This document shows, one piece after another, positions 1-40,489 of a DNA stretch of 40,489 bases (positions are counted from its first letter, which is position 1; the number at the start of each line of letters is the position of its first letter). The stretch lies in IMG/VR virus record IMGVR_UViG_2693429662_000008. The stretch is one strand, 5' to 3'. Source of the DNA: a virus (lineage: Duplodnaviria > Heunggongvirae > Uroviricota > Caudoviricetes). The notes under the pieces were generated by a model that worked only from the letters and a program-made list of their open reading frames with translations, searched no databases and was not told the DNA's origin. Both the position numbers and the translations under genes were made by a program.

Positions 1-8919: not shown

Positions 8920-10091
8920 AAATACCCCACAGCAAAAAAACAACAGTCTTCCAACGAACCGGCTGGGGCCCAGTTTTGAATACTAATTTGAGAACGATTA
9001 GCCAGCCGAACATTCATCGCCTGACTGTAACCCGTTGTTCCCCGACATCCCATTGCCCACAGGCCACCAGTTGGGAAAGCATAAGGCAGGTTGTAGATAG
9101 CATCTTCTCCTCCGCGTGTCTGAATGGTTCCCCATTGCAGCATTATCTTCACTGGGTTATCTGTGGTTGCAAGACAGGGAATGTATAAATAGCCATTTCC
9201 ACTGGCGTAAAAAGTGAAATGTGATGCGCTCAATACCTGGTCCTTTCCGGTGCCCATTGACGCCAGTGCGGCCGAGCCAAGCTGCAGGGCATTCCTGAAA
9301 GCAGCCACATTAGAAATATCAGCGCCATTAGCTGATTTCTGCATCGCACCGGCAGCTTTATTTATCGTGTCTAAGAGACCGAGATTTTGTAAAAATAACG
9401 CCACATTGGGAATATCTGCGCCATTACGTTCTTTCGCCAGACGTGCATTCGCATTATCCATCACTATTTTTACTGCTTTCAGTGTGGCAGCTATCAGTTC
9501 ACTTTCGCTTGAAACACTATTACTAAGCCGCACAAATCCCTTTTCATCTAGCGTGGCGTCAGGGTGATTACGTGACCGCTCATGTGTGCGTAGCAAACTG
9601 TCAGCATAGGCTTTTACCTCGATAACCTTGCCGTCGACATACTGGCGCGTTGACAGCACGACCGACGGGTCGATTTTTAAGGTGATCGCCGACGTGCTCG
9701 AGACAACGAGAATCATGCGAATAGTCTGCGTTCGACCGCTACCCTCAGCCAGTAACGGCTTATAGGTTTCCGGGCAGTTGGCGACAGCAATCAAAATACC
9801 AGCGTCATCATAAAGACCAATTTCACGGATGAAGAAACCACCCTCATTTTCAGGAATGATTTGCTCGGCAATAATCTGACCGGCGTCGTTGGCATCCACG
9901 CCCAGTGAGTTAATCGGCGCAATACGGGTCTGGTTAATGAGCTTTGTCTGAGCCGGGTCAGGGGTCGGCAATGTGCCGTTCCCGTCACCGACGGCCATTT
10001 GTGTGATACTCAGTTTGGTACCGAGCGCGGTCGCGTTTGCCAGTCGCGCCGCGCCCTGATTGGTCAAGATGGCAAAATATTTTGTTGTCAT
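8916..10091 (-). CDS. H: Tail fibre protein (P2 gpH family, short variant)
   Basis: 391 aa; N-terminal region (MAVGDGNG, IREIGLYDDAGILIAVAN, PDATLDEKGF) matches the conserved gpH N-terminal domain; C-terminal part is divergent. Confidence 0.85.
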   Translation of the reverse strand: MTTKYFAILTNQGAARLANATALGTKLSITQMAVGDGNGTLPTPDPAQTKLINQTRIAPINSLGVDANDAGQIIAEQIIPENEGGFFIREIGLYDDAGILIAVANCPETYKPLLAEGSGRTQTIRMILVVSSTSAITLKIDPSVVLSTRQYVDGKVIEVKAYADSLLRTHERSRNHPDATLDEKGFVRLSNSVSSESELIAATLKAVKIVMDNANARLAKERNGADIPNVALFLQNLGLLDTINKAAGAMQKSANGADISNVAAFRNALQLGSAALASMGTGKDQVLSASHFTFYASGNGYLYIPCLATTDNPVKIMLQWGTIQTRGGEDAIYNLPYAFPTGGLWAMGCRGTTGYSQAMNVRLANRSQISIQNWAPAGSLEDCCFFAVGYL

Positions 10092-10699
10092 GCGCTAACT
10101 CGCAGGTTATCAATCAGATGAATGGCCGAAGCCGGATAAAACTCACCACCGACGACAATTTCCCCGGCGGCATAGGGATAAACGGTTAACAGGTCGCCGT
10201 CATAGCAGCTTGCGCCCACATAAGCGCGCCCGGCGGTGCTCAGGCTGATAGCGAGCCCGGTCAGGTGTCGGCTGGCCGGTTTTGCCCCTTCAATCAGTCG
10301 CTCGAGCTCGAGGTACATCTCATCGGTGATGCCTGTCTCGAGTACGCCCACCACAAGTCGGAAAGTTCCGGGCTCTTCGTTGAGCTCCCACCACTCCTTA
10401 ACCTCAATCAGATAGCCCAGCGGCTCCACCACGCGCCGTAATGCGGCGATAGTGCCTTTATGGGCATGAACGTAAAACGCGGAGGCGATAACGCTGCGTT
10501 TTGTCGCCTCCGGCCAGCTCTCATCCCACCGGTCAACCGAAAATGCCCACGCCAGATACGGCAGCAGCCGCACCGGGCAGGTGCGCCAGTTCCACAACGT
10601 GCGAAGCGGTACTGGTACACGCTCAATATCTGCGGCCGCGCGGGCGGCGGCGACCTCCAGCAGCGATGAGCCAACGGGCAACAGTCGGTTATTACTCAT
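10088..10699 (-). CDS. I: Baseplate assembly protein I (P2 gpI)
   Basis: Conserved gpI sequence begins at the internal Met MSNNRLLPVGSSLLEVAAARAAADIE; the longer ORF-track start at 10951 lies inside J and is rejected. Confidence 0.8.
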   Translation of the reverse strand: MSNNRLLPVGSSLLEVAAARAAADIERVPVPLRTLWNWRTCPVRLLPYLAWAFSVDRWDESWPEATKRSVIASAFYVHAHKGTIAALRRVVEPLGYLIEVKEWWELNEEPGTFRLVVGVLETGITDEMYLELERLIEGAKPASRHLTGLAISLSTAGRAYVGASCYDGDLLTVYPYAAGEIVVGGEFYPASAIHLIDNLRVSA

Positions 10700-11600
10700 C
10701 GGCACCCCCGTCAGCGATGCGGTATTCGGTGCAACAGGATGCCTGGTATTTACTGAGCACAATGTCAGCCAGTGGCGCGGCCAGCTCGACACGCTGCACA
10801 CCCTCGACATGCAGGGCGGCATAAATCGCCGACTGACGAATGTCGCGGCCCAGTCGCTGTTGTGCGGTGATATACGCCTTGAGTTTTTCTTCAGCGGCCT
10901 GACGGATGGGCTCGGCTTCCGGCCCCGGATAAAAATAAAGGGTCGCGTCAATCTGGTACGGTACGATTTCAGCGCTCTGCACCGTCACCCGGTCGCCAAC
11001 GGGGCGCACCTCTTCAGCGTTCAGCGCTTTTTCCACAACGGCCAGCAGGTCATCGGATGCAGTGCCGTCATCCTCGCGCGAAAGCACAGTGATGGTCACA
11101 CAGGCCGGTGACGGGCTGACAACCGAGATATCGGCGACACGGCCGTCGGCGCTGCGACCGTGGTATTCATATGCGCCGATCGGGCCAGCCACGCTGAGCC
11201 CTTCATAAGCCTGTTGTGCACGTAACCGTAAATCGGCATCAGATTCCATGACGGCGGGTGTCGGCGGGATTGTGCTGTCATCGGCGGGTGTCACAATCTG
11301 TCGCGCTGTGTTGTTGTTTCCGGCCATCACATCAAGGTCGTTATTACTCGCATAAGCCAGCGTGCAGCCTTTCGCCGCATCGTTCACACGCTGACGCCAG
11401 ATAACCTCCCGATAGGCGTTTTCCTCCAGATACTTCACCAGTGGCTCAGACTCAAGGGCGAGAGTCCGCGCAACAGCGTCCTGTTGCTCTTCAGGGTAAA
11501 GCGAGACCAGCGTCGCTTTGCGTTCCGCGAGAATGGTCTCAAAATCCAGCGTTTCCACGACGTCAGGCGCGGGGAGCTGGCTCAGATCGATGTTTGCCAT
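10692..11600 (-). CDS. J: Baseplate assembly protein J (P2 gpJ)
   Basis: 302 aa, same length as P2 gpJ; order W-J-I. Confidence 0.9.
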   Translation of the reverse strand: MANIDLSQLPAPDVVETLDFETILAERKATLVSLYPEEQQDAVARTLALESEPLVKYLEENAYREVIWRQRVNDAAKGCTLAYASNNDLDVMAGNNNTARQIVTPADDSTIPPTPAVMESDADLRLRAQQAYEGLSVAGPIGAYEYHGRSADGRVADISVVSPSPACVTITVLSREDDGTASDDLLAVVEKALNAEEVRPVGDRVTVQSAEIVPYQIDATLYFYPGPEAEPIRQAAEEKLKAYITAQQRLGRDIRQSAIYAALHVEGVQRVELAAPLADIVLSKYQASCCTEYRIADGGADE

Positions 11601-11604
11601 AAAT

Positions 11605-11952
11605 TCAACTCACAGGAATAGTCAGTGACAGGGTTTTGCCGGTGTCCCGGGCCTCGCCGGTCAGCTCAACAATCATCTGACCGTTAAACTGACGCTCGAC
11701 CGTCAGCGAGCTGATGCTGATGCGCGGCTCCCACTTCAGCAGCGCCATATAACAGGCGCACATAATTTGCAGCCTCAGCGCGTCGGTCTGCGGCATATCA
11801 ATCAGGGAGAACAGTAGCGAGCCATAATCGCGGCGCATCACGCGAGATCCAACCGGCGTTCGCAAAATATCGCCACAGCTCTGACGGATGTGATCGGCGT
11901 CAGTGATAGCTCGCCCTGTCTCGCGATTCATGCCGATATATCGGGTTGTCAT
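11605..11952 (-). CDS. W: Baseplate wedge protein W (P2 gpW, gp25-like)
   Basis: 115 aa, same length and position as P2 gpW. Confidence 0.85.
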   Translation of the reverse strand: MTTRYIGMNRETGRAITDADHIRQSCGDILRTPVGSRVMRRDYGSLLFSLIDMPQTDALRLQIMCACYMALLKWEPRISISSLTVERQFNGQMIVELTGEARDTGKTLSLTIPVS

Positions 11953-12590
11953 TTCGTCCCCTCCGTCCAGGCTCCACCTCTTTGCACACCGCCGTGACCG
12001 TGGTCATCCACCACCACGCCATTTGATGAGAGTTTGCCGCCGGTGTGCTCGATATCGCCGCTCATCTTCCCGCCTTTGGTGACCTCGAGCGTGGCGGTCG
12101 TCAGTTTGTTGGTGCAGACAACTTCCGGGGTATCAAGGGTGATGCGGGTCTCGGCTTTCACCGTCACCAGCGGTACCGTCGCGATGATGGAATCCGACGC
12201 CGTAACGTCTGCGGTTTTAATACCGCTCACGGTCAGCGCGCTGGTCTCCGGCTCGTACTCGATAACAGCCCCGTCAGGAAAGGTGATGTGAAAAGCATCA
12301 GCCGACACCGACGGCGCGGGGTGTTCATCCGAAAAAATGCCGGGTAGCACAAAAGCCGTGTCCAGCTCACCACCGACGGCCAGCAGTAAAACCTGCTCAC
12401 CCACAGACGGAGCCCACCAGACACGTGAGCGACCGGCGCGCGCAGTCAGCCACTGAAGCCAGTCGGTAACAATGCCGCCAGTCTGGACGCGACAGCGCCC
12501 GTCATCGAGGCCAACCTCGACAATAACGCCGGTTCGGATCAGATTGCGAAGGAGGCGCTGAATGTCCTGAAGAGTGGATTGTGTTTTCAT
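11949..12590 (-). CDS. V: Baseplate spike/assembly protein V (P2 gpV)
   Basis: 213 aa, MKTQSTLQDIQRLLRNL N-terminus; overlaps the W start. Confidence 0.9.
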   Translation of the reverse strand: MKTQSTLQDIQRLLRNLIRTGVIVEVGLDDGRCRVQTGGIVTDWLQWLTARAGRSRVWWAPSVGEQVLLLAVGGELDTAFVLPGIFSDEHPAPSVSADAFHITFPDGAVIEYEPETSALTVSGIKTADVTASDSIIATVPLVTVKAETRITLDTPEVVCTNKLTTATLEVTKGGKMSGDIEHTGGKLSSNGVVVDDHGHGGVQRGGAWTEGTK

Positions 12591-12675
12591 GCTGGGAAGG
12601 ATGAAGGAAAAACACCTTCAATGTAATTGAGCGGTGTTGTATGCTTTTTAGTACAACTTCAAGAGGATAACCAAA

Positions 12676-13389
12676 TTGGATAACAAGGAATATCAGAGGC
12701 ACTTTGGAATAATAACTGATGAATTACAAAAGCCTTCCGATAAACATTTGAGAGCATTTACGCAGGTTGCTGACATTAGAAAGTTTGAAATTGAGATGTA
12801 TTGGAAAAGAGCTACGTATTTCTGGACCATTATTGCTATTACTTTTACTGGTTATTTTGCTTTAGCCTCCGCAAATAGCTTTCCGTTCAAAAATGCATTT
12901 TCTCTTTTGCTTTCCAGTATGGGATCCGTTTTTACTCTTTCATGGTTTTTGGTAAACAGAGGTAGCAAATACTGGCAGGAAAACTGGGAAAATCACTTAG
13001 ACCTGATGGAAAACGGCATAACTGGGCCGCTCTATAAAACTGTACTCTCACGACCGTCAGTCGAAGCCAAAAAAAACGCACCTCAACTTGCGAGTACTGA
13101 TAAAGATTTTATCGACAAACATATCACCGGCCCCAAAAAAATATCAGCATCCAAAATTAACCAATTAGTTGCATTTTACTTGCTTGGCATATGGTTAATA
13201 TTAGTAATGACAACAATTACTAACATCTTAAAACTATCATTCTGGAGTGAATCCACGATAGAAGTAGTGTTGAGCGTGGGAGTTTTAATTTGGTCAGCAA
13301 TAGCCACTAGTTTAATGTTTTGTAAGTCAGCCACCTATACAGGAATACAGACTTCAGAGGCAAGAAAACGCTCTTCGAATTTGTTATAA
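12676..13389 (+). CDS. Cargo gene: predicted 4-TM inner-membrane protein of unknown function (possible abortive-infection or exclusion effector)
   Basis: 237 aa from a TTG start preceded by AAGAGGA. Four hydrophobic segments (about residues 50-68, 75-92, 164-185, 197-215) and a charged N-terminal region. AT-rich, opposite strand to the late operon, sits in the S-V moron slot. Confidence 0.7.
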   Translation: MDNKEYQRHFGIITDELQKPSDKHLRAFTQVADIRKFEIEMYWKRATYFWTIIAITFTGYFALASANSFPFKNAFSLLLSSMGSVFTLSWFLVNRGSKYWQENWENHLDLMENGITGPLYKTVLSRPSVEAKKNAPQLASTDKDFIDKHITGPKKISASKINQLVAFYLLGIWLILVMTTITNILKLSFWSESTIEVVLSVGVLIWSAIATSLMFCKSATYTGIQTSEARKRSSNLL

Positions 13390-13502
13390 CGTTGGTGATA
13401 CACTAATAAATTCATTTAAAGCCCTCAGTTTTGGGGGCATGTAATCTCTACTTTCTCACGGAAAGAGAGTCCAGGATGTACACCAGCGCTTGACGCGGAA
13501 AG

Positions 13503-13600
13503 CTAGTCACTGGTGGCAATACTGCGGGTGCGACATAGACTACGCAGGAAGCGCACAATATCCGGAAAGTAGGTTGTGTTTTCGTGTGGGAAAGGATGCC
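13503..13600 (-). pseudogene. Relic of a second gene V 5' end (degenerate duplicate of the V start region)
   Basis: Minus-strand sequence CATCCTTTCCCACACGAAAACACAACCTACTTTCCGGATATTGTGCGC aligns with the real V start CATCCTTCCCAGCATGAAAACACAATCCACTCTTCAGGACATTCAGCGC. ATG is mutated to ACG and there is a frameshift; similarity continues for roughly 90 nt by eye. Confidence 0.45.
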
Positions 13601-13657
13601 GCCTTAGAAGATCGGCGGCAATAGAGGTATGCAGTTCTATCTCTGGTAAAATTTTGT

Positions 13658-14734
13658 TTATTTTCGTTTGCCATAAGACTGGGTTAGAATTGGAGTAATA
13701 TCCTTAGTAAAGATATCTAGTCTTTCTTTTTCGGCTGAGAAAACATACTGTCTGGCTTGAATTACATTTTGCCTACTAATTAAGTTTGACACCTTTTCTG
13801 GTTTGCTTAGTGCAACTTTGGCACCCTTGAATATCAACGCTAAGCCCGGTGATATTGTAAAAATACATCCATTATCAAATGAAAAATCATTTTTTAAGAA
13901 AATAAAAGGAAAATCACTTGAAACAATGGCATATCCCTTAGGTGCTGAGTACAAATATACCCTACAACTACTCTCATTGGTGATTGAGGAAAAAGGTAAC
14001 GCCATAAATCTATGCATCTTTCTAAGTAAGTAAAACATTTCCCTCCGCTGTCCGCTGTCCGCATTAACTAGATACGTTCCTCCCTCCTTTAGTATAGATA
14101 ACAAAGACCTCCATTCAGAACGTGGGATTATGCTCGCACCAGAAGGAATGAGATCCTTATTAGTATTCAGTACTTTCTTGATGGTGGTGTTTATATTTTT
14201 TAATTTTGGCATGGAGCCTTTATCAAAAAAATCATCCATACCTTTGTTTCTATAACATAAAAAACGGGCCATGAAAATTGCCATGTTTTTTAAATCGTTG
14301 AAATCAATCTCATGCAAACCACTACATACTATCGAACGTGCGAATTTTTTTTCCGAAAGCTTGCCAAGCAACCAGTGTCTACGCACGAAATAATGACTAC
14401 CTGAAGCATTTTTAAAATGCTCCTTTAATTTATAAAATTGCCACATTGCGTCTACAAAATCAGGGTAACAATCCTCTAGTATTTTAAAACTGTCCTCAAT
14501 AAAGTTATCTCTATCCCCATCAATATAAAGAGTATGCCTTCGCTCTTGACCACAAATTTTTGTGGCATTAAGAAAAGTAATCCTTTCTTTTATTTGCTTT
14601 TTGGTGGCATCTGTTTTCACAAAACCATAAACAGTATCTTTCCCAGTCTTTGGGTCTTCAGATGTTATTTTAAAATGCCTGATATAAGTTGCAGGCAGAT
14701 AATGCTGATAGTTTTGAAAAGTTCCCTTTGACAT
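13658..14734 (-). CDS. Cargo gene: DUF4238-like protein, candidate single-gene anti-phage defence protein
   Basis: 358 aa from the ATG at 14734 (GGAGG 5 nt upstream); the ORF track TTG at 14746 is an alternative. N-terminal motif HYLPATYIRHF resembles the conserved start of DUF4238 proteins as I recall them (not verified by HMM). AT-rich, and starts 13 nt after the gene S stop. Confidence 0.75.
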   Translation of the reverse strand: MSKGTFQNYQHYLPATYIRHFKITSEDPKTGKDTVYGFVKTDATKKQIKERITFLNATKICGQERRHTLYIDGDRDNFIEDSFKILEDCYPDFVDAMWQFYKLKEHFKNASGSHYFVRRHWLLGKLSEKKFARSIVCSGLHEIDFNDLKNMAIFMARFLCYRNKGMDDFFDKGSMPKLKNINTTIKKVLNTNKDLIPSGASIIPRSEWRSLLSILKEGGTYLVNADSGQRREMFYLLRKMHRFMALPFSSITNESSCRVYLYSAPKGYAIVSSDFPFIFLKNDFSFDNGCIFTISPGLALIFKGAKVALSKPEKVSNLISRQNVIQARQYVFSAEKERLDIFTKDITPILTQSYGKRK

Positions 14735-14747
14735 AGTAACCTCCAAT

Positions 14748-15200
14748 TTACCAAGTCATAATTTTTTTAATGATAATATATTCAACCTCTTCAGTTAAAT
14801 CATTATTGAAACCAATGAGTGGTCGAGTGGGGTATTCAATCCGTCTGCTGTTAATGTTTGGGGCATCCTTTAACCCGTACTGATGCACCTTAGCCATACG
14901 CTGTACCTTGCCGGTAAATTCCACGACCGCCGCGTTATTCCCCGCCGTGGCTTTCATAAAGCGACTGGTACGGAGTTTGGCGAACATTTCCCGCTTAACC
15001 CGGCCTTTTTTGGCTTTTACCGGCTGGCGTTTTCGGGCGGCGTAAGGTGTCCCGTCCGGGGCTTTCTGCGTTTTAATCCGGCGCTGTTGACGGGCTCGCA
15101 GGGTCTTCGCGATATCTGCGGCCATTCTGCGACGGGCGGCAGGTGACAGCGCCGCTATCAGCCCCGCGAGCTTATCGTCAAAGGGTTTAAAGTCATTCAT
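14748..15200 (-). CDS. S: Tail completion protein S (P2 gpS)
   Basis: 150 aa, same length as P2 gpS; the 3' end is AT-rich, suggesting the C-terminus was remodelled by the adjacent insertion. Confidence 0.85.
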   Translation of the reverse strand: MNDFKPFDDKLAGLIAALSPAARRRMAADIAKTLRARQQRRIKTQKAPDGTPYAARKRQPVKAKKGRVKREMFAKLRTSRFMKATAGNNAAVVEFTGKVQRMAKVHQYGLKDAPNINSRRIEYPTRPLIGFNNDLTEEVEYIIIKKIMTW

Positions 15201-15660
15201 GCAATCGACTCACAAGCTCACCGTTAACATACAGCTCAACCGGTCGGGTAACGGGTTCCGGCGGCTGCGGCTCTTCTGCCTGTTCGACGTGGAGCTTATC
15301 CCCTGACTCTTTAACGATGGTGCGCTCGGTCAGCATCAGGCTGATACTGACATCAACGCTGTCGTTGTCGTTGATATCGGCAAAATAGGTGAATCCCTTT
15401 TTACGCCCTTCATCGGTCGTCATAATGTCAGCCTGATGGATGCGCAGCCACGCCTGAATCGGAACAAGTAACAGCTCGATATCATCCGTGAAATCGGTCA
15501 CCACCACATTCAGCGTGTACCGGTTCTCAAACGACAGCGACGTCGCCAGCGTCGAGGCCAGATTCCCGTTGTCGATAAAGACACGCATCATATCGGGGTT
15601 TCGCGCCAGCACCGGCACGGCGTCAGTTAAGGCTTTTCGCAGACTCTTCGGCTTGTACAT
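15193..15660 (-). CDS. R: Tail completion protein R (P2 gpR)
   Basis: 155 aa; position between the lysis genes and S. Confidence 0.85.
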   Translation of the reverse strand: MYKPKSLRKALTDAVPVLARNPDMMRVFIDNGNLASTLATSLSFENRYTLNVVVTDFTDDIELLLVPIQAWLRIHQADIMTTDEGRKKGFTYFADINDNDSVDVSISLMLTERTIVKESGDKLHVEQAEEPQPPEPVTRPVELYVNGELVSRLHE

Positions 15661-15913
15661 CGATTTTATCCTGGCAATTTTTTATTGTTCTGACCTGAAG
15701 CGCACAGCGCTCGAGGGCGCTTTCGAGCTGACGTATATCCGCGCTCAGGTCACCATTGGTGGACGGATCACTTCCCGGCATCGGGCAAAGACTGACCCTC
15801 GGGCATGCGTTGTAAACAATCACCGGCGTCGGCACAGGTGGCGCGCTGGTGCAACCGACGCACAGCATCAGGTAAATCAGCGCTATACCAGCGGCGAAGC
15901 TGTTCATTTTCAT
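15623..15913 (-). CDS. lysC: o-spanin (LysC / Rz1-like outer-membrane lipoprotein), embedded in and extending beyond lysB
   Basis: From internal Met MKMNSFAAGIALIYLMLCVGCTSAPP: signal peptide with a lipobox cysteine and proline-rich mature part; about 96 aa, overlapping the 3' end of lysB in another frame. Confidence 0.7.
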   Translation of the reverse strand: MKMNSFAAGIALIYLMLCVGCTSAPPVPTPVIVYNACPRVSLCPMPGSDPSTNGDLSADIRQLESALERCALQVRTIKNCQDKIDVQAEESAKSLN

Positions 15914-16181
15914 TGAGTAACCTCGTAATGGTCTGTTCCCGGCGTTGCGCCCGCGCTCCGGCATCGATGAGCTCACCGCGCAGTAAGACCTGAGCAGTCT
16001 CATTTTCCCCACGGATACGGGAGGCCGTTTTAAGCTGGCTTTTCAGCATGGTAATCACCGTTTTTTGTTCACCGGCGACCTTGTTCGCCCGCTCAAAGGA
16101 GCGGGTCAGACTGGTGTTTTCGTGGCGCATCCAGAGCAGCCCGACCACCGCCAGCACTAACAGCACGATCATCGTTTTCAT
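15768..16181 (-). CDS. lysB: i-spanin (LysB / Rz-like)
   Basis: 137 aa with an N-terminal TM helix (MKTMIVLLVLAVVGLLW) and a coiled-coil periplasmic domain. Confidence 0.75.
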   Translation of the reverse strand: MKTMIVLLVLAVVGLLWMRHENTSLTRSFERANKVAGEQKTVITMLKSQLKTASRIRGENETAQVLLRGELIDAGARAQRREQTITRLLNENEQLRRWYSADLPDAVRRLHQRATCADAGDCLQRMPEGQSLPDAGK

Positions 16182-16687
16182 TTCGCCCCCTTCAGGCAGT
16201 AGGTGCGCTCGCGAAAGCGGCGATTTTCGAGCCCGGTATTACGCTCACCATTCACAAACACCCAGCGGGTGAGCTGGTCACAGGCTTGCCACCATTGCCG
16301 GTGCTTCAGGTGATACACCAGCGTCGAGCGACAGGCCGCGCCGGTGCCGACGTTAAAAGCGAAGCTGACCAGCGCGTCATAGACGGCGGGTGGCATTTCA
16401 ACAGGCACACAGACCGCGAGTCGTTTCTCGACGTTCAGCACATCAGCGACCAGATTCGCGGCGGCTTCTTTCTCGGTGATATCCCGTTTTGGTACCACCC
16501 CGGCAGTGTGGCCGATGCCTGACGTCCACACGCCCGCGCTGCACTGGTAAGGGCGCAACCGGCACCCCTCGAGGTCGGCAATCAGCGCGAGCCCCTCCGG
16601 CGAGGTGTGAAGCAAACGAAAATCAGGCACCAGTGCCGCCAGCGCCAGCACGACGGCCACACTGCAACGTTTAACGAATGAGCCCAC
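16178..16687 (-). CDS. Endolysin (phage lysozyme family, probable SAR-type)
   Basis: Catalytic-region motif EGCRLRPYQCSAGVWTSGIGHT is typical of T4-lysozyme-like endolysins. Probable GTG start at 16687 (AAGGGGG upstream) yields an N-terminal hydrophobic segment VAVVLALAALV consistent with a signal-anchor-release domain; the longer ORF-track start at 16792 overlaps the holin. Confidence 0.8.
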   Translation of the reverse strand: MGSFVKRCSVAVVLALAALVPDFRLLHTSPEGLALIADLEGCRLRPYQCSAGVWTSGIGHTAGVVPKRDITEKEAAANLVADVLNVEKRLAVCVPVEMPPAVYDALVSFAFNVGTGAACRSTLVYHLKHRQWWQACDQLTRWVFVNGERNTGLENRRFRERTYCLKGAK

Positions 16688-16892
16688 GAATAACCCCCTT
16701 ATCAATCCCCATCGAGACGAGATAGCGGTATTTCTTTCGCTGGTACCAGAAGTTAACCAGCGCGGTAAAAATGGCGCAGCTTCCCCCGACATAAAGCGCG
16801 AGCCGTTCCGGTGTCTGCGTACCGAAATACGCCAGCACCACTGACAGCCAGTAGGTCAGAAAGGTTGTGATTTTATCCACAGTCAGTCCCAT
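16671..16892 (-). CDS. Holin (P2 gpY-like)
   Basis: 73 aa with two hydrophobic segments and a charged C-terminus; located between X and the endolysin. Confidence 0.7.
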   Translation of the reverse strand: MGLTVDKITTFLTYWLSVVLAYFGTQTPERLALYVGGSCAIFTALVNFWYQRKKYRYLVSMGIDKGVIRGLIR

Positions 16893-17086
16893 AAATTCAC
16901 GGTCTCCGATACCGGTGCGGCGTCGACTTCAGGCAGACTGACCGCCGTGCCATGTGGCAGGACGACACCCAGCTCAGCGAGCCCCGGATTAGCCAGCAAT
17001 ACAGCCTCGACCACACCTTCAGTACGCCCGTAATGGCGCTGACATAACGTGTCGAGCGTGTCGCCCTGATGCGCGATGACGTTCAT
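16883..17086 (-). CDS. X: Tail protein X (P2 gpX)
   Basis: 67 aa, same length and position as P2 gpX. Confidence 0.8.
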   Translation of the reverse strand: MNVIAHQGDTLDTLCQRHYGRTEGVVEAVLLANPGLAELGVVLPHGTAVSLPEVDAAPVSETVNLWD

Positions 17087-17586
17087 CAGATTTGCCCCAC
17101 GATGCAGCGCGCTTTGTCCTGGATACGGGCAACCGACCAGCGCATGTCACGCCACATTTCATCGATGGTGTCATCGATGCTGTCGGCCTTTTTGTCACCT
17201 TTGGCGCTGGCATCAACACCCCGGTAACGCTCGTACAGCATCGCGGTCGTCATCGAGCAAACAGCATTGAAGTAGTGAAAAACCCGCACACTTTCGCCGT
17301 CGAGCTCATCCGTCGGCACATCCTCGAGGCGCTGATAACCGGCGGCGAGCTGAAGGTCGCGCCAGTCGGTTAACTCGGCGTTAGTCTCGGCCATCGCGGT
17401 TTTAATCGCCCGGCGCAGACGCACCGGCGTCACTGTCTGCTCGAGGCGCATTTCTTCGCGCATACGCTTCGGATCAACATCCGGGAAAAAGGCCGTGTTT
17501 TTAATCACCGGCTCGTCGACCGGCACCGGCGGGATGACCATCGGGTCGCGCTGTTGCGCCGGGTTATTCATCACAATCATGGTCAT
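17086..17586 (-). CDS. L: Head completion/stabilisation protein L (P2 gpL)
   Basis: 166 aa; position after M. Confidence 0.85.
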   Translation of the reverse strand: MTMIVMNNPAQQRDPMVIPPVPVDEPVIKNTAFFPDVDPKRMREEMRLEQTVTPVRLRRAIKTAMAETNAELTDWRDLQLAAGYQRLEDVPTDELDGESVRVFHYFNAVCSMTTAMLYERYRGVDASAKGDKKADSIDDTIDEMWRDMRWSVARIQDKARCIVGQI

Positions 17587-17683
17587 GAGTACCTCAGTAA
17601 ATAGGTGGGCGGTGGACGCCGGTCGCAGTTAGGGTGAATCACCGACATTGACCAGCGTGCCGCCCGGCGCGGGGCGCGTTCTG

Positions 17684-18442
17684 TTAACCGGCGACTTTCT
17701 TCGGGCGTCCGCGCCCCCGTTTCACCGGTGAATCTTGTTTTTTCGCGGGTGCCTTTTTCGCGGCTTTCGGCGCTGTTTTTTTGACGGCGACCGGTTTCGG
17801 GTTCAGCTCACGAGTGAGGGTCTCAATGTCTTTTCTTACCCCGGCGTTGGTGTCGAGCTGTAAGGCGCGTTGCAGGTGAGAAAGCGCATTCTCAGGCTGA
17901 CCGGCATCACGCAGGGTCAGACCGGTGACCTTATGCAGCCGGGCGCGTACTTCGTCAGGCATATCGGCCTCAGCAGTCAGCCCGATGACGTAAAGGAGTT
18001 GCTCAGCGTCGACCGGCTCCCCGGCAATTCGGGCGCGGGTTGCCGCGAGTGCGACCTCTTCGGCCAGCATGTAAGGTGTGGTGCGGGAATGATATTCCGG
18101 CATCGACAGGCCGAAACGCAGCGCATAGCGCGCAATCTCAATCGCGCCGGTGATATCCCCCGCATCAAGACGCCAGAGCATCACCGTCATCAGAATGTCA
18201 TCCTGTGCGCCGGTGCCGCTTTCCAGTACGCCAGCGACCCACGGCAGGTACAGCGGGAGTAATTCGCGTTTTTTATCCGCTTTGCGTTCTTTAGAACGAA
18301 TTGCTGATAGCGTCCGGCGGTCTGCGGCCAGCTTGACGAGCATTTGCTCGTAAGGTGAGGCATGACGCAGCGGGGCGTTATCCCGCTGCGATGCCCTGAT
18401 AGCCGAGACCCGCATCGCGTGACGCTGTGCGGGGGTTGCCAT
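17684..18442 (-). CDS. M: Terminase endonuclease (small) subunit M (P2 gpM)
   Basis: 252 aa with a lysine/alanine-rich basic C-terminal tail; order N-M-L. Confidence 0.85.
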   Translation of the reverse strand: MATPAQRHAMRVSAIRASQRDNAPLRHASPYEQMLVKLAADRRTLSAIRSKERKADKKRELLPLYLPWVAGVLESGTGAQDDILMTVMLWRLDAGDITGAIEIARYALRFGLSMPEYHSRTTPYMLAEEVALAATRARIAGEPVDAEQLLYVIGLTAEADMPDEVRARLHKVTGLTLRDAGQPENALSHLQRALQLDTNAGVRKDIETLTRELNPKPVAVKKTAPKAAKKAPAKKQDSPVKRGRGRPKKVAG

Positions 18443-18445
18443 CGG

Positions 18446-19606
18446 TTATGCCTCCGTGCCGTCAGTGGTGCTGGCTTTAGCCGGTGCGTCGCCTGTCAGA
18501 GACTGCATCGCTTTGACCATTGCCGCCGCGAAGACTTCCGCGCTCACTGGTTCAGAGGTGGCGGGTTCTTCCGGCTCGAGGATCTCGATATTTTCAATCA
18601 GGCAACCGGCCTCGTAGTCCTCGATAACGAAATCGACTTTGACCTGTTCGTAGTTTTCCACCTGGTCGAGTTTCGGATTTTCGATGATGTGGCGGCGGTG
18701 GCCGTCCTCGTACAGATAAATCGAAATGTTATCCAGCGTGGTAATGAAAACGCTGTTTGCCGGGAAGAACGGCGCGCGCACCGCCTGAAGCTGACCGATG
18801 GTTTTCTGACTGATAATCAACTCACCGGCGAGCTGTTCGCTGTTCGCCTGGAATTTGTTAATCATCGGGAAGTATTTATCGGTCAGGATACGGCGACCAC
18901 AGATGACCACCATTTCCGGGTTTTCGCGGTGAATTTCCGCGACCAGTGACTCAAACGCATCCATAACCAGTGCGTCGAGGTTGGCGTAATGCCCACCTTT
19001 ACCCACTTTGATGGTGTTCGAAATCACAGTACCGTCAGCGGCGGTGATGCTGGACATTACCCGCTCAGGCGCATCGTTGCGGTATTTCTGCAACCAGCCG
19101 ACAGCCACGTCCTGAAGTAACGGGTTTTTGCTACGGTCAGACGTCGCCGCCCGGCTCACGCCGTTAAAGCCGATGGTGATGTAATCCAGCGCCTGACGTT
19201 TGATGATGGCGTTACGGATCCGAATCTGGAAATCCTGAAAGCGCGCCCACAGGTCGAGCTTGTTGTACTTCAGGTGATAGTCGAAGTTCACCGGATGACA
19301 GAAATAGCGGTACGCATCCATTTTCGCGAAATCAGCGGTTTTGCGCTCGACCCCGCCGTCGGTGTCAGCGGTGCTGGCAATGGAGCCGGTCACATCGATG
19401 CCGACCTTCTCTTCGGTCAGCTCGCCAACCGTCACCATGTTGATGAGCTTCAGGAAGCTGGACGACTGCTGGATTTTGTCAAACAGGGTCTGCGTCACCG
19501 ACGGCTCGACGGTGAATTTTTTGTCTAGGTCGCTGGTCGCGATGCCGTTCAGTTCGGCGATACGGCTCAGGTACTGATTGAATTTAAAACGGGTCTCTTT
19601 ACGCAT
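18446..19606 (-). CDS. N: Major capsid protein N (P2 gpN)
   Basis: 386 aa, MRKETRFKFNQYLSRIAELNG N-terminus typical of P2-family capsid precursors. Confidence 0.9.
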   Translation of the reverse strand: MRKETRFKFNQYLSRIAELNGIATSDLDKKFTVEPSVTQTLFDKIQQSSSFLKLINMVTVGELTEEKVGIDVTGSIASTADTDGGVERKTADFAKMDAYRYFCHPVNFDYHLKYNKLDLWARFQDFQIRIRNAIIKRQALDYITIGFNGVSRAATSDRSKNPLLQDVAVGWLQKYRNDAPERVMSSITAADGTVISNTIKVGKGGHYANLDALVMDAFESLVAEIHRENPEMVVICGRRILTDKYFPMINKFQANSEQLAGELIISQKTIGQLQAVRAPFFPANSVFITTLDNISIYLYEDGHRRHIIENPKLDQVENYEQVKVDFVIEDYEAGCLIENIEILEPEEPATSEPVSAEVFAAAMVKAMQSLTGDAPAKASTTDGTEA

Positions 19607-19627
19607 GAGTTTTGTATTCCTTCGGGG

Positions 19628-20491
19628 TTAGCAGTCGGTCAGGGTGGAGCCCGCCGAATCACCGTCACCACCGGTGCTTAACTTGCGGCGCGCCTGTGAT
19701 TTGCTTTCGGTGTTTTCCAGCGTGGTAGTCAGGGTACTGAATTGCTGCGAGGTGGCGTCGGCCTGTTCGGCCAGCGCTTTTTTGACGTCGGCGAGTTCTG
19801 TTTCAATTGCGCTGAAACGCATCTCGGCGCTTTCACCGCCGGTCTGTACCCGCTCAGCGATGGCGGTCACGGCTTCATGTACATCACCGAAACGCGCATC
19901 GTCGTCAGTCTGTTTACGGCTGAAGATGCCTTTCACGGTGTCACTGAGTTTGCTCAGCAGGGTGTCGGGCAGGTCTTCGAATTCCAGCTCGGCAGGGGTT
20001 GCCACTGAGAACAGGTCGCCCGGCTGGTCTTTCTTCCCGGCCAGTGGGTTTTGTTGTGCGCGGGAACAGAATTGCAGGTATTCGGTACCGAGGCTCGCCG
20101 GGTCGTCGGTTACCGCCAATCCGATGAGGTGACACTTGCCTGTGTTGGCAAAGTTCGGGCGAATTTCCATCGAGGTGTAAACCTTCTGGCCTTTCGCCAG
20201 CATTGCGAGCAGGTTGTCGAGCGGGGCAATTTTGCCGAACAGCGCCAGTTTGCCGTTTAGCGCCGAATCGTCGTCGATCACTTCTGCTTTCACTTCCGTG
20301 ACGTCGCCATAACGGCAAAACTGGCCATCGGGAATAACGCTGCGGATATGCTCGAGGTTAATGCGACAGCCGTAGACACGCGGGTCAAAGCCGTTTGCCA
20401 TATCCTGAATATCGGTCGCACTGATGACGCGACCGTCGCAGGTGTCCCCCTCTACGCCGATGCGAAACCATTTCGAAATTTTTTTAGCCAT
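19628..20491 (-). CDS. O: Capsid scaffolding protein O (P2 gpO)
   Basis: 287 aa, MAKKISKWFRIGVEGDTCDGR N-terminus; divergent from P. Confidence 0.9.
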   Translation of the reverse strand: MAKKISKWFRIGVEGDTCDGRVISATDIQDMANGFDPRVYGCRINLEHIRSVIPDGQFCRYGDVTEVKAEVIDDDSALNGKLALFGKIAPLDNLLAMLAKGQKVYTSMEIRPNFANTGKCHLIGLAVTDDPASLGTEYLQFCSRAQQNPLAGKKDQPGDLFSVATPAELEFEDLPDTLLSKLSDTVKGIFSRKQTDDDARFGDVHEAVTAIAERVQTGGESAEMRFSAIETELADVKKALAEQADATSQQFSTLTTTLENTESKSQARRKLSTGGDGDSAGSTLTDC

Positions 20492-20655
20492 GAGTCAGGT
20501 GTCCTGAGTTGGGTTATCGGGTCGGATGTAGTTTCCCGACTCCCTCCCTCGCCAGCCACCGGTTACAGAAGTGCAACCCCTGACACAACAGAGGGTTAGC
20601 GATTCCCTCCCCCTGAATCTTTAGCCTTGCCGTGTACTCATCACAGTGAGGTTTT

Positions 20656-22425
20656 ATGACTACTACCAATGACACATCACTACTCAGCGACCCGCGACGA
20701 CAGGCCGCGCTTTTGTTCTGGCAGGGCTATTCCGTGCCACAAATCGCGGAGCAGTTACAGGTCAAGCGCCCCACGGTGCAGAGCTGGAAACAGCGCGATA
20801 AATGGGAAGAGACCGCCCCGTTAAACCGGGTTGAATTCACGCTTGAGGCACGGCTGATTCAGCTCTACGCAAAGCCCGACCTGACGGCTCACGACTTTAA
20901 GGTCGCGGATTTTCTGGCGCGCCAGATGGAGCGCCTCGCGCGGGTTAACCGCTACGGCCAGACCGGCAACGAAGCGGATTTAAACCCGAACGTGGCCAAC
21001 CGCAACAAAGGGGAAAAGAAGAAGCCGAAAAAGAATTTTTTCAGCGAAGAGGCTATCGAGAAACTCGAAGAGATTTTCCTCGAGCAGTCTTTCGACTATC
21101 AGCTCGAGTGGTGGCGCGCGGGGCTGGCGCACCGCATCAGGCACATCCTGAAATCGCGACAGATTGGCGCGACGTTCTATTTTGCGCGTGAGGCACTGTT
21201 ACAGGCGCTGAAGACAGGCCACAACCAGATATTTTTATCAGCCAGTAAGACACAGGCCTACGTGTTCCGAAAATACATCATCGCCTTTGCCCGACAGGCT
21301 GGCGTTGAACTCACCGGCGACCCGATTGTGCTCGGCAACAATGGCGCGGAGCTGATGTTTCTCGGTACCAATGCCAACACCGCACAGAGCCACAACGGCG
21401 ACCTGTATGTCGACGAAATTTTCTGGATCCCCAACTTCCAGAAACTGAAGCGTGTCGCCGGGGGTATGTCGTCACAGGAGCATTTGCGCACGACCTATTT
21501 TTCGACCCCCTCATCGCTGGCGCACGGAGCTTACCCGTTCTGGTCGGGTGAGCAGTTCAACAAGGGGCGCTCAGACAAGAGCGAGCGAGTCGATATCGAT
21601 ATCAGTCACGCCGCACTCGCGAGGGGCGTCGCCTGTCCTGACGGCCAGTGGCGACAGATTGTCACCATCGAGGACGCACTCGCCAAAGGGTGCACGCTGT
21701 TCAACATCGATACGTTAAAGCGCGAGAACAGTGTCGATGAGTTCCGCAACCTGTTTATGTGCGAGTTCGTCGACGATAAAGCGTCGGTATTCCCGTTCGA
21801 AGAGCTGCAACGCTGCATGGTCGACAGCCTCGAGAAATGGGAGGACTACGCGCCATTTGCCGACAGGCCATTCACTCATCGTCCGGTGTGGATTGGCTAC
21901 GACCCGTCATTACGTGGCGACAGCGCCGGATGCGTCGTTATCGCGCCGCCAGTCGTTGCCGGTGGCAAATTCCGCATCCTCGAGCGCCACCAGTGGAAAG
22001 GGATGGACTTCGCCCAACAGGCCGAATCCATTCGCGAGCTCACGCAGAAATACACTGTGGAATATATCGGTATCGATGCGACCGGGCTCGGTCAGGGCGT
22101 CTTCCAGCTCGTGCGCTCGTTCTACCCGGCCGCGCGTGAAATCCGCTACACGCCAGAAATGAAAACCTCAATGGTGCTCAAAGCCAAAGACACCATTCGC
22201 CGCGGTTGCCTCGAGTACGACGTCAGCGCAACCGATATCACGCAGTCGTTTATGTCTATCCGCAAAACCATGACCAGCAGCGGGCGCAGCTCGACCTATG
22301 AGGCCAGCCGCACCGAGGAAGCCAGTCACGCCGATCTCGCATGGGCAACCATGCACGTATTAATCAATGAGCCGCTGACCGCCGCGACCGGTGAGCAGTC
22401 ATCCAGCATCATGGAGTGGAACTAA
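20656..22425 (+). CDS. P: Terminase ATPase (large) subunit P (P2 gpP)
   Basis: 589 aa; divergently transcribed from O as in P2. Confidence 0.9.
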   Translation: MTTTNDTSLLSDPRRQAALLFWQGYSVPQIAEQLQVKRPTVQSWKQRDKWEETAPLNRVEFTLEARLIQLYAKPDLTAHDFKVADFLARQMERLARVNRYGQTGNEADLNPNVANRNKGEKKKPKKNFFSEEAIEKLEEIFLEQSFDYQLEWWRAGLAHRIRHILKSRQIGATFYFAREALLQALKTGHNQIFLSASKTQAYVFRKYIIAFARQAGVELTGDPIVLGNNGAELMFLGTNANTAQSHNGDLYVDEIFWIPNFQKLKRVAGGMSSQEHLRTTYFSTPSSLAHGAYPFWSGEQFNKGRSDKSERVDIDISHAALARGVACPDGQWRQIVTIEDALAKGCTLFNIDTLKRENSVDEFRNLFMCEFVDDKASVFPFEELQRCMVDSLEKWEDYAPFADRPFTHRPVWIGYDPSLRGDSAGCVVIAPPVVAGGKFRILERHQWKGMDFAQQAESIRELTQKYTVEYIGIDATGLGQGVFQLVRSFYPAAREIRYTPEMKTSMVLKAKDTIRRGCLEYDVSATDITQSFMSIRKTMTSSGRSSTYEASRTEEASHADLAWATMHVLINEPLTAATGEQSSSIMEWN

Positions 22426-23462
22426 TGAGCAAGAAACGCAACAAGCGCCAGCAGCAGCCGCGCACTCAAAACCACACCGCCGCACCGGCGCAGAGCATGG
22501 AAGCATTCACTTTTGGTGAGCCGACGCCGGTACTCGACCGCCGCGATATTCTCGACTACGTCGAGTGCATCGACAACGGCCAGTGGTACGAGCCGCCGGT
22601 GAGCTTTTCCGGGCTGGCGAAGAGCATGCGCGCCGCCGTGCATCACAGCTCGCCGATTTACGTGAAGCGTAATATTCTGGTATCGACCTACATCCCGCAC
22701 CCGCTGTTATCCCGTCAGGACTTCACCCGGTTTGCGCTCGACTATCTGGTGTTTGGTAATGCGTTTATCGAAGAGCGTCGCGGCCTGACCGGCAAGCCGT
22801 TAAAACTGGAAACTTCACCGGCGAAATATACCCGCCGTGGCATCGAGGATGACGTGTACTGGTATATTCAGTCCTACACGCAGCCGCACCAGTTCGCGCC
22901 CGGCTCCGTCTTCCACCTGCTCGAGCCCGATATTAATCAGGAGCTTTACGGGATGCCGGAATACCTGAGCGCGCTCAATTCAGCCTGGCTGAATGAATCG
23001 GCGACACTGTTCCGTCGCAAGTATTACCAGAACGGCGCACATGCGGGTTACATCATGTACGTGACCGACGCGGCGCAAAGCAGCGCTGACGTCGAGGCGC
23101 TGCGAAAGGCGATGCGCGACTCAAAAGGGCTCGGCAATTTTAAGAACCTATTTTTCTACGCACCAAACGGTAAAGCCGACGGGATTAAAATTGTGCCGCT
23201 GAGCGAAGTTGCCACGAAGGATGATTTTTTTAATATCAAGAAAGTCAGCGCCGCTGACCTTCTCGACGCGCACCGCATCCCATTCCAGCTTATGGGCGGT
23301 AAGCCCGAGAACGTCGGCTCAGTGGGTGACGTTGAGAAGGTGGCAAAGGTCTTTGTGCGTAACGAACTGACCCCGCTACAGGCGCGGTTTATGGAGCTGA
23401 ACGAGTGGGCGGGTGAAGAGATTATCCGCTTCGAAAAATATAGCCTCGGCGACGACGAGTAA
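22416..23462 (+). CDS. Q: Portal (capsid vertex) protein Q (P2 gpQ)
   Basis: 348 aa immediately downstream of and overlapping P. Confidence 0.9.
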   Translation: MELMSKKRNKRQQQPRTQNHTAAPAQSMEAFTFGEPTPVLDRRDILDYVECIDNGQWYEPPVSFSGLAKSMRAAVHHSSPIYVKRNILVSTYIPHPLLSRQDFTRFALDYLVFGNAFIEERRGLTGKPLKLETSPAKYTRRGIEDDVYWYIQSYTQPHQFAPGSVFHLLEPDINQELYGMPEYLSALNSAWLNESATLFRRKYYQNGAHAGYIMYVTDAAQSSADVEALRKAMRDSKGLGNFKNLFFYAPNGKADGIKIVPLSEVATKDDFFNIKKVSAADLLDAHRIPFQLMGGKPENVGSVGDVEKVAKVFVRNELTPLQARFMELNEWAGEEIIRFEKYSLGDDE

Positions 23463-23638
23463 CCCCACCTACAGCCGCCCGTCGTGGCGGCTTTACCCCC
23501 ACCGCACACAACACCCTCAGCGCCACGACACGCCGTCGCCGCTTCGCTTCACCTCGTAACTCACCCACTACAACAACAACGCCACAGCGACGCGCCCAGG
23601 CGCTGAATAAATAAATTAAATACCACGCTCAGCGCGCA

Positions 23639-23657
23639 ATGCTATCCCCGCCACGCC
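23639..23657. other. Candidate cos site (19-nt cohesive-end sequence)
   Basis: Minus-strand reading GGCGTGGCGGGGATAGCAT differs at one position from the phage 186 cohesive end as I remember it (GGCGTGGCGGGGAAAGCAT). Location just beyond the portal gene is as expected for P2-family phages. Relies on recalled sequence. Confidence 0.45.
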
Positions 23658-23803
23658 TGCCCGCTTTATGGGTCGGTTTTAATGCAGTTGCATGACCACT
23701 CTGGATCTGCGCCAGCTCTGGCATTACACGTCCAGAACTAGCAAGCCTTGCGAATGCAAAACCATGCTTCTTATACATGCACAGCTAAAAACAGAAAATA
23801 ACA

Positions 23804-23832
23804 TAAAAAAACCGGCATCAAGATGCCGGTTT
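23804..23832 (-). terminator. Rho-independent terminator downstream of the acyltransferase gene
   Basis: Hairpin CCGGCAT / ATGCCGG with a 4-nt loop, followed on the minus strand by a run of seven or eight T. Confidence 0.65.
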
Positions 23833-23929
23833 AGTTCATATCATATCATGCTTGCACTTGTGGCCTATAAATGTGCTGAAAATACTATTAAGTAAAACAT
23901 CCATGATCATCGTTCTGCTGAAGCCCTGT

Positions 23930-25147
23930 TTAATTAGCTTTATCAAGGCGTCCCCCCACCACCATCCGCTTGTAATTTATTGCGAACAACTTAATTTTTT
24001 CAGGGAACTTTGACGCCAAAATTATTGACTTTCTGTCTACATATGAATAAAAGGGCATTGATATCAAAATAGTTATCATCGAAGTTAAGATAAATGTAAC
24101 AAACGCACCAACGGACGGCGACGCAATGTTTTTGTAAACCCAAAAACCAACTATAGATATAACAAATGGATGAAGCAAGTATATTGAAAATGACAACTTC
24201 CCAATAAACAAGACTACATTTTTGCTCATCCCCCTTAAACATCTCCCATTCACAAAGACAGAAGCAATAATCAAAAAAGAACCAAGCGATATTGTAAACT
24301 CTGGCCATTGTATTAATATACCGCATTGAAACTGAAGGTAGAGGTAAAATTCAACCAGATCTTTATACGCAGTGCTCGCCGGTGCATACCCAACAAGATA
24401 AAGGCCAATAAACAACATAAGAAGCGATACAAACTTTCTTAACCGTCCATTATTTTCACTTATCTCGAAAGTTGATAAAAACACACCAGAAAGGAAAAGC
24501 CCATAATAAATTACATTAATACTACCAGACAAAAACATGCAAACAAATGAAATAAACGACAACCAGCGAAGAATGGTCTTGTTCTCACCAAACAGAGATA
24601 TAAATCCGTATACCAATATAGAACCAAAAAACTCAATACTAATAGTCCACAGAACATAGTTATACTTTATATTACCAAAAAGCATAGCGCCAAATGAAGC
24701 ATCCCATATGGCTGACACTATATTCCCATCAAAACTAAACGCAGTCATTAACGGCATTGATGCAGCGGGGCTATCCTTATCCGGAAAAAAGCCCAACAAC
24801 ATTATAAAATAGCAAATAATCACAGATGCTGCTACGGGAACCCCAAGCCTAATGTATCTCTTCAATGCTGATGCTTGTATATAACGTATTTCGTTATTAT
24901 TTTTTTGGCAACTCAGTGACAAAACCAACCCGCTCAAAACAAAGAATAAGCTAACAGCAGATCCCCCCTTATAGAAAAAAGTAAAAGGGCTATTAAATAA
25001 ATTTTCTTGCCACTTGCTATCAAACATACTGCCAGAATGCACCGAAGGTATAAACATTAAAAATGAATGCGATAAAACGACAGCCATGGCTGCCACACCT
25101 CTTATCCCATCAAAGATTTTTACATTATTTCTCTCATTATCACTCAT
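23930..25147 (-). CDS. Cargo gene: membrane acyltransferase, acyltransferase-3 family (O-antigen/polysaccharide acetyltransferase-like; probable lysogenic conversion gene)
   Basis: 405 aa, about ten hydrophobic helices, N-terminal FDGIRGVAAMAVVLSHS motif typical of acyltransferase-3 (Oac-like) proteins. Strongly AT-rich; sits between cos and the replication region where P2 carries tin/old. Confidence 0.85.
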   Translation of the reverse strand: MSDNERNNVKIFDGIRGVAAMAVVLSHSFLMFIPSVHSGSMFDSKWQENLFNSPFTFFYKGGSAVSLFFVLSGLVLSLSCQKNNNEIRYIQASALKRYIRLGVPVAASVIICYFIMLLGFFPDKDSPAASMPLMTAFSFDGNIVSAIWDASFGAMLFGNIKYNYVLWTISIEFFGSILVYGFISLFGENKTILRWLSFISFVCMFLSGSINVIYYGLFLSGVFLSTFEISENNGRLRKFVSLLMLFIGLYLVGYAPASTAYKDLVEFYLYLQFQCGILIQWPEFTISLGSFLIIASVFVNGRCLRGMSKNVVLFIGKLSFSIYLLHPFVISIVGFWVYKNIASPSVGAFVTFILTSMITILISMPFYSYVDRKSIILASKFPEKIKLFAINYKRMVVGGRLDKAN

Positions 25148-25440
25148 GCAAAAAACCTTTTATAATAAAAAATGTCATTTCGATTAACGTATTGTATTGG
25201 TTATTATTGTGTTATAACTGACAATCAACCTTAAAAAAACGCGGCATTATAGCACCTTAAGCCTGTTGTATGAATATCATTATTGTTTTGACAGGAAGAG
25301 TTCCGTTTACGCCCCACCTAACCTTCGGAGCACTGAGTAGTGCTCCCAATGAGGTTGGAATAAGGGGAGATTCAAAAAATAGCTGACCATTCTATGCAGG
25401 CAACCCAACTACCAGCATACAACTTGTTTTTTCTCGCAAC

Positions 25441-25623
25441 TTACTCAGCCTTTGTTAATCGTTCTTCAGCATGGGTTGCAGAGAAAACCAGTGAAAAGGA
25501 GTTATTTTTCATCAAGTTGCCTCTCACTATTTCTGCAATCAAATTCAATGCGATTTCACGGTCTCTTTCCTTACAAGTCCCTTCAGCCGTTAGACGCGCA
25601 ATCATTTCGACTCGCTCAATCAT
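25441..25623 (-). CDS. Small ORF under a LexA box (position of the 186 tum antirepressor; possibly truncated)
   Basis: 60 aa from the ATG at 25623 (MIERVEMIARLTAEG...), 46 bp downstream of a consensus LexA box. The longer ORF-track start at 25734 would translate the operator itself and is rejected. Function inferred only from position and regulation. Confidence 0.35.
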   Translation of the reverse strand: MIERVEMIARLTAEGTCKERDREIALNLIAEIVRGNLMKNNSFSLVFSATHAEERLTKAE

Positions 25624-25668
25624 AACGTGCTCACTTAATTCTCTATCCACACAACCTCCACAACGAGA

Positions 25669-25688
25669 TACTGTATAAACATACAGTA
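25669..25688. promoter_or_regulatory. LexA operator (SOS box)
   Basis: TACTGTATAAACATACAGTA: palindromic CTGT-N8-ACAG with flanking TA, close to the consensus TACTGTATATATATACAGTA. Confidence 0.7.
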
Positions 25689-25766
25689 ACACGTGTTGAT
25701 AAAAAATGTGAAGGAAAAAAACCAATAAATACACTGTATGTGCATGATATGGATGAATATTAACGG

Positions 25767-28007
25767 TTATATTTTCATTGCCAGTTCAGTTAAAACCGCA
25801 ACGCGATTGAGGATTTCTGTAGCTTTGGTCTGATGTTCCTTAGCTCTATCTTGATGCGATGGCGCTGCGGAAAATATTTCGCCTTTGGCCGTTCCGCGTA
25901 ACCATTTACCATCAAAACAACTTTTACCACCGACCATCAGGTGCAGGGCTTCGCCCCGGCTGATAACGATGCCAGTTGTCAGATGTATCTCGTCGATAAT
26001 TTTCGCTAAAACTGCGTTTTGCTCATTCGTTCCGTGAATGAATTTTCGCCGTATTTGTGGTTTTTGCTTCCTGAGTCGGTTTGTCAGCTCTCGTCTTTCA
26101 CGTCGACTCAAGGGTTTTGATAAATCGAGTTCCGGTGGATCGCTTTCGCTTCCCGTATAGTTATTGACAGAACTCCGAGAGGGCGCAGGAGCGCCCTTAA
26201 CGTCAACGGCCAAATCAACGGCACGCTTCGGCACAATTTTCCACTGCGTTAACCGGGTTAAAATCGGGGTGCCAGCGCCGACAGCAGAGTCGTAGACGCC
26301 ACGAATGCAGACGGTTTCCTCACCATACTGGTTAAACTCGGGGCGCGGCTCATACAGCGTGCGCACCTGTAAATCATCGCGACAGACAAACGGACCACCC
26401 TGCGCACTAACGTAACCAGCCCAGTCACCGGCGTCAGCGGCATCATGGACGGCAGCAAACTCAACGCTCAGACCGTGCGCGGTCTCGGTATCAGCGAGAC
26501 GACGTAATTCACGGTAGACCGTCACCGGCGCACCGCCGATAAACTGGAACTGACGGATGTGCCAGCGCGCCGCCCATGCTGATACGGCGGGGGCTGTCTC
26601 TTTCAGCAGCTCACCGCTTTCGTCATCGGTTTCACCATCAAGAGCATATCCGTCGATGTTTTTGGAAATGTATTTAGCGACATAGCCGGTAGCGCTGCCC
26701 TTTTCTGGGTCAATGGCTTCGGCATGAAAGCGCGCTTTTTTGGCTTTATCGCTTCTCAGTTCATGGCGGTCTTCCTCCCACGCATAATCACGGATGATGA
26801 GACGCACACTCTCGACGTCTTCCGGCAACATGAACATAAGCATGTGCCAGTGCGGCGTTCCGTCGTGATGAGGCTCAGCAACACGGATGCCGAAAATGCG
26901 GATTTCTTCCCGGTGTAGCTTGGCGCGTATGCGTGCCCAAAGACCGGTTAGATAGCTCTGCGTGTCCGAAGGGCTGGCACCGTTCCATTTGCTATTACGG
27001 TAGCCCGCTTTAGTCGTGGCGTGATATTTAGACGGTGCGGTTAAAGTGTAAAACTCACCGACATAACCGAGCTCATTGCAGATATTTTCAAACCCACGGA
27101 TGCGGGTCATCAGCTCGCAGCGACGTATTGCAGGGTTAGCAACCGAACCATCGTATTTTTCAATCAGACTGATGCGGTTGCCGTCTTCGTCTTCGAGCTC
27201 CAGTCCTTTAAGAAATTCGCGCGTGCGGCGTTTCTGCTCGCGCCAGTCAGTCACGCAGTTTTTACTCGCGTAGGCGTGCTTTTTCTTACTGACGTTGCCA
27301 ACAGCAATTTGTAGATGTTCGCGCCATGCAGACGCAATGCGACGTAAACGACCACGCCACCAAACCTCATTAAACATGCGCATTACTGCCGGTGCGATTT
27401 CATCCTCACCAAAATATTTTTTAGTCACACGCTCCCATTTCGGCGGTGTAACGTTGAATTGCAGGGAAATAAAACCGGCGCGCATGTACCAGGCGTACAG
27501 CGTTTTGAGTTCGCTAAATCCGGTGTCATCAATATCAGCCAGTTCAGCACGAATGAAATTAGCGATATCAGCGGCAAGCAGGTCAATATCAGCGCGCGAC
27601 ATATCCGGGAGGCGGTTAAATCTGGCGACCATATTGACCATGCGTGACGCCAGATATTGCATAAGCTGGGTATCAAAATGACCATCGAAAACAGAGGCTG
27701 ATACATTGCTGTTGATGCCCGAGCACTCATATTTTTTTGCGACGAGTTCAAGACGTGGCAATGCCTTTTTGCAGAAGCTGATTAAAAAGGCATTGGCTCG
27801 TTGACTGCCCTGATTTTGCTCCAGTACCGCAGCGGTACGATAAACATCAAAGCGCACACACTCTGGCTGGAGAGAAAGCACCGTTCTCGCATGCAGCAAA
27901 GCCGCGAACATACGGTCGCGGCGATGCTGTTGGTCATAGGTAAGATATGGGCTGGCTAATGCCGACCGTGGGGCATTCCACGGAAACGCGTAAACTACAC
28001 CCGTCAT
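25767..28007 (-). CDS. A: Replication initiation protein A (P2 gpA family rolling-circle endonuclease)
   Basis: 746 aa; size and position match P2 gpA. Confidence 0.9.
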   Translation of the reverse strand: MTGVVYAFPWNAPRSALASPYLTYDQQHRRDRMFAALLHARTVLSLQPECVRFDVYRTAAVLEQNQGSQRANAFLISFCKKALPRLELVAKKYECSGINSNVSASVFDGHFDTQLMQYLASRMVNMVARFNRLPDMSRADIDLLAADIANFIRAELADIDDTGFSELKTLYAWYMRAGFISLQFNVTPPKWERVTKKYFGEDEIAPAVMRMFNEVWWRGRLRRIASAWREHLQIAVGNVSKKKHAYASKNCVTDWREQKRRTREFLKGLELEDEDGNRISLIEKYDGSVANPAIRRCELMTRIRGFENICNELGYVGEFYTLTAPSKYHATTKAGYRNSKWNGASPSDTQSYLTGLWARIRAKLHREEIRIFGIRVAEPHHDGTPHWHMLMFMLPEDVESVRLIIRDYAWEEDRHELRSDKAKKARFHAEAIDPEKGSATGYVAKYISKNIDGYALDGETDDESGELLKETAPAVSAWAARWHIRQFQFIGGAPVTVYRELRRLADTETAHGLSVEFAAVHDAADAGDWAGYVSAQGGPFVCRDDLQVRTLYEPRPEFNQYGEETVCIRGVYDSAVGAGTPILTRLTQWKIVPKRAVDLAVDVKGAPAPSRSSVNNYTGSESDPPELDLSKPLSRRERRELTNRLRKQKPQIRRKFIHGTNEQNAVLAKIIDEIHLTTGIVISRGEALHLMVGGKSCFDGKWLRGTAKGEIFSAAPSHQDRAKEHQTKATEILNRVAVLTELAMKI

Positions 28008-28020
28008 TTATTCTTCCGTG

Positions 28021-28329
28021 TCAGTATGATGCACATAATAGCTCCCTCAGCTTTGCTGCAAGAATTTCAATAGCGTATTCATTAGGGAAGAGAGAGATTG
28101 AAAGAATTACCCAATTAGTTCCAAATTGGATGTAATCTCTTACTGGTAAAATATGAGTTATTTCGACCAGCACTACTTTTGAGGTGCATTCATTACGAAA
28201 CTCATTCAATAAAAGGTAATCACCACAACGGAAATTACGGTCATCTACTCGCAGTTCTGCTTTTTTTGTTCCATCGCATACTGCTTCGAAATGTTCAGTA
28301 GTTATCTTTAAACAATGAATAGTTCTCAT
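28021..28329 (-). CDS. Hypothetical early protein, DUF3850/ASCH-like
   Basis: From internal Met MRTIHCLKITTEHFEAVCDGTKKAELRVDDRNFRCGDYLLL, resembling the N-terminal pattern of DUF3850 proteins as I recall them. The ORF-track start at 28443 overlaps the upstream gene. Confidence 0.5.
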   Translation of the reverse strand: MRTIHCLKITTEHFEAVCDGTKKAELRVDDRNFRCGDYLLLNEFRNECTSKVVLVEITHILPVRDYIQFGTNWVILSISLFPNEYAIEILAAKLRELLCASY

Positions 28330-28553
28330 ACTGAACCTCCGATGTAATGTTTGCCTTTCAGTTCGGCAATCTCTTGACATGTGACACAGCACTGCACACC
28401 TGGAATTGCGCGGCGACGGGCTGACGGGATTGGCAGATCGCAATCAATACAGTGAAGCCGAGAAATACCCGTTTTTTTATTGCGAGCATTACTGATATGC
28501 CGTTCGCGGTCTTCCTGCTCACGTTGTTGTGCAAAATCCATTGCGTCGGCCAT
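28326..28553 (-). CDS. TraR/DksA-family C4 zinc-finger protein
   Basis: 75 aa with CIDC...CVTC (two CxxC pairs) near the C-terminus, typical of phage TraR-like proteins. Confidence 0.6.
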   Translation of the reverse strand: MADAMDFAQQREQEDRERHISNARNKKTGISRLHCIDCDLPIPSARRRAIPGVQCCVTCQEIAELKGKHYIGGSV

Positions 28554-28780
28554 TAGTGCAGCTCCTGTGATTCATTCTCAAAGCGGATGGCTTCACGGCG
28601 CAGTAGTTCGGCCGCTTCGGTACCGCTCATCCCCTCTTTGGTGATATGGATAGCCAGCGCCTCAAGACGGATTGAAACGGCGAGAGCACGGTCTTTACGC
28701 TCCTCTTTTTTTGCATCGGTCAGCAATACGGCCAGCGCTTCGGCATCAGCCTTTAAACTACGGGACTCGGTATTACGCAT
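28553..28780 (-). CDS. Hypothetical phage early protein
   Basis: 75-aa ORF in the early operon between cII and A, start coupled to neighbours; no recognisable motif. Confidence 0.45.
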   Translation of the reverse strand: MRNTESRSLKADAEALAVLLTDAKKEERKDRALAVSIRLEALAIHITKEGMSGTEAAELLRREAIRFENESQELH

Positions 28781-28849
28781 AATTAACTCTCCTGATTTCG
28801 GGCAATAAGAAGCCCGGCGGGTTTACGCCAAGTAATTACGTTTAATTAA

Positions 28850-29050
28850 TTAACTATATCCAAATACAACAGCAGGTTTGCTTTTTAACTGTTTGATGAT
28901 TTCGGCCTTTAATCCATCTTTAAATTCTTTGCAGCAATCCCACTCAGGGTCAACGCGAAGTATCGCGCCGTCACGGGTTTTAATTTCAAAACCTTCATCC
29001 ATATTTGGAATCATTGCACCTAAAACAATCCTTAATTCATCGCGTGACAT
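28850..29050 (-). CDS. Hypothetical phage early protein (position of 186 dhr)
   Basis: 66-aa ORF downstream of the fil-position gene; assignment by synteny only. Confidence 0.4.
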   Translation of the reverse strand: MSRDELRIVLGAMIPNMDEGFEIKTRDGAILRVDPEWDCCKEFKDGLKAEIIKQLKSKPAVVFGYS

Positions 29051-29264
29051 GTTTCACCCCTTTAATAACAAAGTGGACAATACGAATAATTAAAAAACCT
29101 GACGATTTTGGCGACTTTGTTTTCAGTCCTTTTAATAATTCGGACTGTGAGCTACTTGGATGCCAGCGCTTGCCGTTCTTACCTGCGATCCAGCCGTGGC
29201 CGTAATGCATGCCAGGGCTTTGCTTAACAAGCAGAGACGCGAATGACGGTTCACTTTTCAGCAT
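29037..29264 (-). CDS. Hypothetical phage early protein (position of 186 fil)
   Basis: 75-aa ORF immediately downstream of cII; assignment by synteny only. Confidence 0.4.
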   Translation of the reverse strand: MLKSEPSFASLLVKQSPGMHYGHGWIAGKNGKRWHPSSSQSELLKGLKTKSPKSSGFLIIRIVHFVIKGVKHVTR

Positions 29265-29271
29265 ACGTACC

Positions 29272-29781
29272 TCAAATCAGACCAAACGATGCGCCAATAC
29301 CGCTCATGGTATCGACCACGCTAGACATAGCAGGATTAGTCTGCAGACGCGCATGCAGCGCCAGAGCCGACAATGACAACATGCGAATACCAGAGTTAAC
29401 GCTTTCAATCATGTTGTGCTTACGGGCAGTGGTCAGACGCTCATCAGATACCGCACCGCTCGCCAGTTCGCCGAGTTCACGCATTGCGCGCATGACATAA
29501 GACTGCAATTTGTCTTTAGCCAACTCATTAACCGGTACGCATGGCAGGCAATGAATCTGCGCAAGAAAACCATCAACGAGGGTTGAGTCTTCTGTCAGGT
29601 CAGTCAGTAGCCACAATTCAGGCGGCGTAAACTGGTGAGGCTGTTCCGGGTTGAGCTTGTTGCGTAACGTCTGAACATTCATACCCGCGCGCTCGGCCAG
29701 CTTCGCCATATTGTGACGCTGCGCAAAAGCCCGGCACGCTTCGTCATAGTGGGGATGTTTGGAAATCTGAAAATCAAACAT
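29272..29781 (-). CDS. cII: CII-type lysogeny establishment activator (phage 186 CII homologue)
   Basis: 169 aa beginning MFDFQISKHPHYDEACRAFAQRHNMAKLAERAGMNVQTLRNKL (helix-turn-helix), matching 186 CII as I recall it; follows apl. Confidence 0.85.
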   Translation of the reverse strand: MFDFQISKHPHYDEACRAFAQRHNMAKLAERAGMNVQTLRNKLNPEQPHQFTPPELWLLTDLTEDSTLVDGFLAQIHCLPCVPVNELAKDKLQSYVMRAMRELGELASGAVSDERLTTARKHNMIESVNSGIRMLSLSALALHARLQTNPAMSSVVDTMSGIGASFGLI

Positions 29782-29811
29782 GTTGCATCCTTACAATTCA
29801 CATAAAGTGAA

Positions 29812-30075
29812 TTAAGCGCCGATGACGAGTTGAAAACGGGAATGACCCAACGCCTTACGCAACTGCTCTTCTTTCCAGCGGGCGTAATAAATACGAATTG
29901 GGCCACCTGCTTTCTTGCAGCCTTTACGTATGGTGCGGGGTTCAATTGGTACACAAGGGTTGTCGCCGGTTGTCCAGCGGTAAGCGGTGCGTTCAGAAAC
30001 ACCCTCAAGCTCTGCAAATTGTTGCAGAGTAACGATAGGTGCAGGCACTTTGATGATTGCGATTTCAGAAGCCAT
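29812..30075 (-). CDS. apl: Apl excisionase / lytic-promoter repressor (186 Apl, Cox analogue)
   Basis: 87 aa from the ATG at 30075 (MASEIAIIKVPAPIVTLQQFAELEGVSERTAYRW); first gene of the early lytic operon, divergent from cI. Confidence 0.85.
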   Translation of the reverse strand: MASEIAIIKVPAPIVTLQQFAELEGVSERTAYRWTTGDNPCVPIEPRTIRKGCKKAGGPIRIYYARWKEEQLRKALGHSRFQLVIGA

Positions 30076-30162
30076 GTTGCATGATTCCCATTTTGACAAT
30101 GTTTGTAATCAATGGCCTCTGTTTGCCAACTTCTGCCACTGATTGCCCGAATTAGCAACGAT

Positions 30163-30186
30163 ACTAATACTCGATTGAGTATTAGT
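30163..30186. promoter_or_regulatory. Perfect inverted repeat in the immunity switch, candidate CI operator overlapping the lytic promoter
   Basis: ACTAATACTC-GATT-GAGTATTAGT: 10-bp arms with perfect complementarity, 22 bp upstream of the cI start, in the 132-bp apl-cI intergenic region. Confidence 0.5.
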
Positions 30187-30207
30187 AAATACCCAAAGGA
30201 ATAAATT

Positions 30208-30783
30208 TTGATACTTGATACTCAGGTGAATAACGACGAGTTACTGGATAGAATCTGTCAAGTATATGGTTTTACTCAAAAAATCCAGCTAGCCCGGCAT
30301 TTCAATATTGCCGCCAGTTCCCTACAAAACCGCTACACGCGAGGCACTGTTTCTTATGATTTTGCCGTACAGTGCGCATTAGAAACCGGGGCAAGCCTAC
30401 TATGGCTTCTTACGGGGCAAGGCTCTCAATATGACGGCAAAAAGTCTCCAACGGATCCGAAAACGATAGACGCCTTCACTCTTAGTGATGGAAAGCTCGA
30501 AGAAAATTCACCATTGAGTATTGATGCTGGTTTCTTTAGTAAGCAAATGTCAAAAGGTATTGCTGTTCGCGCCGATGGAAAGCTGCACTTTATAGAACAA
30601 GATGCCTCACTTTCTGATGGCCTTTGGTTGGTTGATATTGAGGGGGCTACCAGCATCAGAGAATTGACGCTCCTACCCGGTAAAAAGTTACACGTTGCTG
30701 GCGGCAAAGTACCGTTTGAGTGCGGGATAGATGAGATAAAAACGATTGGCCGTGTAGTGGGTGTATACAGCGAGGTTAATTGA
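30208..30783 (+). CDS. cI: CI immunity repressor (186 CI type)
   Basis: 191 aa; helix-turn-helix region (QKIQLARHFNIAASSLQNRYTRG) and conserved C-terminal domain (LSDGLWLVDIEGATSIRELT...GRVVGVYSEVN). TTG start with AAAGGA 7 nt upstream; a GTG at 30226 is an alternative. Confidence 0.85.
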   Translation: MILDTQVNNDELLDRICQVYGFTQKIQLARHFNIAASSLQNRYTRGTVSYDFAVQCALETGASLLWLLTGQGSQYDGKKSPTDPKTIDAFTLSDGKLEENSPLSIDAGFFSKQMSKGIAVRADGKLHFIEQDASLSDGLWLVDIEGATSIRELTLLPGKKLHVAGGKVPFECGIDEIKTIGRVVGVYSEVN

Positions 30784-31787
30784 TGACTGTCCGTAAAAAT
30801 CCGGCTGGCGGTTGGATTTGTGAGCTCTACCCAAACGGTGCAAAAGGCAAACGTATCAGAAAGAAATTCGCTACTAAAGGCGAGGCGCTGGCGTTTGAGC
30901 AGTACACCGTTCAAAACCCGTGGCAGGAAGAAAAGGAAGACAGGCGCACGTTAAAAGAGTTGGTTGATTCATGGTATAGCGCTCATGGCATTACACTGAA
31001 AGACGGCTTGAAACGCCAGCTAGCCATGCACCATGCTTTTGAGTGTATGGGCGAACCACTTACACGCGATTTCGATGCGCAGATGTTTTCCCGCTACCGA
31101 GAAAAACGGTTAAAAGGCGAGTACGCCCGTTCAAACAGAGTGAAAGAGGTATCGCCTCGCACGCTTAATCTTGAGCTGGCCTACTTCCGGGCTGTGTTCA
31201 ATGAGCTAAACCGCCTCGGAGAATGGAAGGGTGAAAACCCACTGAAAAACATGCGCCCATTCCGCACAGAAGAAATGGAAATGGCCTGGCTGACTCACGA
31301 CCAGATTTCGCTACTGCTCGGAGAGTGTAAACGGCATGACCACCCTGATTTAGAAACTGTGGTAAGAATTTGTCTCGCCACTGGCGCACGGTGGTCTGAG
31401 GCCGAGAACCTGAGAAAAAGCCAGCTTGCGAAATACAAAATCACATACACCAACACGAAAGGCAGAAAAAACCGCACCGTTCCAATTAGCAAAGAGCTCT
31501 ATGATTCTCTGCCTGATGATAAAAAAGGCAGGTTGTTTAGTGATTGTTATGGCGCGTTCCGGTCTGCGCTGGAAAGAACAGGCATCGAATTACCGGCAGG
31601 GCAACTTACCCATGTTTTACGCCACACCTTCGCCAGTCACTTTATGATGAATGGTGGTAATATTCTGGTCTTGCAGCGCGTGCTCGGTCATACCGACATC
31701 AAAATGACAATGCGTTACGCACATTTCGCCCCAGACCATCTGGAGGATGCAGTAAGGCTAAACCCACTGAACAACAACAGAGATTAG
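30780..31787 (+). CDS. int: Tyrosine integrase (P2/186 integrase family)
   Basis: 335 aa; C-terminal catalytic motifs HVLRHTFASHFMMNGG and LGHTDIKMTMRYAHF (R/H-x-x-R...Y); start overlaps the cI stop. Confidence 0.9.
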   Translation: MMTVRKNPAGGWICELYPNGAKGKRIRKKFATKGEALAFEQYTVQNPWQEEKEDRRTLKELVDSWYSAHGITLKDGLKRQLAMHHAFECMGEPLTRDFDAQMFSRYREKRLKGEYARSNRVKEVSPRTLNLELAYFRAVFNELNRLGEWKGENPLKNMRPFRTEEMEMAWLTHDQISLLLGECKRHDHPDLETVVRICLATGARWSEAENLRKSQLAKYKITYTNTKGRKNRTVPISKELYDSLPDDKKGRLFSDCYGAFRSALERTGIELPAGQLTHVLRHTFASHFMMNGGNILVLQRVLGHTDIKMTMRYAHFAPDHLEDAVRLNPLNNNRD

Positions 31788-31797
31788 CCCCATTAAG

Positions 31798-33261
31798 TCA
31801 TTTGCCGAGCATCTCTCTTAAATCTTGAGCCCAATGCGTATCGTCAGATTGGATCGTTCCTTCAACATCAGTAAGCAGTTTTTGCTCAAGAATTGTCTCG
31901 GCATTTCGACTCTGGCTAAAGTATCTTACCGTTTCGGCAAAGTCCCAATTCTCATCTGCAAGCAGGCGCGGCTGGAAAGAATGACAGTAGATTGCAGCTA
32001 TATCTTTACCCATAAAGTCAAAATCAGAAATCAATTCGCAAATTTTCATATCACGTGCAAATTCGATCTGAGGGCCATGCAAGGTTTCATATCCAATATG
32101 AATTATTGTTGATTCTCCAATCGGAGCCTGCTTTACAGCCTGAACAAGTACCCTTTTTATATCTTTTGCCTTTTTATCGACAGACTCATCAGCGAGACAA
32201 ATCCATTTTGCGCAGAAAGGCATTTCTATCTCATCAATGAATACATTTATTGTACTAAGTTCATCATTGCTAAAAGTGCATAACTTTGCGTTGCAAACCA
32301 TTGTATAACTTCCAAACGGGTCATACTGGTCATCTAATAAGGAATTTAATTGAGGAGAAGGATATTTCACATGCCACTTTCTTAAGTGGTTATCCACCCG
32401 TTCCATATCAATTAAGTTAGCCTGAACCAAAATATCATCGCTCTCACATACTGCAATCTTACCTTTCACAAGATGATCAGAGCCGTAAATTTTTGCTACA
32501 GCACCGAGAAACACATCGATACGCGTTTTTACTATTTCAGTTTTGAAAATCACATCAAAAAAAACTGGCTTATGGTATCGAGTAATCAATGGTCGAGCCA
32601 TTTCCCACCGCTTCAACCACTCCGCCCTTTCTTCTTCTGAGTACTGAGTCACCTTTGCTAATCGCTTGCACTCAACATAAAAAATATCAGTGCCTTTAAC
32701 AACTTTGAGGTCTGGTGTTTTATGAGCTCCTGTTTCTGGAATGAACTCAACTTCCCAGCCATTTTTCAAATAGCAGATAGCCACAACCAACTCAAACAAA
32801 ATGGAATCAGGCTGGTTGATTGTCTTAACAAGCAAGTCATTTAATTTGGATTCAATACCTTTGACCTGCTTCAACTTTTCGCTATGTTCACCGATAACTG
32901 CGAAAAAATGCCAAATTCTTGACGACTGAGCTGGCTCATCTACTGTTGGGCGATCAGCCAAAGATTCAACTAAGTACAAATACCATGCAATCCAGTCATC
33001 ATAGAATGCCAGGCGTGCATCTTTCTCATGGAAAGAAACGTCAGATTTTCCTGTGAAAAGGCGCTCCGACATTTCGCGGAAGTAAGCCAAAACCGCCCCA
33101 CGACGCTCAACCCATTTATCTTCACCCATTACATCAATAAACCAACGGTATGCTGTTTTTATCTCTTTGACTAATGGTGCATCATGTCTATGATTGAAGC
33201 GTTCAAAAAATGCAGCATACTCATCTTCAACACTCTGATTTTTGGTATTTTTTTCACCCAT
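31798..33261 (-). CDS. Cargo gene: large protein with a PD-(D/E)xK nuclease motif, candidate defence/abortive-infection nuclease
   Basis: 487 aa from the ATG at 33261 (AGGTGGA upstream; the ORF-track start at 33294 is an alternative). Motif FELVVAICYLKNGWEVEF...TPDLKVVKGTDIFYVECKRL fits the E...PD...(D/E)xK pattern. No P-loop seen. AT-rich; lies between int and the distal att core, convergent with int. Confidence 0.75.
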   Translation of the reverse strand: MGEKNTKNQSVEDEYAAFFERFNHRHDAPLVKEIKTAYRWFIDVMGEDKWVERRGAVLAYFREMSERLFTGKSDVSFHEKDARLAFYDDWIAWYLYLVESLADRPTVDEPAQSSRIWHFFAVIGEHSEKLKQVKGIESKLNDLLVKTINQPDSILFELVVAICYLKNGWEVEFIPETGAHKTPDLKVVKGTDIFYVECKRLAKVTQYSEEERAEWLKRWEMARPLITRYHKPVFFDVIFKTEIVKTRIDVFLGAVAKIYGSDHLVKGKIAVCESDDILVQANLIDMERVDNHLRKWHVKYPSPQLNSLLDDQYDPFGSYTMVCNAKLCTFSNDELSTINVFIDEIEMPFCAKWICLADESVDKKAKDIKRVLVQAVKQAPIGESTIIHIGYETLHGPQIEFARDMKICELISDFDFMGKDIAAIYCHSFQPRLLADENWDFAETVRYFSQSRNAETILEQKLLTDVEGTIQSDDTHWAQDLREMLGK

Positions 33262-33505
33262 CGTGATTCCACCTAGCTTATGCGGTTTATGCATTCAAGA
33301 TTAACTAACTTGCATGTTATCATTTTTGATATCAGGCAAGTGTTAGTCACGCTATAAAGGCTAGGTTGCCGTTTAAAGGCAATATGATAAGTGGCGATAA
33401 AGTGGCGGTAGAAATGGCTGATAATGTCTAATCACTGGCAAACGCTGGCCATTTATGTCAATGATAAATAAAGCAAACTATTGATTTTCGGTTGTTCAGG
33501 TAGGA

Positions 33506-33554
33506 ACTCATAATCGCTTGGTCGCTGGTTCAAGTCCAGCAAGGGCCACCAAAT
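33506..33554. repeat. Prophage attachment core (distal copy, partial tRNA 3' end)
   Basis: Direct repeat of 1605-1653 with one mismatch; sequence upstream of it is unrelated to the tRNA 5' half, so this is a partial tRNA duplicate typical of integration into a tRNA gene. Confidence 0.85.
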
Positions 33555-34301
33555 CATTATTTACGTATCAGGAAGAGTTAAGGGTACAAGGGGTACTCGA
33601 TGGCGGTCTATATTTCATGACTAACGCCATTTCAAGGAAGAAGTGCGGTGGGTGGTTTCGAATGAGGGCTGGTGTTTTGGTACGTGGCACGCCACTGCAA
33701 TGTATTTATCCATCAGTACTCATTCAAAAGTACCTGGAAAAAATGCCTGCTATGCCAAGCGGGCAAATTGCTTACATGTGGAATTAAGTAATTAACGATA
33801 AAGCCAGAGTATTATCATTTATTATACCCCTTCATTTAATCAGGTTAATTACTCAAATCACTGAACTATTCTCTGTTCGCTCACTGATGATAAGTGAGTA
33901 CCACAACCAATGTATGTAGAACAATGCCGTAGAGTAAGGATGAAATGTCTCTGCCACGCCTTAAACATCTACTACTGACCAGAACACCCGCCGCAGGCAG
34001 ATGAGTTTTGTGAGCGTTACAGGAGCGTGGCTATGCTCATTAACCAACGCTATTGAGATATAAATTTCTAACACTTGAAAAACGATTTTCACTAATAAAT
34101 TATAACGGTTTTTTTTATCATACAGCGAAATAACCTTTTGTTTATTAAATTTAACATTCCTGTGCTAATTTAATTAAAAGTTCCATGCGTAGCAAGTGAA
34201 GCAGTTAATGTCAGTAATTGTCTCAAATGAGCGTTTTTTTATAGTGACAAACAGTAATAACATTAAAAATAGCCATGTAGACATTAATTGAGGAATAGAC
34301 A

Positions 34302-34784
34302 ATGTTAGTTAGTAAAAGCAACGGATTTAACGCTAGCGCAGTTTTGGGTAGTGGAAGTTATAATGAAAATAAATCTTCTAAACACATGGAGCTACTAGCT
34401 CATAGTATTTTAAAATTAATTTGTAAGGAAGCTGCATCAGAGACGTATCGCGGTGCTCTTGAAACTTTACAAAAAATGATGTCTGAATGTATATATCAAG
34501 AAGGCAACGCCTTTGTCATTATGGGAGCTGGAGAACAATTAAAACGTATTAAATATGAAGTTGGTGAAAATAACTTAAAGGTATTCAACGTACACTTTAA
34601 TAATAATCACGAGTTAGTTAGTTCTGGTGAGCCTGACGTAATATGTTTAAGCAAGCAGGTCTGGGAAAATCTTCTCATTAAACTAAAGCTGGAAAACAAT
34701 GAAAATGTGTTTTCTGAAACTAAAAAATTATCGAATAAAAATAATGCCGATCAGTTTTTTGAATGCGCTAAAAGAAATGAATAG
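34302..34784 (+). CDS. Hypothetical protein, AT-rich islet
   Basis: 160-aa ORF in a strongly AT-rich region outside the prophage; no recognisable motif. May correspond to the ypjC-like gene of the K-12 ileY neighbourhood (memory only). Confidence 0.45.
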   Translation: MLVSKSNGFNASAVLGSGSYNENKSSKHMELLAHSILKLICKEAASETYRGALETLQKMMSECIYQEGNAFVIMGAGEQLKRIKYEVGENNLKVFNVHFNNNHELVSSGEPDVICLSKQVWENLLIKLKLENNENVFSETKKLSNKNNADQFFECAKRNE

Positions 34785-34883
34785 AACCTTTTCGATAATA
34801 TAAGAAAAAGTGATTTTCATGTTGGTTTACTTAAGCCAAGTAGTACGCGTAGTGTTATTTTAGAAACGCCGCCAAATGTCTGT

Positions 34884-40489: not shown

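What the first reader, a model, noticed from the sequence alone, without database searches (positions are those of the whole stretch)
12591..14747. AT-rich cargo insert between tail genes S and V carrying two convergent genes of unknown function
The late operon is otherwise tightly packed and GC-rich, but between the gpS stop (14748) and the gpV start (12590) there is about 2.1 kb of visibly AT-rich DNA. It holds a 4-TM membrane protein (12676..13389, plus strand) and a 358-aa DUF4238-like protein (13658..14734, minus strand). In P2 this S-V junction holds the non-essential AT-rich orf30, so it is a plausible moron slot, and prophage moron slots are frequent carriers of anti-phage systems. The membrane protein has no function I can assign and could be an exclusion or abortive-infection effector.
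Basis: partly seen in the sequence, partly recalled or inferred. Interest (0 to 1): 0.85.

Follow-up and report, generated by a model that had tools for sequence, protein, structure and literature searches.

The report
Two accessory genes in P2 prophage slot
Between two tail genes of a P2-family prophage of E. coli lies a known variable slot that here holds two separately acquired accessory genes, a widespread uncharacterised membrane protein and a divergent member of a phage-defence family, both of them good but untested candidates for protecting the host against other phages.

Summary
Window 12591-14747 has 37% GC against 55-57% in the flanking late genes. It holds a 4-TM protein (12676-13389, +) and a 358-aa protein (13658-14734, -) between gpV and gpS.

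The membrane protein is a clear member of Pfam PF24838 (8xMP; RefSeq "RipA family octameric membrane protein"). The second protein is a borderline but real member of DUF4238. It belongs to a rare clade that the PADLOC model of the validated anti-T7 DUF4238 protein does not hit.

The two genes are stacked single-gene cassettes rather than an operon. A relic of the native S-V junction lies between them, made of a terminator-type hairpin and a degenerate gpV 5' end. Each gene also occurs alone or with unrelated partners elsewhere.

In a survey of 77 related viral contigs the S-V slot was empty in 34 and filled in 43. The filled slots carried 774-3908 bp of AT-rich cargo in 48 protein clusters, many of them known defence genes (Pycsar cyclase, DRT reverse transcriptase with SLATT, ThsB, GmrSD).

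Anti-phage function is therefore a well-supported inference but remains untested. I rate this a new member of a known kind. The 8xMP family is the interesting lead.

The parts
11949..12590 (-). gpV, baseplate spike. It is the left anchor of the slot.
   Evidence: Pfam Phage_base_V, Phage_spike and Apex. It is 95.7% nt identical to the empty-slot relative L097 up to position 12603.
12591..12675 (.). Native P_V control region kept next to gpV. It contains TGT-N12-ACA at 12638-12655, an Ogr/Delta-type activator-site pattern. It must also hold the promoter and 5' UTR of the divergent 8xMP gene.
   Evidence: The motif was found and occurs 9 times in the whole window. Its centre lies 55.5 nt from the V ATG. 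In P2 the annotated activator site 10239-10266 lies at the same distance from V at 10308. The RBS AAGAGGA at 12662-12668 is visible. Promoter function is inferred.
12604..14864 (.). Full extent of the foreign block relative to the nearest empty-slot P2-like relative.
   Evidence: blastn against L097 and L101: homology covers 11900-12603 and 14865-15300 only. The block replaces 169 bp of L097.
12676..13389 (+). Cassette 1: a PF24838 (8xMP / RipA-family) 4-TM inner-membrane protein of 237 aa, antisense to the late operons.
   Evidence: Pfam 8xMP E 3.6e-36, 124.4 bits against a cut-off of 30. RefSeq WP_053881147.1. Hydropathy. AF2 model with pLDDT 83.5, all-helical. About 2000 homologues.
13537..13600 (-). 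Degenerate relic of the gpV 5' end and leader (V'). Its start codon is mutated (ATG to ACG) and it carries a 1-nt deletion. It separates the two cassettes.
   Evidence: A 64-nt local alignment to 12540-12603 scores 52; 300 shuffles gave a mean of 16.6 and a maximum of 25. Sequences are shown. In the Serratia relatives L006 and L007 the same position holds a 41-aa gpV fragment with tblastn E 2e-10.
13597..13620 (-). GC-rich hairpin (GCCGCC-N10-GGCGGC). It is the terminator-type element of the native S-V junction and now lies downstream of the DUF4238 gene.
   Evidence: It matches the empty junctions of L135 and L144 (GGGAAAGGATGCCGCC...GGCGGCAAT). RNAfold gives a 7-bp stem. P2 annotates a rho-independent terminator at the same place. 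The consensus terminator scan did not call it because it lacks a T-run.
13658..14734 (-). Cassette 2: a divergent DUF4238-family protein of 358 aa. It is in sense orientation, 13 nt after the gpS stop, and has its own GGAGG ribosome-binding site.
   Evidence: Pfam DUF4238 27.7 bits against a cut-off of 27, aligned over residues 13-337 to model positions 1-277 of 281. RefSeq WP_053881148.1. The subfamily profile reaches only DUF4238 proteins. No PADLOC hit.
14748..15200 (-). gpS, tail completion. It is the right anchor of the slot. Its last 39 codons (14748-14864) are AT-rich and came in with the cargo block.
   Evidence: Pfam Phage_tail_S E 1.3e-33. DNA homology to L097 begins only at 14865.

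Best explanation
**What it is.** The region is the S-V ("orf30") variable slot of a P2/186-family prophage integrated next to a tRNA with a CAT anticodon in E. coli. In this phage the slot holds two stacked, separately acquired single-gene accessory cassettes.

**Cassette 1, next to gpV and antisense to the late operons.**
- It encodes a PF24838 (8xMP/RipA-family) inner-membrane protein with four transmembrane helices.
- The most conserved part is a cytoplasmic helical stalk, formed by the helix before TM1 and the helix after TM2.
- I infer that it assembles into a homo-oligomeric ring, as the family name says.
- I infer that it acts on its own in the lysogen as a membrane-level exclusion or abortive-infection factor. 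It would either block genome entry of a competing phage or open and collapse the membrane potential once infection is sensed.

**Cassette 2.**
- It was inserted between the gpS stop and the native terminator.
- It encodes a cytoplasmic protein from a rare clade of DUF4238. One distant member of that family gives strong T7 resistance by an unknown mechanism.
- I infer that it is a second, independent single-protein defence gene.

**Shown.**
- The gene models, family memberships and predicted topology.
- The foreign origin and the junction relic between the cassettes.
- The independence of the two genes in other genomes.
- Purifying selection on both genes.
- The defence-rich nature of the slot.

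**Inferred.** Expression in lysogens, oligomeric state, trigger, effector action and the anti-phage phenotype itself.
For: **Hotspot.**
- Of 77 gpV-anchored viral contigs, 34 have an empty junction (75-87 bp, GC 0.52-0.65) and 43 are filled (774-3908 bp, GC 0.33-0.39).
- The filled slots carry 59 ORFs in 48 clusters.
- Cargo includes PycC, RT_UG17/DRT with SLATT, ThsB, GmrSD_N, AAA_21/AriA-like, an nSTAND NTPase, NsnA/PD-T4-2_A-like, PDC-S06/S21/S60 and one DUF4238.

**Stacking.** The V' relic and the native hairpin lie between the two genes.

**Independence of 8xMP.**
- It sits alone in the S-V slot in L012, L015, L085 and L177.
- It sits with unrelated partners in L009 and L180.
- It is a single-gene integron cassette between VCR repeats in V. 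cholerae.
- It has no conserved neighbour in 77 species-level loci.

**Independence of DUF4238.**
- A relative sits alone on E. albertii IncFII plasmids and another alone in an Edwardsiella S-V slot.
- In Serratia the DUF4238 gene is intact while the 8xMP gene is frameshifted.

**Selection.** dN/dS is 0.08-0.13 at dS about 0.5 for both genes. Both are retained after the prophage decayed in Pantoea.

**Family precedent.** A single DUF4238 protein from a P2 hotspot protects against T7 (PMC9122126).

**Neighbours of 8xMP elsewhere.** They include Abi_alpha, AbiTii, HEPN_Toprim_N with Mrr_cat, a methyltransferase, integrases and transposases.
Against: - Neither protein hits any PADLOC v2 model, and the validated DUF4238-Pers model misses this clade. 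No homologue close enough to transfer a phenotype has been tested.
- The slot also carries non-defence cargo such as GGDEF with MASE4 and acyltransferases.
- Some 8xMP homologues sit next to housekeeping genes such as ThiC, Tex and the DNA polymerase III beta subunit.
- No sigma-70-like promoter was found upstream of the 8xMP gene. For DUF4238 there is only a 9-of-12 match.
- The oligomeric state rests on the family name alone, and no solved structure resembles the model.
- The DUF4238 structure prediction failed with pLDDT 45.
Confidence: 0.55

Rival explanations
1. The two genes form one two-component system. DUF4238 would be a cytoplasmic sensor or enzyme, and the 8xMP protein would be its membrane effector or its regulator.
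For: - The convergent pair is kept together with the same spacing (268-272 nt) at 88-90% identity in E. coli, Pantoea and several metagenome contigs. This holds even where the prophage has decayed to a gpV remnant.
- Both genes show the same dS (0.46-0.51) and strong purifying selection.
Against: - The genes are transcribed convergently and are separated by a relic of the native junction, including a terminator-type hairpin.
- The 8xMP gene is frameshifted while DUF4238 is intact in two Serratia samples.
- DUF4238-clade genes occur without 8xMP.
- 8xMP occurs alone or with unrelated partners.
- None of 77 species-level 8xMP loci had a gene similar to this DUF4238-clade protein (blastp E <= 1e-3) anywhere in the roughly 6-kb flanks held.
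Confidence: 0.15
2. The 8xMP gene is a lysogenic-conversion or envelope-physiology gene rather than an immune gene. It would change membrane or cell-envelope properties constitutively. Any effect on phages would be indirect, for example on adsorption or stress tolerance.
For: - The family is found in many phyla, often outside recognisable mobile elements and sometimes next to housekeeping genes.
- Its cytoplasmic motifs are nearly invariant. This fits a universal cellular ligand better than a variable phage trigger.
- The same prophage carries an Acyl_transf_3 acyltransferase, an envelope-modification type of gene, in its other hotspot.
- The RefSeq name points to a protein called RipA. From memory, the only membrane protein of that name is Francisella RipA, which is needed for intracellular growth. 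I could not verify that link.
Against: - The gene recurs in at least five deeply diverged lineages (43-55% identity) in a slot that mostly carries defence genes.
- It moves as an integron cassette and on an AlpA-type island.
- Its neighbours elsewhere include Abi_alpha, AbiTii and a HEPN/Toprim-Mrr protein.
Confidence: 0.2
3. One or both genes are passenger DNA with no current function, carried along by recombination in a permissive gap between two operons.
For: - The slot tolerates anything from 75 bp to 3.9 kb.
- P2 orf30 is non-essential.
- The 8xMP gene has decayed in Serratia.
Against: - dN/dS is 0.08-0.13 for both genes at dS about 0.5, while the intergenic spacer is only about 75% identical.
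- Both reading frames remain intact after loss of the surrounding prophage.
- The 8xMP family has about 2000 homologues with invariant motifs.
Confidence: 0.07

Closest known systems
Rst_DUF4238 / PADLOC "DUF4238-Pers": the single DUF4238 protein from the P2 A-Q (cos-proximal) hotspot that gives strong T7 resistance (Rousset et al. 2022, PMC9122126)
   Same: - Same Pfam family, DUF4238.
- A single gene of similar size.
- Carried as AT-rich cargo in a variable slot of a P2-like prophage of E. coli.
   Different: - It sits in a different slot (S-V rather than A-Q).
- It belongs to a rare clade: 14 clusters at 90% identity and 22 representatives among 1.84 billion proteins.
- It scores only 27.7 bits on the Pfam model and is not hit by the PADLOC DUF4238-Pers model.
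- It is in sense orientation inside the late transcription unit.
- No phenotype is known.
P2 orf30 and the three variable loci of P2-like phages: TO region (tin/old), Z region (fun) and the orf30 locus (PMC3091744; Vassallo et al. 2022, PMC9519451)
   Same: - Same position between gpS and gpV, AT-rich and non-essential.
- The 8xMP gene is antisense to the late genes, as orf30 is.
- The locus is already recognised as a site of horizontally acquired genes.
   Different: - P2 Orf30 (261 aa) has no Pfam or PADLOC hit and no similarity to either protein here.
- The two hotspot papers I read describe defence cargo only for the TO and Z loci.
Prophage inner-membrane exclusion and abortive-infection proteins: lambda RexB, HK97 gp15, and SLATT-type 2TM effectors (recalled from memory as functional analogues)
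   Same: - Small multi-pass or oligomeric inner-membrane proteins.
- Encoded by prophage accessory genes and expressed from the lysogen.
- They block entry or depolarise the cell.
   Different: - No sequence relationship: Pfam at E <= 0.1 finds only 8xMP.
- 8xMP works without a dedicated partner gene, unlike RexB with RexA or SLATT with its enzyme.
- The analogy is a proposal about how it works, not a membership claim.
PF24838 "8xMP" / RefSeq "RipA family octameric membrane protein"
   Same: Full-length strong match at 124 bits. All family motifs are present.
   Different: - The family itself has no function that I could trace.
- There is no PDB relative by sequence profile or by fold.
- No paper in the searchable library explains the name.

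Membership tests
Pfam PF24838 (8xMP / RipA-family octameric membrane protein) | Score above the Pfam gathering threshold over the whole model | tested here: met
   124.4 bits against a cut-off of 30, E 3.6e-36. Residues 26-181 align to model positions 2-135 of 136.
Pfam PF24838 (8xMP / RipA-family octameric membrane protein) | Family motifs and multi-pass membrane topology | tested here: met
   All 46 invariant columns of a 44-sequence alignment are present in the window protein. It has four hydrophobic helices, and the K/R-rich N-terminus and central loop suggest that both termini are cytoplasmic.
Pfam PF24838 (8xMP / RipA-family octameric membrane protein) | Homo-octameric assembly | not testable with these tools
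   Only a monomer model could be made. No solved relative was found.
Pfam PF14022 (DUF4238) | Score above the gathering threshold with full-length coverage | tested here: met
   27.7 bits against a cut-off of 27, so marginal. The alignment spans residues 13-337 and model positions 1-277 of 281. Pfam domains precomputed by the database list PF14022 for 13 of the 14 close-homologue clusters.
Pfam PF14022 (DUF4238) | Transitive homology: remote relatives found with a profile of the subfamily are themselves DUF4238 | tested here: met
   I scanned 10 of the 22 profile hits, and DUF4238 was the only Pfam family found in each. Eight reach Pfam's cut-off of 27 bits, with E-values down to 1e-17. Two fall just below it (26.6 and 18.6 bits).
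Validated defence gene Rst_DUF4238 (PADLOC DUF4238-Pers, PDLC03000) | Match to the model built on the experimentally validated protein | tested here: not met
   There is no hit at E <= 1 for the window protein or for its relatives P0126, P0132 and P0135. More typical DUF4238 proteins hit the model only weakly, at 1e-4 to 5e-6.
Validated defence gene Rst_DUF4238 (PADLOC DUF4238-Pers, PDLC03000) | Protection against phage, with T7 as the tested case | not testable with these tools
   This needs a plating assay. The only precedent is PMC9122126.
P2 orf30 homologue | Sequence similarity to P2 Orf30 (AAD03281.1) | tested here: not met
   BLASTP of the 8xMP protein against Orf30 gives a best E of 2.8. 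The DUF4238-like protein was not compared with Orf30 directly. Orf30 has no Pfam or PADLOC family at all.
Prophage defence hotspot in the sense of Rousset 2022: a small locus between two conserved genes with high cargo turnover and defence genes | Conserved anchors, presence/absence polymorphism, many unrelated cargo sets, and known defence genes among them | tested here: met
   34 empty and 43 filled slots. 48 clusters among 59 ORFs. PycC, DRT/RT with SLATT, ThsB, GmrSD_N, AriA-like and PDC candidates are among the cargo.
Two-gene operonic defence system | Conserved co-occurrence and co-orientation of the two genes across the families | tested here: not met
   Co-occurrence is seen only among close relatives (>= 77% identity). 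More distant members of each family occur alone or with other partners. The genes converge and are split by a junction relic.

The most novel reading that the evidence does not exclude
PF24838 (8xMP/RipA family) would be a new, very widespread class of autonomous single-protein membrane immunity. An oligomeric inner-membrane ring would use its near-invariant cytoplasmic stalk (KFEIE-YWKR and KYWQENWENH) to sense a universal consequence of phage infection. It would then gate the ring to stop the infection. The gene would move as a one-gene cassette through prophage hotspots, satellite-like islands and integrons. As a secondary point, the S-V slot would count as a third defence hotspot of P2-like phages, alongside the TO and Z loci.
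Probability: 0.3. Interest if true: 0.7.

Novelty: new member of a known kind. Interest (0 to 1): 0.5.

Why it matters
P2-like prophages are among the main carriers of anti-phage genes in E. coli. Their variable slots have already yielded new systems such as PARIS and the validated DUF4238 protein.

- **The slot.** The orf30/S-V slot behaves like the two published hotspots. This adds a cheap anchor pair (gpS and gpV) for mining new defence genes in genomes and short metagenome contigs.
- **The membrane protein.** The 8xMP family is the most useful lead. It has about 2000 homologues in many phyla, extreme motif conservation and no partner gene. It also has repeated, independent residence in a defence-rich slot and in an integron cassette array. 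It is small (237 aa), so a test by cloning and phage challenge would be quick.
- **The DUF4238 protein.** This clade would extend a validated but mechanistically opaque family to plasmids and a second prophage slot.

If both genes turn out inert, the locus remains a clean example of cassette stacking, because the fossil junction between the cassettes is preserved.

Tried and rejected
1. **Origin of the names "RipA" and "8xMP".** Seven literature searches found nothing relevant, and every "RipA" passage I opened was RIPA buffer. One further search, for octameric anti-phage membrane proteins, found no papers. A look-up of a Francisella RipA topology paper by DOI failed because it is not held. 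The link to Francisella RipA is from memory only and is not used as evidence.
2. **Solved-structure relatives of 8xMP.**
   - phmmer gave only spurious matches to designed repeat proteins and GPCR chimeras.
   - The profile search gave nothing below E 0.4.
   - Foldseek against the PDB gave nothing at or below E 0.001.
   - The afdb50 library was unavailable.
3. **Structure of the DUF4238 protein.** The AF2 model on 13 sequences had pLDDT 45 and was unusable, so I ran no fold search on it.
4. **Isolated phage genomes (INPHARED).** Neither the DNA nor either protein matched.
5. **Defence and naming libraries.** PADLOC and NCBIfam gave no hit for either protein. PHROGs gave none for 8xMP and only a non-significant match (E 0.06) for the DUF4238-like protein.
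6. **P2 Orf30 as a homologue.** Rejected.
7. **A conserved partner for 8xMP.** All-against-all clustering of neighbours in 77 loci found none. The partners in L009 and L180 are unrelated to DUF4238 by hhalign.
8. **The junction relic.** blastn-short missed it. A targeted local alignment with a shuffle control found it.
9. **Regulatory scans.** The consensus scan found no terminator and fewer promoter-like sites than in shuffles, so it gives no support for any regulatory claim.
Full report
**Observation**

The window is a P2/186-family prophage of E. coli. It is identical over the queried stretch to five complete genomes, for example NZ_OZ501679.1. It is integrated next to a tRNA with a CAT anticodon at 1575-1650. 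The late genes lie on the minus strand.

- gpV is 11949-12590 and gpS is 14748-15200, both by Pfam.
- The 2157 bp between them have GC 0.374. The late genes have 0.547 and 0.567 on either side.
  - 12676-13389 (+) starts at TTG behind AAGAGGA.
  - 13658-14734 (-) starts at ATG behind GGAGG, 13 nt after the gpS stop.
- P2 itself carries the antisense, non-essential orf30 at this junction.

**True extent of the foreign DNA**

The closest relative with an empty slot is L097, at 95.7% and 97.2% nt identity in V and S. Against it, homology ends at 12603 and resumes at 14865. The foreign block is therefore 12604-14864 and brought its own AT-rich version of the last 39 codons of gpS.

**The membrane protein**

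- It is a strong, full-length member of Pfam PF24838, "8xMP, octameric membrane protein family" (E 3.6e-36). RefSeq names it "RipA family octameric membrane protein".
- It has four hydrophobic helices, and the K/R-rich N-terminus and central loop suggest that both termini are cytoplasmic.
- The AF2 model has pLDDT 83.5. It shows two helices of 44 residues each, which are too long to lie wholly within the membrane.
- By the hydropathy boundaries, the extra helix lengths before TM1 and after TM2 lie in the cytoplasm. I read them as a stalk, and they hold the near-invariant motifs.
  - Before TM1: DIRKFEIE-YWKRA-YFW.
  - After TM2: RGSKYWQENWENH-D-LE--TGPLYKT.
  - Before TM3: SxSKINQ.
- The family has about 2000 homologues. 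It occurs in at least 342 species-level genomes across many phyla.
- I could not trace the source of the names in the literature library.
- PADLOC, NCBIfam and PHROGs have no model for it.

**The DUF4238-like protein**

- The Pfam score is marginal (27.7 bits against 27) but full-length.
- The clade is small. There are 14 clusters at 90% identity, even when searching with a profile. There are 22 representatives among 1.84 billion proteins.
- I scanned 10 of the profile hits, and DUF4238 was the only Pfam family found in each; eight reach the cut-off, several over the full length of the model. Family membership therefore holds.
- The PADLOC model of the validated protein (DUF4238-Pers) does not hit this clade. 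The T7-resistance phenotype reported by Rousset et al. (PMC9122126) is a family-level precedent only.
- Structure prediction failed.
- Invariant polar residues include H11, R19, K40, H67, E80, E87, E142, R157, R162, D167, R242 and D274. These would be compatible with an enzyme, but that is only an inference.

**Two stacked cassettes, not an operon**

Between the convergent genes lies a fossil of the native S-V junction.
- A GC-rich hairpin at 13597-13620 matches the empty junctions of other P2-like phages.
- A 64-nt degenerate copy of the gpV leader and first 17 codons sits at 13537-13600. It scores 52, against a maximum of 25 in 300 shuffles.
- In Serratia relatives the same place holds a 41-aa gpV fragment with E 2e-10.
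- The functional P_V region stays next to the real gpV. It carries TGT-N12-ACA at the same distance from the V start as in P2.

Read in the direction of the late genes, the order is: S, DUF4238, native terminator, V' relic, antisense 8xMP, P_V, V.

**Independence in other genomes**

- 8xMP is the sole cargo of the S-V slot in four other P2-like prophages: L012, L015, L085 and L177.
- It shares the slot with unrelated genes in two more. L009 has a DUF5677-like gene and L180 has a 359-aa gene of unknown family.
- It sits on an AlpA-type island in Klebsiella.
- In V. cholerae it lies between two consecutive copies, 814 bp apart, of a 136-nt direct repeat. From memory, this repeat is the VCR attC site of the superintegron, which would make the gene a single-gene integron cassette.
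- The slot-resident 8xMPs are only 43-55% identical to each other. That is as far apart as they are from non-phage homologues.
- DUF4238-clade genes occur alone on E. albertii IncFII plasmids (66% identity). One also occurs alone, in the opposite orientation, in an Edwardsiella S-V slot (41% identity).
- In Serratia the 8xMP gene is frameshifted while DUF4238 is intact.

One observation points the other way. Close relatives keep the pair together even after prophage decay, in Pantoea and in metagenome contigs. Both genes show the same dS (about 0.5) and dN/dS of 0.08-0.13. This shows that both genes are maintained by selection and have travelled together for some time. It does not show functional coupling. 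I give the two-gene rival 0.15.

**The slot as a hotspot**

- I anchored on gpV in IMG/VR. Of the contigs returned, 77 had both S and V.
- 34 had an empty junction of 75-87 bp with GC 0.52-0.65.
- 43 had 774-3908 bp of cargo with GC 0.33-0.39. These held 59 ORFs in 48 clusters, and none had 8xMP or this DUF4238 clade.
- Cluster representatives hit these defence families:
  - Pycsar cyclase
  - RT_UG17/DRT reverse transcriptases and SLATT
  - ThsB
  - GmrSD_N
  - AAA_21/AriA-like ATPases
  - an nSTAND NTPase
  - NsnA/PD-T4-2_A-like proteins
  - PDC-S06, PDC-S21 and PDC-S60
  - DUF4062, DUF4917 and one DUF4238
- Non-defence cargo was also present, namely GGDEF with MASE4 and acyltransferases.
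- The orf30 locus was already known as one of three horizontally variable loci of P2-like phages (PMC3091744; see also PMC6823313).
- The two defence-hotspot papers I read treat only the TO and Z loci.
- I ran no control interval, so "defence-rich" is descriptive rather than a measured enrichment.

**Mechanism**

My best reading, at confidence 0.55, is two independent prophage accessory genes that serve inter-viral competition.

- *8xMP.* I propose an oligomeric inner-membrane ring whose conserved cytoplasmic stalk is the sensing or gating element. It would either block genome entry or depolarise the cell on infection.
  - Its antisense position between two Ogr-dependent late operons would allow expression in the lysogen and interference once the phage's own late transcription starts.
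  - All of this is inferred.
- *DUF4238.* I propose a cytoplasmic single-protein defence of unknown chemistry. Its position upstream of the native terminator puts it inside the late transcription unit. Whether it also has a lysogenic promoter is open.
- *Rivals.*
  - An envelope-physiology or lysogenic-conversion role for 8xMP (0.2).
  - A coupled two-gene system (0.15).
  - Functionless passenger DNA (0.07).

**Novelty and verdict**

The slot, both protein families and the idea of prophage defence hotspots are all known. This is a new member of a known kind.

This analysis adds four things:
- the exact anatomy, with a preserved junction fossil;
- evidence that the S-V slot carries defence cargo like the two published P2 hotspots;
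- the recognition that PF24838 is a mobile, autonomous, highly conserved and functionally unassigned membrane protein family that repeatedly occupies this slot;
- the placement of the DUF4238 gene in a rare clade outside the validated one.

Interest is 0.5. A specialist would not be surprised, but 8xMP is a concrete and cheaply testable candidate for a new single-gene defence family.

Noticed in passing
window 23463-25766 (ORF 23930-25147, -): The classical P2 TO/cos-proximal hotspot, between the portal gene and the replication endonuclease, is also AT-rich (GC 0.36-0.42). It holds an Acyl_transf_3 family acyltransferase with no PADLOC hit, plus a DinI pseudogene annotated in RefSeq. This is an envelope-modification type of cargo rather than a recognised defence system.
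   Followed up: partly
window 31798-33294 (-): A 498-aa ORF lies directly after the prophage integrase (30780-31787) in an AT-rich stretch. It has no Pfam and no PADLOC hit. RefSeq calls it a hypothetical protein.
   Followed up: partly
window 34302-40453: Beyond the prophage lie DUF5507 and DUF5508 genes (34302-34784 and 34884-35675). After them comes a 1331-aa AIDA/pertactin-type autotransporter adhesin (36458-40453). This looks like a separate AT-rich island.
   Followed up: no
window 1575-1650: ARAGORN calls a tRNA with a CAT anticodon tRNA-Met, while RefSeq annotates it tRNA-Ile. It lies immediately outside the ogr end of the prophage and is the likely attachment-site tRNA.
   Followed up: no
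L032 898-1847 (Vibrio cholerae ATCC 14035): An 8xMP homologue (1061-1702) lies between two consecutive copies, 814 bp apart, of a 136-nt direct repeat (TAACAAACGCCTCAAGAGGGACTGTCAACGCG...). Seven copies of the repeat are present in 6.5 kb. From memory, this is the VCR attC repeat of the superintegron, so the gene would be a single-gene integron cassette.
   Followed up: partly
L006 7382-8095 and L007 3955-4667 (Serratia marcescens): The 8xMP gene is split over three reading frames, so it is a frameshifted pseudogene. The adjacent DUF4238 gene (77% identity) is intact. A 41-aa gpV fragment lies between the two.
   Followed up: yes
L185 4634-7063 (Pantoea agglomerans) and L182-L184, L186-L187 (metagenome contigs): The 8xMP and DUF4238 pair survives at 88-90% identity with the same spacing. 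The surrounding P2-like prophage is reduced to a 93-aa gpV remnant in L185 or is gone. This fits retention of cargo after prophage decay.
   Followed up: yes
L097-L176, S-V slots (for example L100 3536-4921, L127 1782-4826, L156 1221-3836): The most frequent cargo in the sampled slots is a protein of about 450 aa with a DUF4062 domain, found in 6 of 43 filled slots. It has no PADLOC hit. Several large single ORFs of 790-1015 aa were not examined individually.
   Followed up: no
L178 3588-6666 (Klebsiella oxytoca): An 8xMP homologue lies on an island with DUF6387, an AlpA-type regulator and an H-NS N-terminal-domain protein directly upstream. This is a satellite-like or integrative-element context.
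   Followed up: no

Follow-up and report, generated by a model that had tools for sequence, protein, structure and literature searches.

The S-V gap of this P2-like prophage raises a simple question: what is a small membrane protein, encoded against the tail genes on both sides of it, doing at this position, and would its product serve the lysogen or the production of virions? The window, i.e. the whole stretch of viral DNA that was analysed, comprises 40,489 nucleotides. A preliminary description of it had pointed to a 237-residue open reading frame at 12676..13389 with a TTG start codon and an AAGAGGA site, and had regarded the product as an orphan that could not be placed in a named family. 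The open reading frame was found to be real, and its start is supported. In the RefSeq records of identical E. coli genomes the annotated boundaries are exactly 12676..13389 (plus strand), and the Shine-Dalgarno sequence AAGAGGA (12661..12667, plus strand), read directly from the letters, lies 8 nt before the TTG. Among the five aligned loci the TTG start codon is unchanged and the Shine-Dalgarno core is kept as GAGG or GGGG. Moreover, Y6 and F10 are invariant among 74 homologues, and as both lie N-terminal to M42, the sole internal methionine, this invariance supports the TTG start.

The orphan status did not survive. The Pfam profile PF24838 (8xMP) matched the protein with 124.4 bits against a cut-off of 30 (E=3.6e-36), from residue 26 to residue 181 and over profile positions 2-135 of 136, and a protein which had been left without a named family is thus placed in one. 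The RefSeq name of the identical protein is "RipA family octameric membrane protein". All 74 aligned homologues likewise match the PF24838 HMM, and the window protein has every one of the 45 invariant columns of their alignment. R35, K36, E38, W100, E102, H107 and K160 are among the invariant residues on the cytoplasmic side. The signature motifs of the family are DIRKFEIxxYWKRAxYFW, NRGSKYWQENWENH, TGPLYKT and SxSKxNQ, and these motifs and the alignment show a cytoplasmic domain that is unusually conserved across phyla. The family comprises 1,986 clusters at 90% identity and 2,842 clusters at 50% identity, spread over many phyla including the Firmicutes. The Pfam E-value and the 1,986 homologous clusters establish that 12676..13389 is a real gene and no chance open reading frame. 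The ORF list, RefSeq, the alignment, the structural model and hydropathy also enter the assignment, and the product is, with near certainty, an inner-membrane protein of the RipA/8xMP family. This family is already known from its Pfam entry and RefSeq product name, and the gene itself is not new.

Other resources gave no assignment. No match was found to any of the 5,027 models of PADLOC-DB v2.0.0 at E<=1, nor in NCBIfam and PHROGs, and a solved relative was not found in the PDB by sequence, by the 74-sequence profile or by fold. The PDB sequence and profile hits which did appear (designed toroid repeats and a gp41 heptad at E 0.3) were rejected as spurious. Sub-threshold Pfam matches in relatives (DUF4131, DUF2207_C, Imm17, LptF_LptG and a holin model) look like the composition of transmembrane hairpins and were also set aside. 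Recurrent domain fusions were not found among the family members; the extensions of longer relatives are heterogeneous and mutually unrelated, many look like miscalled starts, and fusions were dropped as a clue. Literature searches on this family, also in connection with phage defence, returned only the Francisella work.

Kyte-Doolittle analysis gave four hydrophobic segments, at about residues 46-65, 73-93, 164-184 and 197-217. The 70-residue loop 94-163 and both termini are rich in Lys and Arg, the periplasmic loops are short, and an N-in/C-in topology is predicted from this Lys/Arg enrichment. AlphaFold2 modelled the monomer with confidence (pLDDT 87.9, pTM 0.79), with long helices spanning residues 22-65, 72-115, 158-190 and 194-217. 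Hydropathy and model together bear out the earlier description of two transmembrane pairs flanking a loop of about 70 residues; the order of the parts is an N-terminal cytoplasmic helix, the TM1-TM2 hairpin, the 70-residue cytoplasmic loop and the TM3-TM4 hairpin. The architecture of the family, i.e. an N-terminal cytoplasmic helix, a transmembrane hairpin, a conserved cytoplasmic domain and further transmembrane segments, is present in the window protein. In the conservation profile the N-terminal helix, TM1 and the cytoplasmic loop are highly conserved, whereas variability is seen in TM3 and TM4 and in the periplasmic loops.

The slot is bounded by the baseplate spike gene V (11949..12590, minus strand), with which the V late operon opens, and by the tail completion gene S (14748..15200, minus strand), after which the O late operon has no further essential gene. 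The gap is filled by a low-GC cargo island (12604..14747), in which the composition profile gives 33-47% GC in comparison to 52-63% in the flanks. As V and S are both on the minus strand, the membrane gene is indeed read against the surrounding late tail genes. The preliminary description was right in placing it in the S-V slot and wrong in placing it within one operon, because the gene separates two late operons and takes the place that orf30 has in P2. The P2 record lists orf30 as a non-essential gene of the opposite strand, with the O-operon terminator on one side of it and the pV activator site on the other. On the 3' side of the RipA-family gene a decayed duplicate of the V 5' end is present (13450..13598, minus strand), with its ATG changed to ACG; the direct repeat D1 (12573-12603 and 13568-13598) has 81% identity, and the same V-5' remnant was seen in the sister phage L087 (alignment A2). 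Due to this duplicate, the RipA-family gene is bracketed by V-5' sequence.

The remaining part of the island is occupied by a DUF4238-type cargo gene (13658..14746, minus strand), a 362-residue open reading frame annotated with 358 residues in RefSeq, which is convergent with the RipA-family gene. Its PF14022 match spans the whole profile, with 27.7 bits against a cut-off of 27, and no PADLOC match was obtained for it. The island was also scanned for intrinsic terminators, and none was called. The same prophage also has an Acyl_transf_3 gene at 23930-25147, in the gpA-gpQ locus.

The 85 bp between the start codons of V and of the RipA-family gene (12591..12675) form a divergent control region which is nearly invariant in relatives, with a mean column identity of 93% (alignment A4). 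Within it a TGT-N12-ACA dyad at a fixed position (12638..12655) was taken as the Ogr-type activator site of the late V promoter. In five P2-like loci the centre of the dyad falls 55.5-56.5 nt 5' of the V ATG, and the P2 record gives a pV activator site centred 55.5 nt 5' of the V start codon, which coincides with the transcription start. The pattern is not enriched window-wide (9 found vs 9.1 expected), and the weight of the assignment comes from the fixed position relative to V and not from the frequency of the pattern. The start codon of the RipA-family gene is 20 nt from this dyad. A candidate weak sigma-70 promoter, TTCAAT-17 nt-TATGCT (12617..12645, plus strand), can be read from the letters, and its -10 element falls within the dyad; L093, L095 and L102 have an equivalent TTCAAT/TACAAC-N17-TATGAT/TATGCT. 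The promoter scan upstream of the gene found no consensus sigma-70 site, the candidate being under the scan threshold, and the V promoter, which reads from the other strand, could account equally well for the conservation of these elements. A start codon 20 nt beyond the dyad and the sole plausible -10 inside it suggest a model of expression in the lysogen. In the lysogen the late activator is absent and the RipA-family gene could be transcribed, and at the onset of late transcription its promoter could be occluded.

Relatives at 47-84% identity fill the same S-V slot of other P2-like prophages, often alone. The family gene is the sole S-V cargo in prophages of Yersinia (L093) and Serratia (L102) and in L095, at 47-53% identity, and the relatives at 83-84% identity are paired instead with Septu or with an unrelated 179-residue gene. 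The cargo alleles of L100 and L102 are 54% identical, in comparison to 92-98% for the backbone proteins J, W, S and R and 70% for V. In the decayed remnants L086 and L088-L090 the gene and the neighbouring cargo are kept and the structural genes are gone. Outside P2-like prophages the settings are diverse. In Vibrio cholerae the gene is a single superintegron cassette between VCR repeats, which suggests that it acts on its own. Chromosomal members are present in the Firmicutes Psychrobacillus, Paenisporosarcina and Neobacillus (E 7e-43 to 2e-39), and a Bacillus thuringiensis plasmid also bears a member. In Acidobacteria the gene lies directly next to thiC or overlaps it, with both in the same orientation, and in some lineages it looks vertically stable. 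One relative adjoins a type I restriction-modification system with PrrC, and at other loci the neighbours include HEPN, Abi_alpha, reverse-transcriptase and Hachiman genes, counted as raw occurrences. Clustering of the neighbours at more than 70 loci (BLAST and phmmer) revealed no conserved neighbour family beyond close taxa. The gene is rare in E. coli (6 of 5,426 complete genomes) and in viral contigs (11 of 2.9 million), and none of 50,697 sequenced phage genomes and none of the BFVD structures contains it.

Taken from the sequence comparisons, the gene is a self-contained single-gene cargo at the orf30 position of P2-like prophages. Its divergent alleles are the recurrent occupants of this slot in E. 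coli, Enterobacter, Serratia and Yersinia, where the slot is shared with swapping defence cargo. Full-text literature searches found neither this recurrence in the orf30 slot nor the carriage of the gene as a lone Vibrio superintegron cassette and in islands next to restriction-modification and PrrC genes, and the family is not mentioned in a preprint on an integron cassette screen. P2 Orf30 resembles the window protein in its slot, in its strand opposite to the late genes and in a start 15-20 nt from the pV activator site; however, no similarity could be detected between the two (BLASTP E=2.8), and P2 Orf30 has no Pfam or PADLOC family. P2 Orf30 is a positional analogue only.

Defence hotspots of P2-like and P4-like elements have been described by Rousset et al. 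2022 (PMC9122126), where the locus analysed was gpA-gpQ; a term search of that paper did not find 'orf30', 'gpS' or 'gpV'. The S-V slot is similar to those hotspots in being a variable, low-GC cargo site of P2-like prophages with validated defence families (Septu in L087 and the DUF4238 type here), and differs from them in its location, as the gpA-gpQ locus of this prophage holds the acyltransferase.

The function that we favour, tentatively and as rather less than an even bet, is that of a lysogen-expressed oligomeric membrane module which may protect its host against other phages. The protein would form a homo-oligomeric inner-membrane ring, like the oligomer reported for Francisella RipA, in which TM1 and TM2 may be turned inwards and sensing or gating may fall to the conserved cytoplasmic domain. 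In response to a conserved intracellular cue of infection, membrane integrity or energisation would then be perturbed, in the style of abortive infection or exclusion and with a built-in sensor. The benefit would go to the lysogen and not to virion production, which fits the retention of the gene in decayed prophage remnants and on plasmids, and also its absence from the sequenced phages and rarity in viral contigs. The company in the slot is also of a defence type, i.e. DUF4238 here and Septu PtuA/PtuB in the same slot of L087, and the divergence of the L100 and L102 alleles within similar backbones speaks for conflict-type dynamics. Lambda RexB is a polytopic membrane protein which the prophage expresses and RexA activates. 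The window protein is similar to RexB as a small polytopic inner-membrane protein of a temperate phage encoded outside the lytic operons, and a membrane-perturbing action as in RexB-type proteins is plausible for it. On the other hand, RexB-type systems differ from the window gene, which has no partner sensor gene and no PADLOC match.

The exclusion or abortive-infection role offered in the preliminary description is thus upheld in part: a membrane cargo, defence-type company and lysogen-type retention speak for it, whereas the PADLOC match and the pattern of a periplasm-acting protein are lacking. The short, variable periplasmic loops and the conserved cytoplasmic face seem unlike exclusion proteins that act in the periplasm. 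Furthermore, the strong conservation of the cytoplasmic domain across phyla appears atypical of fast-evolving phage sensors. The open reading frame can be regarded as a reasonable, though unproven, candidate for a host-protecting prophage gene.

The alternative which survives best is that the protein modulates envelope or lipid A homeostasis. Here the oligomer would bind an envelope enzyme such as LpxA and tune the synthesis of LPS or membrane, resulting in lysogenic conversion. P2 itself uses LPS as receptor, and susceptibility to LPS-receptor phages could change as well. The family name ties the gene to Francisella RipA, and the only experiments on a protein so named deal with envelope and LpxA biology in Francisella. 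Francisella RipA (FTT0181c/FTL1914) is reported to be a homo-oligomer of the inner membrane, to have two cytoplasmic domains that are both essential and to co-immunoprecipitate with LpxA; mutations in lpxA and glmU are reported to suppress its deletion, and its relatives are placed in 'an eclectic group of organisms'. The architecture is alike, both proteins being small inner-membrane proteins with two conserved cytoplasmic regions, one N-terminal and the second between TM2 and TM3. The very strong conservation of the cytoplasmic face would fit the binding of a conserved host component, and the Acyl_transf_3 gene of the same prophage has a typical surface-conversion function. The preliminary description had held its reading to be at risk from clear homology to a membrane protein with an unrelated housekeeping role; this applies in part, as the role of Francisella RipA, to which the gene is tied by name, is envelope/LpxA-linked.

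This link comes, however, from RefSeq/UniRef naming. The window copy belongs to the cargo of a prophage and is not part of the conserved chromosomal gene set of its species, and the window protein differs from Francisella RipA/8xMP in having a fourth transmembrane helix and 20 residues inserted within the loop. Solid family members are found in Firmicutes, which have neither LPS nor LpxA, and hence an LpxA-specific mechanism cannot be general for the family. According to a review, no alteration of the membrane or LPS composition was measured in Francisella, and a patchy distribution on mobile elements is unusual for a homeostasis factor. We therefore consider an envelope role unlikely, at something like one chance in a handful, and less probable than phage protection.

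A two-gene system, in which a soluble DUF4238 protein senses infection and the membrane protein is the effector, is much less probable. Anti-phage DUF4238 proteins do exist, and the two genes travel as one 2.45-kb block, which is shared with a nucleotide identity of about 87% by four settings: this prophage and, with stubs of V and S, an island of Pantoea agglomerans, an IncFIB plasmid of Klebsiella and a plasmid of Pantoea ananatis. However, the three transferred blocks end at the same points inside V and S, and these shared end points indicate copies of one phage fragment and not independent evidence of linkage. The pairing is found only among copies of at least 86% identity, with other partners or none at 47-84%, and tblastn of 80 distant loci found DUF4238 beside none of them. 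The genes are convergent with the decayed V 5' remnant between them, which shows that they were inserted separately. The DUF4238 protein from another P2 hotspot, which protects against T7, is a validated single-gene system (PMC9122126). From the swapping of partners in relatives, the DUF4238-type gene is not an obligate partner of the RipA-family gene.

A late-expressed membrane function in the lytic cycle, such as holin/antiholin-like lysis timing or tail or DNA passage, is the least probable of all, since in spite of the small polytopic product, the location among tail and lysis genes and weak holin-model hits in 7 of the 74 family members (best E 0.003), the gene is on the strand opposite to both late operons in a slot that is non-essential in P2, has R and S between it and the lysis genes, has no PHROG match, is missing from the sequenced phages and BFVD structures, occurs in integron cassettes, plasmids, non-phage islands and stable chromosomal positions, and is kept where structural genes have decayed.

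With protection of the lysogen as the favoured function, a wider proposal can be framed for the RipA/8xMP family, which we regard as doubtful and would expect to hold in perhaps one case out of a few. The whole family would be a mobile, single-gene module of membrane immunity or exclusion, an oligomeric ring whose cytoplasmic domain senses a universal cue of infection. In P2-like prophages this would involve a promoter tied into the Ogr-dependent V promoter, on in the lysogen and off in the late development of the phage itself, and Francisella RipA would be a domesticated copy with secondary envelope phenotypes. A function for this gene could extend to about 2,800 protein clusters and could reframe Francisella RipA, a virulence factor. 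The S-V gap would also count as a further cargo hotspot of P2-like prophages, beside the gpA-gpQ locus.

The 237-aa inner-membrane protein encoded at 12676-13389 (plus strand) had been taken for an orphan that fits no named family, and neither view can be maintained. It matches the Pfam family PF24838, 'Octameric membrane protein family (8xMP)', over residues 26-181 with 124.4 bits (E=3.6e-36; family cut-off 30 bits), and an identical protein is named 'RipA family octameric membrane protein' in RefSeq and UniRef. HMM score, architecture and motifs were each tested and each agrees with PF24838, of which the window gene is a bona fide member. A word-indexed protein search gave 1,986 RipA/8xMP clusters at 90% identity, and when 1.84 billion representatives were searched exhaustively with a profile, 2,842 clusters reached E<=1e-3 and 2,010 reached E<=1e-10; the relatives span Proteobacteria, Bacteroidota, Acidobacteriota, Cyanobacteria, Verrucomicrobiota, Planctomycetota and Firmicutes. 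Within a species the family is patchily distributed, with a member in just 6 of the 5,426 complete E. coli genomes. Conservation peaks in the juxtamembrane N-helix (residues 22-45), in TM1 and in the loop halves 94-127 and 148-163, and 45 alignment columns are invariant, including DIRKFEIxxYWKRAxYFW, NRGSKYWQENWENH, TGPLYKT and SxSKxNQ. As the periplasmic loops, TM3 and TM4 are the variable parts, the working surface is expected on the cytoplasmic side; TM1 and TM2 probably form the oligomer core. Membership in a holin family or a PADLOC defence family was considered and rejected, and the protein had no match among 5,027 PADLOC models, NCBIfam and PHROG. No related solved structure was found by sequence, profile or fold, and no match among viral predicted structures.

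The ORF lies in an E. coli P2-like prophage whose late genes are on the minus strand, and it begins with TTG, 8 nt downstream of the Shine-Dalgarno sequence AAGAGGA (12661-12667, plus strand). This TTG is invariant across five related loci, the RefSeq boundaries are the same in the five complete E. coli genomes carrying an identical 2.5-kb segment, and Y6 and F10 are invariant in the alignment of 74 homologues; the start is therefore well supported. Hydropathy analysis has shown four hydrophobic segments (approximately 46-65, 73-93, 164-184 and 197-217) with short external loops. Since the 70-residue loop 94-163 contains 11 K+R and the N-terminal 44 residues contain 8, an N-in/C-in topology is predicted. 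The physical account of the protein in the preliminary description (TTG start, AAGAGGA site, four TM segments and a loop of about 70 residues) is borne out by the ORF, the hydropathy analysis and the AlphaFold2 model. This model, built from the 74-sequence alignment, is confident (pLDDT 87.9, pTM 0.79) and presents TM1 and TM2 as the membrane portions of two 44-residue helices reaching into the cytoplasm.

The gene does not lie antisense within the late operon, as had been supposed, and occupies instead a gap between two operons. A low-GC island of 2.15 kb (33-47% GC against 52-63% in the flanks) fills the space between the baseplate spike gene V (11949-12590, minus strand) and the tail completion gene S (14748-15200, minus strand). 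In the annotated P2 genome, S is the last gene of the O late operon, with a terminator behind it, and V is the first of the next late operon. The V promoter (pV) begins transcription at the V start codon itself and has its activator-binding site centred 55.5 nt upstream; the non-essential orf30 sits on the opposite strand, between that site and the terminator. The window is laid out likewise around S, the slot and V, and a TGT-N12-ACA dyad at 12638-12655, the putative V activator site, has its centre 56.5 nt from the V ATG. The dyad recurs 55.5-56.5 nt from the V start in four further P2-like loci of different clades (L087, 1767-1784; L093, 6944-6961; L095, 6998-7015; L102, 4959-4976), and this fixed position in five loci agrees with the annotated pV activator site. 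Layout and dyad distance thus assign the RipA-family gene, whose start codon is 20 nt past the dyad, to the position of P2 orf30. The equivalence is one of position without sequence similarity, however, and membership in the Orf30 family was rejected (E=2.8).

The 85-bp control region between V and the RipA-family gene is 93% conserved among relatives. Its only plausible sigma-70 elements for the latter gene are a candidate -35 TTCAAT (12617-12622) and -10 TATGCT (12640-12645) on the plus strand, separated by 17 nt; they are weak, agreeing with consensus at 7 of 12 positions, and were below the threshold of the promoter scan. The candidate -10 falls within the activator dyad, and the arrangement TTCAAT/TACAAC-N17-TATGAT/TATGCT is also present in the Yersinia (L093), L095 and Serratia (L102) loci. 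This DNA arrangement suggests that the gene may be expressed in the lysogen and occluded once the late activator binds; the upstream conservation could be explained equally by the V promoter alone.

All the relatives looked up at 47-84% identity are found in the S-V slot of P2-like prophages on the opposite strand: P0006 (L087, 84%), P0007 (L088-L090, 83%), P0016 (L095, 52%), P0024 (L093, 51%, in very many Yersinia enterocolitica assemblies), P0017 (L100, 50%) and P0019 (L102, 47%). The IMG/VR contig L113 has the same arrangement. The RipA-family gene is the sole slot cargo in L093, L095 and L102, and where further cargo exists it differs locus by locus: a DUF4238-type gene in the window, a Septu system in L087 (PtuA E=5e-39, PtuB E=5.5e-26), an unrelated 179-aa gene in L088-L090 and a 359-aa gene in L100. 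Septu adjoins the RipA-family gene both in the sister P2-like phage L087 (2891-4687) and in a decayed Enterobacter remnant, L086 (7086-8882), and hence the slot behaves like a hotspot for defence cargo, separate from the gpA-gpQ hotspot already published. Between L100 and L102 the J, W, S and R proteins are 92-98% identical and V 70%, whereas the RipA-family proteins are only 54% identical; in L100 the gene adjoins S and other cargo separates it from V. This contrast indicates allele replacement at the slot, with alleles shuffled between backbones. An observation added here is that the family habitually occupies the orf30 slot and behaves like a mobile module made up of one gene. The orf30 region is said to have been noted as a variable site by Nilsson and colleagues in 2004.

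The neighbouring DUF4238-type ORF (13658-14746, minus strand; 362 aa, 358 aa in RefSeq) starts right after the S stop codon. Its DUF4238 match barely reaches the Pfam threshold (27.7 bits for a cut-off of 27), it has no PADLOC match, and RefSeq labels it DUF4238 in two genomes but hypothetical in three others. On the downstream side of the RipA-family gene, between it and this neighbour, a second copy of the first ~100-150 nt of V survives in decayed form (13450-13598, minus strand; start ATG changed to ACG), and this remnant is also present in L087 (2620-2800). The RipA-family gene is thus bracketed by V-5' sequence. This implies that recombination inside V brought it in separately from the DUF4238 cargo, so that the two cargo genes differ in their insertion histories. 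Just 3' of the DUF4238 stop on the minus strand, beside the start of the pseudo-V, is a GC-rich inverted repeat, TGCCGCC-N10-GGCGGCA (13597-13620), which may be the O-operon terminator in a displaced position; it was not called by the terminator scan because it has no T-run.

The gpA-gpQ hotspot of P2-like phages, where a single-gene DUF4238 system protecting against T7 was validated, has been described by Rousset et al. 2022 (PMC9122126); the terms 'orf30', 'gpS' and 'gpV' did not turn up in a search of that paper. The gpA-gpQ cargo locus of the window holds, beside a DinI pseudogene, a 405-aa Acyl_transf_3 acyltransferase gene (23930-25147, minus strand), likely a surface-modifying conversion gene. 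A tRNA with CAT anticodon (1575-1650; tRNA-Ile in RefSeq) adjoins the ogr end of the prophage, and beyond the integrase end lies a 1,331-aa AIDA/pertactin autotransporter gene (36458-40453).

Away from P2-like phages, too, the gene is found on its own. The family member of V. cholerae ATCC 14035 is a single superintegron cassette (L021, 898-1847) between two VCR repeats in a run of seven. Others come after a type I restriction-modification system with PrrC on a metagenomic contig, or lie in islands with integrase or AlpA in Klebsiella oxytoca and marine E. coli. In three Acidobacteria (Pyrinomonadaceae and relatives) the gene abuts or overlaps the end of a ThiC-like gene in the same orientation with zero gap (L058, 5866-8717; L067, 5851-8684; L071, 6070-8684), suggesting a stable operonic position in that lineage. 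When the neighbours in more than 70 loci were clustered, no conserved partner emerged, and the longer relatives have no recurrent fused domain. The RipA-family gene was not found in 50,697 sequenced phage genomes and is rare in IMG/VR (11 loci in 2.9 million contigs) and on plasmids (7 of 72,556). It persists in decayed prophage remnants without structural genes; L086 retains only ogr, this gene and Septu, and L088 keeps it between V and S stubs. A 2.45-kb fragment (window 12424-14872, with V and S stubs) has been copied to three further replicons, ending each time at the same points within V and S (L002, 7749-10201; L091, 5749-8200; L092, 5748-8202): an IncFIB plasmid of Klebsiella quasipneumoniae, a plasmid of Pantoea ananatis and, beside mutS, a chromosomal island of Pantoea agglomerans.

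The gene is thus autonomous, fixed beside the V promoter, retained independently of virion genes and frequently accompanied by defence genes. Its product is probably made in the lysogen to the lysogen's benefit, and by analogy with the report on Francisella RipA it may form an oligomeric ring. An anti-phage role is tentatively ranked first because the gene is found in mobile elements and an integron, its alleles are shuffled in a cargo hotspot, defence genes are among its neighbours and it is retained in remnants; the protein would then act in exclusion or abortive infection via the membrane, triggered from the cytoplasmic side. Against this role are the lack of a PADLOC model match, a cytoplasmic domain unusually conserved across phyla and the stable chromosomal positions in some lineages.

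The main rival, which we regard as rather doubtful, is that the protein plays the role proposed for Francisella RipA. The latter is described as a homo-oligomer of the inner membrane in which two cytoplasmic domains are essential; it co-precipitates with LpxA, and mutations in lpxA and glmU suppress the effect of its loss. Mortensen and colleagues reportedly placed these domains in 2012 at roughly residues 1-50 and 104-152, the latter between TM2 and TM3, which matches the architecture of the window protein. However, clear members exist in Firmicutes, on chromosomes and a Bacillus plasmid, so an LpxA-specific mechanism cannot be general, and the Francisella work measured no lipid change. A two-gene system with the DUF4238-type neighbour, with which it shares the slot, is very unlikely in view of the partner swapping. 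A lytic-cycle function is about as improbable: the gene is on the wrong strand for it, its slot is non-essential and sequenced phages lack it. A positive result for the anti-phage role would also bear on RipA as an unexplained virulence factor of Francisella.

What the first reader, a model, noticed from the sequence alone, without database searches (positions are those of the whole stretch)
13503..13603. Degenerate duplicate of the gene V start region inside the cargo insert
The minus-strand sequence at about 13600..13503 aligns with the real V ribosome-binding region and first roughly 30 codons (CATCCTTTCCCACACGAAAACACAACCTACTTTCC versus CATCCTTCCCAGCATGAAAACACAATCCACTCTTC), with ATG mutated to ACG and a frameshift. 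This relic separates the two cargo genes. That implies the slot was filled in at least two steps, or by recombination between two P2-family phages carrying different cargo upstream of V. It is direct evidence of repeated cargo exchange at this site.
Basis: seen in the sequence. Interest (0 to 1): 0.55.

Follow-up and report, generated by a model that had tools for sequence, protein, structure and literature searches.

The report
Dead gpV start between prophage cargo
A decayed second copy of the promoter and first codons of the baseplate gene V sits between two cargo genes of a P2-like prophage; it is a non-functional scar showing that a second cargo cassette was stacked onto a well-known cargo slot by recombination, which is informative but ordinary.

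Summary
A profile of the V promoter plus V 5' end, built from 94 other P2-like phages, hits the window twice. One hit is the true V (E=3.6e-80). The other is 13651-13517 on the minus strand (E=3.3e-13).

The relic is larger than reported. It holds the 72-nt PV promoter region with its conserved hairpin, then V codons 1-23 (ATG changed to ACG, one frameshift), then about 70 nt of GC-rich remnant that cannot be aligned.

It evolves at the rate of 4-fold degenerate sites, loses different pieces in different lineages, and is not annotated. I read it as a fossil.

It is old. It is present in related prophages of Citrobacter, Pantoea, Serratia and Enterobacter. It travels with the 3' flank of the reverse-oriented RipA/8xMP gene, not with DUF4238. 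In other lineages the forward cargo upstream of it is a Septu system or a 179-aa gene.

Single-cargo states exist: S-DUF4238-PV-V, and S-RipA(reverse)-PV-V.

Best reading: a RipA-PV-V cassette from one P2-like phage was joined illegitimately inside V of another. The relic then marked the right border of a nested sub-slot where cargo kept being exchanged.

The S-V (orf30) slot is already a known moron site. Interest is modest.

The parts
14748..15200 (-). Tail completion gene S. It is the left anchor of the S-V cargo slot.
   Evidence: Pfam Phage_tail_S, E=1.3e-33. PGAP calls it 'phage virion morphogenesis protein'.
13658..14734 (-). Forward-oriented cargo gene (DUF4238, 358 aa). It starts 13 nt after the S stop. 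GC is 0.35.
   Evidence: Pfam DUF4238, 27.8 bits against a cutoff of 27. No PADLOC or NCBIfam hit. Homologues occur alone before V in L043 and L038, and on IncFII plasmids in L034-37.
13586..13657 (-). Relic, part 1: the 72-nt V-upstream (PV late promoter) region. The activator dyad has decayed (TTT-N12-ACT where the resident promoter reads TGT-N12-ACA).
   Evidence: nhmmer model positions 7-72. The spacing matches the 71/67 nt between DUF4238 and the V ATG in L043/L038. P2 annotates an activator site and the transcription start at the V ATG.
13597..13620 (-). Conserved hairpin TGCCGCC-N10-GGCGGCA inside the relic promoter.
   Evidence: dG -14 kcal/mol, z -4.2. The motif lies 9 nt before the V ATG in more than 100 IMG/VR P2-like contigs. 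It is kept in all six relic copies, with G-U changes.
13517..13585 (-). Relic, part 2: V codons 1-23. The start is ACG (13585-13583), with a 1-nt deletion and an in-frame stop.
   Evidence: It is 73% identical to the resident V 5' end, which ranks first among 102 V alleles compared.
13448..13516 (-). Relic, part 3 (inferred): a further-decayed V remnant. Its register is ambiguous: either codons ~45-66 after a 64-nt deletion, or codons ~33-47.
   Evidence: GC 0.54, against 0.37-0.38 in neighbouring cargo. It is orthologous in position to V-like sequence in the L032 relic (model to position 219) and the L254 relic (model to 263). It is not significant alone.
13421..13438 (-). Terminator-like hairpin at the junction between the relic and the RipA 3' end, oriented for late-operon (minus-strand) transcripts.
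   Evidence: dG -7.9 kcal/mol, z -2.1. Kept in 5 of 6 relic loci with two compensatory C-G to U-A changes. Homology with the relic-free L250 locus starts here, at 13437. It fails the strict T-run terminator scan.
12676..13389 (+). Reverse-oriented cargo gene: RipA / 8xMP octameric membrane protein family, 237 aa, TTG start. GC is 0.37.
   Evidence: Pfam PF24838, E=3.6e-36. PGAP name. It has the same position and orientation as the non-homologous orf30 of P2.
12591..12675 (-). Resident, presumably functional PV promoter. It carries a TGT-N12-ACA dyad at 12655-12638 and is a different sequence type from the relic promoter.
   Evidence: Read. The same box, TTGTA...AAAAGCATACAACACC, precedes V in L009, where only RipA is present. 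Resident promoters rank 89-102 of 102 in similarity to the relic promoter.
11949..12590 (-). Intact baseplate spike gene V, the right anchor of the slot.
   Evidence: Pfam Phage_base_V, Phage_spike and Apex. nhmmer E=3.6e-80.

Best explanation
The element is a non-functional fossil of a former PV-promoter/V-start junction.

Proposed history (inferred):
- An ancestral P2-like phage had the ordinary hairpin-type PV promoter directly upstream of V.
- It recombined with another P2-like genome that carried [late-operon terminator - RipA on the opposite strand - its own PV - V]. This is the layout seen today in L009/L342. P2 itself has the same layout with the unrelated orf30.
- The left join was illegitimate and fell inside V at about codon 50-66. 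The right join was homologous, in V or beyond. An equivalent route is a circular fragment integrating by one crossover in the V 5' end.
- The product, S-(forward cargo)-PV'-V'(truncated)-terminator-RipA(reverse)-PV-V, keeps an intact V and gains about 1.1 kb.

What happened afterwards:
- The truncated copy lost its start codon and picked up frameshifts, stops and lineage-specific deletions.
- The composite spread through Enterobacterales prophages.
- The forward cargo to the left of the relic was exchanged several times (DUF4238 here, Septu or a 179-aa gene elsewhere). The relic therefore now marks the right border of a nested sub-slot.

Shown: homology, extent, neutral decay, shared 3' junction, the single-cargo architectures and the alternative partners.
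Inferred: the recombination mechanism and the order of events.
For: Homology:
- z is about 17 against shuffles.
- The profile scan of the window gives E=3.3e-13.
- The Serratia copy gives E=1.8e-39 and the Enterobacter copy E=9.5e-20. tblastn finds V residues 14-54 at 63% identity.

Fossil status:
- Intergenic identity between orthologous copies is 0.76-0.81. Four-fold degenerate sites of the two flanking genes give 0.72-0.81.
- ATG is kept in Serratia and Enterobacter but lost in E. coli, Pantoea and the metagenome copies. Deletions differ between lineages.
- PGAP annotates nothing there.
- The relic is a GC island, 0.48-0.54, between cargo genes at 0.35-0.37.

Parental states:
- S-DUF4238-71 nt-V (L043/44) and S-DUF4062-DUF4238-67 nt-V (L038-40), both with the same hairpin.
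- S-RipA(reverse)-V (L009, L342).
- P2: S-terminator-orf30(reverse)-activator site-V.

One ancient event:
- The same junction motif, (A)AGTGCATGATGATATGnCCC plus the terminator hairpin, follows the relic downstream of DUF4238, of Septu and of the 179-aa gene.
- Septu is identified as PtuA at 5e-39 and PtuB at 5e-26.

Two genomes rather than a simple duplication:
- The relic promoter is closest to hairpin-type promoters (L038V ranks 1, 3 and 2 for the three relic copies compared).
- The resident RipA-linked promoters rank 89-102 of 102.
- The resident type is shared with the 47%-identical RipA locus L009.
Against: - No extant S-relic-RipA-V locus without forward cargo was found, and no donor or recipient with near-identical sequence. 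The order of acquisitions is therefore open.
- The coding half of the relic is closest to the resident V allele family, ranks 1-7 of 102. That is also what an in-situ duplication would give.
- The two promoter types are distantly alignable, so they could be diverged copies of one sequence.
- The two hairpins are better kept than the rest (89% of cells paired). Part of the region may therefore still be used.
- The 3' limit of the relic in this window is not statistically demonstrable.
Confidence: 0.7

Rival explanations
1. In-situ origin within one phage. A tandem duplication of PV plus the first ~60 codons of V arose, and RipA was inserted between the copies. Alternatively RipA was inserted with a long target duplication. 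No second P2-like genome was involved.
For: The coding half of the relic is most similar to the resident V alleles of the same loci: ranks 1-7 of 102, identity 0.64-0.78. The two promoter types can be loosely aligned around GCATAC...AAGG.G...CATCCTT.
Against: The upstream 72 nt of the relic group with the common hairpin-type promoters. The resident promoter ranks at the bottom and is shared with a very distant RipA-only phage, L009. RipA therefore seems to have arrived already attached to its own PV. This model needs two rare events, or a non-viable intermediate with V interrupted.
Confidence: 0.15
2. The region is partly functional. The retained PV' hairpin and the junction hairpin would terminate the late S-DUF4238 transcript and insulate it from the convergent RipA gene. 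Alternatively PV' still fires with Ogr and makes a short late transcript. This is compatible with a fossil origin.
For: Hairpin 1 has dG -14 and z -4.2; hairpin 2 has dG -7.9. Both are kept in six diverged copies with 89% of cells paired, against 31-50% for slid controls. There are two compensatory changes in hairpin 2 and G-U changes in hairpin 1. Hairpin 1 survives even in L255, where the rest of the relic has nearly gone. In empty-slot phages this hairpin is the only structure between the S stop and V.
Against: - Neither hairpin is followed by a proper T run, and the terminator scan finds none.
- The activator dyad is degraded in the window (TTT...ACT).
- Overall divergence equals that of synonymous sites.
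- Covariation support is weak: 20 of 500 shuffles reach the score, with only six sequences.
Confidence: 0.25
3. DUF4238 and RipA form one obligate two-gene system, and the sequence between them is a conserved regulatory spacer of that system rather than a scar.
For: All DUF4238 homologues of 77% identity or more have the convergent 8xMP gene about 270 nt downstream, with the same spacer.
Against: - DUF4238 homologues occur without 8xMP (L034-44).
- RipA homologues of 83-90% identity pair with Septu, a 179-aa gene or DUF5677 instead.
- RipA also occurs alone in the slot (L009, L342).
- All 80 GTDB loci examined show RipA outside any P2 context.
- The spacer is recognisably PV + V and drifts neutrally.
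Confidence: 0.04
4. The resemblance to the V start is chance similarity.
For: None beyond its short length. blastn with 11-mers did not link the two copies.
Against: No shuffle of 1000 reaches the score. The independent profile gives E=3.3e-13. Less decayed orthologues reach E=1.8e-39.
Confidence: 0.01

Closest known systems
The orf30 'moron' region between S and V of P2-like phages. It is one of three known variable regions, with Z/fun and the TO region.
   Same: Same slot, between tail completion gene S and baseplate gene V. In P2 the cargo gene orf30 lies on the opposite strand, between the O-operon terminator and the PV activator site, exactly as RipA does here. The literature already describes this slot as holding horizontally acquired genes that differ between phages (PMC6823313, PMC3091744).
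   Different: RipA is not homologous to Orf30. Here the slot holds two cargo units separated by a dead copy of PV-V'. I found no description of such a relic in the papers searched. That search was narrow.
Anti-phage hotspots of P2-like phages and P4 satellites (Rousset et al. 2022, PMC9122126).
   Same: A small locus between two conserved phage genes with high turnover of cargo. One lineage carries a bona fide defence system (Septu) at the position DUF4238 occupies here.
   Different: That hotspot is next to cos, not between S and V. DUF4238 and RipA have no PADLOC hit, and a defence role for them is untested.
Mosaic-junction scars and gene fragments left by illegitimate recombination in tailed-phage genomes, and homology-facilitated illegitimate recombination with one homologous and one non-homologous join. 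This comparison rests on my own knowledge of the Hendrix/Hatfull mosaicism literature and of de Vries and Wackernagel 2002.
   Same: A truncated duplicate of a backbone gene lies exactly at the border of inserted DNA. One junction falls inside a gene and the other in homologous sequence. The fragment then decays neutrally.
   Different: None in kind. The unusual points are that the scar is shared across several genera and that cargo on one side of it keeps changing.

Membership tests
gpV baseplate spike gene (Pfam Phage_base_V) - as a pseudogene fragment | Sequence homology to the V 5' end and its upstream region | tested here: met
   nhmmer E=3.3e-13 in the window. The Serratia orthologue gives E=1.8e-39, and tblastn finds V residues 14-54 at 63% identity.
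gpV baseplate spike gene (Pfam Phage_base_V) - as a functional gene | Start codon, open reading frame, and the OB, spike and apex domains | tested here: not met
   ACG replaces ATG; there is a 1-nt deletion and a TAG stop. At most ~66 of 213 codons are represented, so no domain is complete.
P2 late promoter PV (Ogr/delta-activated) | Position: activator dyad about 65 nt, and core promoter 0-47 nt, upstream of the V ATG, which is also the transcription start | tested here: met
   The relic aligns to profile positions 7-72 with the same spacing. The P2 annotation gives the activator site and the start at the ATG.
P2 late promoter PV (Ogr/delta-activated) | Intact TGT-N12-ACA type dyad (consensus recalled from the literature) and activity with Ogr | tested here: inconclusive
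   The resident promoter has TGT-N12-ACA at 12655-12638. The relic reads TTT-N12-ACT at the equivalent place (read). Activity cannot be tested with these tools.
Intrinsic (rho-independent) terminator | GC-rich stem-loop followed by a T run | tested here: not met
Stable hairpins exist, but their tails have 4 or fewer T in 8.
P2 S-V (orf30) moron slot | Non-essential, compositionally foreign genes between S and V that differ between related phages | tested here: met
   Cargo GC is 0.35-0.37 against 0.51-0.60 for S and V. The slot is empty in most hairpin-type phages and holds 0.7-2.2 kb in others. Alternative contents are listed.
Known anti-phage defence systems (PADLOC) | The cargo proteins match a defence-system model | tested here: not met
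   No PADLOC hit for DUF4238 or RipA. Only the Enterobacter counterpart cargo matches Septu PtuA/PtuB.

The most novel reading that the evidence does not exclude
The dead PV-V' copy is more than a scar. It would still work as a patch of backbone homology that splits the S-V slot into two nested sub-slots. Incoming P2-like phages of the common S-X-PV-V type could cross over in S and in the relic. That would swap the forward cargo (DUF4238, Septu, the 179-aa gene) while leaving RipA in place. This would be a simple way for a size-limited phage to stack and shuffle accessory or defence genes. Decay of the relic would also protect the stack from deletion by recombination with the true V start.
Probability: 0.3. 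Interest if true: 0.55.

Novelty: new member of a known kind. Interest (0 to 1): 0.3.

Why it matters
It gives a dated, sequence-level footprint of how cargo accumulates at one of the three classic variable sites of P2-like phages. One illegitimate join occurred inside an essential gene and was rescued because the incoming cassette carried its own promoter and gene start.

It also shows that the RipA/8xMP gene is the stable, promoter-proximal occupant in this lineage, while the promoter-distal position turns over (DUF4238, Septu, others). That makes DUF4238 and RipA reasonable candidates for anti-phage or exclusion functions.

Extra copies of PV-V' could serve as a cheap marker for finding stacked cargo in prophage surveys.

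It does not reveal a new kind of element or mechanism.

Tried and rejected
- blastn of the relic against E. coli genomes and the phage collection found only the identical locus in five genomes. The relic is too diverged for 11-mer seeding, so I switched to profiles.
- Megablast of the slot against the phage collection found no match.
- IMG/VR search with the DUF4238 protein found nothing.
- The 15-mer of the resident promoter in IMG/VR gave 83 hits, but only one (the L009 contig) lies next to V. The rest are chance.
- The GTDB scan returned only distant RipA relatives (55% identity or less), and none of the 80 loci examined has S or V nearby.
- The metagenome scan returned mostly distant relatives and added no new architecture. 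Of its few close loci, L340 repeats the Pantoea type, L341 repeats the 179-aa-gene type, L339 is a 1.4-kb fragment, and the distant L342 repeats the RipA-only type.
- I first read L026-29 as non-phage contexts for the gene pair. That was wrong: they keep S 3' and V 5' fragments, so they are decayed prophages.
- I tested whether P2 Orf30 is a RipA homologue. It is not.
- I tried to define the 3' end and register of the relic in this window by pairwise alignment to V and to the Serratia and Enterobacter relics. None was significant: 581, 158 and 729 of 1000 shuffles reached the observed score.
- Literature and PDB searches for the RipA/8xMP function returned only RIPA buffer and spurious matches.
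- An identity ranking with free end gaps gave artefactual 100% values. I redid it with penalised ends.

Full report
**Setting**

The window carries a complete P2-like prophage, running from ogr at 1808 to the integrase at 31787, with the late genes on the minus strand. Between tail gene S (14748-15200) and baseplate gene V (11949-12590) lie two AT-rich genes:
- A forward-oriented DUF4238 gene (13658-14734), which starts 13 nt after the S stop.
- A reverse-oriented RipA/8xMP membrane-protein gene (12676-13389).

The finding concerns the 268 nt between their convergent ends. The identical locus occurs in five complete E. coli genomes. The only difference from the window in the compared stretch (12400-14900) is at 13691, inside DUF4238.

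Yes.
- The minus strand 13598-13517 aligns with the true V start 12603-12521 with score 55. One thousand dinucleotide shuffles give 16.9 +/- 2.2, and none reach 55.
- As an independent test I collected the 72 nt upstream and 300 nt downstream of the V ATG from 94 other P2-like phages and built a profile with no window sequence in it.
- Scanned over the whole window on both strands, that profile gives two significant hits: the real V (E=3.6e-80) and 13651-13517 on the minus strand (42.7 bits, E=3.3e-13).

**What the relic consists of**

It begins immediately after the DUF4238 stop. Its first 72 nt correspond to the region upstream of V.
- In the P2 GenBank record that region holds the activator binding site of the PV late promoter, and the V transcription start is annotated at the V ATG. 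It is therefore a promoter, not a ribosome-binding region.
- The region contains a strong hairpin, TGCCGCC-N10-GGCGGCA (13620-13597, dG -14 kcal/mol, z -4.2).
- The motif TTGCCGCC-N10-GGCGGCATC occurs in at least 120 IMG/VR contigs. In 102 of them an ATG lies exactly 36 nt after the motif start, and tblastn places V there. In most of these the S-V slot is empty, with about 72 nt between S and V.
- After the promoter come V codons 1-23 in recognisable form (13585-13517).
- The next ~70 nt (13516-13448) have phage-like GC (0.54, against 0.37-0.38 for the neighbouring cargo). They occupy the place where less decayed orthologues still read as V. In this window they are not significantly similar to V or to those orthologues, and their register is ambiguous.
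- A second, weaker hairpin (13438-13421) follows, then the RipA stop.

**Orthologous copies elsewhere**

DUF4238 homologues of 77-99% identity were found in Citrobacter, Pantoea dispersa, Serratia marcescens and several metagenomes. All have the convergent 8xMP gene or its remnant, and the same spacer.
- Loci that first looked non-phage (L026-29) retain S 3' and V 5' fragments, so they are decayed prophages.
- The Serratia copy keeps the ATG and matches the profile from -62 to codon 49 (E=1.8e-39).
- An Enterobacter copy matches to about codon 64 (E=9.5e-20).
- Different lineages have lost different pieces, and stop codons differ.
- Between orthologues the spacer is 76-81% identical. Four-fold degenerate sites of the two flanking genes are 72-81% identical. 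The spacer therefore drifts at about the neutral rate.
- PGAP annotates nothing there.
- Only the two hairpins are noticeably retained: 89% of cells paired against 31-50% for slid controls, with weak covariation from six sequences.

**The relic is tied to RipA, not to DUF4238**

RipA homologues of 83-90% identity occur in the S-V slot with other partners.
- Enterobacter sp. ECC-019 and a metagenome contig (L253/254): S - PtuA - PtuB - V' relic - RipA(reverse) - V. The forward cargo is a Septu system (PADLOC 5e-39 and 5e-26).
- L255-258 and L341: S - 179-aa gene - strongly decayed relic - RipA(reverse) - V. The hairpin and AATCCACTCT are still visible.
- E. roggenkampii (L250-252): a reverse-oriented DUF5677 gene replaces the forward cargo and the relic. 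Homology with the window starts at the junction hairpin, 13437.

The relics next to DUF4238, Septu and the 179-aa gene share the same 3' junction, (A)AGTGCATGATGATATGnCCC followed by the hairpin. I therefore infer one ancestral relic that predates the split of these lineages, and at least two later changes of the forward cargo.

Homology between the window and the Septu locus on the left side begins inside the relic promoter, at about 13620. The activator-proximal part of the window-type relic resembles the promoter downstream of DUF4238 in L038. This fits exchange by crossovers within the relic, but the data are thin.

**Parental architectures**

Both single-cargo states exist.
- L043/44 (Pectobacterium odoriferum): S-DUF4238-71 nt-V.
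- L038-40: S-DUF4062-DUF4238-67 nt-V.
- Both have the hairpin before the V ATG. Their spacing matches the 72 nt between the DUF4238 stop and the relic's ACG.
- L009 and L342: R-S-RipA(47% identical, reverse)-V-W, with no DUF4238.
- Their V-upstream box, TTGTAGGGAAAAGCATACAACACC, is nearly the same as the resident one in the window, TTGTACTAAAAAGCATACAACACC.
- P2 itself has S - terminator - orf30(reverse) - activator site - V. Orf30 is unrelated to RipA.

**Mechanism**

The product has an intact V preceded by its own promoter, a reverse cargo gene, a late-direction hairpin, and then a truncated PV-V'.

The simplest route starts from a [terminator-RipA-PV-V...] segment of one P2-like genome. That segment joined another P2-like genome by a non-homologous join inside V (around codon 50-66) and a homologous join further right. 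Equivalently, a circularised fragment integrated by a single crossover in the V 5' end.

A mosaic pattern supports two genomes rather than a plain tandem duplication:
- The promoter half of the relic is closest to the common hairpin-type promoters. The resident promoters rank 89-102 of 102.
- The coding half is closest to the resident V allele family, ranks 1-7 of 102.

That coding similarity is also what a duplication would give, so I keep that rival at about 0.15. Whether DUF4238 was already present when RipA arrived, or was swapped in later through S and the relic, cannot be decided. No S-relic-RipA-V locus without forward cargo turned up in the GTDB, IMG/VR or metagenome scans.

**Function**

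The body of the relic is best regarded as dead. The hairpins may still serve to end the S-DUF4238 late transcript and separate it from the convergent RipA gene. That is an inference from their retention only. Neither hairpin passes a strict terminator rule.

The cargo genes have no PADLOC, NCBIfam or PDB relatives that indicate a function. RipA/8xMP is a very widespread family, with 1776 proteins at E<1e-20. In the 80 GTDB loci examined it lies outside P2 contexts.

**Comparison with what is known**

The S-V (orf30) interval is one of three regions long known to carry horizontally acquired, non-essential genes in P2-like phages (PMC6823313, PMC3091744). The defence hotspot described by Rousset et al. 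is a different site, next to cos (PMC9122126).

Gene-fragment scars at mosaic junctions are a familiar feature of phage genomes (my own knowledge). This is therefore a new, well-documented example of a known kind.

The somewhat unusual points are:
- its persistence across genera;
- its constant association with RipA;
- the turnover of cargo, including Septu, on one side of it.

**Verdict**

The element is a fossil. Interest is modest (0.3).

Noticed in passing
L140 (IMGVR_UViG contig), about 1100-1980: This P2-like contig has two copies of the PV hairpin motif and two or three S 3'-end fragments in tandem before V. It is a different kind of duplicated-backbone relic in the same S-V slot.
   Followed up: no
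window 12588-12660 and P2 record AF063097 10239-10308: V has no Shine-Dalgarno sequence, and the P2 record places the V-operon transcription start at the V ATG, so the transcript is leaderless. The GC-rich hairpin conserved in more than 100 phages overlaps the -35 to -10 region of PV. In empty-slot phages it is the only structure between S and V, so it may double as the O-operon terminator.
   Followed up: partly
window 23930-25650: An acyltransferase-family gene (23930-25147) lies next to a partial DinI pseudogene (25450-25650), downstream of the portal gene (22425-23462). This may correspond to the cos-adjacent hotspot of Rousset et al. It looks like a second cargo-plus-relic situation in the same prophage (PGAP annotation).
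   Followed up: no
window 31798-33261: A 487-aa hypothetical gene sits between the integrase and a 105-nt feature that PGAP calls 'tRNA-OTHER' (33447-33551). ARAGORN does not call that feature. The only tRNA it finds is the CAT-anticodon tRNA at 1575-1650, beside ogr.
   Followed up: no
L034-L037 (Escherichia albertii and related IncFII plasmids): A DUF4238 homologue (66% identity) is plasmid-borne, between a ParM/StbA partition module and a PemK/MazE toxin-antitoxin pair. There is no 8xMP gene, so this cargo gene moves between phages and plasmids.
   Followed up: no
L041/L042 (Pantoea deleyi), 4001-6347: Two different DUF4238 genes (363 and 287 aa) lie convergently next to a phage-type integrase, outside any P2 late region.
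   Followed up: no
L019 and L021 (Logan metagenome contigs): The same S-DUF4238-relic-RipA-V locus is present, but V is cut at 146 aa and fused to the C-terminal part of the sheath gene. This is a large internal deletion from W to FI, so some carriers are defective prophages.
   Followed up: no
L032/L033 (Serratia marcescens): In Serratia the RipA gene itself is degraded: a 100-aa fragment in L032 and frameshifted pieces in L033. DUF4238 stays intact, and the relic is the best preserved of all copies.
   Followed up: partly

What the first reader, a model, noticed from the sequence alone, without database searches (positions are those of the whole stretch)
13658..14750. DUF4238-like cargo gene starts 13 nt after the gene S stop with its own Shine-Dalgarno
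On the minus strand the S stop TAA (14750..14748) is followed by TTGGAGGTTACT and then the ATG at 14734. The N-terminus HYLPATYIRHF resembles the conserved motif of DUF4238 proteins, a family I recall as a single-gene anti-phage system from P2/P4 hotspots. This close spacing suggests the gene can be expressed from the late tail operon as well as from any promoter of its own. The AT-rich 3' end of S suggests the insertion rewrote the S C-terminus.
Basis: partly seen in the sequence, partly recalled or inferred. Interest (0 to 1): 0.7.

Follow-up and report, generated by a model that had tools for sequence, protein, structure and literature searches.

The report
Divergent DUF4238 cargo gene after gpS
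A P2/186-type prophage of E. coli carries, in a known variable slot between tail genes S and V, a rare and very divergent DUF4238-family gene. It is probably a stand-alone anti-phage gene, and it arrived together with a replacement end for gene S; this is a tidy but fairly ordinary example of phage accessory cargo.

Summary
S stops at TAA 14750-14748, then 13 nt (ATTGGAGGTTACT, with GGAGG 5 nt before the start), then ATG 14734 opens a 358-aa ORF (13658-14734, minus strand).

- **Family:** it matches Pfam DUF4238 over the full model but only just (27.8 bits against a cut-off of 27). It does not match PADLOC's HMM for the validated T7-excluding DUF4238 protein.
- **Rarity:** it belongs to a tiny Enterobacterales clade, with 22 representatives among 1.84 billion proteins. 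dN/dS is 0.10-0.14. The predicted fold has no solved relative.
- **Site:** this is the classical orf30 moron slot of P2-like phages, not the A-Q hotspot of Rousset 2022. Of 53 sister E. coli prophages, 5 carry this cargo, 15 a DUF4062 gene, 31 another gene, 1 nothing and 1 is a partial match.
- **S C-terminus:** the cargo segment replaces the last ~41 codons of S with an AT-rich, divergent but still gpS-like allele.
- **Other parts:** a decayed V leader and start follow the gene, then a separately acquired RipA/8xMP membrane gene and a fresh P_V promoter.
- **Expression:** no terminator separates S from the cargo, whereas P2 has one there, so late read-through is likely. Homologues on the opposite strand, on plasmids and in a defence island show that the function does not depend on it.

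Verdict: new member of a known kind. Defence is inferred, not shown.

The parts
14873..15200 (-). Gene S (tail completion / virion morphogenesis), resident N-terminal 109 codons
   Evidence: PF05069 E 1.3e-33. The DNA is 96-97.6% identical to sister E. coli prophages up to 14865-14875. GC 0.576.
14748..14872 (-). Gene S, last ~41 codons plus stop: a divergent AT-rich allele that is part of the cargo segment
   Evidence: GC 0.336 and GC3 0.33. Protein identity to other gpS is 42-45% here against 72-78% upstream. The same allele accompanies the cargo in Serratia, a metagenome contig and two plasmids. It still aligns to the gpS family to the end.
14770..14798 (-). Candidate sigma-70 promoter TTAACT-17-TATCAT inside the S 3' end (inferred lysogenic promoter of the cargo gene)
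   Evidence: Consensus scan. The hexamers are kept or improved (TTAACA, TTGAAC) in copies outside phages, where S' is non-coding. Evidence is weak: the scan found 4 sites against 6.2 expected by chance.
14735..14747 (-). 13-nt S-cargo spacer containing the Shine-Dalgarno GGAGG (14744-14740)
   Evidence: The same 13-nt junction occurs in L008, and a 19-nt version in Serratia.
13658..14734 (-). DUF4238-like cargo gene, 358 aa
   Evidence: PF14022 27.8 bits. 14 clusters found by the word-indexed searches and 22 representatives in the exhaustive scan. dN/dS 0.10-0.14. AlphaFold2 model pLDDT 80.9. No solved structural relative.
13597..13620 (-). GC-rich hairpin TGCCGCC-N10-GGCGGCA, a relic of the ancestral S-V intergenic region and a candidate (weak) terminator for the cargo and late read-through transcripts
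   Evidence: Fold z-score -2.66. 76% identical to the hairpin just before V in L011. The same hairpin lies between S and V in the empty-site prophage. It has no U-tract, so the terminator scan does not call it.
13537..13598 (-). V' remnant: decayed copy of the V leader and first ~16 codons, with ATG changed to ACG (13585-13583)
   Evidence: 48 of 63 nt identical to window 12603-12541, E 1e-7. Also present, with a stop codon, in Serratia L006.
12676..13389 (+). Second cargo gene, convergent: RipA-family / 8xMP octameric membrane protein, 237 aa, TTG start
   Evidence: PF24838 E 3.6e-36. PGAP name. dN/dS 0.08-0.09. Frameshifted in Serratia while the DUF4238-like gene stays intact.
12638..12655 (-). 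Late-activator (Ogr/B-type) box TGT-N12-ACA of the P_V promoter
   Evidence: Sequence. Its centre lies 56.5 nt before the V ATG, against 55.5 nt for the annotated P2 site. There are only 9 such boxes in the 40-kb window.
11949..12590 (-). Gene V (baseplate spike), first gene of the next late operon
   Evidence: PF04717, PF18715 and PF18946. Homology to sister prophages resumes at 12562-12603.

Best explanation
A ~2.26-kb AT-rich accessory ('moron') segment occupies the S-V (orf30) variable slot of an apparently complete 186/P2-family prophage.

Anatomy (shown). Relative to an empty-site sister prophage, everything from codon ~110 of S to the start of V has been replaced. The new segment carries:
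- its own gpS-like last ~41 codons;
- 13 nt later, behind a GGAGG, a 358-aa cytoplasmic protein of a small, deeply diverged Enterobacterales clade of DUF4238;
- a relic of the old S-V intergenic hairpin and of the V start;
- a later-added, convergently oriented RipA/8xMP membrane-protein gene with a fresh P_V promoter.

Expression (inferred). Nothing terminator-like lies between S and the cargo gene, so Ogr/B-activated transcripts of the O late operon should run into it, and ribosomes leaving S can reinitiate. In the lysogen, and in the copies found outside phages, it is more probably driven by a promoter inside the AT-rich S 3' stub. That stub always travels with the gene.

Function (inferred from family and contexts). 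It is most likely a stand-alone anti-phage / superinfection-exclusion protein, like the T7-excluding DUF4238 protein of P2-like phages.

Molecular mechanism (speculative). An enzymatic site may be built from the invariant H11-Y12-x-P14, T68, E80, E87 and D274-x-P276. The variable helical middle (about residues 100-250) would then be the specificity or sensing part.
For: Anatomy.

Hotspot and allelic replacement: 53 sister prophages carry four alternative states of the site. Breakpoints fall at 14865-14875 and at 12562-12603. The empty site is S, 68 nt, V. The literature names orf30 as one of three moron regions (PMC6823313 and PMC3091744).

The S 3' allele travels with the cargo. The V' relic and hairpin.

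No terminator after S here, against an annotated one in P2.

Real, constrained gene: dN/dS 0.10-0.14.

Family: PF14022, transitive link, a fold-level hit to a protein of the P2-like Stenotrophomonas phage Smp131, and the invariant motif set.

Autonomy and defence-type contexts: the gene stands alone on IncF plasmids next to pemIK. In Pantoea it lies beside an integrase, TIR-SLATT genes, a second DUF4238 and an SMC-like gene. It shares the S-V slot with a DUF4062 gene. The 8xMP gene is pseudogenised in Serratia while this gene is intact. A DUF4238 protein is a validated single-gene T7 defence (PMC9122126).
Confidence: 0.55

Rival explanations
1. The DUF4238-like protein and the convergent RipA/8xMP membrane protein form one two-gene system. 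A cytoplasmic sensor or enzyme would work with an octameric membrane effector, or as a toxin/immunity pair.
For: Both genes are intact and strongly constrained. They travel together at ~87-91% identity as one ~2.45-kb unit in the E. coli prophage, a metagenome contig, a Klebsiella IncFIB plasmid and a Pantoea plasmid.
Against: All these copies share the same S' and V' stubs, so they count as one ancestral linkage, not independent co-occurrence. A V' relic between the two genes shows they were acquired in separate events. Homologues at 66% identity or less never have an 8xMP neighbour. In Serratia the 8xMP gene is frameshifted while the DUF4238-like gene is intact. Neither protein hits PADLOC.
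Confidence: 0.15
2. The gene serves the phage during lytic growth as a true late gene of the O operon, for example against satellites, host defences or competing phages in the same cell. It would not protect the lysogen.
For: It has the same strand as S, a 13-nt spacing and no terminator. The same orientation is kept in Serratia and in the S-DUF4062-DUF4238-V phages.
Against: Relatives lie on the opposite strand in P2-like prophages of Edwardsiella and in an IMG/VR contig. Others sit on plasmids and in a chromosomal island without late promoters. None is found in 50,697 sequenced phage isolates.
Confidence: 0.1
3. It is a moron with a non-defence role, such as lysogenic conversion, stress or envelope physiology, or a selfish addiction function. 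The DUF4238 resemblance would then say nothing about its function.
For: Family membership is marginal and the defence HMM is negative. The P2 hotspots also hold non-defence cargo (PMC9122126). On plasmids it sits beside partition and toxin-antitoxin genes.
Against: It is placed in a fast-turnover phage slot together with other defence-like cargo, and in a TIR-SLATT/SMC island. The only member of the family with a known phenotype is anti-phage.
Confidence: 0.18

Closest known systems
Rst_DUF4238 / 'DUF4238-Pers' single-gene defence of P2-like prophages (Rousset et al. 2022, PMC9122126)
   Same: It is carried by a P2-family prophage in a variable slot. It is a single cytoplasmic protein assigned to Pfam DUF4238, with the N-terminal H-Y-(L/V)-P motif, and it appears autonomous.
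   Different: The locus differs (S-V/orf30 slot, not the cos-proximal A-Q slot). The protein is ~50-70 aa longer, with an expanded helical middle. PADLOC's HMM PDLC03000 gives no hit. Only the first ~80-100 residues are clearly shared across the family. No phenotype is known.
P2 orf30 and other cargo of the orf30 moron region (Christie & Calendar review, as cited in PMC6823313; PMC3091744)
   Same: It lies between S and V, has a lower GC than its flanks, is non-essential cargo, and varies between otherwise near-identical phages.
   Different: P2 orf30 is unrelated in sequence and has no Pfam match. It lies on the opposite strand and is separated from S by an annotated terminator. Here the first cargo gene is co-oriented and abuts S.
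P2 exclusion genes old, tin and fun(Z)
   Same: These are prophage-borne accessory genes in the moron regions that exclude other phages from the lysogen. This is the functional model proposed here.
   Different: There is no sequence relationship, and their mechanisms and loci differ. Exclusion is demonstrated for them and only inferred here.
Alternative cargo of the same slot in sister prophages (DUF4062 protein; 361-aa hypothetical)
   Same: They occupy the same slot and show the same pattern of a cargo-linked, lower-GC S 3' end and their own P_V region.
   Different: The proteins are unrelated. The 361-aa gene is on the opposite strand, and DUF4062 starts 38 nt after S.

Membership tests
Pfam DUF4238 (PF14022) | Whole-protein score at or above the gathering threshold (27 bits) | tested here: met
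   27.8 bits, E 2.1e-6. This is only 0.8 bits above the cut-off. PGAP annotates the identical protein as 'hypothetical protein' in three genomes and as 'DUF4238 domain-containing protein' in two.
Pfam DUF4238 (PF14022) | Match spans the whole domain, not only the N-terminal motif | tested here: met
   Residues 9-333 align to model positions 1-277 of 281.
Pfam DUF4238 (PF14022) | N-terminal H-Y-(L/V)-P...F motif and conserved acidic positions | tested here: met
   H11, P14, F21, T68, E80 and E87 are invariant. Y12, D274 and P276 are at least 90% conserved across 64 sequences that include canonical members.
Pfam DUF4238 (PF14022) | Homology to canonical members by independent profile methods | tested here: inconclusive
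   hhalign of this clade against a 287-aa canonical clade gives probability 5.4% and E 0.007, colinear over 268 columns. The transitive link is good: P0021 hits the clade profile at 2.5e-20 and PF14022 at 62.7 bits over its full length.
Rst_DUF4238 defence system (PADLOC DUF4238-Pers, PDLC03000) | Match to the system's HMM | tested here: not met
   No hit at E <= 1 for the window protein or for its 41-66% identical relatives. Only distant relatives hit weakly, over their first 80 residues.
Rst_DUF4238 defence system (PADLOC DUF4238-Pers, PDLC03000) | Works as a single gene | tested here: inconclusive
   Context supports autonomy: the gene stands alone on IncF plasmids, and the neighbouring 8xMP gene is pseudogenised in Serratia. 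Function itself was not tested.
Rst_DUF4238 defence system (PADLOC DUF4238-Pers, PDLC03000) | Protects against phage (T7) when expressed in E. coli | not testable with these tools
   Needs cloning and plaque assays.
Rst_DUF4238 defence system (PADLOC DUF4238-Pers, PDLC03000) | Located in the cos-proximal A-Q (TO) hotspot | tested here: not met
   The gene lies between S and V. In this prophage the A-Q slot holds an acyltransferase gene and a DinI pseudogene.
P2-family moron of the orf30 (S-V) region | Lies between S and V, deviates in composition, and varies among near-identical phages | tested here: met
   GC ~0.35 against ~0.58 in the flanks. The 53 sister prophages show four allelic states, one of them empty.
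Member of the O late operon (co-transcribed with S) | Same strand, with no terminator or promoter gap between S and the gene | tested here: met
   13-nt gap, and no terminator-like site in 12400-15300. P2 has a terminator at the equivalent place.
Member of the O late operon (co-transcribed with S) | A transcript spanning the S-cargo junction after induction | not testable with these tools
   Needs RT-PCR or RNA-seq.
gpS / Phage_tail_S (PF05069), for the chimeric S | Full-length family match including the C-terminus | tested here: met
   Residues 3-146 align to model positions 2-146 of 148, E 1.3e-33. Y123, R126, G130 and F131 are invariant.

The most novel reading that the evidence does not exclude
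The DUF4238-like protein and the RipA-family octameric membrane protein act together as a compact two-gene exclusion module. A cytoplasmic sensor or enzyme would be paired with a membrane or LPS-directed effector. The module, still flanked by promoter-bearing stubs of S and V, shuttles as a ~2.45-kb unit between P2-like prophages and plasmids of Escherichia, Klebsiella and Pantoea. The near-coincidence of its IS-truncated left end (~14872) with the prophage's recombination breakpoint (14865-14875) would then mean that the prophage picked the module up from such a plasmid-borne copy.
Probability: 0.12. Interest if true: 0.6.

Novelty: new member of a known kind. Interest (0 to 1): 0.35.

Why it matters
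If the gene is anti-phage, it adds a deeply divergent DUF4238 branch that is invisible to PADLOC. It also shows that the third P2 moron slot (S-V) is a defence-type hotspot like the A-Q slot, with at least three alternative cargos in one E. coli prophage lineage.

The cargo brings its own last 41 codons of an essential tail gene and its own P_V promoter. This illustrates how cassettes are swapped by recombination inside the flanking structural genes, producing chimeric gpS proteins.

DUF4238 has no known mechanism and no solved structural relative. The short list of invariant residues and the variable helical middle give concrete mutagenesis targets.

Tried and rejected
- NCBIfam and PHROGs gave nothing useful for the cargo protein.
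- Sequence search of the PDB gave only chance hits.
- The first AlphaFold2 run, with the 11-sequence clade alignment, was unusable (pLDDT 42).
- P2 orf30 is not related to the 8xMP protein.
- An apparent S 3' remnant upstream of the gene in L011 (FIVIESLMKR*) was not supported by tblastn. Only a 43-nt nucleotide extension remains, so it is treated as unproven.
- Rfam found nothing in the cargo region.
- A pattern scan of GTDB representative genomes found no relative.
- tblastn against 50,697 phage records found none.
- Literature searches for '8xMP' and for an octameric RipA in defence were unproductive.
- The terminator scan does not call the 13597-13620 hairpin, so its terminator role is only inferred.

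Full report
**1. The observation**

On the minus strand, S (15200-14748; PF05069, E 1.3e-33) ends ...ATG ACT TGG TAA at 14750-14748. The next 13 nt are ATTGGAGGTTACT, and ATG 14734 opens a 358-codon ORF that ends at 13658. GGAGG lies at 14744-14740, 5 nt from the ATG. PGAP calls the same start in identical E. coli chromosomes. All homologues begin MS(K/N)G(S/T)FQxYQHYLP. GC falls from ~0.58 to ~0.35, and the fall begins inside S: 0.576 for 15200-14873 and 0.336 for 14872-14748. Only the operon name needs correcting, because S closes the O late operon and V opens the next one (P2 annotation).

**2. Where this is**

The window is a seemingly complete 186/P2-family prophage, from ogr through D...FI, G, H, I, J, W, V, S, R, lysis genes, X, L, M, N, O, P, Q and A to cI and int. 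It sits next to a tRNA(CAT) gene in E. coli and is 100% identical in 5 of 5,426 complete genomes.

The S-V interval is the 'orf30 region', one of the three classical moron regions of P2-like phages (PMC6823313 and PMC3091744). It is not the A-Q (TO) hotspot in which Rousset et al. found the T7-excluding DUF4238 protein (PMC9122126).

**3. The slot is a live hotspot in this lineage**

Fifty-three complete E. coli genomes carry sister prophages whose flanks are at least 90% identical. Their S-V sites fall into these states:

| State of the S-V site | Genomes |
|---|---|
| This cargo (DUF4238-like plus 8xMP) | 5 |
| DUF4062 gene, same strand, 38 nt after S | 15 |
| Unrelated 361-aa gene, opposite strand | 31 |
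| Empty (S, 68 nt, V) | 1 |
| Partial match | 1 |

These states were read. Homology between the window and all of these sister prophages stops at 14865-14875 (codon ~110-112 of S) and resumes at 12562-12603, at the start of V. The exchangeable unit therefore includes the last ~41 codons of S, the cargo, and the P_V promoter.

**4. The S C-terminus**

Identity of the window's gpS to other gpS proteins drops sharply across the breakpoint:

| Part of gpS | 186 / Klebsiella / Erwinia | Serratia cargo-bearing relative |
|---|---|---|
| N-terminal part | 72-78% | 90-91% |
| C-terminal part | 42-45% | 64% |

S 3' ends in phages without this cargo have ordinary GC: 0.51 in the empty site, 0.56 in 186 and 0.51 in P2. 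Yet the C-terminus still aligns to the family to its end, with Y123, R126, G130-F131 and the hydrophobic III-K tail. It was replaced by a divergent allele that travels with the cargo. It was not overwritten with foreign sequence.

**5. Internal anatomy of the cargo segment**

- After the DUF4238-like stop comes a 7-bp GC hairpin (13620-13597; fold z-score -2.66). It is 76% identical to the hairpin that directly precedes V in a relative (L011). The same hairpin lies between S and V in the empty site.
- Next, 13598-13537 is 76% identical (48 of 63 nt, E 1e-7) to this phage's own V leader and first codons, with the ATG mutated to ACG. Serratia has the same relic, with a stop codon.
- Then comes the convergent RipA/8xMP membrane-protein gene (12676-13389; PF24838, E 3.6e-36).
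- Then a perfect TGT-N12-ACA box (12655-12638) is centred 56.5 nt before the V ATG. The annotated P2 activator site is centred 55.5 nt before the V ATG, which is also the transcription start.

The history these parts suggest is S-[DUF4238-like]-P_V-V first, with 8xMP and a fresh P_V added later by recombination in the V 5' end. This reconstruction is inferred from the relics.

**6. The protein**

*Family assignment.* Pfam DUF4238 scores 27.8 bits against a gathering score of 27, over model positions 1-277 of 281. PADLOC, NCBIfam and PHROGs give nothing. PADLOC does contain the validated model (DUF4238-Pers), and only distant relatives touch it, with their first 80 residues.

*Rarity.* The word-indexed searches found 14 clusters. 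An exhaustive HMM scan of 1.84 billion representatives found 22 hits at E <= 1e-3. No relative was found in 50,697 phage records, 21 in plasmids and one in IMG/VR.

*Link to the canonical family.* Intermediates tie the clade to canonical DUF4238, although direct profile-profile comparison with a 287-aa canonical clade is weak.

*Selection and conserved residues.* dN/dS is 0.10-0.14. Invariant residues across 64 sequences are H11, P14, F21, T68, E80 and E87, with Y12, D274 and P276 at 90% or more.

**7. Contexts of homologues**

| Identity | Context |
|---|---|
| 87-88% | Same two genes with the same S' (from about residue 107-110) and V' (residues 1-57) stubs, outside phages: a metagenome contig, a Klebsiella quasipneumoniae IncFIB plasmid and a Pantoea ananatis plasmid. 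All share one identical upstream junction to a transposase-like fragment |
| 77% | Serratia, degraded P2-like prophages: S, 19 nt, the gene, and a frameshifted 8xMP |
| 66% | IncF plasmids of E. coli, E. albertii and E. marmotae: the gene alone, between parM/stbB and pemIK |
| 57% | P2-like phages: S-DUF4062-gene-V, same strand |
| 51% | Pantoea island with an integrase, TIR-SLATT, a second DUF4238 and an SMC-like gene |
| 41% | Edwardsiella and IMG/VR P2-like prophages: between V and S, on the opposite strand |

The gene is therefore autonomous. The 8xMP partnership reflects one ancestral linkage, and co-orientation with S is not conserved.

**8. Expression**

No terminator-like site lies between S and the gene, whereas P2 has one there. 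Late read-through and translational reinitiation are therefore expected. This is inferred.

A sigma-70-like TTAACT-17-TATCAT (14798-14770) lies in the S 3' stub. The hexamers persist, or move closer to consensus, in non-phage copies where S' is no longer coding. That fits a lysogenic promoter, but the evidence is weak because the scan found 4 matches against 6.2 expected by chance.

**9. Verdict**

This is a real, constrained, rare and very divergent DUF4238-family moron in a known variable slot, most likely a stand-alone anti-phage gene. It is a new member of a known kind. Its mechanism is unknown and its function is inferred.

Noticed in passing
window 12676-13389 (+): The second cargo gene encodes a RipA-family / 8xMP 'octameric membrane protein' (PF24838, E 3.6e-36; TTG start behind AAGAGGA). 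Francisella RipA is linked genetically to LpxA and lipid A synthesis (PMC4322802). A prophage copy might therefore alter the envelope or a phage receptor. dN/dS is 0.08-0.09. PADLOC gives no hit.
   Followed up: partly
window 13537-13620 (-): A relic of the ancestral S-V intergenic hairpin plus a decayed V start (ATG changed to ACG at 13585-13583) lies between the two cargo genes. It is a footprint of stepwise cassette stacking.
   Followed up: yes
window ~14865-14880; L008 / L024 / L025 ~4855-4870: The left end of the plasmid-borne copy of the module is a junction to a transposase-like fragment (...FYLLVAIDRTSNERTSW*). It falls within ~10 nt of the left recombination breakpoint seen between this prophage and its sisters. 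Either this is coincidence, or it is a hint that the prophage acquired the module from an IS-truncated copy. The question is unresolved.
   Followed up: partly
L020 5916-7001 (-); L021 5966-7309 (+); L023 1210-1279: Sister prophages (~96% identical flanks) carry other states of the S-V slot. Thirty-one genomes have a 361-aa protein with no Pfam or PADLOC match, 15 have a 447-aa DUF4062 protein, and one has an empty 68-nt site. Each cargo comes with its own lower-GC S 3' end.
   Followed up: partly
L014 1-11092: A Pantoea deleyi island next to an integrase holds two different DUF4238 proteins (363 aa and 287 aa, convergent), a ThsB-TIR plus SLATT pair, a TPR protein and a large SMC-like protein. 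It looks like a defence island.
   Followed up: no
window ~23930-25650 (A-Q / TO region): The classical cos-proximal hotspot of this prophage holds an acyltransferase-family gene and a truncated DinI-like pseudogene (RefSeq annotation of the identical locus), not a recognised defence system.
   Followed up: no
window 1575-1650 (+) and ~33447-33551: A tRNA with anticodon CAT (annotated tRNA-Ile) lies next to the ogr end of the prophage. RefSeq annotates a 105-nt 'tRNA-OTHER' beyond the integrase end, but neither ARAGORN nor Rfam calls it. It may be an attachment-site tRNA fragment.
   Followed up: no
window 31798-33261 (-): A 487-aa hypothetical protein gene lies directly outside the integrase (RefSeq annotation). 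It could be further cargo at the prophage end.
   Followed up: no
L006 / L007 (Serratia marcescens): In these heavily deleted P2-like prophage remnants the DUF4238-like gene stays intact (dN/dS 0.10) while the 8xMP gene and the V' relic carry frameshifts or stops. L006 also has a reverse transcriptase plus an AAA_15/SMC ATPase next to the remnant portal gene.
   Followed up: partly

What the first reader, a model, noticed from the sequence alone, without database searches (positions are those of the whole stretch)
23930..25147. Acyltransferase-3 family membrane protein as lysogenic-conversion cargo at the cos-proximal hotspot
This 405-aa polytopic membrane protein has the N-terminal motif pattern of Oac-type O-acetyltransferases. 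It lies in a strongly AT-rich block between cos and the replication genes, with its own terminator (23804-23832). In P2 this position carries tin/old. Prophage-borne Oac-like enzymes acetylate O-antigen or other surface polysaccharides, changing serotype and blocking receptor use by related phages.
Basis: partly seen in the sequence, partly recalled or inferred. Interest (0 to 1): 0.6.

Follow-up and report, generated by a model that had tools for sequence, protein, structure and literature searches.

The report
Prophage-borne membrane acyltransferase cargo gene
A phage-186-like prophage in E. coli carries, next to its DNA-packaging site, a self-contained foreign gene for a membrane acyltransferase that most likely acetylates a cell-surface sugar polymer; it is a sound but fairly ordinary example of a known kind of prophage cargo, and its target sugar is unknown.

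Summary

The prophage is 186-like rather than P2-like. The cassette replaces orf97, both 186 terminators and the DinI half of tum in the LexA-controlled SOS operon. Diverged copies (71-78% aa) sit in the same slot of two other 186-like elements, one a decayed remnant in which only this gene is intact. dN/dS is 0.08-0.13. More distant relatives lie beside tailspike or tail-fibre genes, or inside O-antigen/capsule clusters.

The best reading is a lysogenic-conversion acyltransferase acting on a surface glycan. The acceptor is unproven. In the five complete genomes with a ~100%-identical cassette region, the O8/O9-type O-antigen locus as annotated lacks wzm/wzt.

The hotspot is published, RefSeq already names the protein, and an unrelated AT3 (NeaT) is known in another 186-like prophage. 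Verdict: new member of a known kind, modest interest.

The parts
23930..25147 (-). AT3-only acyltransferase CDS (405 aa); RefSeq WP_053881158.1 'acyltransferase family protein' in identical genomes
25246..25274 (-). Predicted own sigma-70 promoter: TTCATA, 17-nt spacer, TG-extended TATAAT; about 100 nt upstream of the ATG
   Evidence: 10 of 12 consensus match with TG. The -35 TTCAT and GGTGCTATrAT are invariant in the window, L003 and L004 within a spacer of only 64% mean identity. Activity not tested.
23801..23832 (-). Intrinsic terminator of the cassette (10-bp stem, 5 G-C pairs, T-run)
   Evidence: Homologous in L003 and L004.
23792..25448 (.). Foreign 1,657-bp AT-rich cargo block (promoter, AT3 gene, terminator) replacing 186 t95a, orf97, t95b and the 3' part of tum
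   Evidence: blastn against phage 186: homology only at 23658-23791 and from 25449 onward. 186 annotation. GC 0.36.
23639..23657 (-). cos cohesive-end sequence
   Evidence: 18 of 19 match to the annotated 186 cos.
25441..25650 (-). Truncated tum: 69-aa ORF (GTG start) keeping the antirepressor half; the DinI half is lost. Upstream neighbour and possible co-transcription partner of the AT3 gene
   Evidence: Aligns to 186 Tum residues 1-67 at 82%. Matches phrog_1993 at positions 1-62 of 64. Tum is an antirepressor + DinI fusion, split into two genes in Fels-2 and PSP3 (PMC3121763). RefSeq labels it a pseudogene.
25669..25712 (-). p95-type SOS promoter (-35 TTCACA 25712-25707; -10 TACTGT 25688-25683) with LexA box TACTGTATGTTTATACAGTA (25688-25669)
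   Evidence: Read from the sequence, positions mapped from the 186 annotation. No terminator is predicted between the tum remnant and the AT3 gene, so read-through is possible.

Best explanation
The gene is a self-contained moron (own promoter, one CDS, own terminator). It encodes a stand-alone AT3/TmAT-fold integral membrane acyltransferase and sits in the cos-proximal A-Q hotspot of a ~31.9-kb phage-186-like prophage integrated at a tRNA(CAT) gene of E. coli.

Shown here: family membership, intact acyl-CoA-site residues, the predicted 10-helix TmAT fold, foreign AT-rich origin, purifying selection, recurrence in the same slot, and persistence after the prophage has decayed.

Inferred mechanism, by analogy with OafB, Oac and HGSNAT: acetyl-CoA (or another short acyl-CoA) enters a central pore from the cytoplasm. 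It is held by R16, R97 and R100, and its thioester is presented near H27 and Y323. [quoted passage not shown]

Inferred biology: the gene is transcribed in the lysogen from its own promoter, possibly boosted by read-through from the LexA-controlled p95 promoter during SOS. It alters a surface polysaccharide (O-antigen or capsule repeat unit the most likely class) and so changes antigenicity and recognition by glycan-specific phages.

For: Sharp cargo junctions against 186. Promoter elements are invariant in three loci that are 64% identical around them. dN/dS 0.08-0.13. Same slot in L004 with a full-length tum. L003 is a remnant between host pyruvate kinase and tRNA(CAT)/rpoD in which gene A and tum are destroyed but the AT3 ORF is intact.

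Contexts of homologues:
- 43% homologue directly after the tailspike gene at the end of a P22-like prophage.
- 39% homologue after a beta-helix tail protein.
- 46% homologue inside a Wzx/Wzy cluster with a sialyltransferase.
- 36% homologue inside an rml/glycosyltransferase O-antigen-type cluster.
- Roughly 24 matches to tail-fibre/tailspike Pfam families among the 80 nearest neighbours of related viral-contig AT3 genes.

Sf6 Oac is the nearest of the three characterised AT3s tested.
Against: There is no biochemical or expression evidence. The acceptor cannot be read from the sequence, and similarity to any characterised AT3 is low: Oac 26% over half the length, WecH only across TM1-2, OpgC none, NeaT none.

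In the five complete genomes with a ~100%-identical cassette region, the O8/O9-type locus as annotated has an IS1, a truncated wbdD and no wzm/wzt. In strain 10 the group-1 capsule locus also carries an IS1. The two most obvious acceptors may therefore be impaired there.

The promoter is only a consensus match plus conservation. The promoter scan as a whole was not enriched over shuffles (7 found, 7.1 expected). One carrier has a +1 frameshift in a T6 tract.
Confidence: 0.7

Rival explanations
1. NeaT-like host-fitness factor. The enzyme acylates an envelope component other than O-antigen (group-1 capsule/K-LPS, ECA, LPS core or another exopolysaccharide). Its main benefit is to the bacterium in the animal host (altered aggregation, phagocyte interaction), not phage exclusion.
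For: NeaT is a PF01757 protein in the 186-like prophage phi-b0847 of CFT073. It is AT-rich, expressed from its own promoter and needed for bacteremia fitness, with no defined acceptor (PMC3573123). Most carriers listed here are human isolates. The O-antigen export genes appear to be missing in the closest carriers, while a capsule locus is present. The AT3 gene survives after prophage decay in L003, which fits a host-side benefit.
Against: NeaT is not detectably related beyond the family motifs and lies at the other moron position. Homologues of the window protein associate mainly with tailspike/tail-fibre genes and O-antigen-type clusters, which points to phage-receptor glycans.
Confidence: 0.2
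2. SOS-coupled exclusion module replacing Orf97. The gene is expressed mainly by read-through from p95 during induction. It modifies the LPS-core receptor used by P2/186-type phages (and P4-type satellites packaged in their capsids), blocking superinfection or re-adsorption.
For: It occupies exactly the orf97 position of the LexA-controlled operon. 186 Orf97 is annotated as blocking 186 infection when expressed from a plasmid. The LexA box and p95 are conserved, and no terminator is predicted between the tum remnant and the AT3 gene.
Against: The cassette has its own conserved promoter. Five carriers have ISKox3 inside the LexA box yet keep an intact AT3. L003 has lost a functional tum/p95 context but keeps the AT3. 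That P2/186 use LPS core as receptor is recalled, not tested here. No homologue context points to core biosynthesis genes.
Confidence: 0.07
3. Inert passenger or decaying gene with no current function.
For: One carrier has a frameshift in a homopolymer tract. The gene is found in only 37 of 5,426 complete E. coli genomes.
Against: dN/dS is 0.08-0.13 across three lineages with dS of 0.95 or more. All catalytic-site residues are retained. The ORF is intact where the surrounding prophage has decayed.
Confidence: 0.03

Closest known systems
Sf6 Oac (OacA) and other phage-borne AT3-only O-antigen O-acetyltransferases (OacB/C/D, PhiV10 Oac)
   Same: Stand-alone AT3 domain without an SGNH domain. R-X10-H, FFxxSG and RXXR motifs. 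Single-gene AT-rich moron with its own promoter and terminator in a temperate phage. Oac is the nearest of the three characterised AT3s compared (26% identity over 202 aa, E=1e-6; hhalign probability 96%).
   Different: 405 aa versus 333 aa, with longer periplasmic loops at 37-61 and 122-164. Alignment is significant only over the N-terminal half. Different phage type (186-like myovirus versus P22-like podovirus) and slot (cos-proximal A-Q versus tailspike/int). Acceptor unknown.
NeaT (c0970) of E. coli CFT073 prophage phi-b0847 (PMC3573123)
   Same: PF01757 acyltransferase carried as an AT-rich moron by a 186/P2-like prophage of E. coli. NeaT is shown to have its own promoter and to be expressed in the lysogen. 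Acceptor biochemically undefined.
   Different: No significant pairwise or profile similarity, so these are independent captures. NeaT sits at moron position 2 (between G and FI), the window gene at moron position 1 (A-Q). 343 versus 405 aa.
P2-family cos-proximal hotspot between gpA and gpQ (tin/old in P2; Rousset et al. 2022, PMC9122126)
   Same: Same interval, adjacent to cos, AT-rich, with variable content among relatives: DUF2188, DUF3696, or runs of hypothetical genes in other E. coli 186-like prophages.
   Different: The published hotspot cargo is mainly intracellular anti-phage systems. An acyltransferase is not mentioned in the main text of PMC9122126 or PMC13586616, and PADLOC has no model for this protein.
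Phage 186 SOS operon p95-tum-t95a-orf97-t95b
   Same: The LexA box, p95 and the first 67 codons of tum are conserved. The cargo gene lies in the orf97 position and is followed by a terminator just before cos.
   Different: orf97, t95a, t95b and the DinI half of tum are replaced. The AT3 protein is unrelated to Orf97.
OafA/OafB (Salmonella) and OatA: AT3-SGNH fusion acetyltransferases; HGSNAT as structural reference
   Different: No 11th helix and no SGNH domain. The GG-F/Y-xGV-D motif specific to fused proteins is not kept (GGSAVS here, with S where OafA has D39).

Membership tests
AT3 / Acyl_transf_3 (PF01757), TmAT superfamily | Pfam HMM match above the gathering threshold over the full domain | tested here: met
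   89.1 bits versus cutoff 31, profile positions 4-325 of 326.
AT3 / Acyl_transf_3 (PF01757), TmAT superfamily | TMH1 DxxR...H (R/K-X10-H) motif | tested here: met
   D13-G-I-R16 and H27. R16 and H27 are invariant in the 40-sequence alignment. Definitions.
AT3 / Acyl_transf_3 (PF01757), TmAT superfamily | TMH2 V-x-x-F-F-x-(I/V/L)-S-G / FxxxxG motif | tested here: met
   V65-S-L-F-F-V-L-S-G73. V65, F68, F69, S72 and G73 are invariant (definitions).
AT3 / Acyl_transf_3 (PF01757), TmAT superfamily | TMH3 RxxR motif on the cytoplasmic side | tested here: met
   R97-Y-I-R100, both invariant. The loop 81-102 carries 5 K+R, consistent with a cytoplasmic location.
AT3 / Acyl_transf_3 (PF01757), TmAT superfamily | TMH9 SxxxY motif and conserved TMH6 Gly | tested here: met
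   S319-F-S-I-Y323 and G221 are invariant (definition).
AT3 / Acyl_transf_3 (PF01757), TmAT superfamily | 10-helix TmAT fold | tested here: met
AT3 / Acyl_transf_3 (PF01757), TmAT superfamily | Acyl-CoA-dependent acyl transfer to an extracytoplasmic acceptor | not testable with these tools
   Needs biochemistry or genetics.
Oac-type phage O-antigen O-acetyltransferases | AT3-only architecture, phage-borne single-gene moron | tested here: met
   Single Pfam domain, 405 aa. Cassette with promoter and terminator inside a prophage.
Oac-type phage O-antigen O-acetyltransferases | Close sequence relationship (orthology) to Oac/OacB-D | tested here: not met
   Tested against Sf6 Oac (OacA) only: 26% identity over 202 aa, with hhalign aligning only about 200 columns. 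It is a separate subfamily: 105 cluster representatives at E<=1e-30 among 1.84 billion.
Oac-type phage O-antigen O-acetyltransferases | O-antigen is the acceptor; serotype conversion | tested here: inconclusive
   Homologue contexts favour O-antigen or capsule-type glycans. But the O-antigen export genes are not annotated in the closest carriers. Needs chemistry.
P2-family cos-proximal hotspot cargo (moron position 1) | Located between replication gene A and portal gene Q, next to cos | tested here: met
   A at 25767-28007, portal at 22416-23462, cos at 23639-23657. Definitions from PMC9122126 and PMC3573123.
P2-family cos-proximal hotspot cargo (moron position 1) | Content varies among otherwise related prophages | tested here: met
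   1,218 E. coli genomes match the flanks, and only 37 carry this cargo. Others carry DUF2188, DUF3696 or hypothetical genes. CFT073 carries TIGR02391/Hypoth_Ymh.
P2-family cos-proximal hotspot cargo (moron position 1) | Anti-phage activity | not testable with these tools
   No PADLOC model matches. Needs plaque assays.
NeaT family | Sequence relationship to CFT073 NeaT | tested here: not met
   Best BLASTP E=0.17; hhalign probability 7.5%.
Phage 186 SOS operon | LexA-boxed p95 promoter followed by full-length tum and orf97 | tested here: not met
   The LexA box and p95 are present, but tum is cut after 67 homologous codons and orf97 is absent.

The most novel reading that the evidence does not exclude
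The AT3 cassette may be a functional replacement for 186 Orf97, an exclusion gene wired into the SOS operon. Read-through from the LexA-controlled p95 promoter would boost acylation of the LPS core, or another receptor used by P2/186-type virions (and by P4-type satellites packaged in them), at the moment of induction. This would protect induced cells and their kin from superinfection and spare progeny from being lost on debris. It would be a receptor-modifying exclusion system coupled to the SOS response, in a hotspot so far known for intracellular defence systems.
Probability: 0.07. Interest if true: 0.6.

Novelty: new member of a known kind. Interest (0 to 1): 0.3.

Why it matters
Prophage-borne glycan acyltransferases change serotype, vaccine epitopes and phage susceptibility. 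This subfamily has no characterised member. The genomes carrying the cassette at 95-100% identity are mostly human isolates, several with ESBL, CRE or MRSN strain names. If it acetylates capsule or O-antigen, it would affect serotyping and phage-therapy host range in those strains.

It would also show that the P2/186 cos-proximal hotspot, catalogued mainly for intracellular defence systems, carries surface-modifying conversion genes too. The comparison set found here gives a tidy system for studying how morons are captured and then outlive their phage: the same cassette with a full-length tum, with a truncated tum, and in a decayed remnant.

Tried and rejected
- Sequence search of PDB chains: nothing relevant.
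- The afdb50 library was unavailable.
- NCBIfam gave only a sub-threshold MdoC/OpgC match over the C-terminal 70 residues (26 bits versus cutoff 338). Direct comparison with OpgC was not significant, so an OPG succinyltransferase assignment is rejected.
- WecH similarity is confined to TM1-2.
- PADLOC: no defence-system model matches the AT3 or the other cargo genes.
- The hairpin-rich stretch between tum and the AT3 promoter (25280-25445) looked like a possible RNA element. Rfam gave nothing above threshold, folding energy is no better than shuffles (z=-0.84), and the hairpin is not conserved in L003. Rejected.
- No canonical terminator lies between the tum remnant and the AT3 gene.
- No GATC sites upstream, so Dam/OxyR-type phase variation as in gtr/oafB is unlikely.
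- The 62-aa ORF upstream of the stand-alone DinI gene in CFT073 phi-b0847 is not homologous to the window's Tum N-half.
- The literature search for 8xMP/RipA/DUF4238 was uninformative.
- Two scripts failed on trivial errors (entirely; after printing the L003 and L004 results used here). One search was rerun.

Full report
OBSERVATION. The ORF at 23930-25147 on the minus strand is real: 405 aa with an ATG start. It matches Pfam PF01757 (Acyl_transf_3) at 89 bits against a 31-bit cutoff, over profile positions 4-325 of 326, and PHROG 3333 'O-acetyltransferase' at 6e-28. GC is 0.36 here, against 0.55-0.59 in the neighbouring phage genes. The flanking genes are a P2-family portal gene (22416-23462) and replication gene A (25767-28007).

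WHAT THE ELEMENT IS. The window is nearly identical to E. coli chromosomes (76 mismatches over 37 kb to CP048330), where RefSeq already annotates the gene as 'acyltransferase family protein'. The prophage is a relative of phage 186 (CI, CII, Fil, DUF2732, TraR, A) rather than of P2 itself. A 36-bp direct repeat (1605-1640 and 33506-33541) overlapping the 3' part of a tRNA(CAT) gene delimits a ~31.9-kb prophage. cos lies at 23657-23639, 18 of 19 identical to the annotated 186 cos. The AT3 stop codon is therefore about 270 bp from cos.

ANATOMY OF THE SLOT. In 186 the interval from A to cos is the LexA-controlled SOS operon: p95, tum, the partial terminator t95a, orf97 and t95b. blastn against 186 shows homology only at 23658-23791 and from 25449 onward. 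A 1,657-bp foreign block (23792-25448) has therefore replaced t95a, orf97, t95b and the 3' part of tum.

The p95 promoter and a near-consensus LexA box (TACTGTATGTTTATACAGTA, 25688-25669) are retained. The tum remnant is a 69-aa ORF (25650-25441) that aligns with Tum residues 1-67 and matches the 64-position phrog_1993 almost end to end. According to PMC3121763, Tum is a fusion of an antirepressor N-half and a DinI-like C-half, and the two halves are separate genes in Fels-2 and PSP3. The junction here falls at that domain boundary. RefSeq's 'pseudogene' label may therefore hide a still-functional antirepressor; this is an inference.

A SELF-CONTAINED, SELECTED CASSETTE. About 100 nt upstream of the ATG there is a promoter-like site, TTCATA-17 nt-TGcTATAAT (25274-25246). 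The promoter scan as a whole was not enriched over shuffles, so the match alone means little. Comparison with other loci gives it weight.

The 71%-identical homologue P0003 lies in the same slot (A, tum, AT3, cos, portal) of another 186-like prophage, L004, this time with a full-length 146-aa Tum. The 78%-identical P0002 lies in L003. L003 is a remnant squeezed between host pyruvate kinase and tRNA(CAT)/rpoD. Only about 370 bp of gene A survive there and tum has an early stop, but the AT3 ORF is intact.

In the three-way alignment of the upstream spacer (64% mean identity), the -35 TTCAT and the GGTGCTATrAT extended -10 are invariant. The three ATGs align, giving proteins of ~405 aa in all three; the gene callers had chosen later starts. 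Nei-Gojobori dN/dS is 0.13, 0.08 and 0.09 for the three pairs, with dS of 0.95 or more. The gene is under strong purifying selection and outlives its phage.

THE PROTEIN. The defining AT3/TmAT features were taken from PMC7448272, PMC9558356, PMC9833829 and PMC12423673. They are all present, and all invariant in a 40-sequence subfamily alignment:
- D13xxR16...H27 (R-X10-H)
- V65xxF68F69xLS72G73
- R97xxR100
- G221
- S319xxxY323

There is no SGNH domain and no 11th helix, so it is an AT3-only enzyme. The mechanism I assign follows these models and is not tested here: acyl-CoA enters a central pore from the cytoplasm, the arginines hold the 3'-phosphate, H27 and Y323 sit near the thioester, and the acyl group passes to a periplasmic glycan.

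WHICH AT3? Three characterised AT3-only enzymes were fetched and compared:

| Enzyme | Result |
|---|---|
| Sf6 Oac | 26% over 202 aa, E=1e-6; hhalign probability 96% over ~200 columns |
| E. coli WecH | matches only across TM1-2 |
| E. coli OpgC | no significant match |

An exhaustive phmmer search of 1.84 billion cluster representatives finds 5,116 relatives at E<=1e-3 but only 105 at E<=1e-30, nearly all AT3-only proteins of ~380-420 aa. None of the named hits is a characterised enzyme. The protein is therefore a member of the AT3 family but not of the Oac lineage, and acceptor specificity cannot be inherited by homology.

CONTEXT OF RELATIVES. Neighbourhoods of homologues point to glycan acceptors that serve as phage receptors:

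| Homologue | Identity | Context |
|---|---|---|
| P0006 | 43% | directly after the tailspike gene at the end of a P22-like prophage, beside host dsbB/nhaB |
| P0010 (Pantoea) | 39% | after an 838-aa beta-helix tail protein at a prophage end |
| P0008 | 46% | inside a Wzx/Wzy polysaccharide cluster with a PM0188-type sialyltransferase |
| P0031 (Pseudomonas putida) | 36% | inside an rmlA/B/D + glycosyltransferase + WbpL-type cluster |
| P0013 | 40% | about 4 kb from a P2-type portal/terminase pair |

In IMG/VR, 130 relatives were found. Only the two 99%-identical contigs use the 186-type slot. For the next 48 loci by similarity I extracted the nearest ORF of at least 120 aa on each side, dropped duplicate loci, and scanned the resulting 80 neighbours against Pfam. 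That gave about 24 matches to tail-fibre/tailspike-type families, followed by integrase and lysis families. This is the pattern expected of enzymes that modify glycans used as phage receptors.

CAVEAT ON THE ACCEPTOR. In CP048330 the his-proximal O8/O9-type polymannan locus reads manC, manB, ugd, IS1, a 267-bp wbdD fragment, wbdA, wbdB, wbdC, with no wzm/wzt annotated. An upstream group-1 capsule locus (wzi-wza-wzb-wzc...wcaJ) carries another IS1. The same ugd-IS1-wbdD-fragment-wbdA junction is present in 13 complete genomes, including all five reported at 100.0% identity across the 2.4-kb cassette region. If O-antigen export is really lost there, the O-antigen cannot be the relevant acceptor in that lineage. 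I could not check the other carriers, nor whether wzm/wzt lie elsewhere in those genomes.

WHAT IS ALREADY KNOWN. The A-Q, cos-proximal hotspot is published. PMC9122126 describes it with tin/old in P2, and PMC3573123 calls it 'moron position 1'. Its content varies among E. coli relatives: DUF2188, DUF3696, or runs of hypothetical genes. Neither PMC9122126 nor PMC13586616 mentions an acyltransferase there in the main text.

The nearest biological precedent is NeaT of CFT073. It is a PF01757 protein at 30% GC, with its own promoter, expressed in the lysogen and needed for bacteremia fitness. It is carried by prophage phi-b0847, which by its gene content is also 186-like, but at moron position 2 between G and FI. 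NeaT and the window protein show no significant similarity, so the two P2-type moron positions captured different AT3 lineages independently.

REGULATION. No terminator is predicted between the tum remnant and the AT3 gene, so SOS-driven read-through from p95 is possible in addition to the cassette promoter. Against dependence on p95: five carriers have ISKox3 inserted at 25675-25682, inside the LexA box, with the AT3 cassette untouched, and L003 keeps the AT3 without a working tum. There are no GATC sites upstream, so gtr/oafB-style phase variation is unlikely. One carrier has a +1 change in a T6 tract, which could be a real frameshift or an assembly error.

VERDICT. The refinements are these:
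- The frame of reference is the 186 SOS operon.
- The cassette removed orf97 and the DinI half of tum.
- The protein is not an Oac orthologue.
- The acceptor is open and may not be O-antigen in the closest carrier lineage.

This is a new, uncharacterised member of a known kind, already annotated generically in RefSeq. Interest is modest (0.3).

Noticed in passing
window 25441-25650 (-): The tum homologue is cut at the boundary between its antirepressor half and its DinI half, leaving a 69-aa ORF that matches the 64-position phrog_1993 almost end to end. RefSeq calls it a DinI-family pseudogene, but by analogy with the split tum of Fels-2 and PSP3 it may still be a working SOS antirepressor.
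   Followed up: partly
window 25669-25712 (-); L102 2578-3893: The LexA box and p95 promoter of the 186 SOS operon are conserved. In five complete E. coli genomes an ISKox3 element is inserted at 25675-25682, inside the LexA box. This probably uncouples the prophage from SOS induction while leaving the AT3 cassette intact.
   Followed up: partly
window 12600-14750: A second AT-rich island (GC 0.36-0.40) lies between baseplate gene V and virion-morphogenesis gene S, which is not one of the two classical P2 moron positions. It holds an 8xMP/RipA octameric membrane protein (12676-13389, PF24838, 124 bits) and a DUF4238 protein (13658-14746). There is no PADLOC match and the function is unknown.
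   Followed up: partly
window 31798-33294 (-): A 498-aa AT-rich ORF with no Pfam or PADLOC match lies between the integrase gene and the right attachment repeat. It looks like a third cargo gene of the prophage.
   Followed up: no
window 1575-1650 and 1605-1640 / 33506-33541: A 36-bp direct repeat overlapping the 3' part of a tRNA(CAT) gene marks the prophage ends (about 31.9 kb). The right-hand copy is what RefSeq calls 'tRNA-OTHER'. L003 also has a tRNA(CAT) beside its remnant, next to rpoD, which suggests the same integrase specificity at a paralogous tRNA.
   Followed up: partly
L003 1-5664: A 186-like prophage remnant from a different enterobacterial host (flanks ~45-47% GC), lying between pyruvate kinase and tRNA(CAT)/rpoD. 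Only a ~370-bp fragment of gene A, a stop-interrupted tum and the cos-side stretch survive, but the AT3 gene with its promoter and terminator is intact.
   Followed up: yes
L015 (NZ_CP048330 1762001-1792000): In the host genome the O8/O9-type polymannan locus has an IS1 next to a 267-bp wbdD fragment and no annotated wzm/wzt. The upstream group-1 capsule locus has another IS1 within or next to a truncated GT2 gene. The ugd-IS1-wbdD-fragment-wbdA junction is shared by 13 complete genomes, including all five with a ~100%-identical AT3 cassette region.
   Followed up: partly
window 24784-24790; L103: One carrier (CM136175) has a +1 change in the T6 tract at codon ~120 of the AT3 gene, which splits the annotation in two. 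This may be a real frameshift or a homopolymer assembly error.
   Followed up: partly
L099 7001-15137: A 40%-identical member of the same AT3 subfamily lies about 4 kb from a P2-type portal/terminase pair in an unrelated genome (GCA_900581005.1), with Fic, radical-SAM and a UmuC fragment on the other side. This is possibly another cos-proximal capture.
   Followed up: no
L104 (CFT073 895001-940000), 22672-25685: The NeaT-carrying prophage phi-b0847 is 186-like. At moron position 1 it has a small ORF, a stand-alone DinI gene, two hypothetical genes and a TIGR02391/Hypoth_Ymh protein. The small ORF is not homologous to the window's Tum N-half.
   Followed up: partly
window 1-1574: Outside the prophage, next to the tRNA, is a very AT-rich stretch (GC 0.31-0.41) with two ORFs (56-664 and 683-1015, minus strand) that have no significant Pfam match. 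It may be another island at the same tRNA.
   Followed up: no

Follow-up and report, generated by a model that had tools for sequence, protein, structure and literature searches.

A short Tum-like gene under a LexA box as the probable SOS induction switch of a 186-like prophage of Escherichia coli

The DNA analyzed here, a stretch of 40,489 nucleotides (IMG/VR record IMGVR_UViG_2693429662_000008) to which we refer as the window, carries a 186-like (Eganvirus-type) prophage of E. coli integrated at tRNA-Ile. The prophage context was taken from the annotation that PGAP gives for an identical RefSeq chromosome. The element spans from tRNA-Ile (1575 to 1650), the attachment site of 186, to a tRNA remnant (33447 to 33551), and its complement of P2/186 genes for structure, lysis, replication, and immunity is complete, the sole pseudogene call made by PGAP being a fragment of tum. 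On the minus strand, gene A (25767 to 28007), which encodes a rolling-circle replicase of 746 aa (Pfam Phage_GPA, E = 1.9e-135) that PGAP names a replication endonuclease, is the upstream neighbor of this small gene, which we call tumA-like. The immunity repressor gene (30208 to 30783, plus strand; PGAP, phage repressor protein CI) encodes a 191-aa CI (66% identity with the CI of 186 across 184 aa; E = 4e-97), and it lies alongside apl, cII, and int in the 186 gene order. This CI is the presumed target of the antirepressor discussed below.

DNA homology to 186 in the gene A region (window 25767 to 25900; positions 1695 to 1797 of our 186 sequence, L001) continues up to the stop codon of the 746-aa gene, and the gene A of the 186 record (694 aa) ends ~135 nt earlier than its homolog in the window. 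Either the C terminus of gene A differs between the phages or there is a frame difference in the old 186 annotation or sequence. Elsewhere in the prophage, a second cargo island (12676 to 14734) sits between baseplate gene V and the tail-completion genes and carries genes for a RipA-family octameric membrane protein (12676 to 13389, opposite strand) and a 358-aa hypothetical protein (13658 to 14734). A gene for a 487-aa hypothetical protein (31798 to 33261), flanked by int and the attR tRNA remnant, is probably a third prophage cargo gene.

A sensitive DNA search of a phage collection matched coliphage 186 to window positions 25449 to 25800 at 84.5% identity, and the 186 features lying under this match are tum, the promoter p95, and the LexA site. 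The tumA-like gene (25441 to 25650, minus strand) reads from a GTG codon at 25650 to a TAA stop codon at 25441 to 25443 and would specify a 69-aa protein corresponding to the N-terminal (antirepressor) module of Tum. This protein, which is presumably synthesized, is 82% identical to residues 1 to 67 of 186 Tum (E = 2e-39), contains all of the family-invariant residues of the Tum N-module, and is identical in the two divergent copies that we examined.

The preliminary description of this DNA had placed under LexA control a 60-aa ORF lying 46 nt from the box and next to the replication gene. That ORF exists, opening at an internal in-frame ATG codon (25621 to 25623, minus strand) 46 nt past the LexA box and ending at the same TAA, with gene A upstream (the distance stated for the ORF downstream of gene A is 24 nt), but as the start of the gene its ATG did not hold up, and the first nine residues of the N-module lie outside it. 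Comparison with homologs indicates that the gene most likely starts at GTG 25650, which is the start used by PGAP and the annotated start of 186 Tum, and nearly all of the ~135 related loci also use GTG. Because this is the homologous start, we take the product to be 69 aa in length. Since ATG 25623 aligns with the start of Tum95.2, which in the 186 record begins 27 nt after the Tum start and modulates SOS induction, the 69-aa reading is the relevant one. The product is in any case shorter than 186 Tum, as the preliminary description had said, and the length of 146 aa that it gave for Tum is correct.

Among profile collections, PHROGs alone recognized the protein, which matched positions 1 to 67 of the 151 positions of phrog_189 (E = 2e-32); Pfam and NCBIfam searches with the 60-aa ORF and a 97-aa ORF gave no matches. 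An AlphaFold2 model computed from 44 homologs has a mean pLDDT of 71, rising to ~85 over residues 11 to 40, and predicts two helices (residues 7 to 22 and 28 to 48) followed by a disordered tail with a conserved FSxVFS motif. A sequence search of the PDB recovered no related solved structure, only designed helical repeats at weak E values. PGAP labels the gene a "DinI family" pseudogene that is incomplete, with its C terminus missing. To judge from the matches given here and below, this RefSeq label misdescribes the fragment, in which only the non-DinI antirepressor part of Tum is present.

The LexA (SOS) box TACTGTATAAACATACAGTA occupies positions 25669 to 25688 and reads TACTGTATGTTTATACAGTA on the coding (minus) strand. 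It departs from the palindromic LexA consensus TACTGTATATATATACAGTA at two positions, a match that 100 dinucleotide shuffles of the window never equaled, and it is the single occurrence of CTGT-N8-ACAG in all 40.5 kb. Pairwise alignment showed that TACTGTATGTTTATACAGTA is the annotated LexA site of 186 p95 at 20 of 20 positions. Aligned with the annotated p95 elements of 186 are a -35 hexamer, TTCACA (25707 to 25712, minus strand), and, 18 nt after it, a -10 hexamer, TACTGT (25683 to 25688, minus strand), which forms the first six bases of the LexA box. A Shine-Dalgarno sequence read directly from the DNA, GGAGG (25655 to 25659, minus strand), stands 4 nt before the GTG codon and is conserved in related loci; the GTG itself lies 18 nt past the box. 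The -35 and -10 hexamers, the length of the 18-nt spacer, the GGAGG, and the GTG start are all collinear with 186.

The same arrangement recurs upstream of related tum genes. CTGT-N8-ACAG was found upstream of the tum start in 133 of 139 related loci, with the end of the box usually 18 nt before the start. We compared promoters in 96 distinct related upstream sequences, 84 of which have the box in register; all of these 84 share the -10 TACTGT, and the hexamer seen most often at the matching -35 spacing is TTCACA (56 sequences). With an operator overlapping the -10 element, gene A upstream, and the portal/cos region downstream, the layout is that of 186. The candidate operator at 25669 to 25688 is one that LexA would be expected to occupy. 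The near-consensus box reported in the preliminary description was therefore confirmed, and its proposal of an induction switch of the 186 type gained support: the region is a homolog of p95-tum with a matching position, an identical operator, and an 82%-identical protein.

The domain assignment of Tum rests on Lemire et al. 2011 (PMC3121763) and on GenBank notes. Tum resembles an antirepressor fused to DinI, and in Fels-2 and PSP3 a stop codon splits the two halves (PMC3121763). Absent from the window relative to 186 are Tum residues ~70 to 146 (the DinI-like module), orf97, and the terminators t95a and t95b. Pfam DinI (PF06183) did not match the tumA-like protein at E ≤ 1, and a custom DinI HMM, built from 94 fused Tum genes together with PSP3 TumB and E. 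coli DinI, found nothing in the six frames of the whole window. Of the two comparisons put forward in the preliminary description, the one with Tum thus revealed similarity, whereas the Pfam and HMM searches disclosed none to DinI proper. Its suggestion that the antirepressor itself might be truncated or replaced was not borne out, as the whole N-module is kept and it is the DinI-like module and orf97 that have been lost instead.

We aligned the end of the gene with the nearest fused relatives, one split relative, and PSP3. The TAA codon falls directly before the internal GTG of the fused genes, which in 186 is the start of Tum95.5. The next stretch (25416 to 25440, minus strand) appears to be a decayed start of the DinI-like (tumB/Tum95.5) part, with tum homology ending at the cargo junction: when the 24 nt past the stop were compared in register with the 94 fused tum genes, the median identity was 13/24, against 6.2/24 in an out-of-register control, and only 0.08% of the controls reached the in-register median. 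Since in-register homology runs ~24 nt past it, the stop codon precedes the cargo junction (~25416), and we rejected the idea that the junction had created the stop. In its last residues (KAE-stop) the window protein is similar to PSP3 TumA (KAD-stop, followed by the tumB start). It also retains 12 linker residues of the kind found in fused genes, and these residues, together with the decayed tumB start, suggest that the loss was independent and more recent.

Where 186 has orf97, the window carries, on the same strand as tumA and 293 nt downstream of it, a cargo gene (23930 to 25147, minus strand) for a 405-aa Acyl_transf_3 acyltransferase (Pfam PF01757, E = 3.9e-25). The preliminary description had spoken of an AT-rich acyltransferase insert immediately after the small gene, and we agree: the G+C content of the acyltransferase region is 33 to 39%, compared with 52 to 61% in the flanks, and the insert replaces the downstream part of the 186 operon. 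The cargo was confined to the 37 complete E. coli genomes in which this prophage allele occurs, and the cos-proximal sequence beside it is common to ~935 genomes. In the interval separating tumA from the acyltransferase gene (25148 to 25440), a terminator scan, of a simple kind that can miss terminators, revealed no terminator-like site, and it is possible that p95 transcripts read into the acyltransferase gene. Ahead of that gene there is also a sigma-70-like site with an extended -10 (TTCATA-17-TATAAT, 25274 to 25246).

We considered and rejected an RNA element in the same interval (25148 to 25440), which folded no better than its shuffles (z = 0.48); Rfam had no match there and one subthreshold match elsewhere. 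The cargo side of this intergenic region does contain a perfect 8-bp hairpin, GGAGCACT-GAGT-AGTGCTCC (25327 to 25346), with no run of T residues on either strand and no Rfam match. In one of three E. coli prophages with a full-length 186-type tum gene (L006, NZ_CP048821.1), genes for a reverse transcriptase family protein and an HTH protein lie downstream of tum (positions 351 to 1587 of the extracted locus) and are probably retron-type defense cargo. The slot downstream of tum is a general cargo hot spot.

A protein search with the tumA-like product returned mostly short proteins of 63 to 117 aa (NCBI calls several of these "Tum protein"), which share a highly conserved core of ~57 residues and differ in their short tails. 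We surveyed 52 loci of species-representative genomes together with 80 viral-contig loci, classifying them by tblastn and the DinI HMM. The 52 species-level loci included 24 fused 146-aa genes, 3 split genes with an adjacent DinI ORF, and at least 17 with the N-module alone (63 to 89 aa, most of them 63 to 72 aa), the remaining 8 being uninformative because of a short flank or a broken alignment. Around these 17, tblastn and the DinI HMM detected no DinI-like ORF within ~4 kb. Nearly all of the species-level loci have a LexA box, and N-module-only genes follow gene A with unrelated cargo downstream, such as a DNA methylase gene in Salmonella or an nSTAND-type gene elsewhere.

Selection was estimated by the Nei-Gojobori method on codons 2 to 57. 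The median omega was 0.12 for N-module-only genes and 0.05 for fused genes; as judged by these values, the stand-alone N-module is in general a maintained gene under purifying selection. The nearest relatives of the window protein (85 to 88% amino acid identity) are fused 146-aa genes, which implies that the short form is derived. Compared with its 20 nearest relatives (19 fused, 1 split), the N-domain in the window shows 11 to 18 synonymous and 2 to 9.5 nonsynonymous changes, giving omega values of 0.02 to 0.12 that cannot be placed on the branch that follows the truncation. Nor can dN/dS date the truncation, as the fused relatives found are not close ones (dS of 0.4 to 0.75).

Among 5,426 E. 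coli complete genomes, 40 have a 186-type tum gene: 37, mostly clinical, carry the short allele with the acyltransferase, and the other 3 have a full-length tum accompanied by different cargo. The short allele occupies similar chromosome positions in most of the 37 genomes, a pattern consistent with vertical inheritance and silent on mobility. In 7 of them an ISKox3 (ISL3-family) element lies inside the LexA box, as exemplified by L146 (NZ_CM136163.1, positions 2329 to 3644 of the extracted locus). Its 8-bp target duplication, ATAAACAT, corresponds to window positions 25675 to 25682, the central spacer of CTGT-N8-ACAG, so that the insertion splits the operator into two half-sites and moves the p95 -35 and -10 elements ~1.3 kb away from tumA. 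The insertion may lock or rewire induction in those seven strains, and the AT-rich palindrome may be a preferred ISL3 target.

Taken together, the features of this locus suggest that it is probably the SOS induction switch of the 186-like prophage and that it still works, perhaps with altered induction kinetics. In the lysogen, LexA bound at the operator overlapping the p95-type -10 element would silence tumA. DNA damage would lead to LexA cleavage, the p95-type promoter would fire, and the 69-aa protein would be made from GTG 25650, possibly along with a 60-aa isoform from ATG 25623. This protein, the putative N-terminal antirepressor module of Tum with a predicted two-helix hairpin and an FSxVFS tail, would bind CI and block its binding to the CI operators, with the result that pR would be derepressed and lytic growth would follow. 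By analogy with PSP3, we infer that the 69-aa protein could inactivate CI without the DinI half: with an acyltransferase gene standing in place of the lost DinI-like module and orf97, the gene resembles a PSP3 tumA without its tumB. In the relevant passage of Lemire et al. (PMC3121763), which relays what G. E. Christie had communicated personally (cited via Bunny et al. 2002), the antirepressor activity of PSP3 is assigned to the upstream, N-terminal gene alone. This assignment, and the finding that at least 17 of the 52 relatives have only the N-half, with a LexA box and under purifying selection, are our reasons for thinking that the switch is probably functional. Because truncated Tum products modulate induction according to the 186 record, loss of the DinI part may shift the threshold or the kinetics.

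The same truncation can be read in the opposite sense. The insertion or deletion that accompanied the cargo might have left a nonfunctional fragment of tum, the LexA box and promoter being recent relics, in which case DNA damage would no longer induce the prophage and it would be locked in the chromosome. PGAP calls the gene an incomplete pseudogene, its closest relatives are full-length fused genes, and both orf97 and the DinI part are gone; moreover, the occurrence of the 37 carriers mostly at similar coordinates fits vertical inheritance, and the operator is split by the insertion sequence in 7 of them at no apparent cost to the host. Nevertheless, we consider a dead switch, although it is the chief rival reading, rather unlikely. 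The antirepressor module, start codon, Shine-Dalgarno sequence, promoter, and operator are all intact and identical to or collinear with those of 186, and the part that is missing is one reported, in the passage on PSP3 cited above, to be without antirepressor activity. In other genera, moreover, genes with the N-module alone are common and evolve under purifying selection, and the protein does not differ between the divergent copies examined.

A switch that is alive might serve another end. If read-through from p95 made a surface-modifying acyltransferase inducible by DNA damage, the cargo could be the main output of the promoter and the small protein only a modulator like Tum95.2. The acyltransferase gene is indeed on the same strand only 293 nt downstream, in the place of an orf97 that in 186 is cotranscribed from p95, and no terminator-like site was seen in between. 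This reading nonetheless strikes us as highly improbable, as the acyltransferase gene has a good sigma-70-like site of its own (the extended -10 site noted above), the simple scan could have missed a terminator, and the pairing of operator and gene is kept across ~130 loci despite many different downstream cargos. It is because of this conserved pairing that we assign the box to tumA and not to the cargo.

A broader view of the family can be offered only tentatively, and we regard it as doubtful: the N-terminal hairpin of ~57 residues with its FSxVFS tail might be an autonomous, minimal LexA-controlled antirepressor to which the DinI fusion of 186 is an optional addition that has been shed repeatedly, and in this E. 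coli lineage read-through from p95 could make modification of the cell surface inducible by DNA damage alongside prophage induction. The survey does show that the Tum antirepressor module very often occurs without any DinI partner. That the N-module is so often alone fits the split in PSP3 and Fels-2 and suggests no more than a tuning role in induction for the DinI half. An N-only tum is an ordinary variant in many related prophages, and the system is of a known kind already annotated in RefSeq; these results leave the understanding of the 186-type switch unchanged. What they correct is an annotation, a "DinI family" pseudogene becoming the non-DinI antirepressor part of Tum. They also bear on whether DNA-damaging agents, antibiotics included, can still induce the 186-like prophage of the mostly clinical E. 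coli carriers, to which the answer is probably yes.

A close known counterpart is the SOS operon of 186, with which the locus shares its position between gene A and cos, the 20-bp operator, integration at tRNA-Ile, and a 186-type CI. The two differ in that 186 has a 146-aa Tum with a DinI-like module, orf97 cotranscribed from p95, terminator t95a after tum, and t95b (186 record), whereas the window has a 69-aa product and an Acyl_transf_3 cargo gene. Dependence on such a switch has been described for a P2-like prophage of E. coli HS, in which deletion of tum or a noncleavable LexA abolishes induction by mitomycin C (PMC12055606). The likeness to DinI (PF06183), a RecA-filament-binding protein, is one of label only, arising from the PGAP name and the DinI name of phrog_189; the match of the window protein is confined to the non-DinI part of that profile (positions 1 to 67 of 151).

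Similar in architecture are the split tum genes of PSP3 (tumA/tumB) and Fels-2 (STM2728/STM2726.1). The PSP3 record lists a 60-aa tumA, annotated "UV induction of prophage," plus tumB, and Fels-2 has an equivalent pair. As in the window, a separate antirepressor gene (60 to 62 aa in these two phages) with a LexA box follows gene A, and the stop codon at the domain boundary is shared. In PSP3 and Fels-2 a DinI-like gene lies directly downstream, whereas the window has none anywhere, only the ~24 nt of decayed tumB start. BLASTP aligned the window protein weakly with PSP3 TumA (35% identity across 31 aa; pairwise E = 3e-6), hhalign gave the pair a probability of 82%, and similarity to the Fels-2 protein was marginal (E = 0.003). 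A tblastn search of the phage collection recovered neither PSP3 nor Fels-2. As the similarity is this distant, PSP3 provides a precedent of architecture and not a close ortholog. The TumA-only genes of other enterobacterial P2/186-like prophages, which NCBI names "Tum protein" (63 to 72 aa), share with the window an N-module standing alone, a LexA box ~18 nt before a GTG start, the lack of a DinI-like ORF within 4 kb, and variable cargo; most of them end earlier than the gene described here (63 to 65 aa, "...FSAxPxxK"), and their hosts include Salmonella, Kluyvera, Buttiauxella, Edwardsiella, Erwinia, Pantoea, and Siccibacter.

Follow-up and report, generated by a model that had tools for sequence, protein, structure and literature searches.

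The genetic switch of coliphage 186 is a leading model of transcriptional interference and of the repressor wheel, and has been studied in essentially one phage. In the model described for 186, CI bound at pR blocks the strong lytic promoter, relieves interference on the facing promoter pL and so keeps cI–int transcribed (PMC3675496). The CI wheel docks neighbouring weak sites together with the distal sites FL and FR, and CI also represses pB (PMC3675496). Seven Apl operators lie between pR and pL, and Apl recognizes direct repeats at 10–11 bp spacing, not inverted repeats (PMC7498355). In the C/Cox switch of P2 the early and lysogenic promoters also face each other, with a Cox/Apl-type factor binding between them (PMC3448106, PMC7498355). 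The P2 C repressor, however, is unrelated to CI and binds direct repeats, and P2 has no cII, whereas the locus analysed here combines a CI repressor with an inverted repeat. Immunity classes of 186-type CI proteins have been described as little studied (PMC3448106).

The stretch of DNA analysed here (the window, 40,489 nucleotides) is an E. coli prophage of the phage 186 type (Eganvirus). Its gene order, int–cI / apl–cII–fil–dhr, is that of 186, and two pieces that together make up 81% of the cII–apl–cI–int block matched coliphage 186 at 92% identity. The part of the block without a high-stringency match to 186, ~470 bp in length, comprises the switch core and the first part of cI. For this part, identity to any phage record in the collection was 67–71%, with none above ~71%, and of 5426 complete E. 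coli genomes, 37 had it at ≥99% identity, in each case on the chromosome. The genes that frame the locus, and the features at the other end of the prophage, are as follows.

29812–30075, minus strand: apl, excisionase and repressor of pR and pL; all 87 of 87 residues are identical to 186 Apl.
30208–30783, plus strand: cI repressor, 191 aa from a TTG start, recognition helix NIAASSLQNRY.
1808–3259: B and D genes, which with the tRNA mark the other prophage end.
1575–1650: tRNA, anticodon CAT, just outside the B-gene end of the prophage.

The position of the tRNA is consistent with integration at a tRNA gene; 186 integrates at ileY. Directly beyond int, where 186 has the small orf69, the window carries a 498-aa ORF on the minus strand (31798–33294). 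Neither Pfam nor PADLOC gave a match for this ORF; it sits at the attachment-site end of the prophage and may be cargo.

The CI protein is 66% identical to 186 CI, the C-terminal half being far better conserved than the N-terminal half: 53 of the last 64 residues (128–191; 83%) are identical to the 186 CI C-terminal domain. Both Pfam domains of the family were found (Phage_CI_repr, 2e-23; Phage_CI_C, 4e-22), as were matches to the 186 CI structures PDB 2FJR (5e-82) and PDB 2FKD (8e-47). A TTG start had been proposed for cI from the sequence alone, and this start is supported by a well-placed ribosome-binding site:

30196–30200, plus strand: Shine–Dalgarno sequence AAGGA for cI, 7 nt upstream of the TTG at 30208.

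The sequence AAAGGA is conserved in the window's operator group, as defined below, and PGAP used the same TTG in an identical E. coli prophage. Thirteen related loci keep the TTG, and in the alignment it falls on the ATG with which cI begins in 186 and the other classes. An in-frame GTG at 30226 has no spacer after the purine run.

The lytic operon begins with apl, which diverges from cI, and the gap between the two genes runs from 30076 to 30207 (132 bp), just as the sequence-only reading had placed it. The perfect inverted repeat reported within this gap at 30163–30186, ACTAATACTC-GATT-GAGTATTAGT, was recovered in a sequence search as a single match in the window (ACTAATACTCGATTGAGTATTAGT), with none other at up to three mismatches. 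A repeat finder added one more bp to each arm, giving arms of 11 nt and not 10, TACTAATACTC at 30162–30172 and GAGTATTAGTA at 30177–30187, which are 100% complementary and separated by a 4-nt loop. At a minimum arm length of 10 nt and a maximum loop of 8 nt, the whole 40.5-kb window contained just two inverted repeats. First-order Markov simulations of the window gave a mean of 0.34 such repeats per 40.5 kb, or ~0.001 per given 132-bp stretch; for a stretch of this length, the inverted repeat at 30162–30187 is about 1000-fold rarer than chance. A terminator reading of this repeat was rejected because its stem has few G–C pairs and there is no T-run; a terminator scan of 29700–30500 was also negative. 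The second long perfect repeat of the window, at 23809–23832 (AAACCGGCATC-AA-GATGCCGGTTT, 11-bp arms), is GC-rich and looks like a terminator stem.

Facing promoters as in 186 had been suggested for the locus, with two routes by which they might be located, and these gave different outcomes. Consensus prediction was silent: a sigma-70 scan of 29700–30500 reported no promoter at a threshold of 9/12 matches. Comparison with the annotated promoters of 186, in contrast, gave predicted positions for both pR and pL, and the promoters were accordingly assigned by homology and not by consensus scan. For this comparison the positions of pL, pR, the Apl sites and the CI sites of 186 were taken from GenBank record U32222.

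30189–30184, minus strand: pR −35, TTTACT, of the lytic promoter that reads apl–cII leftwards; equals the annotated 186 pR −35 in sequence and position.
30166–30161, minus strand: pR −10, TAGTAT, at a 17-bp spacer; positional homologue of 186 TATATT.
30057–30062, plus strand: pL −35, TTGCGA, of the lysogenic promoter for cI–int, within the 5′ end of apl; equals the 186 pL −35.
30080–30085, plus strand: pL −10, CATGAT; equals the annotated 186 pL −10.

The hexamers lie at the homologous 186 positions, which would give facing promoters ~60 bp apart; the consensus scanner reported none. The silence of the scanner at pR is explained by its score: the homology-placed pR matches the consensus at 8/12 positions, below the cut-off of 9, as against 9/12 for 186 pR. 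The stretch around the pL −35 is 100% conserved with 186. The pR −35 is invariant across the window's own operator group, and the pR −10 reads TAGTAT or TAATAT among relatives. The two −10 hexamers are separated by 76 bp, as against 77 bp in 186, so that the predicted face-to-face geometry of pR and pL is retained. With both pL hexamers and the pR −35 identical to 186, and with the same layout recurring in related loci, facing promoters are a probable reading of the sequence.

The inverted repeat occupies the position at which 186 CI binds. It aligned without gaps on the central pR operator of 186, ATCTCCCAATTGAGAGAT, with which it shares its centre, and its dyad (30174|30175) coincides with the 186 dyad, ATCTCCCAA|TTGAGAGAT.

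30162–30187, unstranded: predicted central CI operator of pR, TACTAATAC-TCGATTGA-GTATTAGTA, from ungapped alignment to 186.

In the 186 record this dyad sits in the middle of the feature annotated as '3 binding sites for CI repressor; locus of vir mutations; repression of pR'. The repeat overlaps the pR −10 by five bases and the −35 by four; from these hexamer positions and the alignment of the dyads, it follows that the repeat fills the pR spacer. The conserved core of the operator has 9-bp arms and an 8-bp centre, the arms reaching 11 bp in the window variant, and the half-sites GTATTA lie at positions 5–10 from the dyad. The suggestion that the repeat would suit a dimeric repressor is thus favoured by comparison with the mapped 186 operator, at whose position it lies, and by its recurrence in relatives. 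The 132-bp interval is very probably the pR–pL switch of a 186-type E. coli prophage, with the repeat as its principal CI operator.

The operators that flank the central site of pR in 186 were less apparent. At ~21–22 bp on either side, a half-site AATAC (30188–30192) fits a site centred 22 bp to the right; on the left, nothing convincing was found in comparison with 186 and the window group. A clear second palindrome at +22 bp was present in some of the other classes (loci L030 and L033, for example).

CI relatives were sought in one genome per species, and 37 loci were collected from other Enterobacterales (Enterobacter, Pantoea, Yersinia, Serratia, Citrobacter, Erwinia, Xenorhabdus and others). 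Automatic placement of the dyad was 1–3 bases off, or wrong, in ~10 loci, and was corrected by eye. Most loci with an intact region upstream of cI carried an inverted repeat ~33 bp upstream of the cI start, flanked by hexamers at fixed offsets from the dyad: TTTACT, TTGACT, TTGACC or TTTACA on one side, and TAGTAT, TAATAT, TATATT, TAGGAT or TATGTT on the other. The pR half-site covaried with the CI recognition helix across the 37 loci and 186, in a raw comparison uncorrected for kinship. The three pairings, with half-sites given as positions 5–9 from the dyad, were:

Helix IAAS[ST]LQNRY: half-site G[C/T]ATT; includes the window (GTATT).
Helix IASSSLSNRY: half-site GAGAT; 186 and close relatives.
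Helix IASSSLANRY: half-site GAGTT; loci L023, L028 and L040.

Within the window's class (14 sequences, CI 76–100% identical) the arms TACTAATAC and GTATTAGTA were nearly invariant, while the central 8 bp varied (TCGATTGA, CCAATTGA, CCAAATGA, TCAATTGG). One of these centres, CCAATTGA, is that of 186, which indicates that the 186 geometry is used and that specificity lies in the outer bases. Read outward from the dyad, the half-site is TTGAGAGATA in 186 and TTGAGTATTA here. Membership of 186's own immunity class would call for the same half-sites and the same recognition helix as 186, and the window differs from 186 in both. Since the half-site shifts together with the recognition helix, the window represents a separate operator class inside the same architecture, and this class is probably heteroimmune to 186, judging from the sequence comparison. 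Perfect 11-bp arms are peculiar to the window variant: the inner pair was broken in 5 of 11 distinct relatives, so the perfection of the arms carries no demonstrated function.

The helix class of the window is shared by phages EtG (Erwinia) and BIS20 (Salmonella) and by the Enterobacter prophages L004–L014. They resemble the window in the half-site core (G[C/T]ATT at positions 5–9), in the arrangement of the promoters and in having B-type sites at FR, FL and pB, but they differ in the outer and inner operator bases, the CI N-terminal arm and the Apl repeats. A locus from Kluyvera cryocrescens (L027) has the recognition helix of 186, yet its operator arms read TACTTC...GAAGTA, as against TATCTC...GAGATA. 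This change, ~42 to 23 bp upstream of cI, is symmetric and two-sided, and occurs without a change in the helix.

A perfect repeat upstream of a coding sequence could also act mainly as RNA, as a hairpin in the pL leader that affects the stability or translation of cI mRNA, in place of an operator role or besides it. The repeat does lie inside the inferred pL transcript, ~70 nt past the inferred pL start and 9 nt before the cI Shine–Dalgarno sequence, and the leader (30092–30230) was predicted to fold with the 11-bp stem intact at −33.7 kcal/mol (z = −3.5 versus shuffles). A hairpin is, however, the expected by-product of any dyad-symmetric operator. The 14 same-class sequences showed no covariation beyond that of shuffles, 414 of 500 of which reached the observed score; the only double change among these sequences was a single cell, and several substitutions gave A–C mismatches (L004, L008). 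In the other classes the repeat holds its position relative to the pR hexamers and not to the structure around the start codon. Rfam, searched with the switch region up to E = 1, returned nothing. A principal role as an RNA hairpin is thus unlikely.

It would seem very unlikely that the repeat arose by chance, is a relic or serves as a site for some other protein, such as a host factor or Apl. The region is AT-rich, and palindromes are somewhat commoner in such sequence; the Apl sites also abut the repeat on its left. Against this stand the expectation of ~0.001 such repeats per 132 bp, the positional homology with the CI binding site and vir locus of the 186 record, the conserved arms and variable centre among relatives, and the covariation of the half-site with the CI recognition helix. 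Apl itself reads direct repeats at 10–11 bp spacing and not inverted repeats (PMC7498355). The predicted Apl sites to the left of the repeat are as follows.

30093–30158, unstranded: seven predicted Apl recognition hexamers, TTGCCA-like and in 10-bp phase, from sequence and 186 position.
Predicted hexamers 1–4: TTGACA at 30093, TTGTAA at 30103, TGGCCT at 30113, TTGCCA at 30123.
Predicted hexamers 5–7: CTGCCA at 30133, TTGCCC at 30143, TTAGCA at 30152.

The position of the seven hexamers matches the feature '7 binding sites for Apl' in the 186 record. The TTGCCC noted at 30143–30148 as a candidate promoter hexamer is present, but as the sixth of the seven phased Apl repeats; it falls at ~+5 to +10 of pR and is part of neither mapped 186 promoter. 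Its use as the −35 of an extra rightward cI promoter, with AATACT (30166–30171) as −10 at 17-bp spacing, is scarcely credible: the pair scores 8/12, the same as the homology-placed pR, but the consensus scanner was silent there, the 186 record, in which cI is read from pL and pE, lists no promoter of this kind, the hexamer matches the 10-bp-phased Apl operators, and the region is part of CTGATTGCCCGAATT, which is invariant in the window group and also spans the predicted pR start.

Further predicted CI sites were located away from the apl–cI gap. The labels 'A-type' and 'B-type' are used here for CI operators as in the 186 literature; the operator classes of 186 were reportedly defined by Dodd & Egan (1996), Shearwin et al. 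(2002) and Pinkett et al. (2006). The B-type site is ATTCAC-N5-GTGAAT with a variable N5.

29796–29812, unstranded: FR, predicted distal CI operator, B-type, ATTCACATAAAGTGAAT; perfect match, equals the annotated 186 FR.
30473–30489, unstranded: FL, predicted distal CI operator, degenerate B-type, CTTCACTCTTAGTGATG; positional homologue of 186 FL.
30505–30522, unstranded: candidate FL′, AATTCACCATTGAGTATT; identical to the pR operator in its right half.
2040–2056, unstranded: predicted CI operator of pB, perfect B-type, ATTCACAAAAAGTGAAT; adjoins the B start codon.
2072–2088, unstranded: predicted CI operator of pB, imperfect B-type with 1–2 mismatches, ATTCACCATTTGAGAAC; over the likely −35.

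FR is centred 370.5 bp from the centre of the pR operator. FL lies within the cI codons F-T-L-S-D and matches the B-type consensus at all but 3 of 12 positions. Among the 31 loci that encode FTLS[ED], the Phe codon was TTC in 31/31 and the Ser codon AGT in 31/31, against gene backgrounds of 48% and 18%, while the Thr and Leu codons inside FL varied freely. The fixed TTC and AGT codons indicate that FL is under DNA-level selection in all classes. The candidate FL′ is centred 32.5 bp from FL, and several relatives carry AATAC-N8-GTAT(T/C) at this position; in 186 the putative FL′ lies 30.5 bp from FL (PMC3675496). FL′ overlaps conserved L-S-I codons, and the evidence for it is weaker for that reason. 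The segment 30505–30522 was also considered as the FL homologue, or as a hybrid of the two operator types, and was rejected in these roles when the family comparison put FL at 30473–30489.

The pB pair lies between D and B, upstream of the late activator gene B, and corresponds to the 186 annotation 'two CI binding sites for repression of pB'. A hybrid reading of the second pB site was rejected in favour of a B-type site with 1–2 mismatches. The order of the pB sites (2027–2095) is swapped relative to 186, EtG and BIS20, in which the perfect site is the distal one. The 49-bp pB block resembles a reverse-complemented 186 block in which the 15-bp spacer has been rewritten, and the rewritten spacer holds TAATAATACTCAG, a near copy of the pR repeat arm. 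A candidate pB on the minus strand reads TTCTCA-17-TATTAT.

The B-type site was found at FR, FL and pB whatever the class of the pR operator, EtG and BIS20 included. Because B-type sites are constant across classes, heteroimmune relatives may share the FR, FL and pB sites. The sequence-only reading had presented the switch as a compact 132-bp region. This proved too narrow: the pL −35 lies inside apl, and predicted CI sites occur ~300–370 bp to either side and at pB.

By analogy with 186, these features suggest how the switch would operate. A CI dimer would bind the two GTATTA half-sites at 30162–30187, and since this site occupies the pR spacer and reaches into both hexamers, RNA polymerase would be kept off pR while CI is bound. 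When free, pR would fire leftwards across the weak facing pL, ~61–62 bp away; with pR shut, interference would be relieved and more cI and int transcription would be expected from pL. The CI C-terminal domain would assemble dimers into a 14-mer wheel, as the high identity of this domain to 2FKD suggests for the CI of the window. Weaker neighbouring sites at two-turn spacing, together with FR, FL and FL′, could dock on the same wheel, and the two B-type sites at pB would keep the late activator gene B off. Apl would bind the seven phased hexamers and damp both promoters during induction. The comparison itself establishes the sequence features, their correspondence to the annotated 186 sites, their conservation and the covariation of half-site with helix; that CI of this prophage binds and represses, that the promoters interfere, that a wheel forms and that 186 is heteroimmune is inferred from the 186 system.

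Compared with 186, the locus retains an inverted-repeat operator centred in the pR spacer, the identical Apl, the seven Apl hexamers, FR, the FL codons and the two pB sites. It differs in the half-site (GTATTA here, GAGAT(A) in 186), in two positions of the recognition helix (NIAASSLQNRY here, DIASSSLSNRY in 186; AASSLQ versus ASSSLS) and in the pR −10 (TAGTAT versus TATATT). The cI gene of the window starts with TTG behind a good Shine–Dalgarno sequence, pR and pL stand 1 bp nearer to each other, flanking operators of pR could not be recognized and the pB site order is swapped. As far as its sites could be recognized, the prophage keeps the 186 architecture, with the pR half-site and two helix residues changed. 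It may well serve as a clean natural variant with which to ask which contacts set immunity specificity, and whether the same helix reads the B-type sites.

As judged by its sequence, the repeat is an ordinary, well-understood type of element that belongs to a distinct operator class of the 186-type switch. For annotation the result is routine: it assigns promoters, operators and a cI start in an ordinary temperate prophage. What the analysis adds is modest: across the family, a class-specific pR operator stands beside constant B-type sites. From this picture it is tempting, if still rather doubtful, to suppose that CI specificity in the 186 family is split: the pR repeat would be class-specific, track two helix residues and set immunity, and the B-type sites would be family-wide. 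If so, a resident prophage could bind FL, FR and pB of a superinfecting phage of another class, and could repress the B gene of that phage, or perturb its switch, without classical immunity. The phage of the window would be a natural test case, since it combines a non-186 pR operator with FR and pB sites identical to those of 186.

Identity to 186 was 67% over ~30093–30560, versus 92–100% in the flanks, and the divergent stretch begins just past the pL −10 and ends near cI codon 118. It looks like an exchanged immunity cassette. If so, the exchange would have covered pR with both the Apl and the CI operators, the part of cI that encodes the N-terminal domain and linker, and the FL and FL′ sites, with Apl itself unchanged.

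Follow-up and report, generated by a model that had tools for sequence, protein, structure and literature searches.

A single AT-rich gene between int and attR of a 186-like prophage

The window, the whole 40,489-nt stretch of viral DNA that was analysed, contains a 186-like prophage whose ends are marked by a 49-nt direct repeat, the two copies of which differ by 1 mismatch. The proximal copy (attL, 1605..1653, plus strand) lies in the 3′ part of a tRNA gene with a CAT anticodon (1575-1650), and the distal copy (attR, 33506..33554, plus strand) is the duplicated tRNA 3′ end, a remnant annotated in RefSeq as a 105-nt 'tRNA-OTHER'. With this repeat as the att sites, the gene considered here, designated the cargo gene, is inside the prophage between int and attR. 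Beyond attR (34302-35675), a host pseudogene of the YpjCB family, divided between DUF5507 and DUF5508 ORFs, is followed by the ypjA autotransporter gene.

The region containing cII (29272-29781, minus strand), apl (29812-30099, minus strand), cI (30208-30783, plus strand) and int, which encodes the tyrosine integrase (30780..31787, plus strand), is 85% DNA-identical to the matching region of phage 186. The homology ends at position 31765, within the last codons of int, and restarts at 33392, in the attP arm. The intervening AT-rich cassette (31766..33391, GC 0.398) has no DNA homology to phage 186 and its 1.6 kb consist of one gene and ~130 nt of upstream sequence. In phage 186, the interval between the int 3′ end and the attP arm contains only the 252-nt orf69. 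The 186 Int arm-type consensus YAYCGCCAYTY is matched twice in tandem at 33389..33410 (minus strand), which places the cargo gene to the phage side of the attP arm. As judged by alignment with phage 186, the 1.6-kb AT-rich cassette replaces orf69 on that side of attP, in agreement with the original prediction that the gene is prophage cargo.

The cargo gene (31798..33261, minus strand) encodes 487 amino acids and ends in a stop codon at 31798-31800. It had been described as an AT-rich ORF convergent to int within the 1.7 kb between the int stop and the distal att core, and this description holds in each respect: the gene has a GC content of 0.400 versus 0.509 for the prophage, int and attR are 1.72 kb apart, and the two convergent genes have stop codons (int stop at 31787) separated by 10 nt. 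The longest form of the ORF (31798..33294, minus strand) would encode 498 amino acids from the first ATG (33294). The start at 33261 is favoured because a Shine-Dalgarno-like AGGTGG, read from the sequence at 33269..33274 (minus strand), is positioned 7 nt before this ATG, because the RefSeq entry (WP_052935640.1, 'hypothetical protein') has the same start and because the aligned N-termini of the homologues are comparable to the 487-aa form. In a promoter consensus scan of the minus strand upstream of the gene, no site reached threshold. Transcription of the cargo gene opposes the lysogenic operon. There is no terminator-like hairpin at 31785-31800, between the int and cargo stops, and in phage 186 the lysogenic operon is predicted to terminate beyond attP, so that cI-int transcripts may enter the cargo gene as antisense RNA.

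The slot is variable, compositionally distinct and differs in content in related phages, as expected for hotspot cargo. In a Salmonella 186-like prophage, a homologue of the cargo gene is present at the identical slot and in the same orientation. The int, cI and cII proteins of the two backbones are 97-98% identical (dS 0.19-0.31), whereas the cargo alleles (31801-33261 in the window and 7001-8461 in Salmonella locus L008) encode proteins that are 66% identical, with saturated synonymous sites (pS 0.77, dN 0.28). An allele divergence this old in near-identical backbones argues for cassette exchange at a hotspot rather than co-divergence. According to a 2026 survey, int-att ranks among the minor hotspots for defence genes in P2-like prophages, with 3% of their systems, and most unknown genes tested from P4 hotspots defend (PMC13586616). 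The window allele is present at at least 99% DNA identity in 42 of 5426 complete E. coli genomes, and is full-length in 39 of the 42.

There are two further AT-rich islands in the window. The second island (12676-14746, GC ~0.38-0.39) is among tail and baseplate genes and encodes a 362-aa DUF4238 protein (13658-14746, minus strand; Pfam score 27.7 bits, cut-off 27) and, from a divergent gene, a 237-aa 8xMP octameric membrane protein (12676-13389, plus strand). PADLOC gave no match in this island; Rousset et al. reportedly validated a P2-hotspot defence system with a DUF4238 domain. The third island (23930-25147, GC 0.36), between the portal gene and replication gene A, corresponds to the old/tin-type hotspot. 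Its product, a protein of 405 amino acids, matches Acyl_transf_3 (E 3.9e-25) and is probably an acetyltransferase of O-antigen or surface sugars, whose activity would alter the phage receptor.

A predicted PD-(D/E)xK core flanked by two conserved domains

The cargo protein is acidic (pI 5.3), and scans revealed no GxGxxG motif, no hydrophobic segment and no Walker A motif, the last consistent with the P-loop having been noted as absent. All residues of the motif E...PDL...FYVECK, predicted for the middle third of the protein, are present, with E157 within FELVV, P183-D184-L185 within TPDL and F194-Y195-V196-E197-C198-K199 as FYVECK. An AlphaFold2 model built on an alignment of 62 homologues is confident (pLDDT 90.1, pTM 0.90) and predicts three parts, a helical N-terminal region (residues ~7-150), an alpha-beta-beta-beta-alpha-beta core (151-262) and a C-terminal alpha/beta region (263-487). 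The core, encoded by 32476..32811 (minus strand), has E157 (codon 32791-32793) on its first helix, D184 (32710-32712) before the second strand, and E197 (32671-32673) and K199 (32665-32667) in the third strand, all four codons being on the minus strand. These positions match the canonical E...(P)D...(D/E)xK arrangement and, in the predicted structure, both the fold and the putative catalytic residues are those of the PD-(D/E)xK superfamily. The motif residues are invariant in the 62 homologues (37-85% identity), and E157, D184, E197 and K199 remain so in a wider alignment that reaches 21% identity. This invariance, together with the placement of the residues on the expected core elements, argues that the motif is not a chance occurrence.

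Fold searches with the model returned AspBHI, MspJI, NgoMIV, FokI, BsmI, Can2, SduA and McrC. These matches were lost when residues 262-487 were modelled and searched alone, and so they belong to the motif-bearing part of the protein. A profile of the 62 homologues searched against all PDB sequences gave nothing real, the AphA match (E 1.9) being attributable to chance, and a BFVD fold search returned nothing at E <= 0.001. Sub-threshold matches to Mrr_cat were obtained for 19 of the 62 homologues (best E = 0.014), and the best Mrr_cat score anywhere in the family is 17.9 bits, versus a gathering threshold of 21 bits. On the predicted structure, the nuclease fold is confirmed, and the modelled core is Mrr-like while standing outside the Pfam Mrr_cat family. 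The original prediction had proposed structure prediction as the check. It would have been contradicted by a structure lacking the nuclease fold, or if the protein had confidently matched a characterised protein of phages or of host housekeeping; the model contains the fold, as an alpha-beta-beta-beta-alpha-beta core, and the searches returned no such match.

Both flanking regions had been left without assignment, and the profile and fold searches likewise gave no assigned family for either. The all-helical N-terminal domain (residues 7-150; 32812..33243, minus strand), defined from the alignment and the model, has conserved residues that include W50, R53, D89, R115 and G124, and searches with it detected no relative, family or assigned fold. 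The C-terminal alpha/beta domain (residues 263-487; 31801..32475, minus strand), defined in the same way, equals the nuclease core in conservation. Across the family, Q378 and H388 do not vary at all and E392, R403 and E443 hardly do, and the domain has a pI of 4.8. When it was modelled and searched alone, no convincing solved homologue was obtained. In the AlphaFold2 model, several of the conserved C-terminal residues are at a strand end and in the loop and helix start that follow, the usual position for ligand binding in alpha/beta folds, and they appear to be placed like the residues of a ligand-binding pocket. An acidic protein is also unlike the usual DNA-reading module, and no DNA- or modification-binding domain (SRA, PUA/EVE, winged helix, inactive EndoIII or sulfur-binding domain) was recognised in the cargo protein.

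A large and uniform protein family

Scans of the cargo protein against Pfam, NCBIfam and PADLOC-DB 2.0.0 returned zero families up to E = 1. The PADLOC search was one of the checks originally proposed, and its outcome is that the protein is recognised by no curated protein-family or defence model. The sole PHROG match is PHROG 37220 (E 1.7e-46, residues 34-480), which is near end-to-end but carries no function and tells only that phages carry the family. An exhaustive profile search, with clusters counted at 50% identity, gave a family of 1070 clusters at E <= 0.001 and of 226 clusters at E <= 1e-30. Nearly all members have 430-510 amino acids and match end to end, consistent with a uniform architecture; the idea of variant architectures was dropped, as Pfam scans of ten atypical members revealed no swapped domains. 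The hosts are Entero-, Vibrio-, Pseudomonas-, Rhizobium- and Bacteroidota-type genomes, in which family members are located in phages, plasmids and islands.

In the source databases, members are nearly always labelled 'hypothetical', with a few annotated as 'Restriction endonuclease', 'PDDEXK family nuclease' or 'transposase'. The 'transposase' label, attached to Rhizobium and Agrobacterium homologues, was rejected, as these proteins match no NCBIfam or Pfam transposase model; there is a weak TnsA-like match in 2 of the 62 homologues. Literature searches by accession and PHROG identifier found neither a mention of the family nor an experimental report, and the family is not listed in the supplements of Rousset 2022. 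That a nuclease in a prophage hotspot is a likely defence gene is already known, and specialists expect unknown hotspot genes to defend (PMC13586616). Apparently new here are a large uniform family absent from Pfam, NCBIfam and PADLOC 2.0.0, its domain composition, and a C-terminal domain without a solved relative.

Genomic contexts of the homologues

The family is found at different sites in different mobile elements. In the P2-like phages 899 and GMG73, a distant member occupies the Z/fun slot, between the tail-fibre assembly and sheath genes, and in Rac-like and Proteus lambdoid prophages a homologue follows the replication genes, in a moron position, on the opposite strand in Proteus. In a Pseudomonas integrative element, the homologue adjoins the integrase gene. 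Family members were also identified on 66 plasmids, 54 of which are conjugative.

Homologues are also seen beside defence genes in many loci. A homologue adjoins a complete Hachiman pair (HamAB) in one genome, is located between GAPS4 and three dCTP-deaminase genes in one island, and is two genes from an OLD/GajA-like ATPase in a Vibrio-type prophage. In a Bacteroidota island, the homologue is accompanied by AbiEii, GmrSD and a Cas4-like nuclease, and elsewhere homologues are beside an AAA-ATPase/helicase pair, an AAA-ATPase/S8-peptidase pair, and Dnd and Ssp phosphorothioation clusters. The 106 neighbours from 19 species-representative loci include Gabija twice and Hachiman once, and the neighbours that recur in these loci are integrases, transposases and HTH regulators. 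The association with defence islands, repeated and independent across many loci, is a qualitative one.

A recurrent partner gene or methyltransferase was sought across the loci examined and none was found, arguing that the family is, nearly always, a solo gene. In Arcticibacter (Bacteroidota; locus L012, 4953-8371), the homologue overlaps by 4 nt with the end of a 683-aa unannotated gene, itself preceded by two further unannotated genes. With this arrangement, the nuclease may be an operon member, rather than a solo gene, in Bacteroidota.

Proposed function and alternative explanations

The cargo gene probably encodes a single-gene defence nuclease and, within this reading, a type IV-like version is somewhat preferred. 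The points that count for defence are the fold, the invariant tetrad, the cargo status, the solo organisation, the horizontal spread and the placement in defence hotspots and islands. It is the genomic context that suggests the defence role, and the protein presumably cleaves DNA. It would be a DNA endonuclease that acts alone and depends on metal, built around an Mrr-like PD-(D/E)xK core and carried by the prophage as lysogenic-conversion cargo that would protect the lysogen from other phages or incoming mobile DNA. As no methyltransferase adjoins the cargo gene, and there is no immunity gene or NTPase partner, discrimination between self and non-self must reside in the polypeptide. The phages, plasmids and islands that carry the gene must tolerate the nuclease. 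The simplest model is that cutting is confined to DNA unlike that of the host or carrier. In the type IV-like version, it is the accessory domains that would bring the nuclease to DNA with features found neither in the host nor in the carrier phage, modified or otherwise unusual DNA being the candidate target.

The C-terminal domain suggests a different mode of action. The protein has no known modified-DNA reader, and this conserved, acidic domain resembles a ligand pocket rather than a DNA reader. Both points count against the type IV-like version, and the second favours the main rival, an auto-inhibited nuclease that would be freed when the pocket senses an infection cue. Such a trigger-activated nuclease, of the abortive-infection type, would be inactive in the lysogen until the C-terminal domain bound a phage protein or a small nucleotide-like ligand produced in the course of infection, and would then degrade DNA indiscriminately, resulting in death or arrest. 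The solo-gene organisation and acidic C-terminal domain are consistent with this mode of action, and a C-terminal domain as conserved as the core, with Q378 and H388 invariant, is more easily reconciled with a pocket than with a DNA-reading surface, which would be variable. However, a signal-producing partner, such as a cyclase, is not nearby in any of the contexts, and variation, expected of a domain that senses phage proteins, is not seen in the C-terminal domain. We regard trigger activation as possible, although clearly less likely than the preferred reading. More tentative still is the proposal that the family represents a new class of one-polypeptide immune nuclease, in which a pocket formed by Q378, H388, E392, R403 and E443, in a C-terminal domain not seen before, would read either a chemical feature of DNA or an infection ligand and so gate the Mrr-like nuclease. 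With a subclade adjacent to Dnd and Ssp genes, the feature read could, for example, be phosphorothioate status.

This subclade also suggests a role in DNA phosphorothioation systems, as their partner for restriction or sensing, with the solitary form, as in the window, likewise acting by phosphorothioate status. Two distant homologues that are 70% identical, both on conjugative plasmids of Rhizobiaceae, adjoin two different systems (loci L019, 4153-7293; L021, 357-9293; and L049). One is located 27 bp after a gene for a TIGR04172 'DNA phosphorothioation-associated DGQHR protein 1', apparently in an operon with it and divergent from dndBCD, and the second is beside sspABCD-like genes. Both intact homologues carry the RefSeq label 'transposase', without model support, and a syntenic copy of the sspABCD-adjacent homologue in Sinorhizobium is broken up. 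With five further plasmid loci inspected and the Dnd and Ssp proteins searched by tblastn against all 48 loci, there are two independent cases only, and the specific link was for this reason reduced to a minor rival. Phosphorothioation genes are absent from the window and from every other locus examined, the other alphaproteobacterial homologues have unrelated neighbours, a sulfur-binding domain was not detected in the cargo protein, and co-location in defence islands suffices to explain the two cases, making this role very improbable.

Equally improbable is a function in the phage life cycle, as an accessory to excision or integration resembling the PD-(D/E)xK protein XisH, or as a recombination or host-takeover nuclease. 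The cargo gene does adjoin int and attR, but phage 186 integrates and excises with Int and Apl and has no such gene, the cargo gene, itself AT-rich, is read in the direction opposite to the lysogenic operon, and homologues are found far from integrases, surrounded by tail genes, behind replication genes or in non-phage islands. The free-standing ORF, at differing places in different phage backbones, and an allele divergence far above that of the flanking backbone could also reflect a selfish mobile nuclease, an addiction element or homing-endonuclease-like gene that cuts empty sites in related phages or plasmids without benefit to the host. The protein is, however, much larger than known homing endonucleases, with two extra conserved domains, members of the family also reside in defence islands on chromosomes, well away from phage genes, and the Salmonella slot is filled by a 66%-identical allele and so is not empty. 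We consider a selfish nuclease hardly more probable than a life-cycle function.

If, as preferred here, the gene defends, its family of 1070 clusters would constitute a widespread single-gene system missed by current annotation tools, and the int-att slot of 186-like prophages would be assigned a function. The C-terminal domain would then provide a handle on how foreign and host DNA are distinguished without a methyltransferase or NTPase. If the C-terminal domain does gate the nuclease, a new self/non-self recognition module would be present across phages, plasmids and islands of Proteobacteria and Bacteroidota.

Comparison with known systems

Shedu (SduA) and HamA of Hachiman are PD-(D/E)xK defence effectors, but the cargo protein has no DUF4263 and no PADLOC match. 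HamA requires a helicase, HamB, that is missing here; the cargo protein has no HamA Pfam match and, in the genome in which a family member adjoins complete HamAB, it does so as a separate gene. CdiA-CT and other polymorphic nuclease toxins have a delivery domain and an adjacent immunity gene, both absent here. Like the accessory cargo of P2 and 186 (old, tin and Z/fun; Rousset et al. 2022, PMC13586616), the cargo gene is AT-rich and accessory and occupies a variable slot, although the protein is unrelated in sequence to Old, Tin, Fun and the hotspot systems modelled in PADLOC.

There are also parallels with type IV restriction. Mrr_cat (PF04471) has the same core fold and D...ExK arrangement, and in both cases there is no cognate methyltransferase. 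In contrast to Mrr, the nuclease domain of the cargo protein is central rather than C-terminal, the winged-helix N-domain is absent and there are two additional conserved domains; the cargo protein has no Pfam match at E = 1, and family members score below the Mrr_cat gathering score. Of the features that define type IV enzymes, the cargo protein thus has the lack of a cognate methyltransferase but not a recognised modified-DNA reader. The END nucleases (for example, END-PaCF1) are orphan restriction-like enzymes of defence islands that act alone, with specificity derived from a fused non-catalytic domain (PMC12191111), and so provide a precedent for an orphan restriction-like defence nuclease that, as in the cargo family, is methyltransferase-free. 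With Mrr, MspJI and the END nucleases (PMC12191111) as precedents, we propose, by analogy, that the cargo nuclease may behave in a type IV-like manner.
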